Assembly: GCA_963741955.1 (NCBI GenBank)
Contig: CAVUKB010000004.1
Coordinates: forward strand, 641,194-705,193
Reading direction: 5' to 3'
Length of the DNA stretch: 64,000 bases
From: an uncultured Acidobacteriota bacterium
Lineage (GTDB): Bacteria; Acidobacteriota; Thermoanaerobaculia; Gp7-AA8
Shown: positions 1-64,000 of the stretch, piece after piece
How the letters are laid out: the number at the start of each line of letters is the position of its first letter
Numbering within the stretch: position 1 is the stretch's first letter
Translations under genes and position numbers: made by a program
Notes under the pieces: generated by a model
Database searches by the model: none
What the model was told of the DNA's origin: nothing
Seen by the model: the letters and a program-made list of their open reading frames with translations, nothing else

Positions 1-357
1 GTCGACGTACACCAGCCGCCACATGGTTTTCACGATCTCGATCCGCTCCTGATGGGTGGTGTTCTTACGAACCATGTTGGTCAGGGCGAAGTGGTCGATC
101 GTCCGCGTGCGGAGCTGGTCTGCGGACTCGATCAGATCGCGCGCTTCCTCGTCCGTCAGGTCGAACGCGCTCTTCAGATAACCGGAGAGATTCTTCTCTT
201 CGGCCATGGAGAAAGACTGATCGGCGTAAGCGATCTCGAGCAGAATGCCGGCGGTCGCGAGTCTCAGCGACCGCTGTTTCGCATCGGTCTGCTGTTCGGC
301 GCGCCCCTCGGGACTGAGACGATCGCGGAGGGAGTTCATGAAGGATCCGATTGCCAT
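1..357 (-). CDS. TerB family tellurite-resistance-like protein (3' end runs off the window)
   Basis: Not in the ORF track; translated by hand from ATG 357: MAIGSFMNSLRDRLS...LATAGILLEIAYADQSFSMAEE...FDLTDEEARDLI...ERIEIVKTMWRLVYVD. Has the TerB-like 'EIAYAD' and 'WRLVYVD' repeats. Confidence 0.75.
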   Translation of the reverse strand, partial: MAIGSFMNSLRDRLSPEGRAEQQTDAKQRSLRLATAGILLEIAYADQSFSMAEEKNLSGYLKSAFDLTDEEARDLIESADQLRTRTIDHFALTNMVRKNTTHQERIEIVKTMWRLVYVD

Positions 358-522
358 GGGCAAAGTCTATCGGTTTGTCGAATCTTCGCCAACCATCTGG
401 AATTCCCCGGCGAAACCGGACGGTTGTCCGATTCGGGAACGAGAAGCAGGAGCGGGTCTTGCGTGACCCACGTTCTCAGACTACGACGCGTTCGGTGGAC
501 GAGCGCAATTCCGAGGAGAGCG

Positions 523-1032
523 ATGCCCAGGACTGATTTTCAGCAGGTTTCCGATTCCGCACGGGTGTGGGTGTTCGGCGCGGACACGCGCCTCGAGGGG
601 GAGACGGCATCCGGACTCCTCGAAGCGATGGACCGGTTCCTCGAGGAGTGGAACGCGCACGGGGCTCCAGTGACTGGAGCACGCGAGCTGCTGCACGGCT
701 GCTTTCTCCTCGTCGCAGCAGAGGAAGCCGACCTTCCCTCGGGATGCTCGATCGATTCGCTCTACCGGACGCTCGCGGAAGCCGGACAACGTCTCGGCGT
801 CTCGATGCTCCGCCCGCTCGTCTTTTACCGGACGCGCGAGGGCGAGATCCGCGGCGTCACCCGCGACGAATTTCGCCGGGAAGTGGAGCAGGGGAGAGTC
901 GATCTCGAGACGGAAGTTTTCGACACCACGATCGAATCGATGAAGCAGCTCCGAAGCGACGGTCTCGGCCGTCCTGCCGCTGAATCGTGGCACGCGACGG
1001 CGTTTCCGTTTCCGCAGAACGCGAAGCGGTGA
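523..1032 (+). CDS. Conserved hypothetical protein
   Basis: GAGGAG RBS before ATG 523. Protein-like motifs SARVWVF, WNAHG and PSGCSIDS. Confidence 0.75.
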   Translation: MPRTDFQQVSDSARVWVFGADTRLEGETASGLLEAMDRFLEEWNAHGAPVTGARELLHGCFLLVAAEEADLPSGCSIDSLYRTLAEAGQRLGVSMLRPLVFYRTREGEIRGVTRDEFRREVEQGRVDLETEVFDTTIESMKQLRSDGLGRPAAESWHATAFPFPQNAKR

Positions 1033-1748
1033 TCGCCGTCCTGTCGTTCGGGGAGAGGGGAGGATGAGGCGCCTCCGAAAGTCGGACTCGACTCCTCAGC
1101 CACTTGCTTCATCCCAACGCAGCATCGTCCGCTCGGCTCGAAGGACCGCGGGCTTCCGAACCGGCTGCGGTCAGGCTTCGCCGTGTGGCCGAACTTTCGA
1201 ATCTCGGCGGCGTGGGCGGCGGACTGCCGATCACCGGCATTCTGGAGTTTCCGATGAGCGACTACATCGACGGCGACGACGCGCCGCTGGTCGCACCCGA
1301 TCTCGATCCGCAGATCGTTCTTCCCTGACGATCCATCGCATCCCCGGGCCACCCTCGGCCCACGAAATCACTAAGAGCGACCGTCGCGCTCGCAGCAGGA
1401 GCATACGCGGGGTCGGGTGGTGGAAAGGAGCGAGCTCCAGAGACGGAGCGATGTGCGGTCATGTCGACGAGAGCTCGTGCAGTCGCGCCGTGGTTGTGTG
1501 GCGGCCCAACGCAGCAGCGGGCCGGCCGGCGCGGGTGGGCGGGTGTGGGAAGCGCCGGCCAGAAGCGGAGCGCGGCGAGGAGAGAGCGAGGGGGCGCGCG
1601 TGGGTGTGAAGCGAACGCTCGCCGCGCGGAGCGACGCGCGCGCAGACGGCGCCAGCCGGCGAGCACGCGCGGCCCGCGGCCACCCGCCACGAGCGAGGTT
1701 TTCCGCGGGACAGGGCGGTGGACCGTACGAGCGACGCGGAACCAGTCG

Positions 1749-1849
1749 GCCTAATCCCGCGTTCGCCGGCGCGGCACCGCACGCGCTCTCGCGTGCAACT
1801 GCCAGCACGAGCGACGCGGTGCCGTGTCCGGCGCAACGCTGGATCAGGC
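1749..1849 (-). other. Degenerate attC-like imperfect palindrome (101 bp)
   Basis: Minus strand: GCCTGAT-N5-GTTGCGCC...GGCGAAC-N5-ATTAGGC, matching R''/L''/L'/R' geometry with non-canonical core triplets. Confidence 0.45.
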
Positions 1850-2022
1850 CGACCCACCGGCGCAGAACGTACGACCGAACGGTCGGGCGGCGGAACGATC
1901 GATTCACGCTGCACCAAGCGTGGCGCGCCGCTTGCCCGCCGCACTGCCGCTCACCTTTTCGCGGCGGCCTGCAAGCGGCGCGACACGCGAATCACAGGCG
2001 TGACTCGCGCCATCGACATGCT

Positions 2023-2328
2023 TCAATCAAAAGGTTTAAGCAGACTCTTTGCTTCCGACTCTCGTAAGAACCGAGAAAACAGCTCGGCCCCATCTCGAAG
2101 CTCTCCTTCGATTTGGCACAACCGTTCAACGCGCACGAACTCCCATCGAACAGTGCCGGAACTCGTTTGATATTCGTGCTCGTACTCCCGGCCAAGCGCT
2201 TCCCCGCGCTGTTGCGCCATGTCCTCATCCGAGACATTCATCAGCACAATTCTGTCTTGCCACAGCCAATCGGAATCCCGATCAGTCGGATGCACTGCAC
2301 GGAAGAGCAAACTCGCCGAGTACCACAT
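2023..2328 (-). CDS. DUF4288-like protein, putative Rhs immunity protein
   Basis: MWYSASLLF...WQDRIVL...VRWEFVRV...DGAELFSRF. Starts 3 nt after the Rhs stop; lower GC than the flanks. Confidence 0.75.
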   Translation of the reverse strand: MWYSASLLFRAVHPTDRDSDWLWQDRIVLMNVSDEDMAQQRGEALGREYEHEYQTSSGTVRWEFVRVERLCQIEGELRDGAELFSRFLRESEAKSLLKPFD

Positions 2329-2331
2329 GCA

Positions 2332-3978
2332 TCACTTCCTAAGTCTCGAGTCGGAAAGCAACTTCTTCGCAGTCTGTGCGGCCTTATTGCCCTCGCGAGC
2401 TTCCTTCCATATTTGCGAGAGGCTTTTCTCCCGCAACTGCTCCGGAAATTCTCGGTTGATGGATCCTTTACATTCCTTCGAAATGACGTCTTTGGCCTTC
2501 GATCTAAAACGCTGAAGTGCTTTCTGTGCCGCCGCGCGCAGCTTGTCTGGAAGCGTTTCGCCCGCTTCGTCCAAGATCTGAGCAATTTCGTCGGCGTCAC
2601 CTCGTGCGATCGCCTCCTGCATACTTCGACTGACCGAATCCATCTCGAGACCGGATGGATCAAAGAAGTTGACCGGGTCGCCGTCACAATACTGGTAGAT
2701 GTTTGCGGTCCAATCGTAGAAGCTTCGACTGTTGCCCCAGAAGAGAAGCGGATCCTTGGATGTCCATCGTCCCGTATGCGGGTCGTAGTCCCTAGCGCCG
2801 AACCTTACGAGCCCCGTGTCCCGATCGTAGAGTCCACCGGCGAACCCGAAAGGCTGGAAGCCGGGGTTGGAGTCGGATCGTACGTTCCCGAATTCGTCGT
2901 AATCGACGGAGTCCGTGATGGTGCCGGTCGTGGTGTCGAGGACGTATCGGACGCTTCCGAGGTGATCCACGACCAGACGGTACGTAGTGCCACCGGCGAT
3001 CATGAGGTCTGGGACATTCGCGCGGGTCGCATAGACGAACCGCTTCGTGATTGTCCCCGTGCCGTCGGTTTGGGCTGCGATCTGGAGCTGGTTGCGCCAG
3101 AGCCAACCCTGGAGGAGCGTGCCGTTCACCTTCTTTCCGACGCGGCGGTTCAGGCCGTCGATCACATATTCGATGACCGTGCCGTCGGCTTTGGTGACCT
3201 TGAGGAGGTTCCCGAGCTCATCGTACGAGTACGACGTCGTCCCGGTGGTGTCGGTCTTCGTCGCGAGCTCGCCGTTGGGAGCGTACGTGTAGGTCGTGCC
3301 GTCCGAGCTGGAGATGAGCCGGTCCTGGTCATCGACGGTGTACGTGATGGTTCCTGACGTGGTGGTCTTCGCTTTCCGGTTGCCGTTGTCGTCGTACTGG
3401 TACTCCGCGTCGAGCTGTCCGTTCGTGTACGCCTTCCAGAGCCGTCCGGCGGTGTCGTAGTCGAAGTTCCTGGTGAACGTGAGCCCGTACCGGCTCTCGT
3501 CGATCTGCGTGATCCGTCCGCCGTCGTCGCGCGTGAAGGACTCGCCGAAAGCCGGCGAGCCTTTGGCCGTGTACTGATCCGTATGCGGTTCGGCGTACCC
3601 GTTCCACCCGATCGTCTCGTCGATGATGCCGGCCGTGGTGCCGCTCGGCAGGCCGTTGCCCGGATCGCGGGTGATGGTGAGCGGGCCGGCGGTGGTGAGG
3701 AGCGAGTCGGGATCGTACCCGTAGGTGGTGGTGTTGCCGGCGAGCGTTTCGGTGTGGAGGCGGAAGTCGTTGTCGTACGTCCACCCGATGCTGCCGCTGA
3801 TGGTTCCGGTCGTGGTTTCGCTGGTCACGAGGCTTCCATCATACCCGAACGTGGTCGAGGCGCCTTCGGGCGCAGTGACGGTCTCGAGGTTTCCGCTCGT
3901 GCCCTCGTACGCGTAATCGTAGGTTCCTCTGCCGATGGTGAGGGTCGAGAGGCGATTGCCGAAGTACCCGAAGCCCAC
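2332..3978 (-). CDS. RHS/YD-repeat protein with Rhs core and C-terminal toxin tip (N-terminally truncated)
   Basis: YD repeats; core DHLGS...YDEFG...FGFAGGLYD...FGARDYDP; PxxxxDPxGL (PVNFFDPSGL) then a ~105-aa tip. Frame stays YD-like to ~4080 with no start codon. Confidence 0.9.
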   Translation of the reverse strand: MGFGYFGNRLSTLTIGRGTYDYAYEGTSGNLETVTAPEGASTTFGYDGSLVTSETTTGTISGSIGWTYDNDFRLHTETLAGNTTTYGYDPDSLLTTAGPLTITRDPGNGLPSGTTAGIIDETIGWNGYAEPHTDQYTAKGSPAFGESFTRDDGGRITQIDESRYGLTFTRNFDYDTAGRLWKAYTNGQLDAEYQYDDNGNRKAKTTTSGTITYTVDDQDRLISSSDGTTYTYAPNGELATKTDTTGTTSYSYDELGNLLKVTKADGTVIEYVIDGLNRRVGKKVNGTLLQGWLWRNQLQIAAQTDGTGTITKRFVYATRANVPDLMIAGGTTYRLVVDHLGSVRYVLDTTTGTITDSVDYDEFGNVRSDSNPGFQPFGFAGGLYDRDTGLVRFGARDYDPHTGRWTSKDPLLFWGNSRSFYDWTANIYQYCDGDPVNFFDPSGLEMDSVSRSMQEAIARGDADEIAQILDEAGETLPDKLRAAAQKALQRFRSKAKDVISKECKGSINREFPEQLREKSLSQIWKEAREGNKAAQTAKKLLSDSRLRK

Positions 3979-4239
3979 GGTCTTGCCGTCGGGGCGATTG
4001 ATGGTCTGGAGGCGGTGGTCGTTGTCGTAGTGGTACGTGGTGCTGCCGCCGCTCGGGATGCTCGGCGGGTCGTACGTTTGGACGAAGTCATCAAGATCAC
4101 TCAGGATACGAGCCTGAGTCTCAGGTCTGCCCGTGGTCTACGCCGGCATCGCGAATCGGGTGACCGGCGTAGCTCTTCTTCGCACGCTCACAGGCGAGGT
4201 TGGCCTGTTCAGCCGACCGGCGGACGGTGTCGATTCGCC

Positions 4240-4365
4240 TGCGATCTTCCTGAGTAAAGAGACGCGAACCAACCGCAGCGCGAGAGGAACGGGTGGCGCG
4301 TCGTTGCCGCCATCGCTTGCCGGCGCGACGCCGCCAAGCCTCGTGCGAGACGCACGACCCACTCG
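4240..4365 (+). repeat. Diverged single copy of the ~243-bp repeat family
   Basis: GTTGCCGCCATCGCT...AGCCTCGTGCGAGACGCACGACCCAC resembles GTTGCCGCCATCGCT...AGCCTCGCGCGAGACGCGCGACCCAC at 15450-15510. Confidence 0.65.
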
Positions 4366-4379
4366 CCGAGGCTTGCGCA

Positions 4380-7300
4380 TCAGCTCTGGGCGCGTTCACC
4401 GGTGATCGACCAGATCGCCAGGGCCTTCTGTTCCGTCTCGTGCCGGTGATGGGATCCCGTCGCCGGTGACGCGCTGACCGGACGCCCGACGTAGTGGAGC
4501 TTCTCCTGACCGACCATCTGGAGGAGGCGCTCCTTCACGAAGTCCCACCCCCCCATGTTGCGCGGCTCTTCCTGCGTCCACGCGATCGATCTCGCGTTCC
4601 GGTATTTCGCGAAAATCTCGTCGAGCATCGCTTCGGGAAAGGGATAGAACTGCTCGAGCCGCACGACGGCGACGTCGTCCCGCCCGAGCTCGTCCTTCGC
4701 CGACGCGAGATCGTAGTAGACCTTCCCCGAAGCGAGCACGATCCGGGTGACCGCATTCGCCGCAGCTTCGTCCGCGGCCGCGAGCTTCGGATCGTCGAGC
4801 ACCGGCTCGAAACGCCCCTGCAGGAGCTCCGAGCTCTGCGAGACGGCGGCCGGATGACGGAGGAGCGACTTCGGCGTGGTGATGATCAACGGTTTCCGCG
4901 GCTGCACCCGCACCTGCCTCCGCAACAGATGAAAGTACTGCGCGGGAGTGCTCGGATTCGCGACCTGCATGTTTCCTTCCGCGCAGAGCGTGAGGAAGCG
5001 CTCGAGCCGGGCACTGGAATGCTCCGGCCCCTGGCCTTCGTATCCGTGAGGGAGAAGGAGCACCAGCCCGCTGTGCTGATCCCATTTCTCCTCGGCACTG
5101 GAGATGAACTGGTCGATGATGATCTGCGCGCCGTTCATGAAGTCGCCGAACTGCGCCTCCCAGAGAACGAGGGCAGTCTTGTCGACGACGGAGTATCCGT
5201 ACTCGAAACCGAGTGCTCCGTATTCGGAGAGGAGGGAATCGTAGACGGCGAACGTGATCGGGCCGGCACTCTGAGCGACTTCGCCATTCGGCAGCTCGAC
5301 CGATTCTTCGCGGTTCGCGAGCTGGTTGAGCGGGATGAAGCGCTCACCGCTCTCGTAGTCGTAGAAGATCGCGTGGCGCTGGGAGAAGGTGCCGCGTGCG
5401 CTGTCCTGACCGCTGAGACGCACTCGATGTCCCTCGAGCAGGAGTGAGCCGAACGCGATCGATTCGGCGGTCGCCCAGTCGAGAGGATCGTTCCCTTCGA
5501 CCATCGACGCGCGCCTCTTGACGAAAGGCTTGAGTTTCGGATGCAGGGTGAACGTTTCGGGGACGGTGGTGAGAGCTTCTCCGATCCGCCGCAACTCGTC
5601 CGTCTCGATGCCGGTATCGGGCGACGGCTCGTTCTGCAGTCCGGTGATCTCTTCGTCACTCCAGAGCGGTCGGTGAGCCTCGGGCGGTTTTCCCTCCCCG
5701 TGAGTCTTGTCGAATGCTTCCTGGAGTCGCTGGCGGAACGAGTCGAGCCACTGCTCGGCTTCCTGCGGTCCGAGATCTCCCTTGCGCAGGAGCGATTCGG
5801 TGTAGAGCTTCCGGACCGAGCGATGATCCTTGATCAGCTTGTACATCTTCGGCTGGGTGAGCGACGGATCGTCCGCCTCGTTGTGGCCGTGCCGGCGGTA
5901 GCAGATCATGTCGATGACCACGTCCTTCTTGAACTGCTGCCGGTACTCGAACGCGAGCTTCACTACGCGGATGCACGCTTCGGGATCGTCGCCGTTGACG
6001 TGGAAGATCGGTGCCTGAACCATCTTCGCGACGTCGGTCGCATAGACGGTCGAGCGGGCGGACTCCGGTCCGGTGGTGAACCCGATCTGGTTGTTCACCA
6101 CGATGTGGATCGTTCCGCCGGTGCGGTAGCCCTTGAGCTGCGAAAGGTTCAGCGTTTCCGCGACCACGCCCTGGCCGGCGAACGCGGCGTCGCCGTGGAG
6201 GAGGATCGACATGACGCGACGGCGCTCGGTATCCCGAAGGAGTTTCTGCGTGGCGCGCGTCATTCCTTCCACGATCGGATCGACCGCTTCGAGATGGCTG
6301 GGATTCGAAGCAAGGGTGATCCCCACTTCTCGTGACGAGGGGGCGACGTGGGTGCCGCGCGCGCCGAGGTGGTACTTGACGTCGCCCGATCCCTGGGTGG
6401 TGTTCGGATCGATGTCGCCTTCGAATTCGTAGAAGATCTTCTCGTACGACTTTCCGACGATGTTGGCGAGCACGTTCAGACGTCCGCGATGGGACATCCC
6501 GAGCACGACTTCTTTCATCTCGCTGTCGGCGGCCTCGGAGAGGAGTGCGTCGAGCATCGGGACGAGGGTCTCGGCTCCTTCCAGTGAGAAGCGCTTGTGC
6601 CCCACGTACTTGGTGTGGAGGAACTTCTCGAAGGCCTCGGCGTCGTTGAGCTTCAGGAGAATCCGTCGCTTCGTGGCATCGTCGAGGGGAGTGCCGTTGC
6701 GCGACGGCTCCATCCGTTCCTGCAGCCACTTCTTCTCGACCGGATTCTGGATGTGCATGTACTCCGGGCCGATCTTCCCGCAGTAAGTCTCACGGAGTAC
6801 GTCGAGGATCTCGCGGAGCCTGGCCTTCGGTTTTCCCGACAGGCCCCCGGTGATGAACTCACGATCGAGATCCCAGATGGTCAGCTTGTAGTAGATCGGA
6901 TTGAGCTCTGCATGGTGACCGACATGGTATTCGAGCGGGTCGAGATCACCGAGCAGATGTCCGCGTACGCGGTACGCGTTGATCATCTGCAGCACGCCTG
7001 CTTCCTTGCGGATGACTTCTTCACTCCGGGCGCCGGAGAGGAATGAGACGCCGAGATCTCGGGACCAGGAGACCGGCTCGTAGGGAATCCGGAGATCGCG
7101 GAAGATCTCGTCGTAGAAGTTGTCGGTTCCGAGAAGGAGGGCGTGAATGCGGGCGAGAAACTGTCCCGATTCTGCCCCCTGGATGATCCGATGATCGTAG
7201 GTGCTGGTCATCGTCATCACTTTCGAAATTCCGATCTCCGCGGCGACCCGGGGATCCGTGCCGGCGTATTCGGGGGGGAAGTCGATCTGGCCCGTGGCGA

Positions 7301-8111
7301 TGATGCTGCCCTGACCCTGCATCAGCCGGGGGATGGACGAGACGGTGCCGATCGTGCCGGGGTTGGTGAGGGAGATCGTGGTTCCTTCGAAGTCCGGGAT
7401 CTGAAGGGATCCGCTGCGCGCCTTCCGGACGAGATCGTTGTAGCTCCGGAGGAAGTGCCAGAAATCGAGACTCTGAGCGTTCTTGACGTTCGGGACGAGA
7501 AGCGATCGCGATCCATCCTTCTTTTCGACGTCGATCGCGATGCCGAAGTTGACGTGATCGCGATCGATGCGGACCGGCTGACCGTCTTCCATCGCGAAGG
7601 AGGAGTTCATCCGCGGAAATTCGTTCAGGGACTTCACGATGGCCCAGGCGATGATGTGAGTGAACGAAGCCTTCGGCTGTCCGATCAGCGAAAGGTGCTG
7701 GTTGATGATGCGGCGGTTCTCCTCGAGCACCTTGACCGGGATGTTTCGTACCGAAGTCGCAGTGGGTACGGTGAGCGAAGCCTCCATGTTCTGAACGATG
7801 CGAGCGGGTGCGCCGCGCAGAGGAGTCAGTGTGCCGGACGGAGGGACTGCTGCGGGAGCGGGCACCGGAGCGAGCGCGGGACGCGCCTGTACCGGAGCGG
7901 GACGGCTCGGAATCGGAGCGTGCATCACCGTTCTGGCGGGTTGCGGCGTCTCCTCCTCAGGCTGGCCGTCGGGACCGGGCTGCTCTTCGGGGACGTAGTC
8001 CTGAAAGAACTCCCTCCAGCTCTCACTGACCGAGGAGGGGTCGTGCTGATACTTCTCGAAGAGCTCTTCGATGAAGGCGATGTTCGTACCGTACGGTGAT
8101 GCAGTCGACAT
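4380..8111 (-). CDS. sucA: Multifunctional 2-oxoglutarate dehydrogenase E1/decarboxylase with N-terminal succinyltransferase domain (Kgd/OdhA type)
   Basis: E2-like TYDHRIIQGAE; KRFSLEG, GMSHRGRLN, GDVKYHLG, HGDAAFAGQG (TPP), WEAQFGDF, PHGYEGQGPEHSS. Start MSTASPYGTN. Confidence 0.95.
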   Translation of the reverse strand: MSTASPYGTNIAFIEELFEKYQHDPSSVSESWREFFQDYVPEEQPGPDGQPEEETPQPARTVMHAPIPSRPAPVQARPALAPVPAPAAVPPSGTLTPLRGAPARIVQNMEASLTVPTATSVRNIPVKVLEENRRIINQHLSLIGQPKASFTHIIAWAIVKSLNEFPRMNSSFAMEDGQPVRIDRDHVNFGIAIDVEKKDGSRSLLVPNVKNAQSLDFWHFLRSYNDLVRKARSGSLQIPDFEGTTISLTNPGTIGTVSSIPRLMQGQGSIIATGQIDFPPEYAGTDPRVAAEIGISKVMTMTSTYDHRIIQGAESGQFLARIHALLLGTDNFYDEIFRDLRIPYEPVSWSRDLGVSFLSGARSEEVIRKEAGVLQMINAYRVRGHLLGDLDPLEYHVGHHAELNPIYYKLTIWDLDREFITGGLSGKPKARLREILDVLRETYCGKIGPEYMHIQNPVEKKWLQERMEPSRNGTPLDDATKRRILLKLNDAEAFEKFLHTKYVGHKRFSLEGAETLVPMLDALLSEAADSEMKEVVLGMSHRGRLNVLANIVGKSYEKIFYEFEGDIDPNTTQGSGDVKYHLGARGTHVAPSSREVGITLASNPSHLEAVDPIVEGMTRATQKLLRDTERRRVMSILLHGDAAFAGQGVVAETLNLSQLKGYRTGGTIHIVVNNQIGFTTGPESARSTVYATDVAKMVQAPIFHVNGDDPEACIRVVKLAFEYRQQFKKDVVIDMICYRRHGHNEADDPSLTQPKMYKLIKDHRSVRKLYTESLLRKGDLGPQEAEQWLDSFRQRLQEAFDKTHGEGKPPEAHRPLWSDEEITGLQNEPSPDTGIETDELRRIGEALTTVPETFTLHPKLKPFVKRRASMVEGNDPLDWATAESIAFGSLLLEGHRVRLSGQDSARGTFSQRHAIFYDYESGERFIPLNQLANREESVELPNGEVAQSAGPITFAVYDSLLSEYGALGFEYGYSVVDKTALVLWEAQFGDFMNGAQIIIDQFISSAEEKWDQHSGLVLLLPHGYEGQGPEHSSARLERFLTLCAEGNMQVANPSTPAQYFHLLRRQVRVQPRKPLIITTPKSLLRHPAAVSQSSELLQGRFEPVLDDPKLAAADEAAANAVTRIVLASGKVYYDLASAKDELGRDDVAVVRLEQFYPFPEAMLDEIFAKYRNARSIAWTQEEPRNMGGWDFVKERLLQMVGQEKLHYVGRPVSASPATGSHHRHETEQKALAIWSITGERAQS

Positions 8112-8207
8112 GAGGAATCCTTCGTAACGCTCTGAATACAAAAACAACTGAGTCGCCGCGCCGATCATTTCGCCCGCCGGCAACGGCATTCGGGCTCCGC
8201 GCTTCGA

Positions 8208-8942
8208 TCATGCCCCGATCGCGCGTGTGCGTGCAGTTCGCCTCTGTTGGCTCCGGTCGAAAAACGTGTGTGACAGCGCGGTCAGTCCGAGCCAGCCGAA
8301 GCCGGCAGCGAAGCCGCCGAGCACGTCCGAAGGGAAGTGAACCCGAAAATAGATCCGGGAGAATCCGACCGAAAGGATCACGATGGCTGACACCGAGTGC
8401 GCGCACAGCTGTACGATCGTCGAACGTGATTCTACAAGATGATGCGCCACGATCGGATAGGTAGCGGCGGAAAGGAGCGAATGTCCGCTCGGAAAGCTGT
8501 GCGAGCGGGGAAGCTTGATCTGTCGGTAGAGCTCCTGCGGGCGCTCGCGCTGGAAGATCGCCTTGAGGGCCGAGTTGAGCGCCAGCGCTCCTCCCGTGCT
8601 GATCAGCACCGTCCACGCGTCCTGAGCTTTCCCTTTGCGAATCATCGCCAGTGCGGTCAGACCGGTGGCGGTGATGATGGCGGGATGAGAGCCGAGATGG
8701 GTGACGAGCTCCATCGCCTCGAGAACGCTCTCGTTGTCGAGGGTGCCCACTGCTTCCAGAATCGCGCCGTCGTAAACGTCCGCCTTTCCGGTCACCACCC
8801 GTTTCGCCTGATGGCGGAAGAACCAGAAAGCGACGCTCGCAAGAGCGATTCCGCCGCTGATGCCGATAGCACTGGGGAGAAAACGCTGCCGTCTTTTCGG
8901 CCTCATCTTCTTTGGCTGCTGCGGCCTCTTCTCGTGATTCAC
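8208..8942 (-). CDS. PAP2 family phosphatase (membrane)
   Basis: KxxxxRxRP, SFPSGH and SRIYFRVHFPSD motifs; TM segments. Confidence 0.9.
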   Translation of the reverse strand: MNHEKRPQQPKKMRPKRRQRFLPSAIGISGGIALASVAFWFFRHQAKRVVTGKADVYDGAILEAVGTLDNESVLEAMELVTHLGSHPAIITATGLTALAMIRKGKAQDAWTVLISTGGALALNSALKAIFQRERPQELYRQIKLPRSHSFPSGHSLLSAATYPIVAHHLVESRSTIVQLCAHSVSAIVILSVGFSRIYFRVHFPSDVLGGFAAGFGWLGLTALSHTFFDRSQQRRTARTRAIGA

Positions 8943-9001
8943 GAATCCCTTACCTTTCGCTGGAGAGGCTCGAGAGTCGAGATCGTGAAGCGAGGAGGAA
9001 T

Positions 9002-9082
9002 CCTTCGTTGCCGAAGCCGTGCGCGCCTTCCATCCAAGCCACTCTCCGCCTCCTCGTGACGAGACGGTGTGAGAAATGCGGG
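9002..9082. mobile_element. Right half of MITE family A
   Basis: Near-identical to 49424-49503, ending GTGAGAAATGCGGG. Confidence 0.75.
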
Positions 9083-9140
9083 CTGGGGGCAGGGTCTTTC
9101 ATCACGCCGGAACGATACCAGATCCTGAGATCCGAGCGAA

Positions 9141-9992
9141 TCACCGCGTGTACACGAGAAAACGGTGTGCGGGTTTCGCGCCGACTCTCCGATACATCGA
9201 AGTTTCCGCGACCCACGGAATGATCGCTTCCTGGTAGCCACGCGCGGAGAGCTCGCCCAGAACCCGGGAGAGGAGAGCCGAACCGATCCCACAGCCGCGC
9301 GCCGCTCGAATGGTTCCGGTCGGGCCGAACCCACCGAGTCCGTGATTGTTCGCGTCCCCCGCGGCGAACGCCACGTAGCTCCCCGAGCGCCCGGCGACGT
9401 GGAGGATCGGATCGGGGTGATCGAGAGCGCGGAGAGCCTCGAGCGCCCACGCTCTCCCGAATTGCTCTTCGATGAACCGCCGGATGGCATCCCGCTCGTG
9501 CGTCCCGGCCCGGCGGATGACGATCGTCGCGTCGGGGAGAGGTCCGGGTTGTTCCCTTGGAGGGAGCGGGAGAACGAGGTCGATGTTGAGGCGGTCGCTC
9601 GGGCGGAAGCCGCGGGCGTGGAAGAAAGAGGTCGACTCGAAGTCGTCGCTCGCAACGCCGGGAGTGAAGTAGTTGCCCGGCTCCGCGCCGACGGTCTCGC
9701 ACGGGCCGACCGCTTCCAGAAGGGAAGAGCCGATGCCTTCCCGCCGTGCGTCCCGGGCCACGAGGAGGAGGCGGAGAAAGCGACCGCAGCGGACCGCCAT
9801 TCCGACGCATTTGCCGTTTCGGAACGCGCCGAGCGTCTCCGGTTCGCCGCTCACCCCCGGCCCGAAGATCTTCTCGTCGAGCACGGCTGCGAGGTCGTAG
9901 GGACCTTCGTTCGATTCGCGAGCGAGGGAGAGGAGAGACGACAGATCGGATCGGTCGAGGCGGCGGATCGTGGAGCCGGAATGTAGAGGCAT
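9141..9992 (-). CDS. Tandem GNAT family N-acetyltransferase
   Basis: Two acetyl-CoA motifs, ARREGIGSSLL and ARGCGIGSALL. Confidence 0.85.
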   Translation of the reverse strand: MPLHSGSTIRRLDRSDLSSLLSLARESNEGPYDLAAVLDEKIFGPGVSGEPETLGAFRNGKCVGMAVRCGRFLRLLLVARDARREGIGSSLLEAVGPCETVGAEPGNYFTPGVASDDFESTSFFHARGFRPSDRLNIDLVLPLPPREQPGPLPDATIVIRRAGTHERDAIRRFIEEQFGRAWALEALRALDHPDPILHVAGRSGSYVAFAAGDANNHGLGGFGPTGTIRAARGCGIGSALLSRVLGELSARGYQEAIIPWVAETSMYRRVGAKPAHRFLVYTR

Positions 9993-10978
9993 TACTGGTT
10001 CTCTCGATTGTGCGGAGCCTGCGAAGGAGTGAGCTGTTGGAGCAGAGCACGCAGCTCGCGCCGGGCGGCGGCCTGCTGGTCCGGAGTCCCGTCGAGAAGA
10101 GCGGCAATCCGTTCGAGCTCTTCGGCCAGGGAGGGCGACGCATCTGCCGGAGAAAGCGCGGGCTGGATCCCGGACTTCTCGAGCAATTCGCGCCTCTTCC
10201 GCGCCGCCGCGTTCCGGCTGGTGACGCGTTCCGCGATTTTTTCCGGAAGAGTGGTGGCCGCGGTTTCCACACTGTGGATGAGCGCATCACGATCGAACGG
10301 CACGTCGGCGAGAGAGGCCCGAATGGTCCGCAGGCGCTGAACCGCGGGCGCCCAGGGACTTCTCGGGTCGTCGTCGAGCGGAGCCGCGATCAACGCGACA
10401 CGGACGCGGGAACGATTCTTCGGCCGATGGATCACGACGTTCACGGTCGCGTTCTTCGCGATGTCGGCGAGAGGGACGTCACGTGGCGTGCCCGCGGTCA
10501 CGAGCTCATTCACAGGAATGGTGTTGGTGCCGTCACGGCCGTCGAAGTAGTGCATCGTCGCCACGACTCGATCGAAGAGGAGCGGAGGACCGTTCTCGAC
10601 GGTCACTCTCACCAGCCAGGCTCGCGGGGCGGAGAGTGTCACCGTCGTGGTCTCGGCGGCACTCTGATCGAGCGCGAGATCGCGGATCACCGCCGGCCCT
10701 TCCTCCCGCTGAAGCGACGCCCATCGCCACCGGCCGTCAGTGCGGGGCTCGCGGAGAGCGTCGATCTCGGAGTCGAGAAGCGCAGAAACGACGGCGCGGA
10801 GATCGGATGGATCGTTCACGCGCCGTGCGATCTCGGCCGTGGCATCGAGAGTGGCGGAGAGGCGCACGATCTGAGCGGCCTCACGATCGACGTCCCGGGC
10901 AGAAGAGGCGGCGGACGCGATCCCCGGGAGGGCGGTCAGGATCGGGAAGAGGAGTGCGATGGGAAGGGACCGTTTCAT
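9992..10978 (-). CDS. Hypothetical exported protein
   Basis: Signal peptide MKRSLPIALLFPILTALPGIASA; stop overlaps the GNAT start. Confidence 0.7.
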   Translation of the reverse strand: MKRSLPIALLFPILTALPGIASAASSARDVDREAAQIVRLSATLDATAEIARRVNDPSDLRAVVSALLDSEIDALREPRTDGRWRWASLQREEGPAVIRDLALDQSAAETTTVTLSAPRAWLVRVTVENGPPLLFDRVVATMHYFDGRDGTNTIPVNELVTAGTPRDVPLADIAKNATVNVVIHRPKNRSRVRVALIAAPLDDDPRSPWAPAVQRLRTIRASLADVPFDRDALIHSVETAATTLPEKIAERVTSRNAAARKRRELLEKSGIQPALSPADASPSLAEELERIAALLDGTPDQQAAARRELRALLQQLTPSQAPHNRENQ

Positions 10979-11300
10979 GGCGACCGGCGAGAGTTTACCT
11001 TCGGAAGATCCCGTTGTGGAACAGAGATCTCGACTCTCGGGCGGATTGTTCACGGGATTTCTGCTGCGGAGCGCGATACGGGCCCGTCTGCGGCGTCAGA
11101 CGGTGATTTCGCTCCTCAACGTAGTGCAGTGACTACGCCTCGTAACGAAATCGCCGTCTTCCTTGCATCCGGACCCGCCTCGTGCTCCTTGCGACGAAAT
11201 CCCGTGAATAATCCGCGCAGGCTCGGCTGAATCTGGCTTCCGATTCGCATTATGGGAAGAGGGGGATCTCCAAACCCGAACAGAAGGAGGACCCGCAGGA

Positions 11301-11744
11301 GTGGAAGGAACACTGATCCGTTGCCCTGAATGCGGGCGCACGAACCGCATTCCGCCGAACGCCGCAGGGAAGACGGTGGTATGCGGCGGGTGTAAGTCTG
11401 CGTTGCAGGTTTCCGGCGGCCGGCCGGTGGCTCTCGACCGATCGAGCTTCGACGGTGCGTTGCAGCGTCCCGAACCTCTGGTGGTCGATTTCTGGGCCGG
11501 GTGGTGCGGCCCGTGCCGGGTCGTGGCGCCGGTCATCGAGGAGCTCGCACGAGAGCGGCGCGACGTCATCTTCGGAAAGGTCGATGTCGATGCCAATCAG
11601 GAGATCGCAGCGCGTTTCCGGGTGAGCGGGATTCCGACGCTGATCTTTTTCCGCGGCGGCTCGGAGGTCGGGCGGCTCGTCGGAGCGGTGCCGCGCTCGC
11701 AGATCGAGCAGGCGATCGGTCAGTACTTCTCAAAGAGCGCGTGA
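11301..11744 (+). CDS. trxC: Thioredoxin 2 (zinc-ribbon thioredoxin)
   Basis: N-terminal CPEC...CGGC; active site WCGPC; SGIPT cis-Pro. Confidence 0.92.
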   Translation: MEGTLIRCPECGRTNRIPPNAAGKTVVCGGCKSALQVSGGRPVALDRSSFDGALQRPEPLVVDFWAGWCGPCRVVAPVIEELARERRDVIFGKVDVDANQEIAARFRVSGIPTLIFFRGGSEVGRLVGAVPRSQIEQAIGQYFSKSA

Positions 11745-12823
11745 ACAGCGGAACCGACAGGGGCGACGATCTCGGCCGTTTTGCGCGGCGCGTCGCGGTC
11801 GTGGCTCTCTTCGTGATCGGGCTCCTCTTTCTCTGGGCAGTCCGCAACGTTCTGGTGCTGATTTTCATCTCCGCGGCGATCGCGGCCGGAATCGCGCCGA
11901 CCGTCCGCCGGGTGCGAGCGCGGGTGCGGGCTTTCACCGGGAGACGGATCAACAGGGGCACCGCGGTGCTCCTGGTGTACTTTCCTTTCCTCCTCATCGC
12001 AGTGCTGTTCGCGGTTCTGATCGTTCCGCAGATGCTGGTGCAATCGAGGGGGCTGATCCAGGAGCTTCCGACGGTGATCGACCAGCGGATCATCACGCCG
12101 ATCGAGAAGTTCGTTCCGATCCGGGAGATCGTCGCGAACGTCGATCTCGGCTCGGTCTCGAAGAATGCGCCGGTCTTCGGGTACGTGAAGGGGGCGGCGA
12201 CGGGGCTCGCGTCGATCATCGCCATTCTCTTCCTGGTCTTCTACATGTTGATCGATGCCCCGCGGTTGGGGAGTCTGCTTCTCCTGCTGTTTCCGGAAGA
12301 ACACCGCGCCATGTGGCAGCGGATGATCACCAGGATGGCGAAGCGGATGAGTTACTGGCTTTCCGGGCAGCTGATCCTCGCCATCACGGTCGCGGGCCTG
12401 ATGTTCGTGACGCTACTCGCTCTGAGGGTTCCGTTCGCCGTCCCTCTCGCGTTCATTGCGGGGGTGGGCGAGCTGGTCCCGGTGATCGGGCCGATCATCG
12501 GCACCACCCCGGCGATGATCGTGGCCCTGATGCAGTCGTCGTGGCAGTTCTGGTCCGCACTGCTGGTGGTGATCCTGATCCAGCAGCTCGAGAACCACAT
12601 CCTCGCACCGAGAATCCTCGGGTCGAAAGTGTCGGTCTCTCCTCTGACGGTGTTCATCGCGTTCATGATGGGGGCGGCGTTGCTCGGAATCGTCGGAGCG
12701 GTGATGGCGATTCCGGTGGCCGCGATCGCACAGGTCGCATTCGAAGAGGTGTTTCTTTCGCGGCGCGAGCGGAGAACGGACGGACGCCGGAAGGCGAGTC
12801 TGCTCTCGCGCCGGCGTGGATGA
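11741..12823 (+). CDS. AI-2E family transporter
   Basis: Multiple TM helices; 'ELVPVIGPII' and 'QQLENHILAPRILG'. GTG overlaps the trxC stop. Confidence 0.9.
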   Translation: MNSGTDRGDDLGRFARRVAVVALFVIGLLFLWAVRNVLVLIFISAAIAAGIAPTVRRVRARVRAFTGRRINRGTAVLLVYFPFLLIAVLFAVLIVPQMLVQSRGLIQELPTVIDQRIITPIEKFVPIREIVANVDLGSVSKNAPVFGYVKGAATGLASIIAILFLVFYMLIDAPRLGSLLLLLFPEEHRAMWQRMITRMAKRMSYWLSGQLILAITVAGLMFVTLLALRVPFAVPLAFIAGVGELVPVIGPIIGTTPAMIVALMQSSWQFWSALLVVILIQQLENHILAPRILGSKVSVSPLTVFIAFMMGAALLGIVGAVMAIPVAAIAQVAFEEVFLSRRERRTDGRRKASLLSRRRG

Positions 12824-12932
12824 GAGTGGATGAGATGCGGTCTGGACCTTGCACTTTTGAGGTGAGCTCCGTGCCTGCCGGACCTCTCGTCCGGCGCCGA
12901 TTCTCCCGGCGCGGGGAAGGAGGCAATCCGAC

Positions 12933-13169
12933 ATGAGAAACGAAATGATCGGCGCGGTGGTGCGCCGCGCGCTCGAGCATCCTGAGTTTCGTCGTCATCT
13001 GCTGGCCGATCCGGAAGTGGCGCTCTCGCAGCATGGTTTCGCGCTCGAGAGCAACGAGATGGACGAGATCCGCCGGATACGAGGTGAGATGATGCGGCAC
13101 GAGTCGCAGGACGTGGAGCAGCGGCTCCGTTCGATCGCAGAGGAGTACGGAGTGCGACCAGGGTCGTAG
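12933..13169 (+). CDS. Small NHLP-leader-like protein (Os1348/Franean1_4349-like clan)
   Basis: AAGGAGG RBS; 'VVRRALEHPEFRRHLLADPEVAL' matches the nitrile-hydratase-like leader pattern. Confidence 0.7.
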   Translation: MRNEMIGAVVRRALEHPEFRRHLLADPEVALSQHGFALESNEMDEIRRIRGEMMRHESQDVEQRLRSIAEEYGVRPGS

Positions 13170-13173
13170 CCCG

Positions 13174-13414
13174 GCCCATGGGTTGGACGTCCCGTCCGAT
13201 GCAGGGCGGCCCAGTGGGTTGGACGTCCCGTCCGATGCAGGGCGGCCCAGTGGGTTGGACGTCCCGTCCGATGCAGGGCGGCGTCCCGCGCCGCCCTGTC
13301 CGGTGCGAAATGCGAAGATCGTCCCGAGAGTCGAGAGACGAACGGACCGCATCGCGAGAGGTACGATCCGCGTTTGGTTGCCGCCATCGCTCCCCGGCAG
13401 GATGCCGGGGAGCC
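13174..13414. repeat. Unit 1 of the ~243-bp repeat array, with three 36-bp subrepeats and a terminal hairpin
   Basis: TGGGTTGGACGTCCCGTCCGATGCAGGGCGG at 13179, 13215 and 13251; ends with GCTCCCCGGCA-GGA-TGCCGGGGAGC. Confidence 0.9.
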
Positions 13415-13447
13415 CTGGAGTTTGGCGTTTCTCGAGCAAGGCGCGAG

Positions 13448-14860
13448 CTACGAAGTGGCGTACTGGACAGCCATTTCGGGGGTGACAGCGGATTTCGAGC
13501 GCTTCAGGTGTCGTGCGACGGGGGTCTGGAAGTCGGTGAAATTGGGGGGTTCGAAGTTGCGGATGTGGCGAATGCAGGCGGATCGCATCGCGCGAAGGTA
13601 CTGGCCGGTGGGTATTCGCCACTGATCGGGGATATCGTTGTCTCTCCACTTGGGCATCAGTTCGGGGGGCGCAGTGGAGCCGAGGCCGAAGCAATCGGCG
13701 GCAGCGAGGAGCATCATCGAGTAGACGGCTACGGCGAAAGCGGGCAGCGAGTCGACCGATCGCCGGTTGCGCACCTGCGCCTGGCCGACACCGAAGATCT
13801 GCTTTTCGTCGCGGTGATTGACCTCGATATCCCAGCGGCGGAAGTAGGCTTGGACGAGCTCGACGAGCGAGAGTTTCAGGTCGGTACAGATCAGGAACGC
13901 CGGTTTGCGATACAGCAGGCGTGATTTCTTGCGGAGCCGATAGCCCAGTGGCCGGATCACGACGAGCCGCAGAGGCAGTTCATAACCCGAAGTTTTCCAA
14001 AGCACGGGACCGATGGTCTTGATCGAACAGGCGTGTTCACGACCCGAGGCCCAGACTTGGACCTGTTGCCAGTCGATGGATTGGTCCACGCGGAGTTGAT
14101 CGGGTGTTGGGGCCTGATCGCCATACCAGCGCTTGCGTCCGCGAAGCGGTTGAGAGTTTGGAGGAAAGAACAGCTTCGCGTCGCCTCGGATGCGACCGAT
14201 CAGGATCGTTCGTTCCGGCAAGTTCCGCAGAACCGTACGGTTGGTGTAACCGCCGTCAACCACCGGCATCAGCACGCGCTCGCTCGCTCCGAGCTGGTCA
14301 AAGTCCTTGCGAGTTTGGATCAGCAGACGCGTTGCACCGATGGAAAGATTCTGCTCTTTCTGCTGGCGACGATACTCGGCACGTTCCTGCTCGGTTGCTC
14401 CGGCCCCCGGGCGAACCGCCGGAGGCTGGTGATTGAACCGGATCGGGAAGCTGCGCGCCGGACCGGCAGACTGGCCAGTTAAAGGAACACTGATCGCAGC
14501 CTGAATGAACCGTTGGGCGCGGATCAAGTTCGTGTGGAAAGGCGGCGACATCGGATCGCGCTGATAACTCACGCCTGGGATCTTCATGCCCGTCTTGCGC
14601 AACTTCGTGTCATCCAGCGGCAGCACCAGCGGTGCGTCGAGCGGCAAGTACGCGAGCAGGTGTCGTTCGATGACTCTGAACATCTCGCTCACATCGAACC
14701 GACCCTCCGAGAAAACGCGATAGTCTGCCGACCAGTCCTGCTGCGGATCGCGGCCTGCTTCAATCATTCCGCTTACCGTGTGTCGCCCGGTGCAGTTGAG
14801 CAGGCCGATGGCCAACCCACGAACCCGCTGAAGCACCCGAGCATCACAGGATCCATTCAA
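13448..14860 (-). CDS. DDE transposase
   Basis: LDDTKLRKTG, VVDGGY, and YFRRWDIEVNHRDEK (Y-2-R-3-E-6-K signature). Start is a weak TTG. Confidence 0.92.
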   Translation of the reverse strand: MNGSCDARVLQRVRGLAIGLLNCTGRHTVSGMIEAGRDPQQDWSADYRVFSEGRFDVSEMFRVIERHLLAYLPLDAPLVLPLDDTKLRKTGMKIPGVSYQRDPMSPPFHTNLIRAQRFIQAAISVPLTGQSAGPARSFPIRFNHQPPAVRPGAGATEQERAEYRRQQKEQNLSIGATRLLIQTRKDFDQLGASERVLMPVVDGGYTNRTVLRNLPERTILIGRIRGDAKLFFPPNSQPLRGRKRWYGDQAPTPDQLRVDQSIDWQQVQVWASGREHACSIKTIGPVLWKTSGYELPLRLVVIRPLGYRLRKKSRLLYRKPAFLICTDLKLSLVELVQAYFRRWDIEVNHRDEKQIFGVGQAQVRNRRSVDSLPAFAVAVYSMMLLAAADCFGLGSTAPPELMPKWRDNDIPDQWRIPTGQYLRAMRSACIRHIRNFEPPNFTDFQTPVARHLKRSKSAVTPEMAVQYATS

Positions 14861-14900
14861 TTCGTCGAAGATCGCGTTGAATGAGCGAAGAAGATTTCGA

Positions 14901-15110
14901 TCAGCGTTTTTTTTTGACCCGCTTCGCTTCGACGGTTCCGGTCGGATCCTTTGCCCGCTTGAGGATCAGCGTTCGCTTGTCCTCGATGACCCATTCGACG
15001 ATCTCACCGCGAATGAATTCACAAGCTTGGGCCACGGCCGCGGGAAGGTTCACGTACCACTGCCTGCTCTTTGCACGAGCGATCAGCTGCACTTTGGTTG
15101 GAAATCCCAT
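14901..15110 (-). CDS. AbrB/MazE-like small DNA-binding protein inside the IS
   Basis: GGAGG RBS; MGFPTKVQLI...WYVNLPAAVAQACEFIRGEIVEWVIEDKRTLILKR resembles a swapped-hairpin fold. Confidence 0.75.
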   Translation of the reverse strand: MGFPTKVQLIARAKSRQWYVNLPAAVAQACEFIRGEIVEWVIEDKRTLILKRAKDPTGTVEAKRVKKKR

Positions 15111-15126
15111 GGTGACCTCCTTCTGG

Positions 15127-15169
15127 TCTAGTGATATAACTAGATACCACGGGACGAAAAAAAAGTCCA
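15127..15169 (-). promoter_or_regulatory. Putative IS promoter with overlapping palindromic operator
   Basis: TGGACT-N17-TATCTA on the minus strand; palindrome TCTAGT-GATATA-ACTAGA (15127-15144) overlaps the -10. Confidence 0.5.
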
Positions 15170-15217
15170 GAATTCCTGGACTTCCGCCCAACGACTCCGA
15201 GTTCCGCCAAACTCCAG

Positions 15218-15790
15218 CGCTCCCCGGCAGGATGCCGGGGAGCCTCGCGCGAGACGCGCGACCCACGCGGCGCGACCCACAGGGCAGTGGGTTGGACGTC
15301 CCGTCCGATGCAGGGTGGCCCAGTGGGTTGGACGTCCCGTCCGATGCAGGGCGGCGTCCCGCGCCGCCCTGTCCGGTGCGAAATGCGAAGATCGTCCCGA
15401 GAGTCGAGAGACGAACGGACCGCGGCGCGAGAGGCGGGATCCGCGTTTGGTTGCCGCCATCGCTCCCCGGCAGGATGCCGGGGAGCCTCGCGCGAGACGC
15501 GCGACCCACGCGGCGCGACCCACAGGGCAGTGGGTTGGACGTCCCGTCCGATGCAGGGTGGCCCAGTGGGTTGGACGTCCCGTCCGATGCAGGGCGGCGT
15601 CCCGCGCCGCCCTGTCCGGTGCGAGATACTCGGATTGTCCCGAGATAAGAGAAGAACGGACTACGGCGCGAGAGGCGGGATCCGCGTTTGATTGCCGCCA
15701 TCGCTCCCCGGCAGGATGCCGGGGAGCCTCGCGCGAGACGCGCGACCCACTGACGCGCGACCCACCGGACGCGCGACCCACTCGGCGCGC
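15218..15790. repeat. Continuation of the ~243-bp tandem repeat array
   Basis: Hairpin recurs at 15218, 15461 and 15702 (periods 243 and 241 bp). Confidence 0.92.
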
Positions 15791-15979
15791 GACCGACGCG
15801 GCAGATGCGAGGATCGTCCCGAGAGAAGAGCCGAACGCCCCGATCTCCCATCCCTCCGAAACCTCTTCGCGACTCCATCGTCTTCAAGTAGAGGAATTTG
15901 TCTGATAATGGTCCGGTTCGATTCGGCTGGTGCGGCAGCATCGGACGACAATCCCATATCAATCCGAGGTGACAACCTG

Positions 15980-17872
15980 ATGGCTTCACCTGCACGCCGG
16001 CTGGGGAGACGATTCGCACTCATCGCTCCAGTCCTTCTCCTGGCGCTTTCGACGACTGCTTACGCATATCCGACCGCTCGGACCCAGACCCACATGGTCT
16101 ACGACGCGGCGGAGGGAAACATTCTCCTCTTCGGTGGGGTGACCGGGACCGACTCGGGCAACAAGAGAGTCTTCCTCAACGACACCTGGGAGTGGAACGG
16201 GAAACGGTGGATCGAGGTTCGACCGGCTCACCAGCCGAGTGGCCGTTCCGCCGGCGGGATGATCTACGACTCGAACCACGATGACGCGGTCCTCTTCGGC
16301 GGCTTCGACGGCACAAACTACCTGAACGACACCTGGTTCTTCGTCGACGGTGACTGGCAGCGGCAGTCGACGGCCGATGCTCCGACGCCGCGGCGTCTGT
16401 TCGGGATGACCTACGATCCGGTCATGGACCGGACCTTCGTCTTCGGCGGATCGAACGCGACCGCAAATCTCTACGATACGTGGACGTTCGACGGAACCAC
16501 GTGGACCAGAGTCAACGAGACCGGGCCTTCGGTGAACACTCCGTTCCTGGTGTACGACGCGGCGCGGGATCAGGTTCTCCTGATCGGGCAGACTGCGGAA
16601 GCGGTGACTCAGATGTACCGCTGGAGCAGCGATCACTGGGAGCAGCTGACGCCGGACACACTTCCCACCTGCATCAACTCGACTTCGATCGTCTACGAGC
16701 CGAACAACCAGAAGGTCCTGATGGTCGGCGGCTTCTGTTCGAACGCCTTCCCGAGCAGCGACTCGTGGGAGTGGGATGGCACCAACTGGACGAAGCTGAC
16801 CACCAGCCCTCCGATCGGATTTCTCTACGGAGAGGCGATGGCCTACGACCCGAATCGGGAAGAAGTCATCGTGTTCGGCGGAATCGATTCCCTCACCCGG
16901 AACGAAACCTATCGCTACCGGGATCTGAAGTTCACCCAGGCCTCCGACACGTTCACTCCGGGGCCCCGCTCACTTCCGGTGATGGCGACGGATCCCGAGA
17001 GCGGCACCATCTGGATGTACGGGGGACACAACGTCCGGCGGGACTTCTTCGATCTCTGGCGCTACTCGAGCGGCCGCTGGGTGAGGGTCAACGCGTCGAA
17101 CACCCCGGTCTGTACCTATGGGGCGGGGACGTGGGATCCCAGCCGCAAGAAGATGGTTCTCCTCTGTGAGGATTCGACGACCTACGAATGGGACGGATCG
17201 AGCTGGAAAGCATTTCCCGATCTGAAAAATCTCCCACCCGGCCGTCGATTCAGCTCTCTGGCCTACGATCCGGCGCTGAAGAAGGTTCTTCTCTTCGGCG
17301 GCTGGGAGACGATCAACCGGTACCTGAACGACATCTGGGAGTGGGACGGCACGAACTGGACGAAGGTCGACCGGAAGGGGAGTGCTCCCGATCCGCGATC
17401 TTCCGCCGCATTCTTCTGGGATCCTTCGACCCAGAAGATGATGGTGTTCGGTGGAATCGGACGGCCGACGCAGGAGGACAGCGCCCGCCGCTACGGCGAC
17501 ATGTTCAGCTGGGACGGCTCGCGATGGAACGAGGTGAAGCCCTCCACCGCGCCTTCGATCCGCTACGCGATGACGACCGGCACGGATCCGCTCACGGGAC
17601 AGCCGATGATCTTCGGCGGGAAAGACCAGAACGAGAACTACCTCGCCGAGCAGTGGAGCTGGGATGGCTCGAAGTGGCTGAAGGTCGAGCCGGGTCAGCA
17701 TCCGGAGGCTCGTATCAACAGTGCGATGACCATCGATCCCATCACTGGTGACCTGACCCTCTACGGCGGATACGACGGCCGTTACTTTCAGGATACGTGG
17801 ACCTGGGACGGTACGAACTGGACCCTCGTTCCGGTTCCTCCCGGGAAGCAGCGCGGAATCGGGTTTCCGTAA
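15980..17872 (+). CDS. Secreted Kelch-repeat beta-propeller protein
   Basis: Signal peptide; about 12 repeats of 'YD....LFGG...DTWEWDG..W'. Confidence 0.9.
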   Translation: MASPARRLGRRFALIAPVLLLALSTTAYAYPTARTQTHMVYDAAEGNILLFGGVTGTDSGNKRVFLNDTWEWNGKRWIEVRPAHQPSGRSAGGMIYDSNHDDAVLFGGFDGTNYLNDTWFFVDGDWQRQSTADAPTPRRLFGMTYDPVMDRTFVFGGSNATANLYDTWTFDGTTWTRVNETGPSVNTPFLVYDAARDQVLLIGQTAEAVTQMYRWSSDHWEQLTPDTLPTCINSTSIVYEPNNQKVLMVGGFCSNAFPSSDSWEWDGTNWTKLTTSPPIGFLYGEAMAYDPNREEVIVFGGIDSLTRNETYRYRDLKFTQASDTFTPGPRSLPVMATDPESGTIWMYGGHNVRRDFFDLWRYSSGRWVRVNASNTPVCTYGAGTWDPSRKKMVLLCEDSTTYEWDGSSWKAFPDLKNLPPGRRFSSLAYDPALKKVLLFGGWETINRYLNDIWEWDGTNWTKVDRKGSAPDPRSSAAFFWDPSTQKMMVFGGIGRPTQEDSARRYGDMFSWDGSRWNEVKPSTAPSIRYAMTTGTDPLTGQPMIFGGKDQNENYLAEQWSWDGSKWLKVEPGQHPEARINSAMTIDPITGDLTLYGGYDGRYFQDTWTWDGTNWTLVPVPPGKQRGIGFP

Positions 17873-18010
17873 CGCCGAATGATCGGGATGAAGGCGTCGG
17901 ACTCGTCGGACCTGTCGAACGAGTCCGACGGTTCGTCTCCCGGGGCGTGGCTTACTCGCTCCCGTTCACGTTTCCCGCTGCTCCCTACTCTTTCCGATTT
18001 CCGCTCCCGG

Positions 18011-18019
18011 TGCTAACCT
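18011..18019 (+). promoter_or_regulatory. Extended -10 element (probable leaderless deoC transcript)
   Basis: TGCTAACCT 7 nt upstream of ATG 18027; no SD. Confidence 0.5.
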
Positions 18020-18026
18020 CTCCTCG

Positions 18027-18980
18027 ATGACCGAGACCATGATCACTCCAGCGGGCGGCAGGGCCTCGACCCCCGGCCGCACCGTTCACGACGCCATCGC
18101 TGCGTTCGTTCCGGTGGACGCCGTAGCGGCTGAAGAGCGAGCTGCGTCGCTGGCAAAACGCTCACTGAAAAAGGACGCGAAGGTCTGGGGCCTGAGGACC
18201 ATCATCAGCATGATCGACCTCACCACCCTGGAAGGAAAGGACACCCGCGGTAAGGTCTTCGCGCTCTGCCGGAAAGCACGCCAGCCCGACCCCGCGGATC
18301 GCTCGATTCCGCACGTCGCCGCGGTCTGTATCTACCCGGCGATGGTGCCGTACGTCAAAACGGCACTGGAAGGATCGGGAGTGAAGACCGCCTCCGTGGC
18401 GACCGGTTTTCCGAGCGGCCAGACGTTCCTGGAGGTCAAGCTGGACGAGACGCGGAGGACGGTGGCGGCCGGAGCGGACGAGATCGACATGGTGATCAAC
18501 CGTGGCGCGTTTCTCTCCGGCGACTACGACCGGGTCTTCGACGAGATCGTGGCGGTGAAGGAAGCGAGCGGACCGGCTCATCTGAAAGTGATTCTGGAGA
18601 CGTCGGAGCTCGGGAGCTACGACGAGATCCGCCGGGCTTCGATGATCGCCATGTACGCGGGCGCTGATTTCATCAAGACCTCCACCGGCAAGGCATCGAA
18701 GGGAGCGACGCTTCCGATCACGCTGGTGATGCTCGAAGCGATCCGCGACTTCTACCAGATGACCGGCCGCCGGATCGGAATGAAGCCGGCGGGCGGCATC
18801 TCGAACGCGAAACTCGCACTCGCCTATCTCGTGATGCTCTACGAGACTCTGGGGGGAGAATGGATGACGCCGGAGCTCTTCCGCTTCGGCGCCAGCTCGC
18901 TGCTCAATGACGTTCTGATGCAGATCCAGAAGGAGCGGAGTCACGCCTACCAGTCCGGCGACTACTTCACACTCGACTGA
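18027..18980 (+). CDS. deoC: Deoxyribose-phosphate aldolase
   Basis: IDLTTLEG, DEIDMVI, LKVILET, FIKTSTGK, KPAGGI, FRFGASS. Confidence 0.95.
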   Translation: MTETMITPAGGRASTPGRTVHDAIAAFVPVDAVAAEERAASLAKRSLKKDAKVWGLRTIISMIDLTTLEGKDTRGKVFALCRKARQPDPADRSIPHVAAVCIYPAMVPYVKTALEGSGVKTASVATGFPSGQTFLEVKLDETRRTVAAGADEIDMVINRGAFLSGDYDRVFDEIVAVKEASGPAHLKVILETSELGSYDEIRRASMIAMYAGADFIKTSTGKASKGATLPITLVMLEAIRDFYQMTGRRIGMKPAGGISNAKLALAYLVMLYETLGGEWMTPELFRFGASSLLNDVLMQIQKERSHAYQSGDYFTLD

Positions 18981-20500
18981 TGACAGAGATGACTGAAACC
19001 GAAATTCAGAATGAGCGCGAAGCGCTCGAGCGCCTCGCCCCCGGACCCGCCTCGCCGATGCCCATCACCTGGGAGTACGCTCCGGCGCTCGAATCGACCG
19101 ACCACGTCAAGCTGCGTCCCCGGTACGGGCTGTTCATCGGTGGACAATTCGTCGAACCACTCTCCGGGAAGTACTTTCCCACCATCAGCCCGTCGACGGA
19201 GAGCGTTCTCGCCGAGATCGCCGAGGGAGGAGAGGCGGACGTCGATGCGGCGGTGAAGGAAGCGCGGCGCGCGTACGACCGCTACTGGAAGAAGCTCTCG
19301 CCGACCGAGCGTGCGAAATACATTTTCCGGATCGCGCGTCTGATCCAGGAGAAGGCGCGGGCGCTCGCAGTGGTGGAGACGATGAACGGCGGCAAGCCGA
19401 TCAAGGAGTCTCGCGACGTCGACATCCCGCTCGCCGCGGCCCACTTCTTCTACTACGCCGGATGGGCGGACAAGCTGGAGTATGCCTTTCCGGGAAGGCG
19501 CGTCGCTCCGGTCGGCGTCGCCGGACAGATCATCCCGTGGAACTTCCCTCTGCTGATGGCGGCGTGGAAACTCGCGCCTGCACTCGCGGCCGGCAACACC
19601 GTGGTGCTCAAACCCGCCGAGACCACTCCGCTCACAGCGTTGATGCTGGCGGAGATCATCCAGGAGGCGGAGCTTCCGCCCGGCGTGGTGAACATCGTGA
19701 CCGGAGGAGGGGAGACCGGGGCGATGCTGGTGCGCCATCCCGAAGTCGACAAGATCGCGTTCACCGGGTCGACCGAGGTGGGGAAGAAGATTCAACGGAC
19801 GATCGCCGGATCGAAGAAACGTCTGACCCTCGAGCTCGGGGGAAAGGCGCCGAACATCGTCTTCGAGGATGCTCCGATCGACCAGGCGGTGGAAGGGATC
19901 ATCAACGGGATCTACTTCAACCAGGGTCACGTCTGTTGCGCCGGGTCACGCCTCTTCGTCCAGGAGTCGGTCTTCGAGAAAGTGATCCGGAAGCTCGGCA
20001 GCCGCATTCAGACGCTCCGGGTCGGCGATCCTCTGGACAAGAACACCGACGTCGGCGCGATCAACTCGCGCGCACAGCTGGAGAAGATCCGTGAGCTGGT
20101 CGGCAGTGGAGTGGAAGAAGGGGCCGAGATCCATCAGTCGTCGTGCGATCTTCCCGACCGTGGATTCTGGTTCGCGCCGACCTTCTTCACCGGAGTCGCG
20201 CAGTCGCATCGCATCGCGCAGGAGGAGATCTTCGGTCCGGTCCTTTCGGTGCTGACCTTCCGCACCCCGGAAGAAGCGATCGAGAAGGCGAACAACACCC
20301 CGTACGGACTCTCGGCGGGAGTCTGGACCGAGAAGGGTTCGCGCATCCTCCGGATGGCACAGAAGCTCCGGGCCGGCGTGATCTGGGCCAACACTTACAA
20401 CAAGTTCGATCCTTCGTCGCCCTTCGGCGGTTACAAGGAGTCGGGATTCGGCCGCGAAGGGGGACGTCACGGGCTTTCCCCGTACGTCGAGCTTCAGTGA
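18980..20500 (+). CDS. Aldehyde dehydrogenase
   Basis: PWNFP, KPAETT, FTGSTEVG, LELGGK, NQGHVCCAGS, EEIFGPV. Confidence 0.95.
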   Translation: MTEMTETEIQNEREALERLAPGPASPMPITWEYAPALESTDHVKLRPRYGLFIGGQFVEPLSGKYFPTISPSTESVLAEIAEGGEADVDAAVKEARRAYDRYWKKLSPTERAKYIFRIARLIQEKARALAVVETMNGGKPIKESRDVDIPLAAAHFFYYAGWADKLEYAFPGRRVAPVGVAGQIIPWNFPLLMAAWKLAPALAAGNTVVLKPAETTPLTALMLAEIIQEAELPPGVVNIVTGGGETGAMLVRHPEVDKIAFTGSTEVGKKIQRTIAGSKKRLTLELGGKAPNIVFEDAPIDQAVEGIINGIYFNQGHVCCAGSRLFVQESVFEKVIRKLGSRIQTLRVGDPLDKNTDVGAINSRAQLEKIRELVGSGVEEGAEIHQSSCDLPDRGFWFAPTFFTGVAQSHRIAQEEIFGPVLSVLTFRTPEEAIEKANNTPYGLSAGVWTEKGSRILRMAQKLRAGVIWANTYNKFDPSSPFGGYKESGFGREGGRHGLSPYVELQ

Positions 20501-20508
20501 GGAACGGA

Positions 20509-21393
20509 ATGAGAGCGAGAGCATCGACGTCACGACTGAACGTTCGCAAGACTTACAAGCTCTACATCGGCGGCGAGTTCCCTCGCACCGAGTCGGGCCG
20601 TTCCTATCCCGTACAGAATGCGAAAGGCGCGCTGGTCGCGAATGCCTGTCTCGGCTCACGCAAGGACGTCCGGAATGCCGTCGTCGCGGCGCGGAAGGCG
20701 CTGGCCGGATGGAGCGGAAAGACTGCTTACAATCGAGGGCAGGTGCTGTATCGGATCGCCGAAGTCTGCGAGTCACGCGCGAGTGAGCTGGAGAACGAGC
20801 TGCGCCAGATGGGTGCGAGCAAAGGGGAGGCGACGAAGGAAGTCGAGCGCACCATCGACCGCTGGGTCTACTACGCCGGATGGTGCGACAAGTTCGCGCA
20901 GATCCTCGGCTGTGCCAACCCCGTCGCCGGTCCGTACTACAACTTCAGTGTCCCCGAGCCGACCGGCGTCGCGGGCATCGTCGCTCCGGACGCGATGCCG
21001 CTGCTCGGTTTCGTCAGCCGCGTCGCTCCGGCGATCGCGGGTGGCAATACGGTCGTCGCGATTCCCTCCGAGCCTCGCCCCCTCGCTTCCATCACCATGA
21101 GCGAGATCCTCGCGACCTCGGATGTCCCGGGAGGCGTGGTGAACGTCATCACCGGGAAGAAGGACGAGCTGATCCCCTGGCTCGCGTCGCACATGGACGT
21201 CAACGCGATCGACTGTACGGGAGTCGCTCCCGACCTGCTGGCGAAGGTGCAGGAGCTCGCGGCGGAGAACGTCAAGCGTGTGGTCGGCGGGCCGGAAGGG
21301 GTACGCGCGATCGACTCCGACCAGGGACAGTCGCTCTACGCGATCTCCGACTTCCTCGAGATCAAGACCGTATGGCACCCGACGGGCATCTGA
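20509..21393 (+). CDS. Short aldehyde dehydrogenase family protein (no catalytic domain)
   Basis: KLYIGGEFPRTESGR, PGGVVNVITG, EIKTVWHP; no ELGGK or catalytic Cys region. Confidence 0.88.
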   Translation: MRARASTSRLNVRKTYKLYIGGEFPRTESGRSYPVQNAKGALVANACLGSRKDVRNAVVAARKALAGWSGKTAYNRGQVLYRIAEVCESRASELENELRQMGASKGEATKEVERTIDRWVYYAGWCDKFAQILGCANPVAGPYYNFSVPEPTGVAGIVAPDAMPLLGFVSRVAPAIAGGNTVVAIPSEPRPLASITMSEILATSDVPGGVVNVITGKKDELIPWLASHMDVNAIDCTGVAPDLLAKVQELAAENVKRVVGGPEGVRAIDSDQGQSLYAISDFLEIKTVWHPTGI

Positions 21394-21451
21394 TATCTGA
21401 TATCTGTTATCTGGGTCAGATCAGCGATATCAGATGAGCGATATCAGATCT
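21391..21451. repeat. Short inverted GATATC(T/A)GA repeats between convergent genes; possible terminator
   Basis: TGATATCTGATATCTG...GATATCAGA...GATATCAGATC. Confidence 0.5.
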
Positions 21452-21460
21452 GCGATGCCC

Positions 21461-23470
21461 TTACCGTACTTTCGTTCCGTTCGGGACGGAGGGGTCGACG
21501 GAGAGAAGGCTCGGCTCACCATCGATGGAAGCGGCGAGGACCATCCCGTTCGATTCGATTCCCATCAGTTTCGCGGGCTGGAGGTTCGCGACGATGACGA
21601 CCTTTCGGCCGACCAGTTCCTCCGGTTCGTACTTCGTCGCGATTCCCGCGACGATGGTCCGTTCCTCGTCGCCGGTCGTGATCCGCATCCTGATCAGCTT
21701 CTTCGATTTCGGGACTCGTTCTGCTTCGAGCACCTGCGCCACGCGAAGATCAGTCTTCATGAACTCGTCGATCGAGATGCGTGAGGTGTCGGGCGCGATC
21801 GCTTCCGTGGTCTGAGGCGGCGGTCCGGCCTGTTGCGGAGCGCTGGTAACGTCCGGCGTGACGGGCGGATTCGGAGTCTCTGCGGGCTTCTTCTCTTCAG
21901 TCATCGGTGCTCCTTTGGCGGCCGGCGTCGGGGCGCCGGCGAGATACTCCGCGGTATCGACGCGCGGGAAGAGCGCGTCGCCCGCTTCGATGGGTCGGTT
22001 GTTCGGAAGGCGGCCCCACACCAGCGATTCGGTCCTGAGCGACTCTCCGGCCGCTCCGATCCGTGCGAGTGCAGTCGCGGAGAGCGAAGGCATGAAAGGG
22101 GAGACCATCAGCCAGACCAGGCGCATCGACTCGAGAGTGTTCCAGATGATGCGGGAGAGCGACTCGTCGGCTCCCTTCTCCTTGTAGTGCTTCCACGGTT
22201 CGTGGCTCACGATGTAGCCGTTCACTCCGACCAGGGCCCGCCAGATCACTTCCAGTGCGCGCTGGAAGTTGAGGCGCTCCATCTCGCGGAAGTACTCCGG
22301 GATGAGGCGCTCGGCGTTCTTTTGCAGGTCGTTGTCGTCGCACGGAATCGGCGGTGTCTTTCCGTCGAAATACGAGGCACTCATCTTCAGAATGCGCGAG
22401 AGCGTGTTCCCGAGATCGTTTGCGAGATCGGAGTTGTAGCGCTGGAGGAACGATTCGTCGGAGTAGTTCGCATCCTGACCGAACGTCATTTCCCGCATCA
22501 CGAAGTAGCGGAAGGCGTCGGATCCGAAGCGCTCGATGATGTCGTCGGGGCGGACGATGTTTCCGGTCGACTTGGAGATCTTCTGGTTGTCACGGAGCCA
22601 CCATCCGTGGCCGACGATCGACTTCGGAAGCTCGAGCCCGGCGGCCATCAGGAAGGCCGGCCAGTAGACGGCGTGGAATCGGACGATGTCCTTTCCGACC
22701 AGGTGGATGTCGGCAGGCCACCAGCGCTGGTAACGCGAGTCGTCGTCGCTCCCGAAACCGAGCGCGGAGATGTAGTTGGTCAGCGCATCCATCCAGACGT
22801 AGATCACGTGGTTCGGTGCGCCGGGGAAAGGGATGCCCCAGGTGATCGAGGTGCGCGAGATCGACAGATCTCTGAGTCCGGCGTCGACGAACGAGGTGAC
22901 CTCGTTGAAGCGCGTCTGCGGCTGAACGAAATCGGGGTGCTCACGGTAATACTTCATCAGGCGGTCCCGGTACGCGGAGAGCTTGAAGAAGTAGTTCTTC
23001 TCGGAAGTCCACTCGACGGGATGTCCTTCCTCGCATTTCCCGTTCGCGACCTGCGATTCGGGGATGAAGGTCTCCTCGCTCTGGCAGTACCAGCCGGCGT
23101 GCTCGCCGAGGTAGATGTCGCCCGGACTCTGCTCCTGGATGCGGCGAATCAGCTCGTACACGCCGATACGATGGCGGTCTTCGGTCGTGCGGATGAAGTC
23201 GTCGTTGGTGATCTCGAGCCGCGTCCAGTGAGCGCGGTGAGCGGCGACTACGCGGTCGGCCAGCTCGATCGGGCTGATTCCCTGCTTTGCGGCGGAGCGC
23301 TCGATCTTCTGGCCGTGCTCGTCCGTTCCGGTGAGGAAGAAGACATCGTCGCCCTTCATCCGGTGGAAGCGGGCGATCACGTCGGCCACGATGTTCTCGT
23401 AGATGTGTCCGATGTGGGGAAGGTCATTCACGTAATGAATGGCGGTGGTGATGTAGAACGGTTTGCTCAT
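21461..23470 (-). CDS. metG: Methionine--tRNA ligase with C-terminal tRNA-binding domain
   Basis: FYITTAIHYVN, HIGH, GTDEHGQK, KISKS; C-terminal ANLQPAKLMGIESNGM. Confidence 0.96.
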   Translation of the reverse strand: MSKPFYITTAIHYVNDLPHIGHIYENIVADVIARFHRMKGDDVFFLTGTDEHGQKIERSAAKQGISPIELADRVVAAHRAHWTRLEITNDDFIRTTEDRHRIGVYELIRRIQEQSPGDIYLGEHAGWYCQSEETFIPESQVANGKCEEGHPVEWTSEKNYFFKLSAYRDRLMKYYREHPDFVQPQTRFNEVTSFVDAGLRDLSISRTSITWGIPFPGAPNHVIYVWMDALTNYISALGFGSDDDSRYQRWWPADIHLVGKDIVRFHAVYWPAFLMAAGLELPKSIVGHGWWLRDNQKISKSTGNIVRPDDIIERFGSDAFRYFVMREMTFGQDANYSDESFLQRYNSDLANDLGNTLSRILKMSASYFDGKTPPIPCDDNDLQKNAERLIPEYFREMERLNFQRALEVIWRALVGVNGYIVSHEPWKHYKEKGADESLSRIIWNTLESMRLVWLMVSPFMPSLSATALARIGAAGESLRTESLVWGRLPNNRPIEAGDALFPRVDTAEYLAGAPTPAAKGAPMTEEKKPAETPNPPVTPDVTSAPQQAGPPPQTTEAIAPDTSRISIDEFMKTDLRVAQVLEAERVPKSKKLIRMRITTGDEERTIVAGIATKYEPEELVGRKVVIVANLQPAKLMGIESNGMVLAASIDGEPSLLSVDPSVPNGTKVR

Positions 23471-23517
23471 CGGTTCCTTTTCACTTCCGGTGCGATGCAG
23501 GAGCCGCACCGCGCGGC

Positions 23518-23543
23518 GCATTGTAGCAGGAGAGGGGTCGGGG
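23518..23543 (-). promoter_or_regulatory. Left arm of 26-bp inverted repeat; extended -10 (TGCTACAAT) for metG
   Basis: Exact reverse complement of 23838-23863. Confidence 0.7.
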
Positions 23544-23548
23544 GTTGG

Positions 23549-23701
23549 GAGAGGCGAGAGGCGAGAGACGAGAGGCGAGAGACGAGGGGCGAGAGGCGAG
23601 AGACGAGGGGCGAGAGGCGAGGGGCGAGAGGCGAGGGGCGAGAGACGAGGGGCGAGAGACGAGGGGCGAGAGACGAGGGGCGAGAGGCGAGAGGCGAGAG
23701 G
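23549..23701. repeat. Heptamer tandem repeat (RCGAGRG), about 21 copies
   Basis: GCGAGAG/ACGAGAG/ACGAGGG/GCGAGGG run. Confidence 0.9.
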
Positions 23702-23837
23702 ATGCAATCACCGAGGAGCGCTGATTTGCAATCCGCCTCGAGGATCGGATCGCAGGGCACCGGGACGAGAGGCGAGCGCGAATGCTGGAGTGCCGCTTCG
23801 CGGCCGAACCAACGATTTCCCGATGCTTCTCGCCGAT

Positions 23838-23863
23838 CCCCGACCCCTCTCCTGCTACAATGC
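23838..23863 (+). promoter_or_regulatory. Right arm of 26-bp inverted repeat; extended -10 (TGCTACAAT) for rfbC
   Basis: CCCCGACCCCTCTCCTGCTACAATGC, about 22 nt upstream of the rfbC ATG. Confidence 0.7.
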
Positions 23864-23884
23864 CGCGTCATTTTACGGAGTGAG

Positions 23885-24442
23885 ATGAAAGCGATCGAGA
23901 CCAATCTTCCCGGCGTTCTGATCATCGAGTCGCGCTCGTTCGAAGACGAGCGCGGGTTCTTCATGGAGACGTGGCACCAGACGAAATTCGCGGAGATCGG
24001 GATCGATGCGCGCTTCGTCCAGGACAACCATTCCCGATCGACCCGAGGAGTGCTGCGAGGTCTCCACTTCCAGCAGCCCTCACCGCAGGGGAAGCTGGTG
24101 CGGGCAGTCACCGGACGGATCTTCGACGTCGCGGTGGACATCCGCCGCGGTTCGCCGTCGTTCGGACGATGGACAGGTGTCGAGCTGTCGGAGGAGAACC
24201 GGTTCCAGCTCTGGGTGCCGGAAGGGTTCGCGCACGGGTTCGTGGTGCTCTCCGACGTGGCCGACGTGGTGTACAAGTGCACCGCGATCTACGACGCCCC
24301 CGCGGATCGCGGAATCGCCTGGAATGATCCCGGGATCGGCATCGAATGGCCGGTACCGCGGCCGATCCTCTCGCCGAAAGATGCTGCGCTGCCGTCTCTG
24401 AAAGACGCGCCGGTACTGCCGGAGCTCGAGGCTGGAGGCTAG
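23885..24442 (+). CDS. rfbC: dTDP-4-dehydrorhamnose 3,5-epimerase
   Basis: DERGFFME, QDNHSRS, VLRGLHFQ, PEGFAHGF; GGAG RBS. Confidence 0.95.
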   Translation: MKAIETNLPGVLIIESRSFEDERGFFMETWHQTKFAEIGIDARFVQDNHSRSTRGVLRGLHFQQPSPQGKLVRAVTGRIFDVAVDIRRGSPSFGRWTGVELSEENRFQLWVPEGFAHGFVVLSDVADVVYKCTAIYDAPADRGIAWNDPGIGIEWPVPRPILSPKDAALPSLKDAPVLPELEAGG

Positions 24443-24601
24443 GAGTCTGCGCGGTAGAAACTGTCCTACTGCGAAAGCGGATCAATGGTCCAAATCCGCC
24501 CGGATTTTCGGCGAGTAGCCACCGCTACGCACCTCAAATCCGAACGAATTTGGCCTCGTTGCTCCGCTTTCTCGCTACGGACGTTTCTACCGCGCAGACT
24601 C
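24443..24601. mobile_element. MITE family B, 159 bp, 19-bp TIRs
   Basis: GAGTCTGCGCGGTAGAAAC...GTTTCTACCGCGCAGACTC, flanked by CTAG / CCAG. Confidence 0.75.
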
Positions 24602-24611
24602 CCAGGAGAGC

Positions 24612-24653
24612 GTCGGACGCGTCGGACGTGTCGGACATGTCGGACATGTCGGA
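24612..24653. repeat. 9-bp tandem repeat GTCGGACRY
   Basis: About 4.5 copies; related motif at ~17896-17930. Confidence 0.7.
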
Positions 24654-24696
24654 GGGTTCCGCTACGTGTGCTGTCGCATCTCATCCAACGATCTTC

Positions 24697-24725
24697 TTGA
24701 CACTCCGGAGCGCTCTGTTTAGGAT
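24697..24725 (+). promoter_or_regulatory. Sigma70 promoter for tRNA-Asp
   Basis: TTGACA-N17-TAGGAT. Confidence 0.75.
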
Positions 24726-24781
24726 GGCGCTCCTTCGGGAATTCGGTCCGAGAGGAGCGAGTTTCGGAGGCAGTTGAATGC

Positions 24782-24858
<77 letters not shown>

Positions 24859-24874
24859 CCCCGAAAACGATCAG

Positions 24875-24899
24875 GAGCGGCCTCTGGGCCGCTCTTTTT
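24875..24899 (+). terminator. Intrinsic terminator
   Basis: GAGCGGCC-TCTG-GGCCGCTC-TTTTT. Confidence 0.85.
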
Positions 24900-24903
24900 C
24901 GTC

Positions 24904-25341
24904 TCAGGCCGGATGCGGGTGCGGCTTGGGAGCGAGGGCCGGATTTCCGACTTCGGAGGTCGTCGCGTTCCTGACCTCCTCGGTGCAGGTCGCCACGAGT
25001 TTCGACAGATCCTCGAGATCGAAGGGCTTCGAGACGACCGCGTAGATCGATTCGCTCCGGAGCTCCTCGAGCCGCTTCGGAGAAACCGCCGAAATGACGA
25101 TCACGGATCGCTCTCCCGGCCGTTCCTTCTCCAGAAACCGGAGCACGTCGTCTCCGCTCGCCACCGGCATCATCAGGTCGAGCAGAACGGCGTCGTAGCT
25201 CTTCTCTCGCAGCGAAAGAATCGCCTGCTCGCCGTTCGCGACCAGCGCCGCGTCTAGACCGTACCGCTTCAGTGCGATTCCGAGGAGGTCACGAATGGCA
25301 TCGTCGTCATCGACCACCAGCACGCTTCGATTCGTACTCAT
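24904..25341 (-). CDS. Single-domain response regulator
   Basis: VLVVDDD, LLDLMMP, ISA, KPFDL. Confidence 0.88.
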   Translation of the reverse strand: MSTNRSVLVVDDDDAIRDLLGIALKRYGLDAALVANGEQAILSLREKSYDAVLLDLMMPVASGDDVLRFLEKERPGERSVIVISAVSPKRLEELRSESIYAVVSKPFDLEDLSKLVATCTEEVRNATTSEVGNPALAPKPHPHPA

Positions 25342-25446
25342 CAGGAGTGCCCCCGTACGATCTGGTGACAATTCAAGAATCCCACCAGTTGTGTCGAATC
25401 GCCCGGGACTTTTTGGGGTGGCGGCGGGCTTACGCGCGTAACGGCT

Positions 25447-27783
25447 TCATTTGACGGTGATCTCGACCGCGTCAGCGTGGGCGCCCTCGACGATGGCCTC
25501 GACCCGGTGCTTTCCGGCACGGATGGGCCAGCGTACCGACGACTCCGAAGAGGCCGTTCCGACCGTTCGTCCGTCGACCCTCCATGTGACCATCCCCGAA
25601 CGTCCGTTTGCGGTGGCCCGGAACGAAAGGGTCTGAAACTCTGACCGGAGCGTCGGATCGATCAGGTACGTCGCGCCGGGAGGGGGATTGGTGATGTGGA
25701 CGGCAGGATGGCGAGCAGCGAGTTGTGCTCGCACGACCGGGACATCGGCCGTACCGCGCTCTGCGGCCCACGCACGGTACTCCGCAGGCCAGAGCACACC
25801 ACGCGAAGAGTGCCACGTGCAGGTTTCTACCGGCACGTCAGTGGCCACCCATTCCTGGCGGGTGGAAGGACAGAACGGTCCCGGCTGCATCCCTGTGAGC
25901 GCGCACACCGGACGGAGCACCACGGCGGTCGGCACCGGAACGATCGGCGGATCGGTCACGGTGGGAAATCTTCCGAGCACTCGTTCCTCTGCGGCGAGCA
26001 TGACCGCATGGAAGATCGGCGCGGCTCCGGTGACTCCGCTCGAGCCCCGCAGGGGAGTCCGATCGAAATTGCCGACCCAGACGCCGACGGTGACCTCGCG
26101 CGTATAGCCGATCGTCCAGTTGTCGCGGTAGGCCTGCGAAGTTCCCGTCTTCACCGCAACCGGAAAGGGGAAATCGAGACTGCCACCTTCCCCGAATATG
26201 AACCGCCGGGCATCGGAATCGGAGAGAACGTCGGTGATCCAGAATGCCGTGCGTGCCGAGACCGTCCGCTCTCCGCTGCCGGCTTTGGGCGGTGTCGACT
26301 CTTGGCCATCGATCCCGACCACGCGCTTCACGGAGCGCGGAACCACCGGAATGCCCCCACGTGCGAACGTCGCGTACGCTGCCACGAGCTCGTCGAGACG
26401 GACCTCGGCATCGCCGAGCGTCAGACCGAGACCGTAGTAGTCCGGCGTTCGATCGAGTGTGCTCACTCCGCAGGAGCGGAGCAACCGAAGGAGAGTCGGG
26501 ACTCCCACTTTCGAGAGGAGCCAGACCGCCGGGACGTTCTCCGAGCCTGCGAGAGCCTGCCTCGCCCGGAGCGGTCCACGGAATACGCCGTCATAGTTGC
26601 GCGGGACGTAGTTCACGCCGCCGACGGCGGTGGGGAAGTGCTGGGGAACGTCGGGGAGAAGTGAGGCTGGCGACTCGCCGCGCTCGAACGCAGCCGCGTA
26701 GGTGAAGGGTTTGAGAGCCGAGCCTGGCTGTCGCGGCGTCGATGCTCCGTCGATCGCGCCGCCGTGCTCGGCGTCGAAGTAATCCCCTGACCCTTCCCAG
26801 GCGAGCCACTCTCCGCTCGCGTTGTCGAGCACCACCACCGCTACGTTCGCTGCGCCGTGGCGCTGGAGATCCTTTTGCCGGGCCGCGATGATTCCGGCGA
26901 CGCGCTCCTGCAGCGGCGCATCGATCGTGGTCACGATTCTTCGCACCCCGGGATCGGTGTACTTTGCGAGCGTCTCCTGGACGAGATGAGGCGCGAGGAA
27001 GGGTCGATCGCGCCGTACGAACCGGAGGTGCTCTTCCTGCGCGGCGCGGAGCGCTTCGGGCGTGACGGCGTCACTGACCGCGATCCGGGAGAGAACCCGG
27101 CGCTGTCTCGAAAGAGCCCCGGAGGGATTTCGATAGGGATCGAGCGCGCTCGGTCTCTGTGGCAACCCGGCGAGGAACGCCGCCTGGGCGAGCGTCAGCT
27201 CGGAAGGAGCGATTCCGAAGTAACCACGACTCGCGCGGTCGACTCCGCGGAACTGGTTTCCATAGGGCGCGAGGTTCAGATAGATCGCGAGGATCTCCCG
27301 CTTCGAGAGGCGATGCTCGAGGCGGAGCGCCAGAACGATCTCGTGGAACTTCCGTGAGAAGCTCTTTTCATTCGTGGAGACATGACCCTCAGCAATCTCG
27401 ATCTGCTTCACCGTCTGCTGGGTGAGCGTGGATCCCCCCTCGACGACGGCGCCGGTGACGAGGTCGTGCCACGCGGCACGGGAGAGCGCGAGAGGATCGA
27501 TCCCCGGATGCGAAAAGAAGCGTCGGTCTTCCGCCGCGATCGTCGCAGCGAGGACGTTGGGAGGAATCGCCTCAGGCGGAATCCAGTGACTCCGCTCACC
27601 GGTGTCGGAAAGCGCCTCGTAGAGGACCACTCCACCGCGGTCGGTCACCGTGACCGACGCGAAGCGCGAGCGGTCGAGGAAGCCGTCCGGCAAGGGCCCC
27701 ATGCGGATCCACGCACCGAGCGTCGCCAGCCCAGCCGTGAGGATGCCGCCGAGAAGGTACCATCTGGCTCTCTGCCGTCGGAT
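25447..27783 (-). CDS. pbpC: Penicillin-binding protein 1C
   Basis: EDRRF, GGSTLTQQ, SALK (SxxK), KTGTS. The in-frame TM anchor upstream of ATG 27702 implies a start at ATC 27783. Confidence 0.92.
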   Translation of the reverse strand: MRRQRARWYLLGGILTAGLATLGAWIRMGPLPDGFLDRSRFASVTVTDRGGVVLYEALSDTGERSHWIPPEAIPPNVLAATIAAEDRRFFSHPGIDPLALSRAAWHDLVTGAVVEGGSTLTQQTVKQIEIAEGHVSTNEKSFSRKFHEIVLALRLEHRLSKREILAIYLNLAPYGNQFRGVDRASRGYFGIAPSELTLAQAAFLAGLPQRPSALDPYRNPSGALSRQRRVLSRIAVSDAVTPEALRAAQEEHLRFVRRDRPFLAPHLVQETLAKYTDPGVRRIVTTIDAPLQERVAGIIAARQKDLQRHGAANVAVVVLDNASGEWLAWEGSGDYFDAEHGGAIDGASTPRQPGSALKPFTYAAAFERGESPASLLPDVPQHFPTAVGGVNYVPRNYDGVFRGPLRARQALAGSENVPAVWLLSKVGVPTLLRLLRSCGVSTLDRTPDYYGLGLTLGDAEVRLDELVAAYATFARGGIPVVPRSVKRVVGIDGQESTPPKAGSGERTVSARTAFWITDVLSDSDARRFIFGEGGSLDFPFPVAVKTGTSQAYRDNWTIGYTREVTVGVWVGNFDRTPLRGSSGVTGAAPIFHAVMLAAEERVLGRFPTVTDPPIVPVPTAVVLRPVCALTGMQPGPFCPSTRQEWVATDVPVETCTWHSSRGVLWPAEYRAWAAERGTADVPVVRAQLAARHPAVHITNPPPGATYLIDPTLRSEFQTLSFRATANGRSGMVTWRVDGRTVGTASSESSVRWPIRAGKHRVEAIVEGAHADAVEITVK

Positions 27784-27804
27784 TGCCGTTCTCCCGTGAA
27801 TTCG

Positions 27805-30800
27805 CTATTTCGAAACGCCGACGACCACGCTGGCCGTTCTCCCGAAGACTTCCGGTTCGTACATCTCTTCGGCATGCGTCGGGCCGGTGATGAATGTTCC
27901 GGCGGTCGTGGCGCGCAGAACGTACGTGTACTCGTGGACTCCCTCGGAGAGACGGGTGGCGAAGACGTCGACGCGGTCGTCGTGCCGCTCGACGTGATCG
28001 AATCCGCCGCGCTTCCACCAATCCAGCCAGTCACCTTCGTTCGACTGCTGCTGGGCTTCCACCAGAGTGGTGGCAGTCGTGGCGAACATCGTCTCGACCG
28101 GCTCGAAGCCCGCCGGGATCGGATCCGTGACTGCCACCCATCGTCGCTCTTTGCTCAGGGTGAGACGCAATGTCACGCGTAGCAGGTCGCCCGCGGCAAC
28201 GCTCGTCACGTCCTTTCCGTCACCCTTCAGGAGGGTGTAATGCCGCTCCACGCGGATTCCCTGATCGAGAGCATCCAGGTGCGGGTCGGAGCTCGCGTAA
28301 CGGAGACGGGCGGCGTAGAAGAGGGTGCCGGTGCCGCTCTTGGAAAATACGAGCGGCTGCGCAGCTTCGTCGGTTGCGGCGAGAAGCTTCGACATCGGAA
28401 CGTCGTCGGACTTCGATTCGGTCGAGCGTCCCTCGAAGCTGTCGCTCACCAGTGGCGTCTGGCCGAGCGAGACCGACGCCTGGAAGTCGGGGACCTCCGA
28501 TTCATACCGCTTGTAGTAGTCGACCAGAGCCTCCATCACCAACGCGTTCTCCTGGGTGTTGCTCCACCGACCTTTCTTTCTCTCGGAGAGAAGCCACCGC
28601 ACCATCCGCGGCGCGAGCTCCGCATCCTGATCGGATTCGACGAGCGAACGGAGAACCACCGCCGTCGATCGCACGTTCGAGTTCCAGAACAGGAGGAGGT
28701 ACGGGTCGTTGAGCTCTTCGACGTGCGCGGTCCCTCCTTCCGGGAGAATCGCGTTGGTCATCCGGCGTCGCAGCTCAGAGGCCCGGCTCGAACCGCCCTT
28801 CGTGGAGATGGCATCGTGCAGGTACGCGAGCGCGAACACCGGCATCCGATCGAGTGAGGCCCAGAGCCGGTTGATCGCGCTCTCTTCGTTCCGGCCGCCG
28901 GCCGTGAGCACTTTCACCGCATACGCCTGCCAGGCGAGCCAGGAGGGTCTCCACGCCGGATCTTCCGGAGCGGACGCAGAGAGCTGGCGTTCGAGATAGT
29001 CGTAAGCCCGACCGAGTGCCGCCTGGTCGACGGTATACCCGAGCGTGCCGGCGCGCTGATAGACGTGAACGATGTAGCTGGTGAGGAACGGCGACTCGAA
29101 CCTGCACTCGCCTTTCCAGTATGCGAAGCCTCCGTCGTCGCACTGGAAGGTTTCGAGCTCGCGCAGCGACTGCTGAGCCGTCACCTTCAATTGGTCAGGC
29201 TCGATCCCCGGGAGGCGGAATGCTTCGCCGAGGTCGGAAGCGAGGATCAGCCCGAGCGTCCGCGATGAGCGCTGTTCCGCACATCCGTACGGATACTCGA
29301 CGAGGTAACGAGCACCTTCACCGAGTCCGACCAGGGCGGTCGATGAGAGCTCCACGTGCAGTCCCCCGAACGAGGGGATGACATCCTTCGGGGCGCTCAG
29401 TTGCTCGACCGCCTTCTCTTTCGTCTGTCCGTAGGCCGCGACGGTTTCGGGTGAGACCGGGATCTCGACCGGGATGGAATCTTCGAAAGCGTCGCTCTCT
29501 CGCCCCATCCGCACCGACATCTGCATTCGGGCACGACCGACCGCGCGTGCCACGGCGTCGAAGCGGACTTCGGCCGAGCCGTTCGCGTCGACATGCACGC
29601 GTCGAGTGGTCTCGGCCGGAAAATCGAGGATGGAAGGATCGAGACTGCGGATGGTGACGGTCGCGTCGCCGGCCCGTTTCAACTGGCTGTGGACCACCGC
29701 ACCGAAATGCGCCTTGTCGCCGACGTTGAGGAACCGCGGCCAGGTCGAGGTGAGAAGGACTGGCTTGTTGATACGGATCTCGCTCTCGCCGCGTCCGAAG
29801 CGCGATGCTTTGTCCGCTGCGACGGCCATGATCCGGTACGTCGTGAGCGATTCGGGGAGGGTGATGGTGGTGCGCGCGCGACCGCGGCGGTCCGTGATCA
29901 CCGATCCGACCCAGAAAGCGAGAACGCGGAAGTCTTTCCGCACCATCCCCGGTCCGCCGTCCTGACCTCCTCCGCCACCCTCATCGGCCCCTTTCGGGGT
30001 GAGGACCCGACGGCTGATGATCTTCTGCCTCGAATCTTCGTTGAACACCTGGAGAGACTTCGGGACCCAGACCGACTCGAGAATATCCGGCGTCCGGTAG
30101 GCCGTGAGGGAGAGCACGCCATAGTCGACGGCCCACAAGGTCACTTCAGCGGCGGCAGGCTTTCCCGACGCGTCCTTCACCGTGACGTCGATTCCGGCCT
30201 TCGTCGCCGGACGGTATTCGTCGCGGTTCGCTTTCACGTCGACGTCGAGACGTTTCGACGCGTCGTCGACGGTGAGCTCTGTGTAACCGAGGCGGAACGC
30301 CGGCTTCCCGGGATCGTTCCCGCTCTCGTCGGCCGCCTCACGCGTCCGCCCTTTCACGAGGAGCACCGAGACGAAGACGTTCGGGATGTCGGCTTCGGTG
30401 ACGGGGATCTCGACCGTCTGCTGAGTCGACGTCAGCGTGAATTCGCGATGGGTGCGGACACCTTCGCGCTCGGTGGTGAGGAGAGCCGTCGCCGTCTCCC
30501 AGGGTGACTTGATCATGATCCGCGCGTGCTCGCCCGGTTTGTAGTGCGTCCGTTCGGGCACGAGGTCGATCCGGTTGTGGTCGTACCGCTGCCACGCGGT
30601 ATAGCCGGCACCGATGCCGTAGAAACTCGTATAGGTGCGGGTGAAGCGACCGTCGCCGTCGCGCGCGGTGGCCTTCAGGACGTAGTACCCACCCTCGTCG
30701 AGGGGAATGTGGAGCGGCACCGGCTCGGCTCTGGTGGTGACCTTCCACTCTCCTGAAGGAACTGCCTCTCGTTCCCAGTCCCAGGTGTAGAACCCGTTGC

Positions 30801-33540
30801 CTTCGGCGCGCCGGACGCTGTGCCACTGAATCCGCGTGAGGGTCAGGTCTACCGTGACTCCGGAAGCGGTCGTTCCATCGAGGTTCGCGGCCACGACCTC
30901 GGTGTCGGCTCCCTTCGTCGCGTCGACGAAGAACGGGAGCGACTCGAGACCGACGTACCAGGGCGCCGGGTGCACCACCACCGCGCCGCGGTTTGCGATC
31001 TTCTGGCGCGAGACGTCGCCGACTTCCGCTTCGAGCTGATACCGCCACGGCAGCCCTTCGTCGTCGGAGGTTTGAATGGTCGTGGTCCAGACGCCGTTCG
31101 CATCGAGAACGGCCTCGCCGGAGCCGAGCTCGATCGTCCCGTCGATCCACTCTTCACTTCCTGGATCTCGCCCGAGGAATTCCCACGACCCTTCCGGAAA
31201 GCGGTTCTCGATCTCCGCGGGAACGCTCCAGACGCGATCTTTCGTGTAGCGCCACGTGAGAGGGCGTGCGGACATCGGAGCGCCGAAGAGGTAACGCGAT
31301 TCGACGCGTCCGTTCAGCGCCATTCCGGTGATCGGGTTCTCCGTCGAAACGTTCACGTCGACCCGAAACTCGGGACGCCGGTACGCGGCCACGAGAAAGC
31401 TCCCCGTGACGGCGTTCTTCATTTCTCCCGTGCGTGCGGTGACTGCGTAGCTCCCCAGCCTGGCAGTGTCGGGAATGCGGAAGGTCCAATCCGCGGAGCT
31501 CCAGTCACTGAGTTTCACCGTGCGCGCGTCCACCGGACCGTTCTGGCTGTCGGTGACGGCGATTGAGACCTCGGTTCCGGCCGGGAAGAGCTGCATCCCG
31601 GTCAGTTCGTCCTTTCTCAGGACCGCCTTCAGGTGGACCTCTTCACCCGGCTTGTAGACGCCGCGGTCGGAGAAGACGCTTCCGCGGATGAGCGGCCTCG
31701 ACTCCTCCGAATTGAATTCCACTCCGAAATCCCACGGCTGGACGCCTTCGTTCCAGTCGGAGGAGACGTAAGCGAGGTCGCCGCCTTTGCTCGCGGTGAC
31801 GATGAATGCGAATTTCCACCAATCGTCGTCCCGCGGGGTCCTCGGGCCCATCGCCACCCCGTCGGCAGCGGTGATCCCTTCCCATACCGTTCGATTGTCC
31901 GGAGTGATCATGCGCACGGTGGCTCCCTCGACGGGAGAGCCGTCGTCGAGACGGGTGACGAAGATCAGCGTGTTCACTGGGCTGTCCTTGACGGTGATGC
32001 CGAGGTTCGTGACCTGGACGAGAGTGGCGCGCGGCTCGGGGTTCGTGGCGTAGAAACTGGATCGAGGAATGGCCTTCTGGTCCTGGACTGCGACCCACGC
32101 CACGCCGGTGCTCGATCCGCCGAGCGCCGGCGAGAGGTCCATTCCATACGACTGGATTTGATCAGAGGTGACTTTCAGCCGCCGTTCGGTCGGCGGGACG
32201 GGAGGAGGTTGTTGATATCCGGCGGTCTCGAAGCGGACGATGGTCGGCATCAGCTCCGATGGATCGACGCGCATCTCCCACTGCTTCACCTCGACCAGAT
32301 TGCGGGCGTAGAAGGGAATCACTCTCCCCGCCGACGACTCCCACACACCGTGTCCGTCGCCGAAGCTCGAGTATGCGGGGTCGTGCCAGTACTCGACGAT
32401 TCCGAGCCAGTCGTAACCGAGGGCTTCGCCGTTATCGGCCAGGAGTGATCTCGAGATGCGTACGGCGTACGTGTGCGCGGGCTCGATCGAGTAGCCGAGA
32501 TCACTGAATCCGAAAGAGCTCGAGACGTCCTGGCCGGGATCGTCCGAGGGGTGCTGTTCGACGCGGAGGGGCTTCGCCGGATCGGTGATGTCGTCGATGG
32601 TCAGCGCCGCCCGAAGGGAGGCGAGGGAGACGGGGCGGGTGAGTGTCAGTGGGTTCCAGGAGTCGGAGACACACTGCTTCGTGCAGCGGAAGCCCTCGAC
32701 GAAAAGGGGTGGAGGGAGGGTGATCTTGTAGAGCTGCTGAACGCCGGGTGTGACGGGCCCGGCGGGAGAGGGTACCTTCCCGTCGATCCGGACCTGGAGC
32801 GTGGAGCCGGGGGGGATGCCCGGGCGGGTCGCCACAACGACGAGATCGGGGGAAGGCTTTCCGAGGAGCTCGAGGTTCCACGAATCGGGCACCCAGACGA
32901 GAACCGGCGAAGCCGACGACGCAGACGTCTTCACAGCGGCTGCTTTCGCTTCGTACAGGGCGAGAGCCTGCGGGTCGTCCTTCCGGAGTCGCGCGATGGC
33001 AGTCGCGCTCATCGCCGGCGGCTTGAATGCGTGAGGGACGAGCTGAAAAGAGAGATGAGAGAGAAGGCGATGCGGGTCGACGGCCTGATTGAAACGGAGA
33101 GCGACGTAGATCGGGGCGTCGGGGCGTCCGGGCTCGCGATACCACCTCGTGTCGAGGAGTCGCACGGAGGGCGTGGTGAAGGAAAACGAATATGGGCTGG
33201 AGAGCGTCGTGCCGCGAAGGGACTCCGCGCCGGTGCCGATCGCCACGGTATAGCGCGTGGCAAACGGAAGGGCGTGCGCGGGGGTGAAGATGAGGGTGTC
33301 CGTTCCGGACCATCGGAAGGATCCTTCGATCTTCGGATCGACCACGAACCACGGCGGAGCGACATTCTTCGGGATCTTCCCGAGCGCGACCATCGGTTCG
33401 GAAAAGATCACCGAGATCTCTCTGGCTTCTTCGAGCTTCGCGATCTCTCCGTTCGGTGTGGCCTTCAGAATCGTGAGGCCGGCGGCCTCTGCCGAGATGG
33501 GGAGCAGAGCGAGAGCGACCAGCGCGAGGATTCTTCGCAT
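27805..33540 (-). CDS. Bacterial alpha-2-macroglobulin
   Basis: SDRGVYKPGE, thioester YPYGCAEQ, WSNTQEN, AEEMYEPE; signal peptide; adjacent to pbpC. Confidence 0.95.
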   Translation of the reverse strand: MRRILALVALALLPISAEAAGLTILKATPNGEIAKLEEAREISVIFSEPMVALGKIPKNVAPPWFVVDPKIEGSFRWSGTDTLIFTPAHALPFATRYTVAIGTGAESLRGTTLSSPYSFSFTTPSVRLLDTRWYREPGRPDAPIYVALRFNQAVDPHRLLSHLSFQLVPHAFKPPAMSATAIARLRKDDPQALALYEAKAAAVKTSASSASPVLVWVPDSWNLELLGKPSPDLVVVATRPGIPPGSTLQVRIDGKVPSPAGPVTPGVQQLYKITLPPPLFVEGFRCTKQCVSDSWNPLTLTRPVSLASLRAALTIDDITDPAKPLRVEQHPSDDPGQDVSSSFGFSDLGYSIEPAHTYAVRISRSLLADNGEALGYDWLGIVEYWHDPAYSSFGDGHGVWESSAGRVIPFYARNLVEVKQWEMRVDPSELMPTIVRFETAGYQQPPPVPPTERRLKVTSDQIQSYGMDLSPALGGSSTGVAWVAVQDQKAIPRSSFYATNPEPRATLVQVTNLGITVKDSPVNTLIFVTRLDDGSPVEGATVRMITPDNRTVWEGITAADGVAMGPRTPRDDDWWKFAFIVTASKGGDLAYVSSDWNEGVQPWDFGVEFNSEESRPLIRGSVFSDRGVYKPGEEVHLKAVLRKDELTGMQLFPAGTEVSIAVTDSQNGPVDARTVKLSDWSSADWTFRIPDTARLGSYAVTARTGEMKNAVTGSFLVAAYRRPEFRVDVNVSTENPITGMALNGRVESRYLFGAPMSARPLTWRYTKDRVWSVPAEIENRFPEGSWEFLGRDPGSEEWIDGTIELGSGEAVLDANGVWTTTIQTSDDEGLPWRYQLEAEVGDVSRQKIANRGAVVVHPAPWYVGLESLPFFVDATKGADTEVVAANLDGTTASGVTVDLTLTRIQWHSVRRAEGNGFYTWDWEREAVPSGEWKVTTRAEPVPLHIPLDEGGYYVLKATARDGDGRFTRTYTSFYGIGAGYTAWQRYDHNRIDLVPERTHYKPGEHARIMIKSPWETATALLTTEREGVRTHREFTLTSTQQTVEIPVTEADIPNVFVSVLLVKGRTREAADESGNDPGKPAFRLGYTELTVDDASKRLDVDVKANRDEYRPATKAGIDVTVKDASGKPAAAEVTLWAVDYGVLSLTAYRTPDILESVWVPKSLQVFNEDSRQKIISRRVLTPKGADEGGGGGQDGGPGMVRKDFRVLAFWVGSVITDRRGRARTTITLPESLTTYRIMAVAADKASRFGRGESEIRINKPVLLTSTWPRFLNVGDKAHFGAVVHSQLKRAGDATVTIRSLDPSILDFPAETTRRVHVDANGSAEVRFDAVARAVGRARMQMSVRMGRESDAFEDSIPVEIPVSPETVAAYGQTKEKAVEQLSAPKDVIPSFGGLHVELSSTALVGLGEGARYLVEYPYGCAEQRSSRTLGLILASDLGEAFRLPGIEPDQLKVTAQQSLRELETFQCDDGGFAYWKGECRFESPFLTSYIVHVYQRAGTLGYTVDQAALGRAYDYLERQLSASAPEDPAWRPSWLAWQAYAVKVLTAGGRNEESAINRLWASLDRMPVFALAYLHDAISTKGGSSRASELRRRMTNAILPEGGTAHVEELNDPYLLLFWNSNVRSTAVVLRSLVESDQDAELAPRMVRWLLSERKKGRWSNTQENALVMEALVDYYKRYESEVPDFQASVSLGQTPLVSDSFEGRSTESKSDDVPMSKLLAATDEAAQPLVFSKSGTGTLFYAARLRYASSDPHLDALDQGIRVERHYTLLKGDGKDVTSVAAGDLLRVTLRLTLSKERRWVAVTDPIPAGFEPVETMFATTATTLVEAQQQSNEGDWLDWWKRGGFDHVERHDDRVDVFATRLSEGVHEYTYVLRATTAGTFITGPTHAEEMYEPEVFGRTASVVVGVSK

Positions 33541-33563
33541 GACTTCTCCTGTCGAGGCCTAAG

Positions 33564-33615
33564 CCCGCATTTCTCACCCCGCCTCCTCGCGACGAGACGG
33601 TGTGAGAAATGCGGG
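33564..33615. mobile_element. Internally deleted MITE family A copy
   Basis: CCCGCATTTCTCAC...GTGAGAAATGCGGG, 52 bp. Confidence 0.75.
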
Positions 33616-33922
33616 CTGGTGGGGACGAACTCGGTCGATTGTATGACAGGAGATGTGGGTTGAGAGTCGCGAGTTGCCAGTTGCGGGTTGCGGGAAGCGC
33701 AAATCCATCCATGCGGCTCCTCTTTCTTCGTGGAGCCCGAAGGCGACGCGTCATTCAACCGCCCCGCAGAGGGCAGATTATTCTGAATTTACAGCAAAAC
33801 GGCGCAGTTCGTTCGTCCTTTCCTGTATTTCGCAGAATATTGTTCTGCCGACGAAGCACGCGCGATGGACGCAAGCCATGAGCTCGCGTTCCCCGGCAAA
33901 CCCGCAACCCACCCCGCAATCC

Positions 33923-34087
33923 TCAGTCTTCTTCCTCGTAGTACCAGTAGGCGAGCCAGGCGACCGCGCCGACTGCGACCAGAGCCACCGTCGCATATCC
34001 TGCCATCTTCATCATTCTCTTCCGGCGATGAGCGCGGGCCAGCTTCTCGACGAATTTCTTCGGGCTGGTGATTTGAGCAGCTTTCAT
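33923..34087 (-). CDS. Small single-pass membrane protein
   Basis: AGGAG RBS; basic N-terminus, one TM helix, acidic tail (WYYEEED). Confidence 0.6.
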   Translation of the reverse strand: MKAAQITSPKKFVEKLARAHRRKRMMKMAGYATVALVAVGAVAWLAYWYYEEED

Positions 34088-34227
34088 GAATTTTCTCCTC
34101 TCTCTCACTGGCCATCGGCACGGATGGCTCGGGTCGAGCCAACGTGCAGGCCTCACACCAATTTATTGCCGGGGCCGCAGAGAATCGAGCGATTCGGATT
34201 CGAAGGAGCATCCGGGTCGCTCCGGAT

Positions 34228-35307
34228 TCACTTCGAGCGGTTCGCGGGGAGGTCAGAGGCCTTCCTCGCTCTCGATCCGTTCTTCTGATCGCTCTCCTGG
34301 GTCTGCTCCTTCAGCCTGATCACACGTGGCTCGAGGACCTGCCGGTACTGATAAAGCTCCTCCGCCGTCGCATCCGGATGGGTTCGAAGCCACTTCGTTG
34401 CATAGAGGTCACGGTCTGCAGCTTCGAGAATCTGTTCGATCGGGCCATTCGGGAGAAGCTCCGACACCCCGATTCCGAAACTCGCGTCTATCGAGATGGT
34501 CTCTTCCCCGGCCGTCCACCGAAGAGCGCCGATCAGACGCTTCAGCCGCGCGGCGAGAGCCCGGGCACTCCCTTCGACGACCTCCGTGACCAGCAGGATG
34601 AATTCGTCTCCGCCGTACCGGGCCACGACGTCCTCGTACCGCGTGGAACGGAGGAGGAGTGATCCGAGATCCCGCAGAATGGTGTCGCCGGTCAGATGTC
34701 CGTAGACATCGTTGATCTTCTTGAAGTCATCGAGGTCGAACAGAATCAGAGTGAACGGACGCTGCTCGACCAGGAGGCGATGTGCATGGTCGAAGAGGGT
34801 TCGCCGGTTCGCGAGTCCGGTGAGCTCGTCATGCGAGGCGAGTCCCTGCCATTCGCGAAGAGACTTGTTCAGCAGACGCTGGCGTGAGAGAAGGCGTTTG
34901 GCCGCCGCGACTTTCGCCGCAATCTCGATCTCCGAACATCCTTTGGAGAGAAAATCGTCGTATCCGGAAGTGAGCGCACGTATCTTCAGCGACAGGTCCT
35001 CGTGTCCGGTCAGCATGACCGCGTAGATGTCTTTGAGGCTCTCGTCGAGCCGCACCCGCGTGATCACCTCCAGCCCATCGAGGCGCGGCATCTCGAAGTC
35101 GCAGAAGAGAAAGTCGAACGCGCCGCTGCGAAGCTTCTCGAGCGCGTTTTCTCCGTCCGAGTTGCACTCACACTCCAGCCCGACGCGCCGGATCAACGAC
35201 TTCAGATAAACGCAGATTTCAGGATCGTCGTCGACGAGAAGCACCCGGATTGGAGAGTCAGTCCTGCTGTCCCTCGAGTCGCTTCTCCGCCGGCGGGGCG
35301 TATTCAT
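34228..35307 (-). CDS. Response regulator diguanylate cyclase (REC-GGDEF)
   Basis: VLLVDDD, DFEMP; DELTGLANRR, I-site RYED, intact GGDEF; AGGAG RBS. Confidence 0.92.
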   Translation of the reverse strand: MNTPRRRRSDSRDSRTDSPIRVLLVDDDPEICVYLKSLIRRVGLECECNSDGENALEKLRSGAFDFLFCDFEMPRLDGLEVITRVRLDESLKDIYAVMLTGHEDLSLKIRALTSGYDDFLSKGCSEIEIAAKVAAAKRLLSRQRLLNKSLREWQGLASHDELTGLANRRTLFDHAHRLLVEQRPFTLILFDLDDFKKINDVYGHLTGDTILRDLGSLLLRSTRYEDVVARYGGDEFILLVTEVVEGSARALAARLKRLIGALRWTAGEETISIDASFGIGVSELLPNGPIEQILEAADRDLYATKWLRTHPDATAEELYQYRQVLEPRVIRLKEQTQESDQKNGSRARKASDLPANRSK

Positions 35308-35395
35308 GAGTGATCTCCTGTGCAGGTCGGCATTCAACTTGCCTGCCAGACACAGCGAGACCCGTGCGCGCATGGGACCCGAGGATGGAAATGGA

Positions 35396-35830
35396 ATGAG
35401 TGAGCATCCGGCAGCCACGAGATCGAACTGCGTCCTGGTGGTCGACGACGACACGGCGGTTCGCAATCTCATCCGCATTTCCCTCGAACGGGAAAAGCTC
35501 GAGGTCGTCACTGCCCTGGATGGGCTGGAAGCGATCCAACACCTAGAGGACGAGAGGTGCAGCGTACTCATCCTCGACCTGATGATGCCGAGGGTGAGCG
35601 GATGGGAAGTGATCGAATGGCTGAAACTGCATCCCGAGCGCGCACCCCGTACGGTCGTCGTGGTGACCGCCGCGGACCGGGTGGTCTTCTCACAGCTCGA
35701 TCCTGAAGTGGTGAACGCAATCATCGTGAAGCCATTCGACGTGTACGAGCTTGCGGGGTACGTCAGCCGGTGTTGCGAAGCGCCCGTGGATCGCGACCGC
35801 CGGCAGAAGAGGCTGATCGGAGGCAATTGA
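35396..35830 (+). CDS. Single-domain response regulator
   Basis: VLVVDDD, LDLMMP, VTA, KPFD. Confidence 0.85.
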   Translation: MSEHPAATRSNCVLVVDDDTAVRNLIRISLEREKLEVVTALDGLEAIQHLEDERCSVLILDLMMPRVSGWEVIEWLKLHPERAPRTVVVVTAADRVVFSQLDPEVVNAIIVKPFDVYELAGYVSRCCEAPVDRDRRQKRLIGGN

Positions 35831-36159
35831 CGCCGGGAATGATCGGCGCATTCGCCGGTTCTCATGTCCGAAGATGGATTGCTGCGAAACTCCGGCGTTG
35901 AAGAAGACCAAGCGGCGGCTCTGGCTCGTGGTCGGAATCGGACTCGCTCTCGCACTCGCGTTCGCCCTCTGGAAGGGGAATCCCGTGCCGGAGCGTCATG
36001 ACCCGCCCGGAACGGTTGCGACGTCGACCCCGTGACCGGGGAGTACCGTGACTGCCGTCACTTGCAGCGGAGCGAGGGGTGACGTACCCTTCTGATGCGG
36101 CGTCACCCATCCGGAAACCTTTCGTGCATCGGCAGCGTCGCAGTCATTGACGGATCGAG

Positions 36160-36540
36160 ATGAAGAGACATCGACAGAGCACGACCCGAAGGCGTCTGGC
36201 CTTCACCGGCCCTTTGCTGGTCGGGCTTCTGTTGCTCGCGTTTCTGCCGCAGGGTCTTCTCTGCTGCTCGGTCGACATGACCGTGACGCAGCCGTCGACG
36301 ATGTCGGCTAGTTGCTGCATGCAGCACTGCGAGATGGCGGCACACGGACGGAGATCGAATCTCGCTCCAGTCGCCGTCGCCACTCCTTCCCCGGTTCTGT
36401 TCCACCCGGTTGCGCAAAGCTCCTCGGTGGCGTTGTTCACGCAGCGGGCATCGGATTCCTCCTTCGCGTCATGTTCTGATTCCTTCAGCCGCGCCGCCGA
36501 CGGCTCCCTGTACGTCCTCCACTCGCAACTCCTGATCTGA
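36160..36540 (+). CDS. Hypothetical Cys/Met-containing protein heading the efflux operon
   Basis: TM segment, CC and SCCMQHC motifs, C-terminal LYVLHSQLLI. Confidence 0.6.
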   Translation: MKRHRQSTTRRRLAFTGPLLVGLLLLAFLPQGLLCCSVDMTVTQPSTMSASCCMQHCEMAAHGRRSNLAPVAVATPSPVLFHPVAQSSSVALFTQRASDSSFASCSDSFSRAADGSLYVLHSQLLI

Positions 36541-36618
36541 TCAGGGCCGTAGTGTCTCTACGCGTCCGTGGGAGAGGTGTCTCTCTCCCGAACCCTGATC
36601 CTTCAGGAGGCTACCCAA

Positions 36619-38043
36619 GTGAGATCTCGAATCTTCGCGACGCTCGCATTTGCGGGTGTCGGGCTCCTCGGAATTTCCGGAGTCACTCGAGCTGCGGAGC
36701 AACCGCAGCAGACCACAGCAACCGACAGTTCATCCGCCCGGGTGGAAGTCTCGCCCCCTGCGGCTGAAGCTTCCCCCGCGGAGCGGATTGCCGCATCCAT
36801 CCAATCTCCCGAGTTGCGGGGCATCGCGGGTGAAGTGCTGCAACGGAATCCGGAGCTCGCAGCACTCCGTGCCAGGGCGAGAGCCGCTGCCGAGCGCGCG
36901 CCGCAGGTCAGCTCTCTCCCCGACCCGGCCGCCGCCATCACGCCATACATCCTCGCGCCCCAGACGCGTGTCGGCCCGCAGCAGGCGATGGTCACCCTCT
37001 CGCAGAAGTTTCCCTGGTTCGGGAAGCTGGCGTTGCGGGAGCGGGCAGCGCTCTACGGTGCGGCCGCGGCGCGTGCGAGCGCGGATGCACGAGCGCTGTC
37101 GCTGGTCACCGAGGCGCGCCGCCTCTGGTACGAGCTCGGATTCCTCGACCAGTGGGCGGCGGTCGTGCGCACCGATCGCGAAACGCTTCAGCAGTACGAG
37201 GAAGTCTCGCGAGCGCGATACGCGTCCGGCGCCGGACTCGAACAGGCAGTGATCAAGCTGCAGGCCGAGATCACGAAAGACGACAACCGCCTCCTCGACA
37301 TCGCCACGCGTCGCGCGAACGTCACCACCTCGCTCAACGCTCTTCGCAATGTTCCGCCGCTCACTCCGGTCGAGAATGCCGATCTCACTGCGCCGGCGGG
37401 GAAGATCGATTCGCCTCTCGACGCGTGGCGTTCGTACGCGCTCGCCAATCGTCCGGAGATCCGCCGCGCCAACGCAGAGATCGAGCAGGCCTCCACGATG
37501 GTCGAGCTCGCGAAGAAGGAGAATCTCCCCGACGTCACGGTCGGTCTCGGGTACACCTTCGTCGGCCCGCGGGAGGACGCCGCCGGGCGCACCATGCCGC
37601 CGGATGGCAACGGCAACGACATACTCGGTGTGACCGCCGGGATGAATCTCCCCATCTGGAGAAAGAGGATCGCGGCCGGAATCGAGGAAGCGGTTCAGAT
37701 GCGGAGCGCCGCGGAGGAGTCGAAGGTCGCGGTGGTCAATTCGATCGACCAGTCACTCGGCGATCTCATCCAGCGGATCGAGCTGACCCGGAAGCAGCTC
37801 GACCTCTTCCAGAACGTTCTCAGTATTCAGGCGGAACAGTCGCTTCGATCGGCCGAGGCGGGGTATGCAGCGGGGACACTGAACGCTCTCGATCTGCTCG
37901 ACTCCGAGCGGGTGCTGCTCGATGTCCGCACTTCGACCGCCCGCACCCGCGCCGACTACGACATCGCAATCGCAAGACTCGAAGGAACTGCGGCAGTGCC
38001 GGTCACTTCCGCCCAGAGCAACGGAGAATCCAATCATGACTGA
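36619..38043 (+). CDS. TolC family outer membrane efflux protein (CusC-like)
   Basis: AGGAGG RBS; SQKFPWFGKL, NLPIW, YAAG; two-repeat OEP pattern. Confidence 0.9.
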   Translation: MRSRIFATLAFAGVGLLGISGVTRAAEQPQQTTATDSSSARVEVSPPAAEASPAERIAASIQSPELRGIAGEVLQRNPELAALRARARAAAERAPQVSSLPDPAAAITPYILAPQTRVGPQQAMVTLSQKFPWFGKLALRERAALYGAAAARASADARALSLVTEARRLWYELGFLDQWAAVVRTDRETLQQYEEVSRARYASGAGLEQAVIKLQAEITKDDNRLLDIATRRANVTTSLNALRNVPPLTPVENADLTAPAGKIDSPLDAWRSYALANRPEIRRANAEIEQASTMVELAKKENLPDVTVGLGYTFVGPREDAAGRTMPPDGNGNDILGVTAGMNLPIWRKRIAAGIEEAVQMRSAAEESKVAVVNSIDQSLGDLIQRIELTRKQLDLFQNVLSIQAEQSLRSAEAGYAAGTLNALDLLDSERVLLDVRTSTARTRADYDIAIARLEGTAAVPVTSAQSNGESNHD

Positions 38044-39562
38044 CATGTTCAACATCAACCGAAAGAGCTCCGGGTCACGGAAGCCGAAAGAAAGACGGTT
38101 CGGGTTCCTTCGGAACGTCGTATGGATCGGAGTCGGGATCGTGATCGCCCTCTTTCTCATCGCCGATCCGCTGAAGATCAATCCGTTCCACGACTGGCTG
38201 TACAGGTTGCACGGCGAAAATCCCGAGACCGGGGCATCGGCGAGCGCGCAGTCGGGCGAACGGAAGATCCTCTTTTACCGGAACCCGATGAACCCGACCA
38301 TCACCTCGCCGCGGCCGATGAAGGACGAGATGGGAATGGATTACGTCCCGGTGTATGCGGACGACGCGAGCCAGGGGAGCGGGAAAGCGTCGGGTGAACG
38401 GAAGATCCTCTTCTACCGGAATCCGATGAACCCGACCATCACCTCTCCGAAACCGATGAAGGACGAGATGGGGATGGACTACGTCCCGGTCTACGCCGAC
38501 GAGGCGAACGATGCGGCGGATGGTTCGACGGTGAAGATCGATCCGGCAACCGTGCAGAACATGAACGTGCAGGTACAGACGGTCGCGCTGCGCGACGTCA
38601 CGCATCAGGTGCGCACAGTCGGTACGCTCGACTACGACCCGCAGAACGTGGTCACCGTGACCACGAAGTACTCCGGCTACATCGAGAAAGTCTACGTGAA
38701 CTACATCGGCGAGAACGTTCGGCGCGGCCAGGCGCTCTTCGAGATCTACTCCCCGGAGCTGGTTCAGACGCAGCAGGAGCTTCTCTCCGCGGTTTCTTTC
38801 GCAAAGAGGATGGCCAATGCGTCCGACGACGCGCGCGGCCAGGCGAACGCGTTGGTCGAAGCGGCGCGCACGCGCCTCGGCTACTGGGACATCTCGCCGA
38901 GACAGATCGCCCGGATCGAAAAGAGCGGGACACCGATCCGGACCCTGACCGTGGTGTCGCCCACCACCGGAATGGTCATCCAGAGGATGGAGGGAATGGA
39001 AGGGATGGCGGCGAAAGCGGGGATGCAGCTCTTTCAGATCGCGAATCTCTCGTCCCTCTGGGTGTCGGTGCAGGCATTCGAGAATCAGCTGCCGTGGCTT
39101 CGTGCCGGAAGCGAGGCGACGATGCAGCTGCAGGCGTTTCCGGGCGAGACGTTTCACGGAAAGGTTCGGTACATCGAGCCGCAAGTCTCGGAAAAGACTC
39201 GTACCCTCAACCTTCGCATCGAAGTTCCGAACCGCGATGGAAAGTTGCGTCCCGGGATGTACGCCACGGTGACCTTCGCGCCCGTCGCGGCGAAGAACGC
39301 CATCACCGTTCCGACGCTCGCAGTGCTCCGGACAGGAGAGCGCAACGTGGTGATCGTCGCCGACGGGAACGGCCGGTTCACTCCGCGGGAGGTGAAGCTC
39401 GGCGCCGAGGGTGACGGTTACGTTCAGGTGCTCTCGGGATTGCAGGCCGGAGAGACGGTGGTCACGTCATCGCAGTTCCTGATCGACTCCGAATCGAACC
39501 TGCAGGAGGCGATTCAGAAGATGGTTGCCACGAAATCGAACGGAGGCGGCCATGCTGAATAA
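38036..39562 (+). CDS. cusB: CusB-like RND periplasmic adaptor with two heavy-metal-binding repeats
   Basis: 2x YRNPMNPTITSPxPMKDEMGMDYVP; YSPEL; LRPGMY; FLIDSESNL. Confidence 0.9.
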   Translation: MTDMFNINRKSSGSRKPKERRFGFLRNVVWIGVGIVIALFLIADPLKINPFHDWLYRLHGENPETGASASAQSGERKILFYRNPMNPTITSPRPMKDEMGMDYVPVYADDASQGSGKASGERKILFYRNPMNPTITSPKPMKDEMGMDYVPVYADEANDAADGSTVKIDPATVQNMNVQVQTVALRDVTHQVRTVGTLDYDPQNVVTVTTKYSGYIEKVYVNYIGENVRRGQALFEIYSPELVQTQQELLSAVSFAKRMANASDDARGQANALVEAARTRLGYWDISPRQIARIEKSGTPIRTLTVVSPTTGMVIQRMEGMEGMAAKAGMQLFQIANLSSLWVSVQAFENQLPWLRAGSEATMQLQAFPGETFHGKVRYIEPQVSEKTRTLNLRIEVPNRDGKLRPGMYATVTFAPVAAKNAITVPTLAVLRTGERNVVIVADGNGRFTPREVKLGAEGDGYVQVLSGLQAGETVVTSSQFLIDSESNLQEAIQKMVATKSNGGGHAE

Positions 39563-42500
39563 GCTCATCGAATGGTCGCTTCGCAATCAGTTTCTGATGG
39601 TCATCGCGCTTCTGTTCGCGATCGTGGGCGGAGTGTGGGCGATCAAGACGACTCGGCTCGATGCGATCCCCGACGTCTCCGACGTTCAGGTCATCATCTA
39701 CACGCAATACCCGGGGCAGGCACCGCGAGTGGTCGAAGATCAGGTCACGTATCCGATCACCACGAAGATGCTCGCCGTTCCTTACGCGAAAGTCGTCCGC
39801 GGCTACTCCTTTTTCGGCTATTCGTTCGTCTATGTCATCTTCGAGGACGGAACGGACCTCTACTGGGCGCGATCGCGAGTGCTGGAGTACCTCTCCGGAC
39901 TCAGCTCACAATTGCCTCAGGGCGTCTCGCCTCAGCTCGGGCCGGATGCGACCGGCGTCGGATGGGCGTTCATGTACACCCTCAATTCGCCGATACGCTC
40001 ACTGGCCGAACTGCGCAGCATCCAGGACTGGTATCTCAAGTACGGCCTGACGTCGGTCGACGGCGTCTCTGAAGTCGCGTCGATCGGAGGGTTCGTCCGC
40101 CAGTATCAGGTCGAGGTCGACCCGGTGAAGCTTCGCGCATACGGAATCCCGCTGCAGAAGGTGAAGATGGCCATCCAGCGGTCGAACAACGACGTCGGCG
40201 GCCGGGTGGTGGAGATGGCGGAAAAGGAGTTCATGGTCCGCGGCCTCGGCTACATCAAGGACGTCAAAGATCTCCAGAACGTGGTGCTCGGCATCGGGCC
40301 GGGCGGAACACCGATTCTGATCAGGGATGTCGGGAACGTCACCATCGGACCGGAGATCCGGCGCGGCATCGCCGACTGGAACGGAGAAGGGGAGACGGTG
40401 GGGGGCGTGGTCATCGTCCGATCGGGCGCCGACACGCTGTCGACGATCCAGAAGGTCAAGGAAAAGCTCGCCGAGATGAAGGTGGGAATGCCGAAGGACG
40501 TGACGATCTCCGTGGCGTACGACCGGACCGCCCTGATCGAGCGATCGATCCACACCCTCACGCACACGCTGCTCGAGGAGTCGCTGATCGTCGCGCTTGT
40601 CTGCATCGTCTTTCTCTTCCACTTCCGCTCCGCGCTGGTGGCGATTCTCTCGATTCCCGTCTCCATCCTTCTCGCCTTCATCGTGATGAGGTTGCAGGGA
40701 CTCGGGGCGAACATCATGTCTCTCGGGGGGATCGCGATATCGATCGGCGTTCTGGTCGATGCGGCGATCATCATGGTGGAGAACGCGCACAAACATTACG
40801 AGGAGTGGAAGGGGAAACGTTCTCACTTCGAGATCATCCTCCGGTCGGCCCAGGAGGTCGGTCCGACCCTCTTCTTCACCCTCCTCGTGATCACCGTGTC
40901 GTTCATACCGATCTTCACCCTGCAGTCGCAGGAAGGAAGGATGTTCAAGCCCCTGGCATTCACCAAGACTTATGCCATGGGAATGTCGGCGATCCTGTCG
41001 GTCACCGTGGTTCCGGTCCTGATGTACTGGTTCGTGCGGGGGAAGATCCACAGTGAAGAGAGGCATCCGGTCTCCAGGATCCTGATCCGGCTGTACACGC
41101 CGCTGCTGGAGTTCTCCATCCGCTGGCGCTGGCCGATCGTGATCTCGAGCATTCTGATCGTCATGGCCACATGGATTCCGATGAGAAAGATGGGATCGGA
41201 GTTCATGCCTCCGCTCTGGGAAGGCGACATACTCTACATGCCGACGACCTTTCCGGGGATCTCGACCACCAAGGCGAAACAGGTCCTGCAGCAGACGGAC
41301 AAGATCCTGAAGACGTTTCCCGAGGTGAAGTCGGTCTTTGGAAAGATCGGTCGTGCGGATACCGCGACCGACCCGGCGCCCCTCTCGATGATCGAGACGA
41401 CTGTGGTGCTCAAGGATCCGTCCGAATGGCGGCCCGGAATGACCAAGGACAAGCTGGTCGACGAGATGGACGAGGCCATCCATTTCCCGGGCGTGACCAA
41501 CGCCTGGACCATGCCGATCAAGACCCGGATCGACATGCTGTCGACCGGCATCAAGACGCCCGTCGGGATCAAGATCGCCGGCCCCGATCTCGCGGAGCTT
41601 CAACGGATCGGCAAGGAAGTGGAGGCCGCGGTGAAACCGCTGAAAGGAACTCTTTCAGCGTACGCGGAGCGGTCGATGGGGGGGAACTACCTCGACTTCA
41701 AGATCGATCGCGATGCCGCGGCTCGATACGGGATGAACGTCGGCGACATTGAAGACGTGATCCAGTCGGCAGTGGGCGGTATGAACGTCGGTTACACCGT
41801 GGAAGGACTGGAGCGTTATCCGATCAACGTCCGGTACCCGCGCGAGCTGCGAGACAGTGCGGATAAGCTGCGCGAGACGCTGGTGGCCACCCCGACCGGG
41901 ATGCAGGTCCCTCTGGGGCAGATGGCGACCATCGACGTCCACCAGGGACCTCCCGCGATCAAATCCGAGAACGCGAGGCCGAATGCGTGGGTCTATGTCG
42001 ATCTCCGGGGAATCGACGTCGGTACATGGGTCGAGCATGCGCAGAAGGTCCTCAAAGAGAAAGTCGTGCTCCCGCCCGGCTACACCATCTTCTGGTCCGG
42101 ACAATACGAGTACATGCAGCACGCGAAGGCACGGCTGAAGATGATCATCCCGATCACGCTTCTGCTGATCTTCATCATTCTCTATTTCAATACGAAGTCG
42201 GTGGCGAAGACCGCGATCGTTCTCTTCGCGGTTCCGCTGTCGGTGGTCGGCTCGGTGTGGTTCCTCTACGCACTCCATTACAACTGGTCCATCGCTGTGT
42301 GGGTCGGCTTCATCGCGCTCTCGGGACTCGCGGCAGAGACCGGCGTGGTGATGCTGCTGTACCTCGACATCGCGTACGAGCGGTGGAAGTTGAAGGGAAA
42401 GATGGCATCGTTCGCCGATCTCGCGGAAGCGGTCGAGGAGGGAGCAGTGAAGAGGATCCGGCCGAAGATGATGACCATCATGGCGATTCTTCTCTCCCTG

Positions 42501-42737
42501 GTTCCGATCATGTGGTCGACCGGAACCGGATCGGACGTCATGCGGCGCATCGCAGCTCCGATGATCGGTGGCGTCATCACCTCCTTCATGGGTGAGCTGA
42601 TCGTCTTTCCGGCGATCTATTTCATCTGGCGCTCGATCAAACTGGAGAAGAGTCCACTCTTCCCGTCGCAGGAGGAGCTGGAAGAAGACGAGGACGGGCC
42701 TCTGTCACTCGAAGGAGGGAGCTATGAAACTCCTTAA
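39552..42737 (+). CDS. cusA: CusA family Cu/Ag RND efflux transporter
   Basis: DAIPDVSDVQV, LGPDATGVGW, GSEFMP, TDPAPLSMIET, RIDMLSTG, RIRPKMMT. Confidence 0.95.
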   Translation: MLNKLIEWSLRNQFLMVIALLFAIVGGVWAIKTTRLDAIPDVSDVQVIIYTQYPGQAPRVVEDQVTYPITTKMLAVPYAKVVRGYSFFGYSFVYVIFEDGTDLYWARSRVLEYLSGLSSQLPQGVSPQLGPDATGVGWAFMYTLNSPIRSLAELRSIQDWYLKYGLTSVDGVSEVASIGGFVRQYQVEVDPVKLRAYGIPLQKVKMAIQRSNNDVGGRVVEMAEKEFMVRGLGYIKDVKDLQNVVLGIGPGGTPILIRDVGNVTIGPEIRRGIADWNGEGETVGGVVIVRSGADTLSTIQKVKEKLAEMKVGMPKDVTISVAYDRTALIERSIHTLTHTLLEESLIVALVCIVFLFHFRSALVAILSIPVSILLAFIVMRLQGLGANIMSLGGIAISIGVLVDAAIIMVENAHKHYEEWKGKRSHFEIILRSAQEVGPTLFFTLLVITVSFIPIFTLQSQEGRMFKPLAFTKTYAMGMSAILSVTVVPVLMYWFVRGKIHSEERHPVSRILIRLYTPLLEFSIRWRWPIVISSILIVMATWIPMRKMGSEFMPPLWEGDILYMPTTFPGISTTKAKQVLQQTDKILKTFPEVKSVFGKIGRADTATDPAPLSMIETTVVLKDPSEWRPGMTKDKLVDEMDEAIHFPGVTNAWTMPIKTRIDMLSTGIKTPVGIKIAGPDLAELQRIGKEVEAAVKPLKGTLSAYAERSMGGNYLDFKIDRDAAARYGMNVGDIEDVIQSAVGGMNVGYTVEGLERYPINVRYPRELRDSADKLRETLVATPTGMQVPLGQMATIDVHQGPPAIKSENARPNAWVYVDLRGIDVGTWVEHAQKVLKEKVVLPPGYTIFWSGQYEYMQHAKARLKMIIPITLLLIFIILYFNTKSVAKTAIVLFAVPLSVVGSVWFLYALHYNWSIAVWVGFIALSGLAAETGVVMLLYLDIAYERWKLKGKMASFADLAEAVEEGAVKRIRPKMMTIMAILLSLVPIMWSTGTGSDVMRRIAAPMIGGVITSFMGELIVFPAIYFIWRSIKLEKSPLFPSQEELEEDEDGPLSLEGGSYETP

Positions 42738-43086
42738 AGCGTTCGTCCGGATGAGCCGGGCGGATGAAATCGTGCGTGCTCTCGAGCGGGGGCATGCAGC
42801 GGGCATCACGATCTCGCGGGTGCACGGAGTGGGGTACGGCTACGACGCCTTCTCCTTCACGCTCTCGCCGAGTGAAGTTCACAAGACGCCGGAAGTGGCG
42901 AAGATCGAAGTGGTGTGCGACGACGACGCGAGCGATCGGTTGGTCCGGTGCATCGTCGAAGCAGGACGTACGGGTTCGCAGGGGGACGGAATCGTCTTCG
43001 TCGAGAACGTCGAACGGGCAGTGAAGATCAGAACCGGGGCCGAGGGCCTCGAGGCAATCAAAACCGAAAAGGAGAGTGTGTCATGA
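42724..43086 (+). CDS. P-II family protein linked to metal efflux
   Basis: GITISRVHGVG, RTGSQGDGIVFV, VKIRTG; no canonical T-loop YRGAEY. Confidence 0.88.
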   Translation: MKLLKAFVRMSRADEIVRALERGHAAGITISRVHGVGYGYDAFSFTLSPSEVHKTPEVAKIEVVCDDDASDRLVRCIVEAGRTGSQGDGIVFVENVERAVKIRTGAEGLEAIKTEKESVS

Positions 43087-43583
43087 AGAGAGTCGTCATT
43101 GTAGTTGCACTGGTCGCGCTGGCGCTGGGCGCCGTACCGCTTTTCGCAGCGGACGCGAATGCGTACCAGGCATTGTCGAAACATTACGAAGCGATGCGTC
43201 AGGCGTTGCTGCACGATGGAACCAAAGGCGTGAGTGAGCACGCGCTGGCATTCGAGAAGATATCGGACCAGCTACAGGCCGGGTTCTCCGCGGAGAAGGC
43301 GGGCATCAGGGCGGATCAGAAGGCCGATCTGATGAAGATCCTCCCGGACCTCTCGAAGGCGGCTTCGGACATGGCCGCGACGAAGGACCTCGATGCAGCG
43401 CGCGAGGCTTTCGTGGCGTTCAGTGTACCGATGGTGAAGTACCGGAATCTGGTCGGTGACAGCAGCTCCGCCGTGGTCTATTGCTCGATGAAAAAGAAGA
43501 CCTGGGTCCAGCCGAAGGGGGAGATCGGTAATCCTTACCTCGGACAGAAGATGGCCACCTGCGGCCAGATCGTGTCGAACTGA
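43083..43583 (+). CDS. DUF3347-like periplasmic protein
   Basis: Signal peptide; AREAF, YCSM, WVQ, IGNPYLGQKMATCG. Confidence 0.8.
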   Translation: MKRVVIVVALVALALGAVPLFAADANAYQALSKHYEAMRQALLHDGTKGVSEHALAFEKISDQLQAGFSAEKAGIRADQKADLMKILPDLSKAASDMAATKDLDAAREAFVAFSVPMVKYRNLVGDSSSAVVYCSMKKKTWVQPKGEIGNPYLGQKMATCGQIVSN

Positions 43584-43680
43584 AGACGTCAAGGCTTGTG
43601 CGGCGTCGCCCCGCCGCACCGCCGCATCGAATGACGGGCGAAAGAGGAGGCGCGCGGCAGGCGCGCCGAAAGAACGGACT

Positions 43681-44586
43681 ATGAAGAACGAACTGAATCG
43701 ACGCTCCCTGACGGCTCTGGTTGCTGGTGTCGTCCTCACGCTCTCGATTTCGATCCCCGCGTTTGCACACGGTGGTGGAACCAACGGGACTCCCCAGGGT
43801 CCCGTGAACATGTTCTCGGGTGTGCTCGTCGCTCCGGCCGCGGGACGGGGCCCGGGTGCGCACGACTCGATGTGGATAACCGACCTCTGGGTTCGCGGTG
43901 AAGTCGGAGACGTGGTCACCCTCGAGTTCCATCAGATGGACGCAGGGTCCTCGGACCCGACTGCGACGGCCTCCCTCACTCTGACCCAGCCGGTGGTCTA
44001 CCTTCCCGACGTGCTGCAGAAGGAATTCGGTCTCGACGGCGGGTTCGGAAACATCGTGATCCGCTCCAACGGCGGTCACGGGATCAGCGGGACCATCCGC
44101 ACGTTCGACGCTTCGGAGAACGGCACGTACGGCTCCGCGTTCATGGCCATGCCTTCGAATATGGGGATGGGTTCCTACGGCGGCATGATGGACGACGACC
44201 GCGAAGAGCACCGGATGTACGTCCAGGGGCTCCTCCCGCAGCCGCAGGCCCGGGTCAACGTGGTGGTGACGAATCCCGGCGACCAGAAGATCGAAGGAAC
44301 TCTCGAGGTGATCGACGCGGACGGCGGTGACCCCGCCACCGGAGCGAAGAGCTTCCCGTTCACGATCGAGGGCTATTCGGCCCATCAGTTCAACGACGTC
44401 CTCGCGGGCGTTCACAGCCGCTTCGGAAACGACGCCGGTCTGCAGCTCATGGTCGAGCTCCAGGACGGCACTCCCGGCATGATGATGGTTCTGGCATCGG
44501 TGGTCGACAACCAGACCAACGACGCATACACGGTGATGGGAAACATGATGTGGTCGGGCGGCATGGGCGGCGGAATGATGCCCTGA
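43681..44586 (+). CDS. Hypothetical exported Met-rich protein
   Basis: Signal peptide ending AFA-H; APAAGRGPGAHDSMWITDL and ASVVDNQTND; Met/Gly tail. Confidence 0.8.
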   Translation: MKNELNRRSLTALVAGVVLTLSISIPAFAHGGGTNGTPQGPVNMFSGVLVAPAAGRGPGAHDSMWITDLWVRGEVGDVVTLEFHQMDAGSSDPTATASLTLTQPVVYLPDVLQKEFGLDGGFGNIVIRSNGGHGISGTIRTFDASENGTYGSAFMAMPSNMGMGSYGGMMDDDREEHRMYVQGLLPQPQARVNVVVTNPGDQKIEGTLEVIDADGGDPATGAKSFPFTIEGYSAHQFNDVLAGVHSRFGNDAGLQLMVELQDGTPGMMMVLASVVDNQTNDAYTVMGNMMWSGGMGGGMMP

Positions 44587-44646
44587 CCCGGCCGGAGTCG
44601 AGCGTCGGGAAATCTCCCGTTCCCGGCGCTCATCAAAGGAGAGTCG

Positions 44647-45123
44647 ATGAAACGAGATCTGACGATGTTCGCAGTGCTGCTTCTCGCCATCCCTGCGCTC
44701 GCACTTGCCTCGGAAGGGCATCCCGGACATCCTGCGGCGTCCGGGAAAATGGTGTTCAACGACGTTGCAAAACAGACCGCGGAGTTCATGGGCTACGACA
44801 AGATCCTGAAGCTCACCGCTGAACAGGAGAAGGTGCGCAGAACCGCTCTCGAATCGATTCCTGCGGTCTGCTGCTCACAGTACTCCGCGTATACGTGCTG
44901 TTGCCCCTGCAACTTCTCGAAGACCGTGTGGGGTCTGTCGAAGTACCTGGTCGCGAAGAAGGGTTACAACGTCGCGCAGGTGAAGGAAACGGTGCAGCAG
45001 TGGATCCACTTCGTCAACCCGAGGGGGTTCACCGGTGACGCCTGTTTCACGGACGGCGGCTGCCAGCGTCCGTTCAATCAGAACGGATGCGGAGGGATGA
45101 GCGAGACCGAGATCGTTTTCTGA
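44647..45123 (+). CDS. Exported Cys-rich protein
   Basis: AAAGGAG RBS; signal peptide; PAVCC...TCCCPCN...DACF...GCQRPF...GCGGM. Confidence 0.8.
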   Translation: MKRDLTMFAVLLLAIPALALASEGHPGHPAASGKMVFNDVAKQTAEFMGYDKILKLTAEQEKVRRTALESIPAVCCSQYSAYTCCCPCNFSKTVWGLSKYLVAKKGYNVAQVKETVQQWIHFVNPRGFTGDACFTDGGCQRPFNQNGCGGMSETEIVF

Positions 45124-45215
45124 AGCCGGGAGTGGGGGTTGGCTCATCGGTAGCCGCCCCCCATTCGATCTTTCCACGTGCTCCGAAGCGGAACTGATGC
45201 AGCGAAGGGAGGGAC

Positions 45216-45653
45216 GTGATGCTTCGAATACTTCTCAGTGGCTTGTTCGCAATCTTGCTGGCCGGATCGCTTCCGGCCCAGGTCGGACCCGCGGATCTCG
45301 GCAGAGTGACGCCTCCGCGGATCCAGCGCATCGACCTGCACCCTCAGGAGAAGCTCCAGTTCACCATTCCGAAGCCGAAAGCGGGCGACGCCGCGAGGAC
45401 TTCGGACGAACCCGGAGACTTCTGGTCCATGCTCATGCAGGAGTGCCCGCGTTCCACGGATACGCAGAGAAGCGCGGGAATTGCGAAACGAGGCGCCTCG
45501 CCCCACCTCTCGACCACTGCTGCGGCCGGGACACTTCTCACGCTCTCCAGCTGTCTCGACGCTCGCTCCGCGGCGAGAATCGAGCATTGTGTGAAGGTGA
45601 ACGAAGATGGACGGTTCGCGCTGGTGCGGAACAGGCAGAATTGCAGCTGGTGA
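45216..45653 (+). CDS. Hypothetical exported protein
   Basis: GGAGG RBS and signal-like N-terminus; fills the gap in the operon. Confidence 0.45.
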   Translation: MMLRILLSGLFAILLAGSLPAQVGPADLGRVTPPRIQRIDLHPQEKLQFTIPKPKAGDAARTSDEPGDFWSMLMQECPRSTDTQRSAGIAKRGASPHLSTTAAAGTLLTLSSCLDARSAARIEHCVKVNEDGRFALVRNRQNCSW

Positions 45654-45675
45654 TTCGAATCGGAAGTGAAAGGAG

Positions 45676-46158
45676 ATGTACAGAATGCGTAGTCGATTGA
45701 TCCTCAGTATCACTGCAGCAACAACCATGTTCGCAGCGGTTGCGTTCGCGCAGCCACCGACCACTCCGGCCGTCCCGAAGGAGGCGGCTCCCTCTTCGCA
45801 CGCCGTATCACATGCGATGGAGAAAGGAGGGGAGGGAATGATGCACCACTGCGACATGATGATGTCGCAGCAGGAGATCGCGAAACAGATGGATGCGATG
45901 GATGCGAAGCTCCAGGGTCTGGTCGAGACGATGAACGCGACGACGGGCCCGGCAAGGGTCGATGCGATGGCAGCGGTGGTCAACGAGCTGGTGACGCAAC
46001 GGACGGAGATGCGACGGGCTTTGACTTCGATGCGGCCGATGATGATGCATGGCTCCGGGATGGACAACGAAGGGAAGCCGGGCATGGCCGAGGGGATGAA
46101 GGACTGCCCAATGATGAAGGAGAAGGGGGACGCCCCGTCGATGCCACAGCATCGATGA
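45676..46158 (+). CDS. Met-rich periplasmic helical protein (putative Cu/Ag binder)
   Basis: AAAGGAG RBS; signal peptide; MMHHCDMMM, DCPMM. Confidence 0.78.
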   Translation: MYRMRSRLILSITAATTMFAAVAFAQPPTTPAVPKEAAPSSHAVSHAMEKGGEGMMHHCDMMMSQQEIAKQMDAMDAKLQGLVETMNATTGPARVDAMAAVVNELVTQRTEMRRALTSMRPMMMHGSGMDNEGKPGMAEGMKDCPMMKEKGDAPSMPQHR

Positions 46159-46184
46159 GTTCGATTGGAAGGAAGGAATGTCGG

Positions 46185-46215
46185 GCCGGCAGGCAAGAGT
46201 CTGCCGGCTTTTTTT
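46185..46215 (+). terminator. Intrinsic terminator
   Basis: GCCGGCAGGC-AAGA-GTCTGCCGGC-T7. Confidence 0.85.
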
Positions 46216-46278
46216 CGGGAGGAAACATTCGAGGCGGTGTTACGAAAGGGTTACGGCTCCGGCGGACGCGGAACATAC

Positions 46279-46297
46279 TATACCCCCATACCGTATA
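46279..46297. promoter_or_regulatory. CsoR/RcnR-type operator
   Basis: TATAC-CCCCATACC-GTATA: AT-rich inverted arms around a C-tract. Confidence 0.7.
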
Positions 46298-46380
46298 CAT
46301 CTATAGAGGCCGGCGGTGCGGGGAGGCGGGCGGAGACCGCCGAAAGAGGCAGGAGAAGTCGAGACCGAAAGGAGAACACC

Positions 46381-46929
46381 ATGAAGAGAAAGTATGGATT
46401 GATTGCGATCGTCGTTCTGGCCGCGAGTCTTCTCGTCGGAGGTGCATTCGCACAATCGATGGGTCATATGATGAATCGAACCCCGGACGACCAGGGAAAG
46501 GCGAACAGTGGACAACCGGGCTGGAGCTATCAGCAGATGGTTCAGGCTCACGAGGCGATGCAGAAGAAACTCGATGCGATGGACACCAGACTCGACAAGA
46601 TGGTCGCCGAGATGGACCATGCTAAGGGCGCTGCAAAGATCGACCGGATGGCCGCGGTGATCGACGAGCTGGTCCATCAGCGGCAGACACTCCGGAAGGA
46701 GTGGACCTCGATGATGGGTGGTCAGAACGGAATGATGGGTTACGGCAGCATGGGCCCGGGCATGATGGGCGACGGCATGATGGGCAACGGCATGATGGGC
46801 AACGGCTACGGAATGCACGGGGCGCACATGCAGGGCCGAACGGGCAACGGAACGGCTCAGAATCAGCGGTACGCAAACGGCTCCTGGTGCTGGGGAGAGT
46901 CTCAGCCGCAAAGCGGGTCGAGCCACTGA
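46381..46929 (+). CDS. Met/Gly-rich periplasmic protein, paralog of 45676-46158
   Basis: AAAGGAG RBS; shared core DAMD..L...V..M....G....D.MAAV..ELV.QR; GMMG repeats. Confidence 0.8.
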   Translation: MKRKYGLIAIVVLAASLLVGGAFAQSMGHMMNRTPDDQGKANSGQPGWSYQQMVQAHEAMQKKLDAMDTRLDKMVAEMDHAKGAAKIDRMAAVIDELVHQRQTLRKEWTSMMGGQNGMMGYGSMGPGMMGDGMMGNGMMGNGYGMHGAHMQGRTGNGTAQNQRYANGSWCWGESQPQSGSSH

Positions 46930-47098
46930 CCGCAGTGTGAGTTGCATCCGGCGCGGCGGCCACGAGCGACGCTCTTCGAGCTCCCTCCCTTCGCCTGAGC
47001 GCCGCCGGGCCGGCAGCTCACCCACCAACCTGCATTATTCACGGTACTTCTACTGCGCCACGCGAGGCGAGAAGAGGACGAACCACACGGAGGATCTC

Positions 47099-47305
47099 AT
47101 GAGACACGAGACGACTCACAACCCCGACCACCCCATTGCCGGAAACCAGCTTATCGATCCCGTCTGCGGGATGAACGTTTCGCCCGGCGGTGAGATCTAC
47201 AGCGTCTTCGACGGCGTCCGCTACGAGTTCTGTAGCCAGGGCTGTAAGGCGAAGTTCGACTCCGACCCGAAGGTGCGACAGCTCGAGGGCCCGCAGTTCG
47301 CCTGA
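47099..47305 (+). CDS. YHS-domain protein
   Basis: GGAGG RBS; DPVCGMNV...YEFCSQGCKAKFDSDP. Confidence 0.85.
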   Translation: MRHETTHNPDHPIAGNQLIDPVCGMNVSPGGEIYSVFDGVRYEFCSQGCKAKFDSDPKVRQLEGPQFA

Positions 47306-47463
47306 ACGCGATCCGCGACTGCGTGATCTCGGGTCTTCTGCACGATCCGGAACGCTCGCCGATCTCCCGGGATCCCCGAACCGCTTCGATCGATGCGAGA
47401 GCCCTCCCGGCCATTCTGAGCATAGAATTGCACGGGGGCTTCATCGAATGACGAAAGGAGCGC

Positions 47464-47976
47464 GTGATGAACGACCAACCGAACGCTTCCGGTCCGAGCG
47501 ATCGACAGTCATCGGACGAGTCGAGCCGATCCAGCCGGCGTCGATTTCTGAACTGGTTCCTCGGGACGTCGGTCGGCGCGCTCCTGGTTGCCGCCGCATA
47601 TCCGGTGGTCCGCTATCTGAGTCCGCCGCGCGTTCCGGAATCGACGACGCAGTCGGTCGATGCGGGAGCGACGAACGACGCGAAACTCCTGGCCGATGGT
47701 TTCGAGATCGTTCGTTTCGGTTCCGAACCCGTGATCGTTCTCCGTCTCTCCGATACGGATGTCCGTGCATTCTCCGCGGTCTGTACGCACCTCGGGTGCA
47801 TCGTTTCATTTCGCAAAGAGAAGCAAGTGATCTGGTGCTACTGCCATAACGGGGTCTACGACCTGAACGGGAAGAACATCGCCGGGCCGCCGCCGCGACC
47901 TCTGACCCCTTACCACGTCGAGATGCAGAGAAAGAATCCTTCGGCGCCGGGTGAGATCATTGTGTCGAAAGCGTAA
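47464..47976 (+). CDS. Rieske [2Fe-2S] protein with Tat signal/anchor
   Basis: SRRRFL; CTHLGC and CYCHNG; GPPPRPL. Confidence 0.92.
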   Translation: MMNDQPNASGPSDRQSSDESSRSSRRRFLNWFLGTSVGALLVAAAYPVVRYLSPPRVPESTTQSVDAGATNDAKLLADGFEIVRFGSEPVIVLRLSDTDVRAFSAVCTHLGCIVSFRKEKQVIWCYCHNGVYDLNGKNIAGPPPRPLTPYHVEMQRKNPSAPGEIIVSKA

Positions 47977-48015
47977 TCGTGGAATGGTGCCGGGATTCCT
48001 CGTATTTGCATTTTC

Positions 48016-48648
48016 ATGAACCGCACCCGGAACGTGGTCCTCGTCCTGGTCGTGATTGTCATCGCAGGTGTGGCGATCGCGGCGACCCTCCAGGTTCGAG
48101 CCGGCATCAGCGCGCACGACGAGCCGACCCGTCTGGAGAGAGCGATCGCGCTCGCGATGCGGAACTTCGCAGTTCCCGCGAAGGCGAGCGAGATGAGGAG
48201 TCCTCTGCAGCCGACCGCGAAGGATCTCGCCTTCGGCCGGGCCCACTGGGCGGACCACTGCGCGAGCTGTCACGGAAACGACGGGAAGGGTGAGACGGAA
48301 ATGGGACGTGGTCTCTATCCCAAGCCGCCCGACATGACCTCCGGGCGCACCCAGTCGCTGACTGACGGCGAGCTCGCGTACATCATCCGGAACGGTGTTC
48401 GGCTGACCGGGATGCCGGCCTGGGGCGAGCCGGGGACTCCGCCTCAGAAAGAAGATTGGCAGCTCGTCGCGTTCATCCGCCATCTCCCCCGGATCACCCC
48501 CGAGGAGATCCAGCAGATGGAGAAGTTGAACCCGGTCACTCCGCATGAGCTCGAGGAGCGAAAAGCGGAGGAGGCGTTTCTTTCGGGGGGGAAGGGGGCG
48601 CCGAGTGACTCATCCGGAGAAACATCCGCGAGCAACCCGCGTCACTGA
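48016..48648 (+). CDS. Monoheme c-type cytochrome
   Basis: CASCHG; YPKPPD; NGVRLTGMPAW; N-terminal TM. Confidence 0.9.
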   Translation: MNRTRNVVLVLVVIVIAGVAIAATLQVRAGISAHDEPTRLERAIALAMRNFAVPAKASEMRSPLQPTAKDLAFGRAHWADHCASCHGNDGKGETEMGRGLYPKPPDMTSGRTQSLTDGELAYIIRNGVRLTGMPAWGEPGTPPQKEDWQLVAFIRHLPRITPEEIQQMEKLNPVTPHELEERKAEEAFLSGGKGAPSDSSGETSASNPRH

Positions 48649-48741
48649 GATGAAGATGAATGAAGAATGCAGAACGCAGAAGTGAGAACGAGAAAGCCCT
48701 TCAGCAGGGAGGGGCTGGTCTCGGATCGAGGAGGAGGCGAG

Positions 48742-49032
48742 ATGAAGAGAATTTCGATGCTGCTTTTCGTTGCGGCGCTGCTGGTGCCGATTGCGGCGCT
48801 GGCGCATGAGCACGGTCACGTAATGGGGAAGGTGAAAGCGATCGATGGGGCGAAGCTCACGATCACCGCGTCGGACGGCGACGAAGTCACGGTGAAGCTC
48901 ACGAATGAGACGCGGATCTTCAAGGGAGAGGCAGCGGGAACGCGCGAGGACATCACCGTGGGCGAACGGATCGTCGCGCATTACAGCCACGACGGAAACG
49001 CAACCGAGGTCAGACTCCCGGCGTCGTCGTAG
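48742..49032 (+). CDS. Small periplasmic OB-fold-like protein (DUF5666/CusF-like)
   Basis: GGAGG RBS; signal peptide ALA-HEHGH; beta-rich GKVKAID...DITVGERI. Confidence 0.72.
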   Translation: MKRISMLLFVAALLVPIAALAHEHGHVMGKVKAIDGAKLTITASDGDEVTVKLTNETRIFKGEAAGTREDITVGERIVAHYSHDGNATEVRLPASS

Positions 49033-49145
49033 CCCGGATGTCTCACACCGTCTCCGCTGTGGAGATGGATTGCGTCGCGGGGCCGAAACGCGTTCATCTG
49101 CAGCGCGAAGGGCGTGACTCGCGACCTGCGACGCTTGCGGATCAA

Positions 49146-49736
49146 TCAACCGCGCTCGATCCGGGCGACCGTCCTGAGAAATGCCTCGACCGGATCGAGC
49201 CCGTCGAGAGTGGCGATCACGCGATCGAGATCGAGTCCTACGTACTCGTGAACGACGACATTCCGGAAGCCGGGAAGCCGTTCCAGCACCTGGACCATCG
49301 CGGCGTCGAACCTCTCGTCACGTTCAACCCGCATTTCTCACCCCATCTCTGCTGCGGAGACGGATAGCGGCCTGTCTGCTGCGTTGCGCCCGGTTTCGGC
49401 TCCTCGACATAGTCACCACTATGCCTTCGTTCCGAAGCCGGGCGCGCCTTGCATGCAAGCCACTCTCCGCCTCCTCGCGACAAGACGGTGTGAGAAATGC
49501 GGGTCAAGACTCCGGATCGCGTCTGCGTAGCTCTCGAACCGCTCTCCTTTGCGAGCTGCGATCTCTCCAGCGATGTCGATCACGAGCTGAGAGACCATCA
49601 GCAGAGAGAAAAGCACGTCGTTGTGAAGAGAGAGGTCTCGAGCCAGAGACTCCGCGTCCGTGACCTTAGGACGCACGTTTCGCAGGTGATCGAGGTGCTT
49701 TCGAAGCTCGGCGAGCCGTTCGACCAGATACGTCAT
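49146..49736 (-). pseudogene. hepT: HepT (HEPN/DUF86) RNase toxin interrupted by a MITE
   Basis: N-half ends YADAIRSL; C-half ERDERF...GFRNVVVHEY (RX4HXY). Removing the insert restores the frame. Confidence 0.85.
49328..49503. mobile_element. MITE family A, full copy (176 bp), TCAA target duplication
   Basis: TIRs CCCGCATTTCTCAC / GTGAGAAATGCGGG; TCAA at 49324-49327 and 49504-49507. Confidence 0.9.
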
Positions 49737-50116
49737 CGTGTCAGTGCTTCCAGTTTGATCCGTCTCATCCTGTCGAGGAACGGATCGAGATCCGCGGCAA
49801 TGAGCTGAATGTCGCGGACCCATGAGTGGTTTCGTTCCGGGTCGGAGCAGAAGAGCAGCTCCCCTCCGATCGCGATCGCACGTCCGAGCGAAGGAGGCGC
49901 ATCGTTGAGAATGACCAGGTCAACCGGCGCCTCGCCCGCTGCACTGAGCAGCGAAACGAGTCGAAGGCGCCGCTCGAACCGATCCTCCGAACGAGGATGG
50001 ACGTTCCGGTCGAGCAGAACGGCGAGATCGACGTCGCTCTCCGGATGCGCTTCGCCGCGAGCGTGGCTTCCGAAAAGGTAGACGGAGATGATTCCTGTGA
50101 CGTCGCCTCGCTCCAC
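49733..50116 (-). CDS. mntA: MntA minimal nucleotidyltransferase antitoxin (start uncertain)
   Basis: GSHARGEAHPESDVD = GSX10DXD; VDLVILN; ATGA overlap with hepT. Confidence 0.88.
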   Translation of the reverse strand: MERGDVTGIISVYLFGSHARGEAHPESDVDLAVLLDRNVHPRSEDRFERRLRLVSLLSAAGEAPVDLVILNDAPPSLGRAIAIGGELLFCSDPERNHSWVRDIQLIAADLDPFLDRMRRIKLEALTR

Positions 50117-50298
50117 GATCCGCTCGAGACGATCTCGGATGCCTCTCCGGATCAGGGGCCGAGTATAGCGTGAGATCGGGCCGGTGGGAGATATCGGTCG
50201 ACCGCGAGGTCGCCACGTGATGCGCCGGTCGATCCTCATGCGCGTACGACGATAAGGGCGGCTCGCGCCGCCCTTTCTCACTGCAGTTGGTTCGATTC

Positions 50299-50748
50299 TC
50301 AGAACGGGACTTCTTCGTCGTCCTCGACCGTCGAGTTCGTCGAGCTGCTCGAGTTCGTCGAGCTGGTCGAGCTCGACGAGCTGCGCCGAGGCTCGTACGA
50401 GCCGCCGCCGTTGTCGTCGCCTTTGCGGTCGAGCATCTTCATGACGCTCGCGACGATCTCGGTCCGATACTTCTTCTGTCCCGATTCCTTGTCGTCCCAC
50501 GAATCGGTGCGAATCGATCCTTCGATGTAAACCAGCTTTCCCTTCCGGAGGTACTGGCCGCAGATCTCGCCGAGCTTTCCCCAGGCGACGATGTTGTGCC
50601 ACTCGGTGCGCTCCTGCTTTTCACCCGACTTGTCGGTGAAGCGCTCGTCGGTGGCGAGCGAGAACTTGGCGACTGTGGTCCCGGAAGGAGTCGAACGGAC
50701 CTCGGGGTCCTTTCCGAGTCTTCCGACGAGTATGACTTTGTTGATCAT
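50299..50748 (-). CDS. ssb: Single-stranded DNA-binding protein
   Basis: [22 protein letters not shown]-terminal DDEEVPF. Confidence 0.96.
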
Positions 50749-50882
50749 GATCTCTCCTTCATTGGTTTTCGTGCTTGAATGGATGGTCGGTTGAACGGGC
50801 GATGACCATCAGTCGCGCGGGTGACGCTCATTTTAAACCAAGGAGCGCGAAGGACCAAGAATTCTACGAGGAGTAGAAAGCG

Positions 50883-51320
50883 ATGAGGTGTGTCGTGCAA
50901 CGCGTGCGCAGCGCATCGGTCTCCGTCGGTGATGAGATCGTCGCCCGGATCGGCGTGGGTCTGCTGATTCTCGCCGCCGTCGAGAAGGGCGATAAGGAGG
51001 ATCAGGTCGATGCTGCGGCGAAGAAGCTGCGCGAGCTGCGCATCTTTTCCGATGCGAACGGAAAGATGAACCTCGGCGTGGCCGACGTCGGTGGGGAGAT
51101 CCTTGCGGTCTCGCAATTCACGCTCGCGGGGTCGATCGCTCGCGGGCGCCGGCCGAGTTTCGACCGCGCCGAGGAGCCGGAAAGGGCGAGCCGGTTGTTC
51201 GAGCGCTTCGCCGGGGAGCTCGGTCGCGACGGAACGCCGGTGCACACCGGACGTTTCCGGGAAATGATGATCGTCACGCTCGAGAACGATGGACCGGTGA
51301 CGTTCGTATACGAGGGTTGA
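50883..51320 (+). CDS. dtd: D-aminoacyl-tRNA deacylase
   Basis: VVQRV, SQFTL, RRPSF, NDGPVT. Confidence 0.95.
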
Positions 51321-51432
51321 GGTCCGACGGGAGCCATCCATTCGCGCAAATCGCGCAATTCCGTCCACTCCCCCTCCCACCCGGCCGCTCAGTTATACTG
51401 TCGCGTCATTTCTCAGGAGCCGCAGACCGACC

Positions 51433-54000
51433 ATGCCGTACGATCCGAAAATCATCGAACCGAAGTGGCAGAAGAAGTGGGCCGAGGCGCGCGTCGCCGA
51501 GGTCGACGTGAGCCGTCCGGGCGACAAGTACTACATGCTCAACATGTTCCCGTACCCTTCCGGCGATCTTCACGTCGGCCACGGGCGGAACTACATCCTC
51601 GGCGATGCCCTCTATCGCTTCCTCCGGATGCAGGGTAAAGCCGCCCTCAACCCGATGGGGTGGGATGCGTTCGGGCTTCCGGCGGAGAACGCCGCGATCA
51701 AGCGCGGGATCCATCCCCGCGAATGGACGCAGAGCAACATCGCGCGGGAGAAGAAGCAGTTCGAGCAGTGGGGAATCCTCTACGACTGGTCGAAGGAGAT
51801 CGCCTCGTGCGACCCGGAGTACTACCGCTGGAACCAGTGGCTCTTCCTCAGGGCGTTCGAGCGCGGACTCGCGTACCGGGGAAAGGCTCCGGTGAACTGG
51901 TGTCCGGGATGCCACACCGTCCTCGCGAACGAGCAGGTGATCGACGGCCGCTGCGAGCGCTGCGGCAGTGAGGTCGAGCAGCGCGAGCTCGAACAGTGGT
52001 TCTTCCGGATCACCGAGTACGCCGACCGCCTCGACGCGGGACTGGATACGCTCACCGACTGGCCGGAGAAGGTCAAGCTGATGCAGCGGAACTGGATCGG
52101 CCGATCGGTCGGAGCCGATGTGCAGTTCGAGATCCCGAGACTCGGAAAGCCGGTGACCGTCTTCACCACGCGACCCGATACGATCTACGGCGCGACGTTC
52201 ATGGTCCTCGCTCCCGAGCATCCGGACGTGCCGGAACTGATCGCAGACAACGCGCACCGGGACGAGATCCAGCGCTGGATCGCAAACGTGCGCAATCAGT
52301 CCGCGCTGGAGCGGCAGGCGGAAACGGCGGGGAAGGAAGGGCGCTTTACCGGCTCGTACGCGATCAATCCTTTCACCGGCGAGAAGATCCCGATCTGGCT
52401 GGGCAACTTCGTCCTCCCGCAGTACGGCACCGGCGCGATCATGGCCGTTCCGGGCCACGATCAGCGCGACTTCGAATTCGCGCGACAATACGGCCTTCCG
52501 ATCCGTGTGGTCGTGGCTCCGGCTGGCGGCGAGCCGGCGAAGGTCGAGTCGATGACCGAAGCGTTCGGGGAGAAAGAGAACGGTGTCGCGGTCGACTCCG
52601 GCCTGATCACCGGTTTGCCGACTCCGGAAGCGATCGAGCGAATCATCGCGGAGATCGAATCGCGGGGAATCGGAAAGAAAATGGTGCGCTACCGTCTCCG
52701 CGACTGGCTCATCTCGCGCCAGCGTTACTGGGGCACCCCGATCCCGATCATCCATTGCGGGAAGTGCGGACTGGCGCCGGTACCGGAGGATCAGCTTCCG
52801 GTGGAGCTTCCGCTCGACGTCCCGTTCACCGGGCGCGAAGGGAATCCACTCGCGAAGCACGACAGCTTCGTGCACGTGGCCTGTCCTTCCTGCGGCGGAG
52901 ATGCGCGGCGCGAGACCGACACCATGGATACGTTCGTCGATTCGTCGTGGTACTACGCGCGCTACATCTCGGCGCACGACCGGACGAAGATCTTCGACTC
53001 GAAGCTGGTGAACCGGTGGCTTCCGGTCGACCAGTACATCGGCGGAATCGAACATGCGATCCTGCATCTCCTTTACGCACGCTTCATCTGCCGCGTTCTT
53101 CACGATCTCGATCTGGTCGAATTCGAAGAGCCGTTCACCCGCCTGTTCAACCAGGGGATGATCACCAAGGAAGGCTACCGCGATCCCACCGAAGGGATGT
53201 CGTGGGTTCCGCTCGCGGAAGTCGAGCATCGGGACGGTGTGCCGTACCGGAAGGGGAGCGGAGCGACGCTGATTCCCGAGATAGGGAAGATGTCGAAGTC
53301 CCGCTTCAACGTCGTTCCGCCGGACGAGCTGATCGACAGGTTCGGAGCGGATACGGAGCGGGTCTACACCCTCTTCATCGCGCCGCCGGAGAAGGAAGCC
53401 GCCTGGTCGGACGAAGGAGTCATCGGGGCATATCGTTTTCTCAATCGGGTCTGGACGCTCGGGGAACAGATCGCCGGACTGACTGCGGACGGCGGTGACG
53501 GCGTCGACCCGACGAAGATGATCCGGAAGACGCATCAGACCATCGTCGCGGTGACCAGCAGGATCGAGCGATTCGAATTCAACACGGCGATCTCCGCGTT
53601 GATGGAGCTCTCGAATGCGATCTCCGAATACCTCGTCTCCGGTGGGACGTCGAAAAAGGATGCGTCGGCGTCGTTCGCGATTCTCGTCCAGATGCTGCAG
53701 CCGTTCGCTCCTCACATCACCGAAGAGCTCTGGGAGATGTCGGGCCGCGAGGGGATGGTGGTGACGTCCACCTGGCCGGTCGCGGATCCGGAGATGCTGA
53801 AGGAAGACGTGCTGACCGTGGTGGTCCAGGTGAACGGGAAACTCCGCGGGCAGATCGAAGTGGCAGCGGGAACGGGAGAATCGGACGTGATTGCCGAAGC
53901 GAAAACGAACGAACGGGTCGCACGACATCTCGAAGGGAAGCAGATCGTGAAGACGATTTACGTCCCCGGGAAGCTCGTGAATCTGGTGGTGCGGGGATGA
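51433..54000 (+). CDS. leuS: Leucine--tRNA ligase
   Basis: [44 protein letters not shown]. Confidence 0.97.
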
Positions 54001-54521
54001 CGCGAAGATCCATGGTGATTGCAGCTCTCGTCGCCGCGCTCGCGCTGGAAGGTTGCGGTTACGGCCTGGTGGGGCACGTGAACGCGCTTCCTCCGGAGCT
54101 CCACACCATCCAGGTGCCGGCATTCGTCAACCGCACCCGGCGGGTGGAGCTCGAGCAGCGGGTGACCCAGGCGGTTGCCGAAGAACTGGTGTCGCGCGGA
54201 CGGCTGAAGCTGGTCTCCGAGCCGGCGCAGGCGGACGCGATTCTCCACGGGTCGATCGAGACGTTCGGGATCACTCCGGTGGCATTCAACAGCGAAGGAC
54301 GCGCGACTCAGTACCAGATCTCGGTGACCGCCAAGATCGAGCTGGTGGATCACCGGAACGACGACAAGGTGATCTGGAAAAACGACCAGTACTACTTCAC
54401 CGAGAACTATCCGATCGACCTTCAGTCGACCGACGCGTTCGACCAGGAGACGCGGGCGATCGGTGAGATCGCGCGACGCTTCGCAGAGACGCTGGTGGCG
54501 AGTCTGCTGGAAGGATTCTGA
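53997..54521 (+). CDS. lptE: LPS assembly lipoprotein LptE
   Basis: Lipobox LEGC-GY; position directly after leuS. Confidence 0.85.
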
Positions 54522-54576
54522 GATTTTCCCGGGAGGGGAAGCGTTAATTCCGTGAGCGGGGAGAGCCGGACGCGTT

Positions 54577-54815
54577 GATTTGCTCATGGCGTCACGGGGA
54601 TGTTCTCTCGCGCGATTCGGGAGGACGGGCGCGGGTTGATTTGCTCATGGTGCCGTGAGGATCTCATCTCACATGATTCGGGCGAACGGGCGGTCGTGGC
54701 TTCTACGGTGATTTCATTTGCGCGATTTGCTCATGGTGCCACGGGGATCTATTCTCGCTCGATTCGGGAGAACGGACGGTCGCGGCTTCTGCGGCGATTT
54801 CATTTGCGCGATTTG
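54577..54815 (-). repeat. Degenerate inverted copies of the 86-bp repeat core
   Basis: GATTTGCTCATGG at ~54577, 54638 and 54724; GATTTCATTTGCGCGATTTG at 54710 and 54796 (86 bp apart). Confidence 0.75.
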
Positions 54816-54826
54816 AAGACCGACGT

Positions 54827-56800
54827 GGGCAAATCGCGCAAATCGGATCGTGCAACTCGCCGGAATCCCGAAGGACCTCTGGCCGCGGGAGAATGCGCGT
54901 CCGTCCATGAGCAAATCGCGCAAATCGGATCGTGTGACTCGCCGGAATCCCGAAGGATCCCTGCTCGCGGGAGAATGAGCGCCCGCGCGTCCCTGGGCAA
55001 ATCGCGCAAATGAAATCGTGCAACTCGCCGGAATCCCGAAGGACCTCTGCCCGCGGGAGAATGAGCGCCCGCGCGTCCGTGAGCAAATCGCGCAAATCGG
55101 ATCGTGGAACTCGGCAGAATCCCGAAGGACCTCTGGCCGCGGGAGAATGCGCGTCCGTCCGTCCATGAGCAAATCGCGCAAATCGGATCGTGTGACTCGG
55201 CAGAATCCCGAAGGACCTCTGCCCGCGGGAGGATGAGCGCCCGTCCGTCCATGAGCAAATCGCGCAAATCGGATCGTGCAACTCGCCGGAATCCCGAAGG
55301 ATCCCTGCTCGTGGGAGAATGAGCGCCCGCGCGTCCCTGGGCAAATCGCGCAAATGAAATCGTGCAACTCGCCGGAATCCCGAAGGACCTCTGCCCGCGG
55401 GAGCATGAGCGCCCGCGCGTCCGTGAGCAAATCGCGCAAATCTGATCGAGCAACTCGCCGGAATCCCGAAGGACCCCTGCTCGTGGGAGGATGAGCGCCC
55501 GCGCGTCCGTGAGCAAATCGCGCAAATGAAATCGTGCAACTCGCCGGAATCCCGAAGGATCCCTGCTCGTGGGAGAATGAGCGCTCGCGCGTCCGTGAGC
55601 AAATCGCGCAAATCGGATCGTGCAACTCGCCGGAATCCCGAAGGATCCCTGCCCGCGGGAGAATGAGCGCCCGCGCGTCCATGAGCAAATCGCGCAAATC
55701 GGATCGTGCAACTCGCCGGAATCCCGAAGGATCCCTGCTCGCGGGAGAATGAGCGCCCGCGCGTCCGTGAGCAAATCGCGCAAATGAAATCGTGCAACTC
55801 GCCGGAATCCCGAAGGACCTCTGCCCGCGGGAGCATGAGCGCCCGCGCGTCCGTGAGCAAATCGCGCAAATCGGATCGAGCAACTCGCCGGAATCCCGAA
55901 GGACCCCTGCTCGTGGGAGAATGAGCGCCCGCGCGTCCATGAGCAAATCGCGCAAATCGGATCGTTTGACTCGGCAGAATCCCGAAGGACCTCTGGCCGC
56001 GGGAGAATGAGCGCCCGTGCGTCCGTGAGCAAATCGCGCAAATCGGATCGTTTGACTCGGCAGAATCCCGAAGGACCTCTGGCCGCGGGAGGATGAGCGC
56101 CCGCGCGTCCGTGAGCAAATCGCGCAAATGAAATCGTGCAACTCGCCGGAATCCCGAAGGACCTCTGGCCGCGGGAGAATGCGCGTCCGTCCGTCCATGA
56201 GCAAATCGCGCAAATCGGATCGTGTGACTCGGCAGAATCCCGAAGGACCTCTGGCCGCGGGAGAATGAGCGCCCGTGCGTCCGTGAGCAAATCGCGCAAA
56301 TCGGATCGTTTGACTCGGCAGAATCCCGAAGGACCTCTGGCCGCGGGAGGATGAGCGCCCGCGCGTCCGTGAGCAAATCGCGCAAATCGGATCGTGTGAC
56401 TCGGCAGAATCCCGAAGGACCTCTGGCCGCGGGAGAATGCGCGCCCGTGCGTCCATGAGCAAATCGCGCAAATCGGATCGTGTGACTCGGCAGAATCCCG
56501 AAGGACCTCTGCCCGCGGGAGCATGAGCGCCCGCGCGTCCGTGAGCAAATCGCGCAAATGAAATCGTGCAACTCGCCGGAATCCCGAAGGACCCCTGCTC
56601 GTGGGAGAATGAGCGCCCGCGCGTCCATGAGCAAATCGCGCAAATCGGATCGTGTGACTCGGCAGAATCCCGAAGGACCTCTGCCCGCGGGAGAATGAGC
56701 GCCCGCGCGTCCGTGAGCAAATCGCGCAAATGAAATCGTGCAACTCGCCGGAATCCCGAAGGACCTCTGCCCGCGGGAGCATGAGCGCCCGCGCGTCCAC
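54827..56800 (+). repeat. 86-bp tandem repeat, 23 copies
   Basis: Unit starts (GRGCAAATCGCGCAAAT) at 54827, 54909, 54995, 55081 ... 56715. First unit is 82 bp, the rest exactly 86 bp. Confidence 0.97.
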
Positions 56801-56810
56801 GTGCAAATAG

Positions 56811-56838
56811 AAAAAGGACGGCCTCTCGGCCGTCCTTC
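56811..56838 (-). terminator. Intrinsic terminator of rpsT
   Basis: Minus strand AAGGACGGCC-GAGA-GGCCGTCCTT-TTT. Confidence 0.85.
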
Positions 56839-56862
56839 GAAGATTCACCGGAGAAATTCCGA

Positions 56863-57138
56863 TTACGACGCGGCGGTCACGACCTTCTTCGCTGCTGCAT
56901 TCAGGCGCGACTTGTAGCGCGAAGCGGTGTTGTCTTTGATGAAGCCCTTCTTCGCTGCCTTGTCGATCTCCGAGTATACGGTGCGGAGAGCCGAGGTGAT
57001 CTCGGTCTTCTCGCCACTCTCGATCGCGGCTCGGGTCTTCTTGATCTCGTTGCGCAGCCGGGACATGCCGGCGCGATTTCTCACTTTGTGTGTCTCGGCC
57101 TGTCGCTGCTGCTTCTCGGCCGACCGGGTGTTCGCCAT
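56863..57138 (-). CDS. rpsT: 30S ribosomal protein S20
   Basis: MANTRSAEK, IDKAAKKG, NTASRYKSRL. Confidence 0.95.
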   Translation of the reverse strand: MANTRSAEKQQRQAETHKVRNRAGMSRLRNEIKKTRAAIESGEKTEITSALRTVYSEIDKAAKKGFIKDNTASRYKSRLNAAAKKVVTAAS

Positions 57139-57203
57139 CGTTTCTCCTTCGAGTTCGATTCCAACATTCTGCCGCCCGTTTCGGGCGAAGCAGGGATTCT
57201 ACG

Positions 57204-58118
57204 CTATTTGACGTCGATTCCGAGGGCTTTGAGCTTCTGCTTCGCGAGCGAAGCTTCGTTCGAGCTCGGATGTTCGTGAATGACGTACTGGAGCTGAACC
57301 ACTCCTTCCGCCTTCTGCCCGGACTCGATGTACGCGTATCCCTTCTTGAGCAGGGCCGCCGGGACCTTGTCCGAACGGGGATACTCGTTGATCACGCGAT
57401 CAAACTGTTGAATGGCCTCTTTATATTTCTTCTGGGCGAAATAAGTCTCGCCGATCCAGTACGCGGCGTTGTCCGAAAGATCCGAGCTCGGGGTGGCCTG
57501 AAGGAAGTCCTGGAAGCCCTGCCGGGCCAGATCGTAGTTCCCCCGCTGGAGATCACGATAGGCGGTCTGGTAGACCTCGAGCGGGTCCTGGAGCGTGCTC
57601 TGAGGCGGCTGGACGGTGACTTCATCCCGGATCGCCTCCCCGGTCGAGGTCGTGGCCGGGGTGCCGGCCGAACCCGTTCCGGGGGTGGTGGGTGCTCCAG
57701 CTCCAGGCCGCGTGACCGGACCCGCGCCCGGAGCCATCCCGGGAGCGGTGCCCGGTCCGACCGGATGGAGTGACTTGAGCTGCGCGATGTCGGTCTGATT
57801 CTGCGCGAGCTGCTGGGCGAGCCGGTCGACCCGGTAGTTCGTCTGTTCGACGTTTCCCTGAACGTTCTGCAGACGGTCTTCCATCTCGCCGACCTTGACC
57901 GACAGGTCGGCGTTCGACTTGAGGAGCCGGTCCGACTGGGAGGCGAGGCTCTCGTTGAGCTTTTCCACCTCTTCCTTGCTGCTGGCGCGACGTTTGAGAT
58001 CCGCGACCTGATCCTGCAGGTCGACGATCTGGTCCTGGAGCTTCTTCATATCGGAGCTGGTCGCGCAGCCCACCGTGACCAGGACGAGTGCGATCGGGAG
58101 AAGTCGGCGGAGTGTCAT
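57204..58118 (-). CDS. cpoB: Tol-Pal system protein YbgF/CpoB
   Basis: Lipobox VTVGC; coiled coil; TPR NAAYWIGE, PAALLKKG. Confidence 0.9.
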   Translation of the reverse strand: MTLRRLLPIALVLVTVGCATSSDMKKLQDQIVDLQDQVADLKRRASSKEEVEKLNESLASQSDRLLKSNADLSVKVGEMEDRLQNVQGNVEQTNYRVDRLAQQLAQNQTDIAQLKSLHPVGPGTAPGMAPGAGPVTRPGAGAPTTPGTGSAGTPATTSTGEAIRDEVTVQPPQSTLQDPLEVYQTAYRDLQRGNYDLARQGFQDFLQATPSSDLSDNAAYWIGETYFAQKKYKEAIQQFDRVINEYPRSDKVPAALLKKGYAYIESGQKAEGVVQLQYVIHEHPSSNEASLAKQKLKALGIDVK

Positions 58119-58122
58119 GGTT

Positions 58123-58704
58123 CTACTTTCCGGTGATCACGAGATGAGCGCGACGGTTCTGGGCCCACGCGCTGTCGTCGTGACCCATGGCGAACGGCCG
58201 CTCTTCACCATAGCTGATGGTCTTGATCCGCGAAGCGTCGACCCCCAGCGTGACCAGATAGTCTCTGGCGGTGTTCGCGCGGCGGTCGCCGAGTGCGAGG
58301 TTGTACTGCTCGGTCCCGCGCTCGTCGGCGTGTCCCTCGATCAGCAGCTGGTACTCCGGGTGAGCCTTCATCCACGTCGCGGAGGCCTGGAGGGCCTGCT
58401 GCGCGTTCGCGTCGAGAGTCGACGCATCGAATGCGAAGTACGCGTCCTGGAGCCATCCCTTCTGCTGCGCGGTGCGGTTCAACTCTGCGATGTCCGCGGG
58501 AAGCTCTTCGGTCTGCACCTCCGGCTGCTCCTTCACGAAATCTTCCGAGGGGCTCTGGACCGGGGTCGGAGGCGGAGCGACTTCGGGTACCGTCTCGGGT
58601 GCAGTCTGAGGAGGAGGCGTCTTGGTGCGGGTACGACACGACATCATGGCGAAAGCGGCGATCAGTATGACGACAAAAAATGCTGACTTTCTGGCGAGTT
58701 TCAT
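58123..58704 (-). CDS. pal: Peptidoglycan-associated lipoprotein
   Basis: IEGHADERGTEQYNLALGDRRA, SYGEERP, NRR. Confidence 0.95.
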   Translation of the reverse strand: MKLARKSAFFVVILIAAFAMMSCRTRTKTPPPQTAPETVPEVAPPPTPVQSPSEDFVKEQPEVQTEELPADIAELNRTAQQKGWLQDAYFAFDASTLDANAQQALQASATWMKAHPEYQLLIEGHADERGTEQYNLALGDRRANTARDYLVTLGVDASRIKTISYGEERPFAMGHDDSAWAQNRRAHLVITGK

Positions 58705-58771
58705 CAGAATCCCTCCTATCCCGGGCGAATCATAACAAAGGCACTGCCGTTTCTCTAACGATCGATTGCCG

Positions 58772-60040
58772 CTACTGGATCCGGTTCGACCAGGCTGGAG
58801 CGGTATTCGCTCCGTCGAAGGTCAATTGCTTCAGTCCCTCTCCGTCTGCGCCGACCCGGTAAATCTGGTAGCGTCCGCTACGGTTGGAAGTGAACATGAT
58901 CGCCTGACCGTCGGGCGACCAGGTCGGCTGTTCGTTCGAGCCTTCTCCCACGATGATCCGGCTCTGCCGGGTCACCAGATTCATGATCCGGATCTGGAAA
59001 CGGCCATTTACTCTCGATGTGTACGCGAGTTGCTCGCCGTCGGGAGACCAGACCGGATCGTCGTTCCAGTCTCCTTCGAATGAGATCCGGCGCACGTTCG
59101 ACCCCTCGGCGTCCATCACGTAGATCTGAGGTGAACCGCTCCGGCCCGATACGAACGCGATCTGCCGCCCGGTCGGGCTGAACGAAGGCGTCGACTCGAT
59201 CGACCAGTCGGTGGTCAGACGACGGAGATTCGTCCCGTCGTCCTGGACCACGTAGATGTCGGGATTTCCGTTTCTCGAGCCGACGAACGCGATGTCGTGA
59301 CCGTTCGGCGAGAACTTCGGCGCCGTATTGAGATTCAGACTGGTGTCGATCCGGATCCTTCCTCCGCCGCGCCGATTCATCACGTAGAGATTGCTGGTGC
59401 CCTTCCAGAACGACGTGTAGACGAGACGCTCGTCATCCGCCGCCCACGAGGGACTGAGGGTAATCGAGTGATGAAATGTGATCTGCCGCTGGTTCGATCC
59501 GTCGTAGTCCATCAGGAAGAGCTCCTTCTGCCCCGTCCTGTCGGAGACGAACGCGATCTGGGTGAGGAACACGCCGGGTCGCCCGTTGAAGTAGAGAACG
59601 AGATCGTTCGCCACGGTGTGTGCGATCCGGATCACCGACTCGGGGGATCCGCGGTAGCGGCGTCCCATCAGGAGCTTTCCGGCCGAGACGTCGTAGAGGC
59701 GGGCTTCGACGACGTAGTTCGTTCCCTCCTGAGCGACGGACGTCTCGAGCAGCGCCTGCGCTCCGGCTTTCTTAGCGACGGCGGGAGTGGCCGGAATGCC
59801 GGGCGGGAGGGGGATGACGGTGAAGAATCCCGCGTAGAGAACGTCGTGGAGAAGCGTCCGCTCGAAATCCTGGACCGCCGGAGTGGGGACGCCGGTCACG
59901 GTCGGATCGGGGATGGATATGTTGACCGCGGCCGCAGCGCGCGAGCGGTCGATGTCCACATGGACTTCCTGCTGCGCCAGCATCGGAATCGCCGAAGCTG
60001 CGAGAATCATCGAAGCGAATATCGTCGGGAGCCGTTTCAT
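58772..60040 (-). CDS. tolB: Tol-Pal beta-propeller protein TolB
   Basis: PD40 repeats (SPxG..IAFVS.RSG.P.IY); signal peptide. Confidence 0.93.
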   Translation of the reverse strand: MKRLPTIFASMILAASAIPMLAQQEVHVDIDRSRAAAAVNISIPDPTVTGVPTPAVQDFERTLLHDVLYAGFFTVIPLPPGIPATPAVAKKAGAQALLETSVAQEGTNYVVEARLYDVSAGKLLMGRRYRGSPESVIRIAHTVANDLVLYFNGRPGVFLTQIAFVSDRTGQKELFLMDYDGSNQRQITFHHSITLSPSWAADDERLVYTSFWKGTSNLYVMNRRGGGRIRIDTSLNLNTAPKFSPNGHDIAFVGSRNGNPDIYVVQDDGTNLRRLTTDWSIESTPSFSPTGRQIAFVSGRSGSPQIYVMDAEGSNVRRISFEGDWNDDPVWSPDGEQLAYTSRVNGRFQIRIMNLVTRQSRIIVGEGSNEQPTWSPDGQAIMFTSNRSGRYQIYRVGADGEGLKQLTFDGANTAPAWSNRIQ

Positions 60041-60056
60041 TCGTCCTCTGTCCTGA

Positions 60057-60788
60057 TCAATGGAAAGTGAGATGTACGCCGAGCTGATTGCCCGAATAGC
60101 CATAGGGGAGTGGTGGAAGAGGCGAGCTCTCCACCACGCTTCGCAGCGCAGCACGATCGAAGAGAGGATTTCCGCTGCTCTTTTCCACCTGTGCGTCCCG
60201 AATCCTTCCGTCGCGCTCGATCACGAAGTAAACCTGCGCCAGCATCTCCTGTGCCGATGACGGACGGAACCAGTGAGATCCGACCAGCGAGAGCATTCGC
60301 TCGATGTAGATGGTGTAAGGGAAGTCGCCGCCTTCCAGACCGGTCACTCCGGCTTGGCCGATTCCCGGGACCGCGAATCCGGAATCGGCCGCCGGCGATT
60401 CGGAAGCGGATGAAGCCGGCTGTGGCTGGGATGCGGCCGGAGCGGGCTTCTTTTCCGGAGGCGTGTATTCGTGAGGTGACCGGCCGAAGATCGCCTTTTC
60501 ATGGACGGTCTGCTTCTTCGGCTTCTCGACCGGTTTCGGTGGTGGTGCCGGTTTCGCTGCGACTGCCGTCTTCTTCGGCGTGGTCACAGGAGGGCTGCTC
60601 TGTGCAGGCGCGACCGGACGAAGCCGCACCGTCAGCACCGGGCGCAGCGGTTCTTCGGCGACTCGGCCGGAAAGGAGAATTGCGGACGCGAGGGCACCAT
60701 GAAGCAGGAGCGATCCGATCCAGCCGAAACGTGTGGTTCCGTCCAGGCGCCGGCGCTCGGCGAGAACGTCAGCGACCGCGTCGTGCAT
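60057..60788 (-). CDS. TolA/TonB family energy transducer
   Basis: N-terminal TM SLLLH; Pro/Lys-rich linker; C-terminal SSGNPLFDRAALRSV..SSPLPPLP. Confidence 0.88.
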   Translation of the reverse strand: MHDAVADVLAERRRLDGTTRFGWIGSLLLHGALASAILLSGRVAEEPLRPVLTVRLRPVAPAQSSPPVTTPKKTAVAAKPAPPPKPVEKPKKQTVHEKAIFGRSPHEYTPPEKKPAPAASQPQPASSASESPAADSGFAVPGIGQAGVTGLEGGDFPYTIYIERMLSLVGSHWFRPSSAQEMLAQVYFVIERDGRIRDAQVEKSSGNPLFDRAALRSVVESSPLPPLPYGYSGNQLGVHLTFH

Positions 60789-61206
60789 CCTTCCGCTTTC
60801 CCGGTTGCGTGACCATGCCCAACTGCTCGACTCCAGCGTGGTTCATCACGTCCATCACCTGAATCACCCTTCCGTACGGAACGGTCTCGTCGGCCTCGAG
60901 GAGAGCCTTCGTCACCCGGCGGCTCCGGAGGAAGCTGCCGAGAGTGGCCTCGACGTCACCGCTTCCGAGCGCGATTCCGTCCACGTATACCGCGCCGTTC
61001 GCGAGGATCGAGACCTTGGATGGGTTGCTGGTCGCCTGTTCGAGTGCTCGCCCTTCCGCTTCCGGAAGACTGACCGAGAGCCCCTGCGTCAGCATCGGTG
61101 CGGTCACCATGAAGATGATCAGCAGTACGAGCATGACGTCCACCAGAGGTGTGACGTTGATCTCCGAGAGATCACCGAAGTCGTCGTTGTCGATGCGGAA
61201 TCCCAT
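60769..61206 (-). CDS. tolR: TolR/ExbD
   Basis: EINVTPLVDVMLVLLIIFMVTAP. Confidence 0.93.
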   Translation of the reverse strand: MGFRIDNDDFGDLSEINVTPLVDVMLVLLIIFMVTAPMLTQGLSVSLPEAEGRALEQATSNPSKVSILANGAVYVDGIALGSGDVEATLGSFLRSRRVTKALLEADETVPYGRVIQVMDVMNHAGVEQLGMVTQPGKRKDARRGR

Positions 61207-61232
61207 CCAGCCTCCCGAGCGCTCCGCGAGCC

Positions 61233-61901
61233 TCAGGTGAAATTGCGCTCAGTCAGGTTGAGAAACTCGAGCGAGAAGTCTTCCATCTCGCCGCGCGCCC
61301 CGCGAAGTTTCTGGAGAAAATGGTTGTAGCCGAGCAGCGCCGGAATGGCGGCGAACAAGCCGGCTGCGGTGTTGATCAGGGCCTCACTGATTCCCGGAGC
61401 GACGGCGACGATCGACGTGGTGCCGCTCAGGCCGATCGCGCCGAATGCGTCCATGATTCCCCAGACCGTTCCGAACAGTCCGATGAAAGGCGTGGCCGCC
61501 GCAGTCGTGGCGAGAAAGGGGAGACTCCGGCTCAGGCGCGCCTGCTCGATCCGGATCGCCCGCTGAAGCGCACGCTCCACCGCCTCCAGCGATCGTATCT
61601 TCGGTGCGCCACCCTCATTGCGCTCGTGCGTGATCTGCGCCTCGATCTCTGCGTATCCGGCGCGAAAAAGACCCACCAGAGGAGACAGCGGGGCTTGCAC
61701 GGTGGCGGTCTGTACGTCGATCAGTCTCCGGCTCCTGCGGAACACGCCGAGGAAGGAACGGGAGGCGCGATTCGAGCGGCGGAAACGCTCGCCGACGATG
61801 AACATGGAGGCCCAGGAGAGGAGAGAAAAGACGAGCAGCACGAGAAGGACCGACTTGCCCACCCACCCGGAATGCTGGAACGCAGTCAGAAGCTGCTGCA
61901 C
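61233..61901 (-). CDS. tolQ: TolQ/ExbB proton channel
   Basis: PFIGLFGTVWGIM, VAPGISEALINTAAGL; GTG start 7 nt after TGCTAAGGT. Confidence 0.93.
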   Translation of the reverse strand: MQQLLTAFQHSGWVGKSVLLVLLVFSLLSWASMFIVGERFRRSNRASRSFLGVFRRSRRLIDVQTATVQAPLSPLVGLFRAGYAEIEAQITHERNEGGAPKIRSLEAVERALQRAIRIEQARLSRSLPFLATTAAATPFIGLFGTVWGIMDAFGAIGLSGTTSIVAVAPGISEALINTAAGLFAAIPALLGYNHFLQKLRGARGEMEDFSLEFLNLTERNFT

Positions 61902-62097
61902 GGCACCTACCTTAGCACAACGATTTTGTACGTCGAAGTTTAGACGGCGCAGCGAGGGAACGGTTCCGATTCGAGCCTGGGCCACGGACTCTTCCGCTGA
62001 ACCCGGGAGAGGCGAGGTCGAGGCCGATCCTCCTCCGGGTGAGGGCAAACAATTGGCGGATCCGGAAGAGAGGATCTCCCGAGAGGAGCGAAGTAGG

Positions 62098-62146
62098 TGG
62101 TGGCCCCGGCAGGACTCGAACCTGCGACCTTGAGTTTAGGAAACTC
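62098..62146 (-). other. 3' fragment of tRNA-Arg(CCT); attachment site of the integrative element
   Basis: Minus strand GAGTTTCCTAAACTCAAGGTCGCAGGTTCGAGTCCTGCCGGGGCCACCA; no D-arm or 5' acceptor upstream. Confidence 0.85.
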
Positions 62147-62304
62147 GGTGCGGCCCATTTTCCACGGGATACCTATCTGTTCTCGGGCGATCAGAATGCC
62201 GAAAAGGGGGCATTTCGCTCGCGCTCTGGCGATCCCTGGTGTACTCTGGCGTGCATCGAATGTGTCCGCAACGTGTCCCTGCGGATCAACCGAGCGAGGC
62301 GAGC

Positions 62305-63468
62305 ATGGGCAAATCCAGGACCGGGTACGTGTACAAGGATGGATCGGGGCGATGGTGGGCGCGCGTCACCCACTACGACCGCTCGCTACTCGACGAAGCC
62401 GGCAGACCTCGACGCCGGAACTGGAAGCGGCGAGCCAGGACGAAGGGCGAGGCCCGCGAGCTGCTCAGCGAAATGCTCGAGCAACTCGCCGGTGGCCGCC
62501 GCCCAACCGGATCGAGCGACCGGACGGTTTCCGACCTGCACCGCCACTGGTCCGAGGCCTACGCGGTCGCTCCGGTCTTCGAGCACGGGAAAAAGGTCGA
62601 CGGGATGAAGAGTTGGAAATCCGCGCGTATGATCGGCAATCGCGTCTTGCGACTGGCGCCCTGGTTTGGAGCGATGGCTGTGCGGTCCGTAACCGACGGC
62701 ACTCTTCGCAGGGTGCGCCGAGAACTGCTCCAATCCCCAAGGGAGAGAGGCCGCGGCAAACGATCTTACGCGATCGTCAATCGCGAGATGGCGATCGTCC
62801 GTCGGTGGTTCACGATCGCGAAGCGCGAACGGTGGATCTCGACGAACCCGTTCGGAGATGGCGAGCCGCTGATCCGGATGAAGCTCGAGCGTGAGCGCCG
62901 GCGAACGCTGTCCGACGCCGAGGAGCTCCGGCTGTTATCCGTCTGCGCCGGGCGGACTGCGCATTTGAGGCCGATGATAATCGTCGCCGTTGATACCGGC
63001 CTTCGCTGGTCGGAGCAGGCGCGCCTCGAGTGGCGCGACATCGGTTGGGATTCCGGTGAGATCGCGGTCAGGGACACGAAATCCGAAATCGACCGCACGG
63101 TCGGGATGACCGAGCGCGTGGTCGAGGCTCTCCGCGCGATCGAATCCGCGCGGATGGAATCAGGGGACCACGATCAATCCTCCCCGATCTTCCCTCTCGG
63201 AAGCGTAAAGAGTGCATGGTCGACCGTTCGGGGTGCCGCCGGAGTGTCTGACCTTCACTGGCATGACCTGCGGCACACGTGCGGATCGCGACTGGCCGCT
63301 GCCGGCTTCTCGCTGGCTGAGATCGGACGCATCCTCGGCCATAGCCAGCCGAGCACGACATATCGGTATGCGAACGCACTCAGCGATACTGCGCAGCGAT
63401 CTGCCGCTGCTCTCTCCAGGCGGCATTCGAACGCGTCGGAAAATCTGGCGGAGGGAAAGCCCAATTGA
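62305..63468 (+). CDS. Tyrosine recombinase / phage integrase
   Basis: TGLRWSE (R), RDTKS (K), HDLRH, LGHS, TYRYA (Y). Confidence 0.95.
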   Translation: MGKSRTGYVYKDGSGRWWARVTHYDRSLLDEAGRPRRRNWKRRARTKGEARELLSEMLEQLAGGRRPTGSSDRTVSDLHRHWSEAYAVAPVFEHGKKVDGMKSWKSARMIGNRVLRLAPWFGAMAVRSVTDGTLRRVRRELLQSPRERGRGKRSYAIVNREMAIVRRWFTIAKRERWISTNPFGDGEPLIRMKLERERRRTLSDAEELRLLSVCAGRTAHLRPMIIVAVDTGLRWSEQARLEWRDIGWDSGEIAVRDTKSEIDRTVGMTERVVEALRAIESARMESGDHDQSSPIFPLGSVKSAWSTVRGAAGVSDLHWHDLRHTCGSRLAAAGFSLAEIGRILGHSQPSTTYRYANALSDTAQRSAAALSRRHSNASENLAEGKPN

Positions 63469-63561
63469 TCTTGACCGAACTGATGCGATCTGAGAGATTC
63501 GTATCGGCCGCACGGGAAGAGCGAACCCTTACGACCGAAATCTACCTCACTGGAGCAAGGC

Positions 63562-63771
63562 ATGAGCGAAGAGTATTGCAGGTGCGCGACCTCACGAAAC
63601 GTCTGCGAGCGGCACGCGGCCGAACGAATCGGTGTCTCGGAAATGACGCTGCGCCGAGCCAGGGCGTCCCGGAGTATCGAATTCATGCGTGTAGGTACGC
63701 GCATCCTCTACACGCCGGAGGCGATCGAGGATTTCGAGTCTCGTCACACCGTTGCGAAGCGCACCGCATGA
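63562..63771 (+). CDS. Excisionase-like helix-turn-helix protein
   Basis: AAERIGVSEMTLRR...RVGTRILYTPEAIEDF; GGAG RBS. Confidence 0.8.
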   Translation: MSEEYCRCATSRNVCERHAAERIGVSEMTLRRARASRSIEFMRVGTRILYTPEAIEDFESRHTVAKRTA

Positions 63772-64000
63772 GGCGATACCTCCAGCGCGCTGAGCTCGAG
63801 CGGTTCGTCCGATTGGAATGGAGCCCAGACTCTGGATACGCGATGCACTGCGAGTTGTGCGAGAAGCCGCTCGCATCCCTCTCCAGCGCGATGCGGCATC
63901 TCGAGAGGCGCCACGAACTGGTGCAGGCCCAAAACAAGAGGCCGGAGGCGGCGCTGATCGGCGCGACGGCGCGCCCGACTCCAAAGACGGATCCAAGCGA
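63768..64000 (+). CDS. Partial ORF with C2H2 zinc-finger motif
   Basis: Not in the ORF track. ATGA overlap with the HTH gene; translates MRRYLQRAELERFVRLEWSPDSGYAMHCELCEKPLASLSSAMRHLERRH... Confidence 0.6.
   Translation, partial: MRRYLQRAELERFVRLEWSPDSGYAMHCELCEKPLASLSSAMRHLERRHELVQAQNKRPEAALIGATARPTPKTDPS

What the first reader, a model, noticed from the sequence alone, without database searches (positions are those of the whole stretch)
13388..15244. Hairpin-targeting IS that duplicated an entire 27-bp cruciform target
Seen: a 1803-bp element with perfect 13-bp TIRs is flanked by a 27-bp direct repeat. That repeat is exactly an 11-bp-stem/3-nt-loop hairpin (GCTCCCCGGCA-GGA-TGCCGGGGAGC) plus one base each side. 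Neighbouring repeat units (15461, 15702) show the empty site with one hairpin, so this is a real target duplication. Known: most DDE ISs make 2-14 bp duplications; long variable DRs are a rare property (e.g. IS1549, IS1634). Inference: the transposase attacks both sides of an extruded cruciform, so structure rather than sequence sets target choice and DR length, and the host's REP-like array acts as a safe landing pad.
Basis: partly seen in the sequence, partly recalled or inferred. Interest (0 to 1): 0.85.

Follow-up and report, generated by a model that had tools for sequence, protein, structure and literature searches.

The report
Insertion sequence that duplicates whole hairpins
This is an active mobile element from a widespread, apparently undescribed group whose transposase inserts at small DNA hairpins of any sequence and copies the whole hairpin onto both sides of itself, so DNA shape rather than sequence picks the landing site.

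Summary
An 1803-bp IS (13415-15217, perfect 13-bp inverted ends) lies between two identical 27-bp copies of a hairpin of 11-bp stem and 3-nt loop. Neighbouring repeat units carry that hairpin once.

The behaviour is general. All 5 identical copies in this genome sit between direct repeats of 20-27 bp. These are four unrelated palindromes. One of them was used twice, with 21 and 27 bp duplicated.

Of 56 evaluable insertions (these 5 plus relatives from other genomes), 39 have a matched palindromic duplication of 16-28 bp (median 21). In 27 of 37 distinct sites the duplication equals the stem-loop, or the stem-loop plus 1 nt on each side. Twelve further insertions have different hairpins abutting the two ends; one reciprocal flank swap shows IS-IS recombination can cause this.

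The transposase has a Tn5-like DDE fold and barely passes one IS701 model. It does not fit IS701's 4-bp duplication, size, end consensus or missing YREK motif. A conserved AbrB/MazE-like small gene lies upstream.

Attack at both feet of an extruded stem-loop is the simplest mechanism, but it is inferred. The IS1272 paper drew this outcome as a hypothetical pathway. My nine literature searches found no description of this group. I rate it a new variant of a known kind.

The parts
13388..13414 (.). Left copy of the 27-bp target duplication: 11-bp stem, 3-nt loop, plus 1 nt on each side
   Evidence: fold -15 kcal/mol, z = -6.4
13415..15217 (-). The insertion sequence, 1803 bp. Both genes are on the minus strand.
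   Evidence: Five 100% identical copies in the genome. A separate 1803-base contig with the same borders in run X1.
13415..13427 (.). Terminal inverted repeat at the end downstream of the transposase gene (13 bp perfect, 17 of 20 extended)
   Evidence: The terminal motif CTGGAGTTT is shared by relatives.
13448..14860 (-). DDE transposase, 470 aa from a TTG start. Candidate catalytic residues D84, D202 and E346. YREK motif at Y339, R342, E346 and K353.
   Evidence: Pfam DDE_5 at 1.4e-16. NCBIfam NF049999 IS701_3 scores 171.9 against a cutoff of 170. These residues are invariant in alignment A1. AF2 model pLDDT 79.9, with Tn5 transposase as top fold match at E = 1.8e-8. The N-terminal 31 aa are conserved in A1, so the long form is preferred over the 439-aa database form.
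14901..15110 (-). Small conserved ORF, 69 aa plus stop, AbrB/MazE/SpoVT-like
   Evidence: tblastn finds it upstream of the transposase gene in 57 related loci outside the own genome, of the 95 then held. Alignment A2 has 65% mean column identity. PF04014 matches 13 of 24 homologues, best E = 3.5e-5, but not the window's own protein. The AF2 model has strand-strand-helix-strand-strand order, pLDDT 66. Top Foldseek hits are MazE, C56, C68, VapB and AbrB, all with E > 0.3.
15161..15185 (-). Terminator-like hairpin with a T-run inside the IS, between the upstream end and the small ORF
   Evidence: 11 pairs, loop of 3, T-rich tail. This is a consensus scan only.
15205..15217 (.). Terminal inverted repeat at the end upstream of the small ORF
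15218..15244 (.). Right copy of the 27-bp target duplication
15461..15487 (.). Paralogous empty site: the same 27 bases present once in the next array unit
   Evidence: family D3, 98%
15702..15728 (.). Second paralogous empty site
   Evidence: family D3, 98%
13172..15805 (.). Host REP-like array that the IS interrupts. Units of about 240 bp hold the target hairpin, 36-nt tandem sub-repeats, a second hairpin with a 10-bp stem, and 14-16-nt repeats.
   Evidence: The genome holds 106 exact copies of the 25-nt hairpin, in arrays on 5 contigs. No Rfam match at E <= 0.1.

Best explanation
This is a recently active insertion sequence. It belongs to a widespread clade of Tn5-like DDE transposons that is related to IS701 but atypical of it, and that I could not find described. 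The element carries a small AbrB/MazE-like gene followed by the transposase gene. It does not read a target sequence. It inserts at short palindromic stem-loops of 7-12 bp stem and 3-5 nt loop, such as REP-like hairpins and terminator-like hairpins. The two transposon 3' ends join the target at the two 5' feet of the stem-loop, usually 1 nt outside the stem. Repair of the two single-stranded gaps then copies the whole stem-loop onto both sides of the element. The simplest geometry is a palindrome extruded as a cruciform, either spontaneously or by the transpososome, because that brings the two feet next to each other whatever the stem length. A consequence is that the hairpin survives on both sides, so the host keeps it and the IS is bracketed by hairpins.

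Shown: the element, its borders, its copies, the palindromic duplications, their centring, and how they track the stem foot. Inferred: extrusion, the order of chemical steps, cut-and-paste movement (by analogy with Tn5), and a regulatory role for the small protein.
For: 1. All 5 of 5 identical copies in the genome have direct repeats of 20, 21, 21, 24 and 27 bp. These are four unrelated palindromes.

2. Hairpin centres with a perfect stem of at least 7 bp occupy 3.7e-4 of genome positions: 3986 centres in 5.44 Mb.

3. I examined 85 loci, namely the 80 loci kept from the other-genome scan plus the 5 own copies. In 22 the ends were not found by the terminal motif and in 7 the flanks were too short. 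Of the 56 evaluable, 39 have a matched palindromic repeat of 16-28 bp (median 21). Another 12 have different hairpins abutting both ends, 4 have a hairpin on one side, and 1 has none. At random positions in the same loci a hairpin abuts one side in 295 of 5700 cases, or 5.2%.

4. Long-read assemblies give the cleanest picture: 13 of 13 full copies in one Opitutales genome and 6 of 6 in one Acidobacteriota genome have matched palindromic repeats. In a second Acidobacteriota genome 4 of 5 do by the motif method, and the fifth, L092, by eye.

5. The best hairpin within 25 nt of the reconstructed empty site is centred exactly on the repeat in 33 of 39 cases.

6. The repeat ends 1 nt outside the stem foot in 20 of 37 distinct sites and exactly at it in 7 of 37. 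Repeat length correlates with stem-loop span, r = 0.54, permutation p = 0.0002.

7. A second element in another genome, with 39% transposase identity and different ends, behaves the same way. Its copies L110 and L111 carry reciprocally swapped hairpin flanks, which shows that IS-IS recombination can produce unmatched flanks.

8. A subclade with a different upstream ORF (weak HARE-HTH match, E = 0.0015) also duplicates hairpins. The trait therefore goes with the transposase rather than with the AbrB-like protein.

9. The transposase model matches Tn5 transposase at E = 1.8e-8.

10. Contig ends in runs X1 and X2 show what look like two further junctions, each with another hairpin directly next to the IS end (my reading of the loose ends).

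11. The model in the IS1272 paper (Fig 13, pathway b) states that attack at the 5' feet of a cruciform would duplicate the whole stem-loop (PMC5678879, Discussion read).
Against: - No experiment or read evidence here shows extrusion. From my own knowledge, stems of 7-12 bp are generally thought too short to extrude readily.
- Repeat lengths cluster narrowly (mean 21.5, sd 2.3). The regression slope of repeat length on hairpin span is only 0.37, so a preferred spacing of about two helical turns is not excluded.
- The same REP hairpin gave 21 bp and 27 bp, and 5 of 37 sites are cut 1-2 bp inside the stem.
- 17 of the 56 evaluable loci lack a matched repeat. Recombination or chimeric short-read assembly explains them plausibly, but this is demonstrated for only one pair.
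- For 22 of the 85 loci the ends were not found by my motif, so those loci are untested.
- No orthologous empty site was recovered. No contig joins across the IS. The empty-site evidence is paralogous only.
Confidence: 0.7

Rival explanations
1. Fixed long stagger on ordinary duplex DNA. The transpososome cuts about 21-22 bp apart, roughly two helical turns, and as a symmetric dimer prefers symmetric target DNA without any extrusion.
For: Repeat lengths peak at 21-22 bp (16 of 37) with sd 2.3. (Repeat - loop)/2 is 9.0 +/- 1.2 bp, about one helical turn from the loop. The slope of repeat length on hairpin span is 0.37, not 1. One hairpin gave both 21 and 27 bp.
Against: The targets share no sequence, ranging from GC-rich to a purely A/T 16-mer. 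Every repeat is nonetheless centred exactly on a dyad. The range of 16-28 bp is far wider than is usual for DDE transposases (my own knowledge). The boundary tracks the stem foot within 1 nt in 29 of 37 sites.
Confidence: 0.13
2. An accessory or host protein finds the hairpin. The AbrB-like protein, the HARE-HTH-like protein, or a host protein bound to REP or terminator hairpins recruits the transposase, which itself has no structure specificity.
For: A small DNA-binding-type ORF is conserved upstream of the transposase gene in most relatives. Recruitment of transposases by other proteins is known for other elements (my own knowledge).
Against: Two subclades with unrelated upstream ORFs, and elements in several phyla, show the same footprint. 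Cut positions are exact relative to the stem foot for unrelated hairpin sequences.
Confidence: 0.1
3. Survivorship. The element inserts anywhere with a long duplication, and only harmless insertions in intergenic hairpins persist.
For: The hairpins I looked at lie in REP arrays or near gene ends by my reading of flanks. Purifying selection against genic insertions is general.
Against: Selection cannot make the duplication coincide base for base with the dyad centre and stem feet. The 5 own copies are 100% identical, so they are recent.
Confidence: 0.03
4. The hairpins belong to the element, as long terminal repeats carried from site to site, and are not target duplications.
For: Because the flank is palindromic, the ends read as a 46-nt inverted repeat at 85% (pair I1).
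Against: Identical copies carry four unrelated hairpins. The repeated unit ends exactly at the 13-bp inverted ends. Empty sites with one hairpin exist.
Confidence: 0.01

Closest known systems
IS701 family (as defined in 'IS4 family goes genomic', PMC2266710)
   Same: DDE transposase with Pfam DDE_5. Passes NCBIfam NF049999 'IS701 family transposase' (171.9 against a cutoff of 170). Terminal inverted repeats. Related to the IS4 family.
   Different: The family is described with a duplication of exactly 4 bp, a size of 1400-1550 bp, the end consensus ---YACT-Y--YR, and no YREK motif (passages read). Here the duplication is a 16-28 bp palindrome, the element is 1.75-2.08 kb, the ends begin CTGGAGTTT, and Y-R-E-K is invariant. 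The main IS701 model fails (53 against a cutoff of 150). The element also carries a second conserved gene.
IS1272 and other IS1182-family members that target palindromes (PMC5678879)
   Same: The target is a stem-loop with no sequence similarity between sites. A cruciform model has the transposon ends attacking the feet of the two stem-loops. That paper's hypothetical pathway b predicts exactly the whole-stem-loop duplication seen here.
   Different: IS1272 removes the stem-loop and makes no duplication ('IR-replacing'). That paper offers pathway b only as a possibility. The transposase families differ: no IS1182 model appeared among the 8 NCBIfam matches.
   Same: IS4-related DDE elements for which unusually long duplications are reported (my recollection; PMC2266710 gives 5-6 bp AT-rich duplications for the family).
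   Different: The IS1634 model matches only weakly (E = 0.0089, 15 bits against a cutoff of 100). By my recollection their long repeats are not palindromic and are not set by a hairpin.
REP-targeting insertion sequences (ISPpu9 and ISPpu10 of IS110; IS1397 of IS3)
   Same: Insertion into repetitive extragenic palindromes, which are harmless intergenic sites. I saw only search-listing abstracts. IS1397 is recalled from my own knowledge.
   Different: Those elements recognise a particular REP sequence, by bridge RNA in the IS110 family, and do not duplicate the whole hairpin. Here unrelated hairpins are used, and only 2 of 5 insertions are in the REP array.
Tn5 transposase (IS50, IS4 family)
   Same: Best structural match of the transposase model (E = 1.8e-8, TM about 0.49). 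DDE plus YREK signature.
   Different: Sequence identity is 12-15%. Tn5 makes a fixed 9-bp duplication (my own knowledge). No IS4 model reaches its cutoff.
Cas1-Cas2 spacer integration and casposon integration
   Same: Two staggered strand transfers at the two borders of a repeat that is often palindromic, so that the whole repeat is duplicated. This is an analogy recalled from my own knowledge; I saw only the abstract of PMC5137440 in search listings.
   Different: The enzyme is unrelated (Cas1, not DDE), and the repeat and leader are recognised by sequence.

Membership tests
IS701 family | Transposase matches a curated IS701 model above its cutoff | tested here: inconclusive
   NF049999 transpos_IS701_3 scores 171.9 against a cutoff of 170, a bare pass. 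NF033540 transpos_IS701 scores 53 against 150 and NF049921 scores 21 against 250, both fails. Pfam DDE_5 matches at 1.4e-16.
IS701 family | Target duplication of exactly 4 bp | tested here: not met
   Duplications are 16-28 bp palindromes in 39 of 56 evaluable insertions, and none of these 39 is short. The family definition comes from PMC2266710 passages.
IS701 family | Size of 1400-1550 bp and end consensus ---YACT-Y--YR | tested here: not met
   This element is 1803 bp, and relatives with both ends located are 1735-2078 bp. The ends begin CTGGAGTTTGG.
IS701 family | YREK motif absent or incomplete | tested here: not met
   Y339, R342, E346 and K353, with spacing Y-2-R-3-E-6-K, are invariant in 22 sequences.
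IS4 family | DDE plus a complete YREK motif and a Tn5-like fold | tested here: met
   Invariant D84, D202, E346 and YREK. Tn5 transposase is the top fold match at E = 1.8e-8.
IS4 family | Curated IS4 model above cutoff, and a duplication of 7-13 bp | tested here: not met
   IS4 models score 34.7 against 250, 34.3 against 152 and 16.1 against 115. Duplications are 16-28 bp.
IS1182 family (IS1272-type hairpin targeting) | IS1182-type transposase | tested here: not met
   No IS1182 model is among the 8 NCBIfam families matched at E <= 0.1. That NCBIfam holds such a model is my recollection.
IS1182 family (IS1272-type hairpin targeting) | Stem-loops of unrelated sequence used as targets | tested here: met
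   This shows that the element works like that family, not that it is a member.
IS1634 family | Curated IS1634 model above cutoff | tested here: not met
   15.1 bits against a cutoff of 100, E = 0.0089.
SpoVT/AbrB/MazE swapped-hairpin domain (small ORF) | Match to PF04014 and a strand-strand-helix-strand-strand fold | tested here: inconclusive
   13 of 24 homologues match PF04014, best E = 3.5e-5, but the window's own protein does not match at E <= 10. The AF2 monomer has the expected order of elements, pLDDT 66. Top Foldseek hits are MazE, C56, C68, VapB, SpoVT and AbrB, all with E > 0.3. A PDB profile search gives C56 at E = 0.17. Dimer formation was not tested.

The most novel reading that the evidence does not exclude
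A large clade of Tn5-like DDE transposases, spread across several phyla, are true structure-specific integrases. They capture, or themselves extrude, a four-way junction at any short palindrome and join the transposon ends at its two feet. Each insertion would then be a natural footprint showing that hairpins of 7-12 bp stem, including terminators and REPs, are available as non-B DNA in living cells. The enzyme could serve as a sequence-independent, hairpin-preserving insertion tool or as a probe for cruciforms.
Probability: 0.45. Interest if true: 0.8.

Novelty: new variant of a known kind. Interest (0 to 1): 0.7.

Why it matters
DDE transposases normally make a short duplication of fixed length, set by the spacing of their two active sites on duplex DNA. 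Here the duplication is set by the target's own secondary structure. This points to a different way of capturing target DNA in a Tn5-like enzyme.

The behaviour is not a single oddity. It holds across elements with about 40-56% transposase identity, found in genomes labelled Acidobacteriota, Planctomycetota, Verrucomicrobiota, Nitrospirales and others. A database search found 3376 homologues at E <= 1e-20.

Three things follow if the reading is right:
- It makes a long-standing question testable, namely whether short palindromes such as terminators and REPs leave the B-form in vivo.
- It shows a way for a mobile element to insert without destroying the hairpin it lands in. Whether this spares terminator function or shields the IS from read-through was not tested. 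Terminator-like sequences upstream of ISs are reported as a general pattern in PMC13548323 (passages read).
- IS-annotation tools that expect duplications of 2-14 bp will misplace the ends of these elements, because the flanking palindromes read as extended inverted repeats. My own unanchored end search did exactly this.

Tried and rejected
- A naive scan for direct repeats of at least 10 bp around the distant same-phylum relatives (36-45% identity, loci L007-L019) found nothing interpretable. A general inverted-repeat search there also failed to place their ends. I therefore cannot say where in the tree the hairpin behaviour begins, or whether those relatives make 4-bp duplications.
- An unanchored search for terminal inverted repeats mis-set many ends, because the flanking palindromes extend the apparent inverted repeat (a first version timed out). 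I replaced it with anchoring on the conserved terminal motif.
- The plasmid collection holds only relatives at 23-26% identity, all annotated 'transposase' or unannotated, so it gave no named IS.
- Laying contigs of three soil-metagenome runs on another copy of the IS found no contig joining across an empty site. Contigs cannot show absence.
- Rfam gave no match in the array or the IS at E <= 0.1. The promoter scan found none.
- ORF scanning of flanks in this GC-rich genome was too noisy to call coding against intergenic context. 'Terminator-like' for two own sites rests on my reading of A-runs and T-runs next to the hairpins.
- The review by Siguier et al., cited in PMC5678879 for IS1182 palindrome targeting, is not held, and ISfinder could not be consulted.
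- Supplementary files were not opened. Additional file 8 of PMC2266710 (IS701 clusters and ends) and S3 Fig of PMC5678879 may bear on whether similar elements were already catalogued.
- I did not run a complex prediction for the small protein, because the report does not claim binding.
Full report
**1. The observation**

One search shows an 1803-bp element at 13415-15217. Its first 13 bases are the exact reverse complement of its last 13, and the ends match at 17 of 20 positions when extended. On each side lies the same 27-bp string, at 13388-13414 and at 15218-15244. As single-stranded DNA this string folds into an 11-bp stem and 3-nt loop with one unpaired base on each side. The energy is -15 kcal/mol, z = -6.4, and 0 of 200 shuffles fold as well.

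The element interrupts a host array of units of about 240 bp. The unit to its left (13212-13414) is 97% identical to 15285-15487. The 53 nt that start 4 nt before the right-hand copy are 98% identical to the corresponding parts of the next two units. Taking out the element and one hairpin copy therefore restores an ordinary unit with one hairpin, as at 15461-15487 and 15702-15728.

**2. Contents of the element**

On the minus strand there is a 470-aa ORF (13448-14860) that matches Pfam DDE_5 at 1.4e-16. It also matches NCBIfam NF049999, 'IS701 family transposase', at 171.9 bits against a cutoff of 170. All other IS701, IS4 and IS1634 models fall far below their cutoffs.

In an alignment with 21 database homologues, D84, D202 and E346 are invariant. 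So is a complete Y339-R342-E346-K353 signature. An AlphaFold2 model (pLDDT 79.9, pTM 0.79) has Tn5 transposase as its best solved match, at E = 1.8e-8 and probability 1.00.

Upstream of the transposase gene, after a ribosome-binding-site-like GGAGG, lies a 69-aa ORF (14904-15110).
- tblastn finds it in the same position in 57 related loci outside the own genome, of the 95 then held.
- Twenty-four copies align at 65% mean column identity.
- Thirteen of the 24 match PF04014 (MazE/AbrB-type), best E = 3.5e-5, although the window's own copy does not.
- The model has strand-strand-helix-strand-strand order, pLDDT 66.
- Its top fold matches are MazE, C56, C68, VapB, SpoVT and AbrB, all weak with E > 0.3.

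I read it as an AbrB/MazE-like DNA-binding protein, probably a regulator of the element. That role is inferred.

A terminator-like hairpin lies inside the element between its upstream end and this ORF.

**3. Other copies in the same genome**

The genome has 5.44 Mb in 16 contigs and holds five copies that are 100% identical over all 1803 bases. Every one is flanked by a direct repeat. The repeat lengths are 20, 21, 24, 21 and 27 bp, and every repeat folds as a hairpin with z between -3.9 and -6.4.

Four different hairpin sequences are involved. Two insertions used the same REP-type hairpin in different arrays, and there the duplication was 21 bp in one case and 27 bp in the other.

Positions centred on a perfect stem of at least 7 bp with a loop of 3-5 nt make up 3.7e-4 of the genome, or 3986 centres. 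Five hits out of five cannot be chance.

The REP hairpin occurs 106 times exactly, in arrays on five contigs. The 'landing pad' idea therefore covers 2 of the 5 insertions. Two others are next to A-runs or T-runs and look like terminators (my reading). One is a different palindrome.

In contigs of a soil-metagenome run the element is a separate contig of exactly 1803 bases, at depth 62.5 against 14.1 for the flank. Contig ends in two runs appear to show two more junctions, each with a further hairpin directly abutting the element's end. The first run may be the source of the genome, so it is not independent. No contig joins across an empty site.

**4. Relatives elsewhere**

A database search found 3376 proteins at E <= 1e-20, among the 8000 candidates that were scored. 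Most sit on contigs of about 1.8 kb, as expected for a collapsed repeat.

A scan of one genome per species found 181 encoding stretches. The best 80 were kept, and they come from genomes labelled Acidobacteriota, Planctomycetota, Verrucomicrobiota, Nitrospirales, Chloroflexi and others. Within the window's own phylum, 10 of 401 sampled genomes had a match, counting the window's own genome.

In multi-copy long-read genomes the borders of the repeated unit can be read directly. The flanks are palindromic direct repeats of unrelated sequence in 13 of 13 full copies in an Opitutales genome, in 6 of 6 copies in one Acidobacteriota genome, and in 4 of 5 copies in a second Acidobacteriota genome. The fifth copy there, L092, has a changed terminal base and so escaped my motif, but it shows a matched repeat by eye.

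For a uniform count I anchored the ends on the shared terminal motif. I examined 85 loci: the 80 from other genomes plus the 5 own copies.
- In 22 both ends were not found.
- In 7 a flank was too short.
- Of the 56 evaluable, 39 had a matched repeat of 16-28 bp (37 distinct; median 21, mean 21.5, sd 2.3), and every one was a symmetric palindrome.
- 12 had different hairpins abutting the two ends.
- 4 had a hairpin on one side only.
- 1 had none by my criterion.
- At random positions in the same loci a hairpin foot lies within 3 nt on a given side in 295 of 5700 cases (5.2%).

The unmatched cases come mostly from short-read contigs, or from a set of copies that are 95% identical. In the genome that holds that set, a second and more distant element shows what probably happens. 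This element has 39% transposase identity, different ends and is 1760 bp long. Of the 10 copies I oriented, 3 have exact palindromic repeats of 22-23 bp and 2 have near-exact ones. Three have a hairpin on one side and a partial one on the other. Copies L110 and L111 carry reciprocally exchanged flanks, hairpin A | IS | hairpin B and B | IS | A (read by eye). IS-IS recombination can therefore produce unmatched flanks. For the other cases this explanation is assumed.

**5. Where the joints are**

In reconstructed empty sites the best hairpin within 25 nt is centred exactly on the duplication in 33 of 39 cases. In the other 6, my lenient scoring preferred a neighbouring structure, but the duplication is itself a symmetric stem.

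I then measured a strict stem outward from the centre of each duplication. The duplication ends:
- 1 nt outside the stem foot in 20 of 37 distinct sites;
- exactly at the foot in 7;
- 2 nt outside in 3;
- 1-2 bp inside the stem in 5;
- 4 or 6 nt beyond the strict stem in 2, both at hairpins where an internal mismatch ends the strict stem early.

Duplication length correlates with stem-loop span (r = 0.54, permutation p = 0.0002). The slope is only 0.37 and the lengths cluster at 21-22 bp.

A subclade whose ends read CTGGAGTTTCTACA has a different upstream ORF of 111 aa in the one copy examined, L089, with a weak HARE-HTH match at E = 0.0015. The AbrB-like ORF was not detected in it by tblastn at E <= 1e-3. 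This subclade makes the same palindromic duplications. The trait therefore follows the transposase.

**6. Mechanism**

A duplication arises when the two transposon 3' ends attack the two target strands with a 5' stagger. Here the stagger spans a whole stem-loop, is centred on the dyad, and follows the stem foot in targets that share no sequence. The simplest reading is that the target is presented as a cruciform, so that the two 5' feet lie next to each other whatever the stem length. A stagger of about 2 nt across the junction then becomes 'stem-loop + 2' in linear coordinates. Partial extrusion through branch migration would explain cuts inside the stem, and the 21 against 27 bp at the same hairpin.

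This is inference. From my own knowledge, stems this short are thought to extrude poorly, so the transpososome may have to drive extrusion itself.

The main rival is a preferred spacing of about two helical turns on duplex DNA with a taste for symmetric sites. It fits the narrow length distribution. It does not explain exact centring on unrelated sequences or the 16-28 bp range.

I considered three other readings. Recruitment by an accessory or host protein, and survivorship of harmless insertions, rank lower. The idea that the hairpins are part of the element is refuted by the identical copies with different hairpins.

**7. Comparison with what is known**

The IS701 family is defined with a duplication of exactly 4 bp, a size of 1400-1550 bp, a different end consensus and no YREK motif (PMC2266710, passages read). 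This clade fails all four, while barely passing one IS701 model. It is best called an IS701/IS4-related group of its own.

The nearest behaviour is that of IS1272 in the IS1182 family. IS1272 targets stem-loops of unrelated sequence but replaces them and makes no duplication. [quoted passage not shown] The paper also notes that palindrome targeting by IS1182 members had been mentioned earlier without data (PMC5678879; abstract, passages and part 1 of 2 of the Discussion read). The present clade appears to be a natural instance of pathway b in a different transposase family.

REP-targeting IS110 and IS3 elements are sequence-guided or RNA-guided. Repeat duplication by Cas1-Cas2 is an analogy from my own knowledge.

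**8. Novelty and limits**

Nine full-text searches found no description of an IS701-type or DDE_5-type element with palindromic or hairpin-sized duplications. The searches combined IS701, IS1182, palindromic, hairpin, stem-loop, cruciform, terminator, target site duplication and related terms.

There are limits to that claim. ISfinder, the review cited for IS1182, and all supplementary files could not be consulted. An existing catalogue entry therefore cannot be excluded.

I rate this a new variant of a known kind: structure-targeting insertion sequences. The phenomenon is well supported. The mechanism is plausible and untested.

Noticed in passing
window 13172-13414 and 15218-15805; also G000 contigs C4, C5, C7, C9 and C10: The host 'REP-like' array is itself unusual. 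Units of about 170-310 bp are repeated in tandem. Each holds the 25-nt hairpin (106 exact copies genome-wide, 81 in one orientation and 25 in the other), 2-3 copies of a 36-nt tandem sub-repeat, a second hairpin with a 10-bp stem (for example 13274-13298) and 14-16-nt GC-rich repeats. It has no Rfam match and I have no explanation for it.
   Followed up: partly
window 15129-15150 (minus strand, just upstream of the small ORF's start): A short dyad (TCTAGT..ACTAGA) lies between the internal terminator-like hairpin and the ribosome-binding site of the AbrB-like ORF. It is a candidate operator for autoregulation.
   Followed up: no
L110 and L111 (genome G401, contigs C12 and C4): Two copies of a related IS carry reciprocally exchanged hairpin flanks. 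This points to a rearrangement by recombination between IS copies in that genome.
   Followed up: partly
L096 and L097 (genome of L094): Two IS copies share nearly the same right flank. In L097 the left flank is the reverse complement of the right flank over about 26 nt, which suggests an inversion or a nested arrangement of copies.
   Followed up: no
L089 2106-2441: The subclade with ends CTGGAGTTTCTACA has an upstream 111-aa ORF with a weak HARE-HTH match (E = 0.0015, below cutoff); the AbrB-like ORF was not detected there. The accessory gene appears to have been exchanged within the clade.
   Followed up: partly
L114, L116 and L117 (genome G401): Three copies of the second IS have the same kind of GC-rich hairpin on the left and only a truncated version of it on the right, followed in L114 and L117 by identical sequence. 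This may reflect insertion into another repeated element, or a deletion next to the IS.
   Followed up: no
window 15692-17872 (+): Directly downstream of the array lies a 726-aa ORF that looks to me, from the translation, like a Kelch or beta-propeller repeat protein with a signal-peptide-like N-terminus. It was not searched against any library.
   Followed up: no
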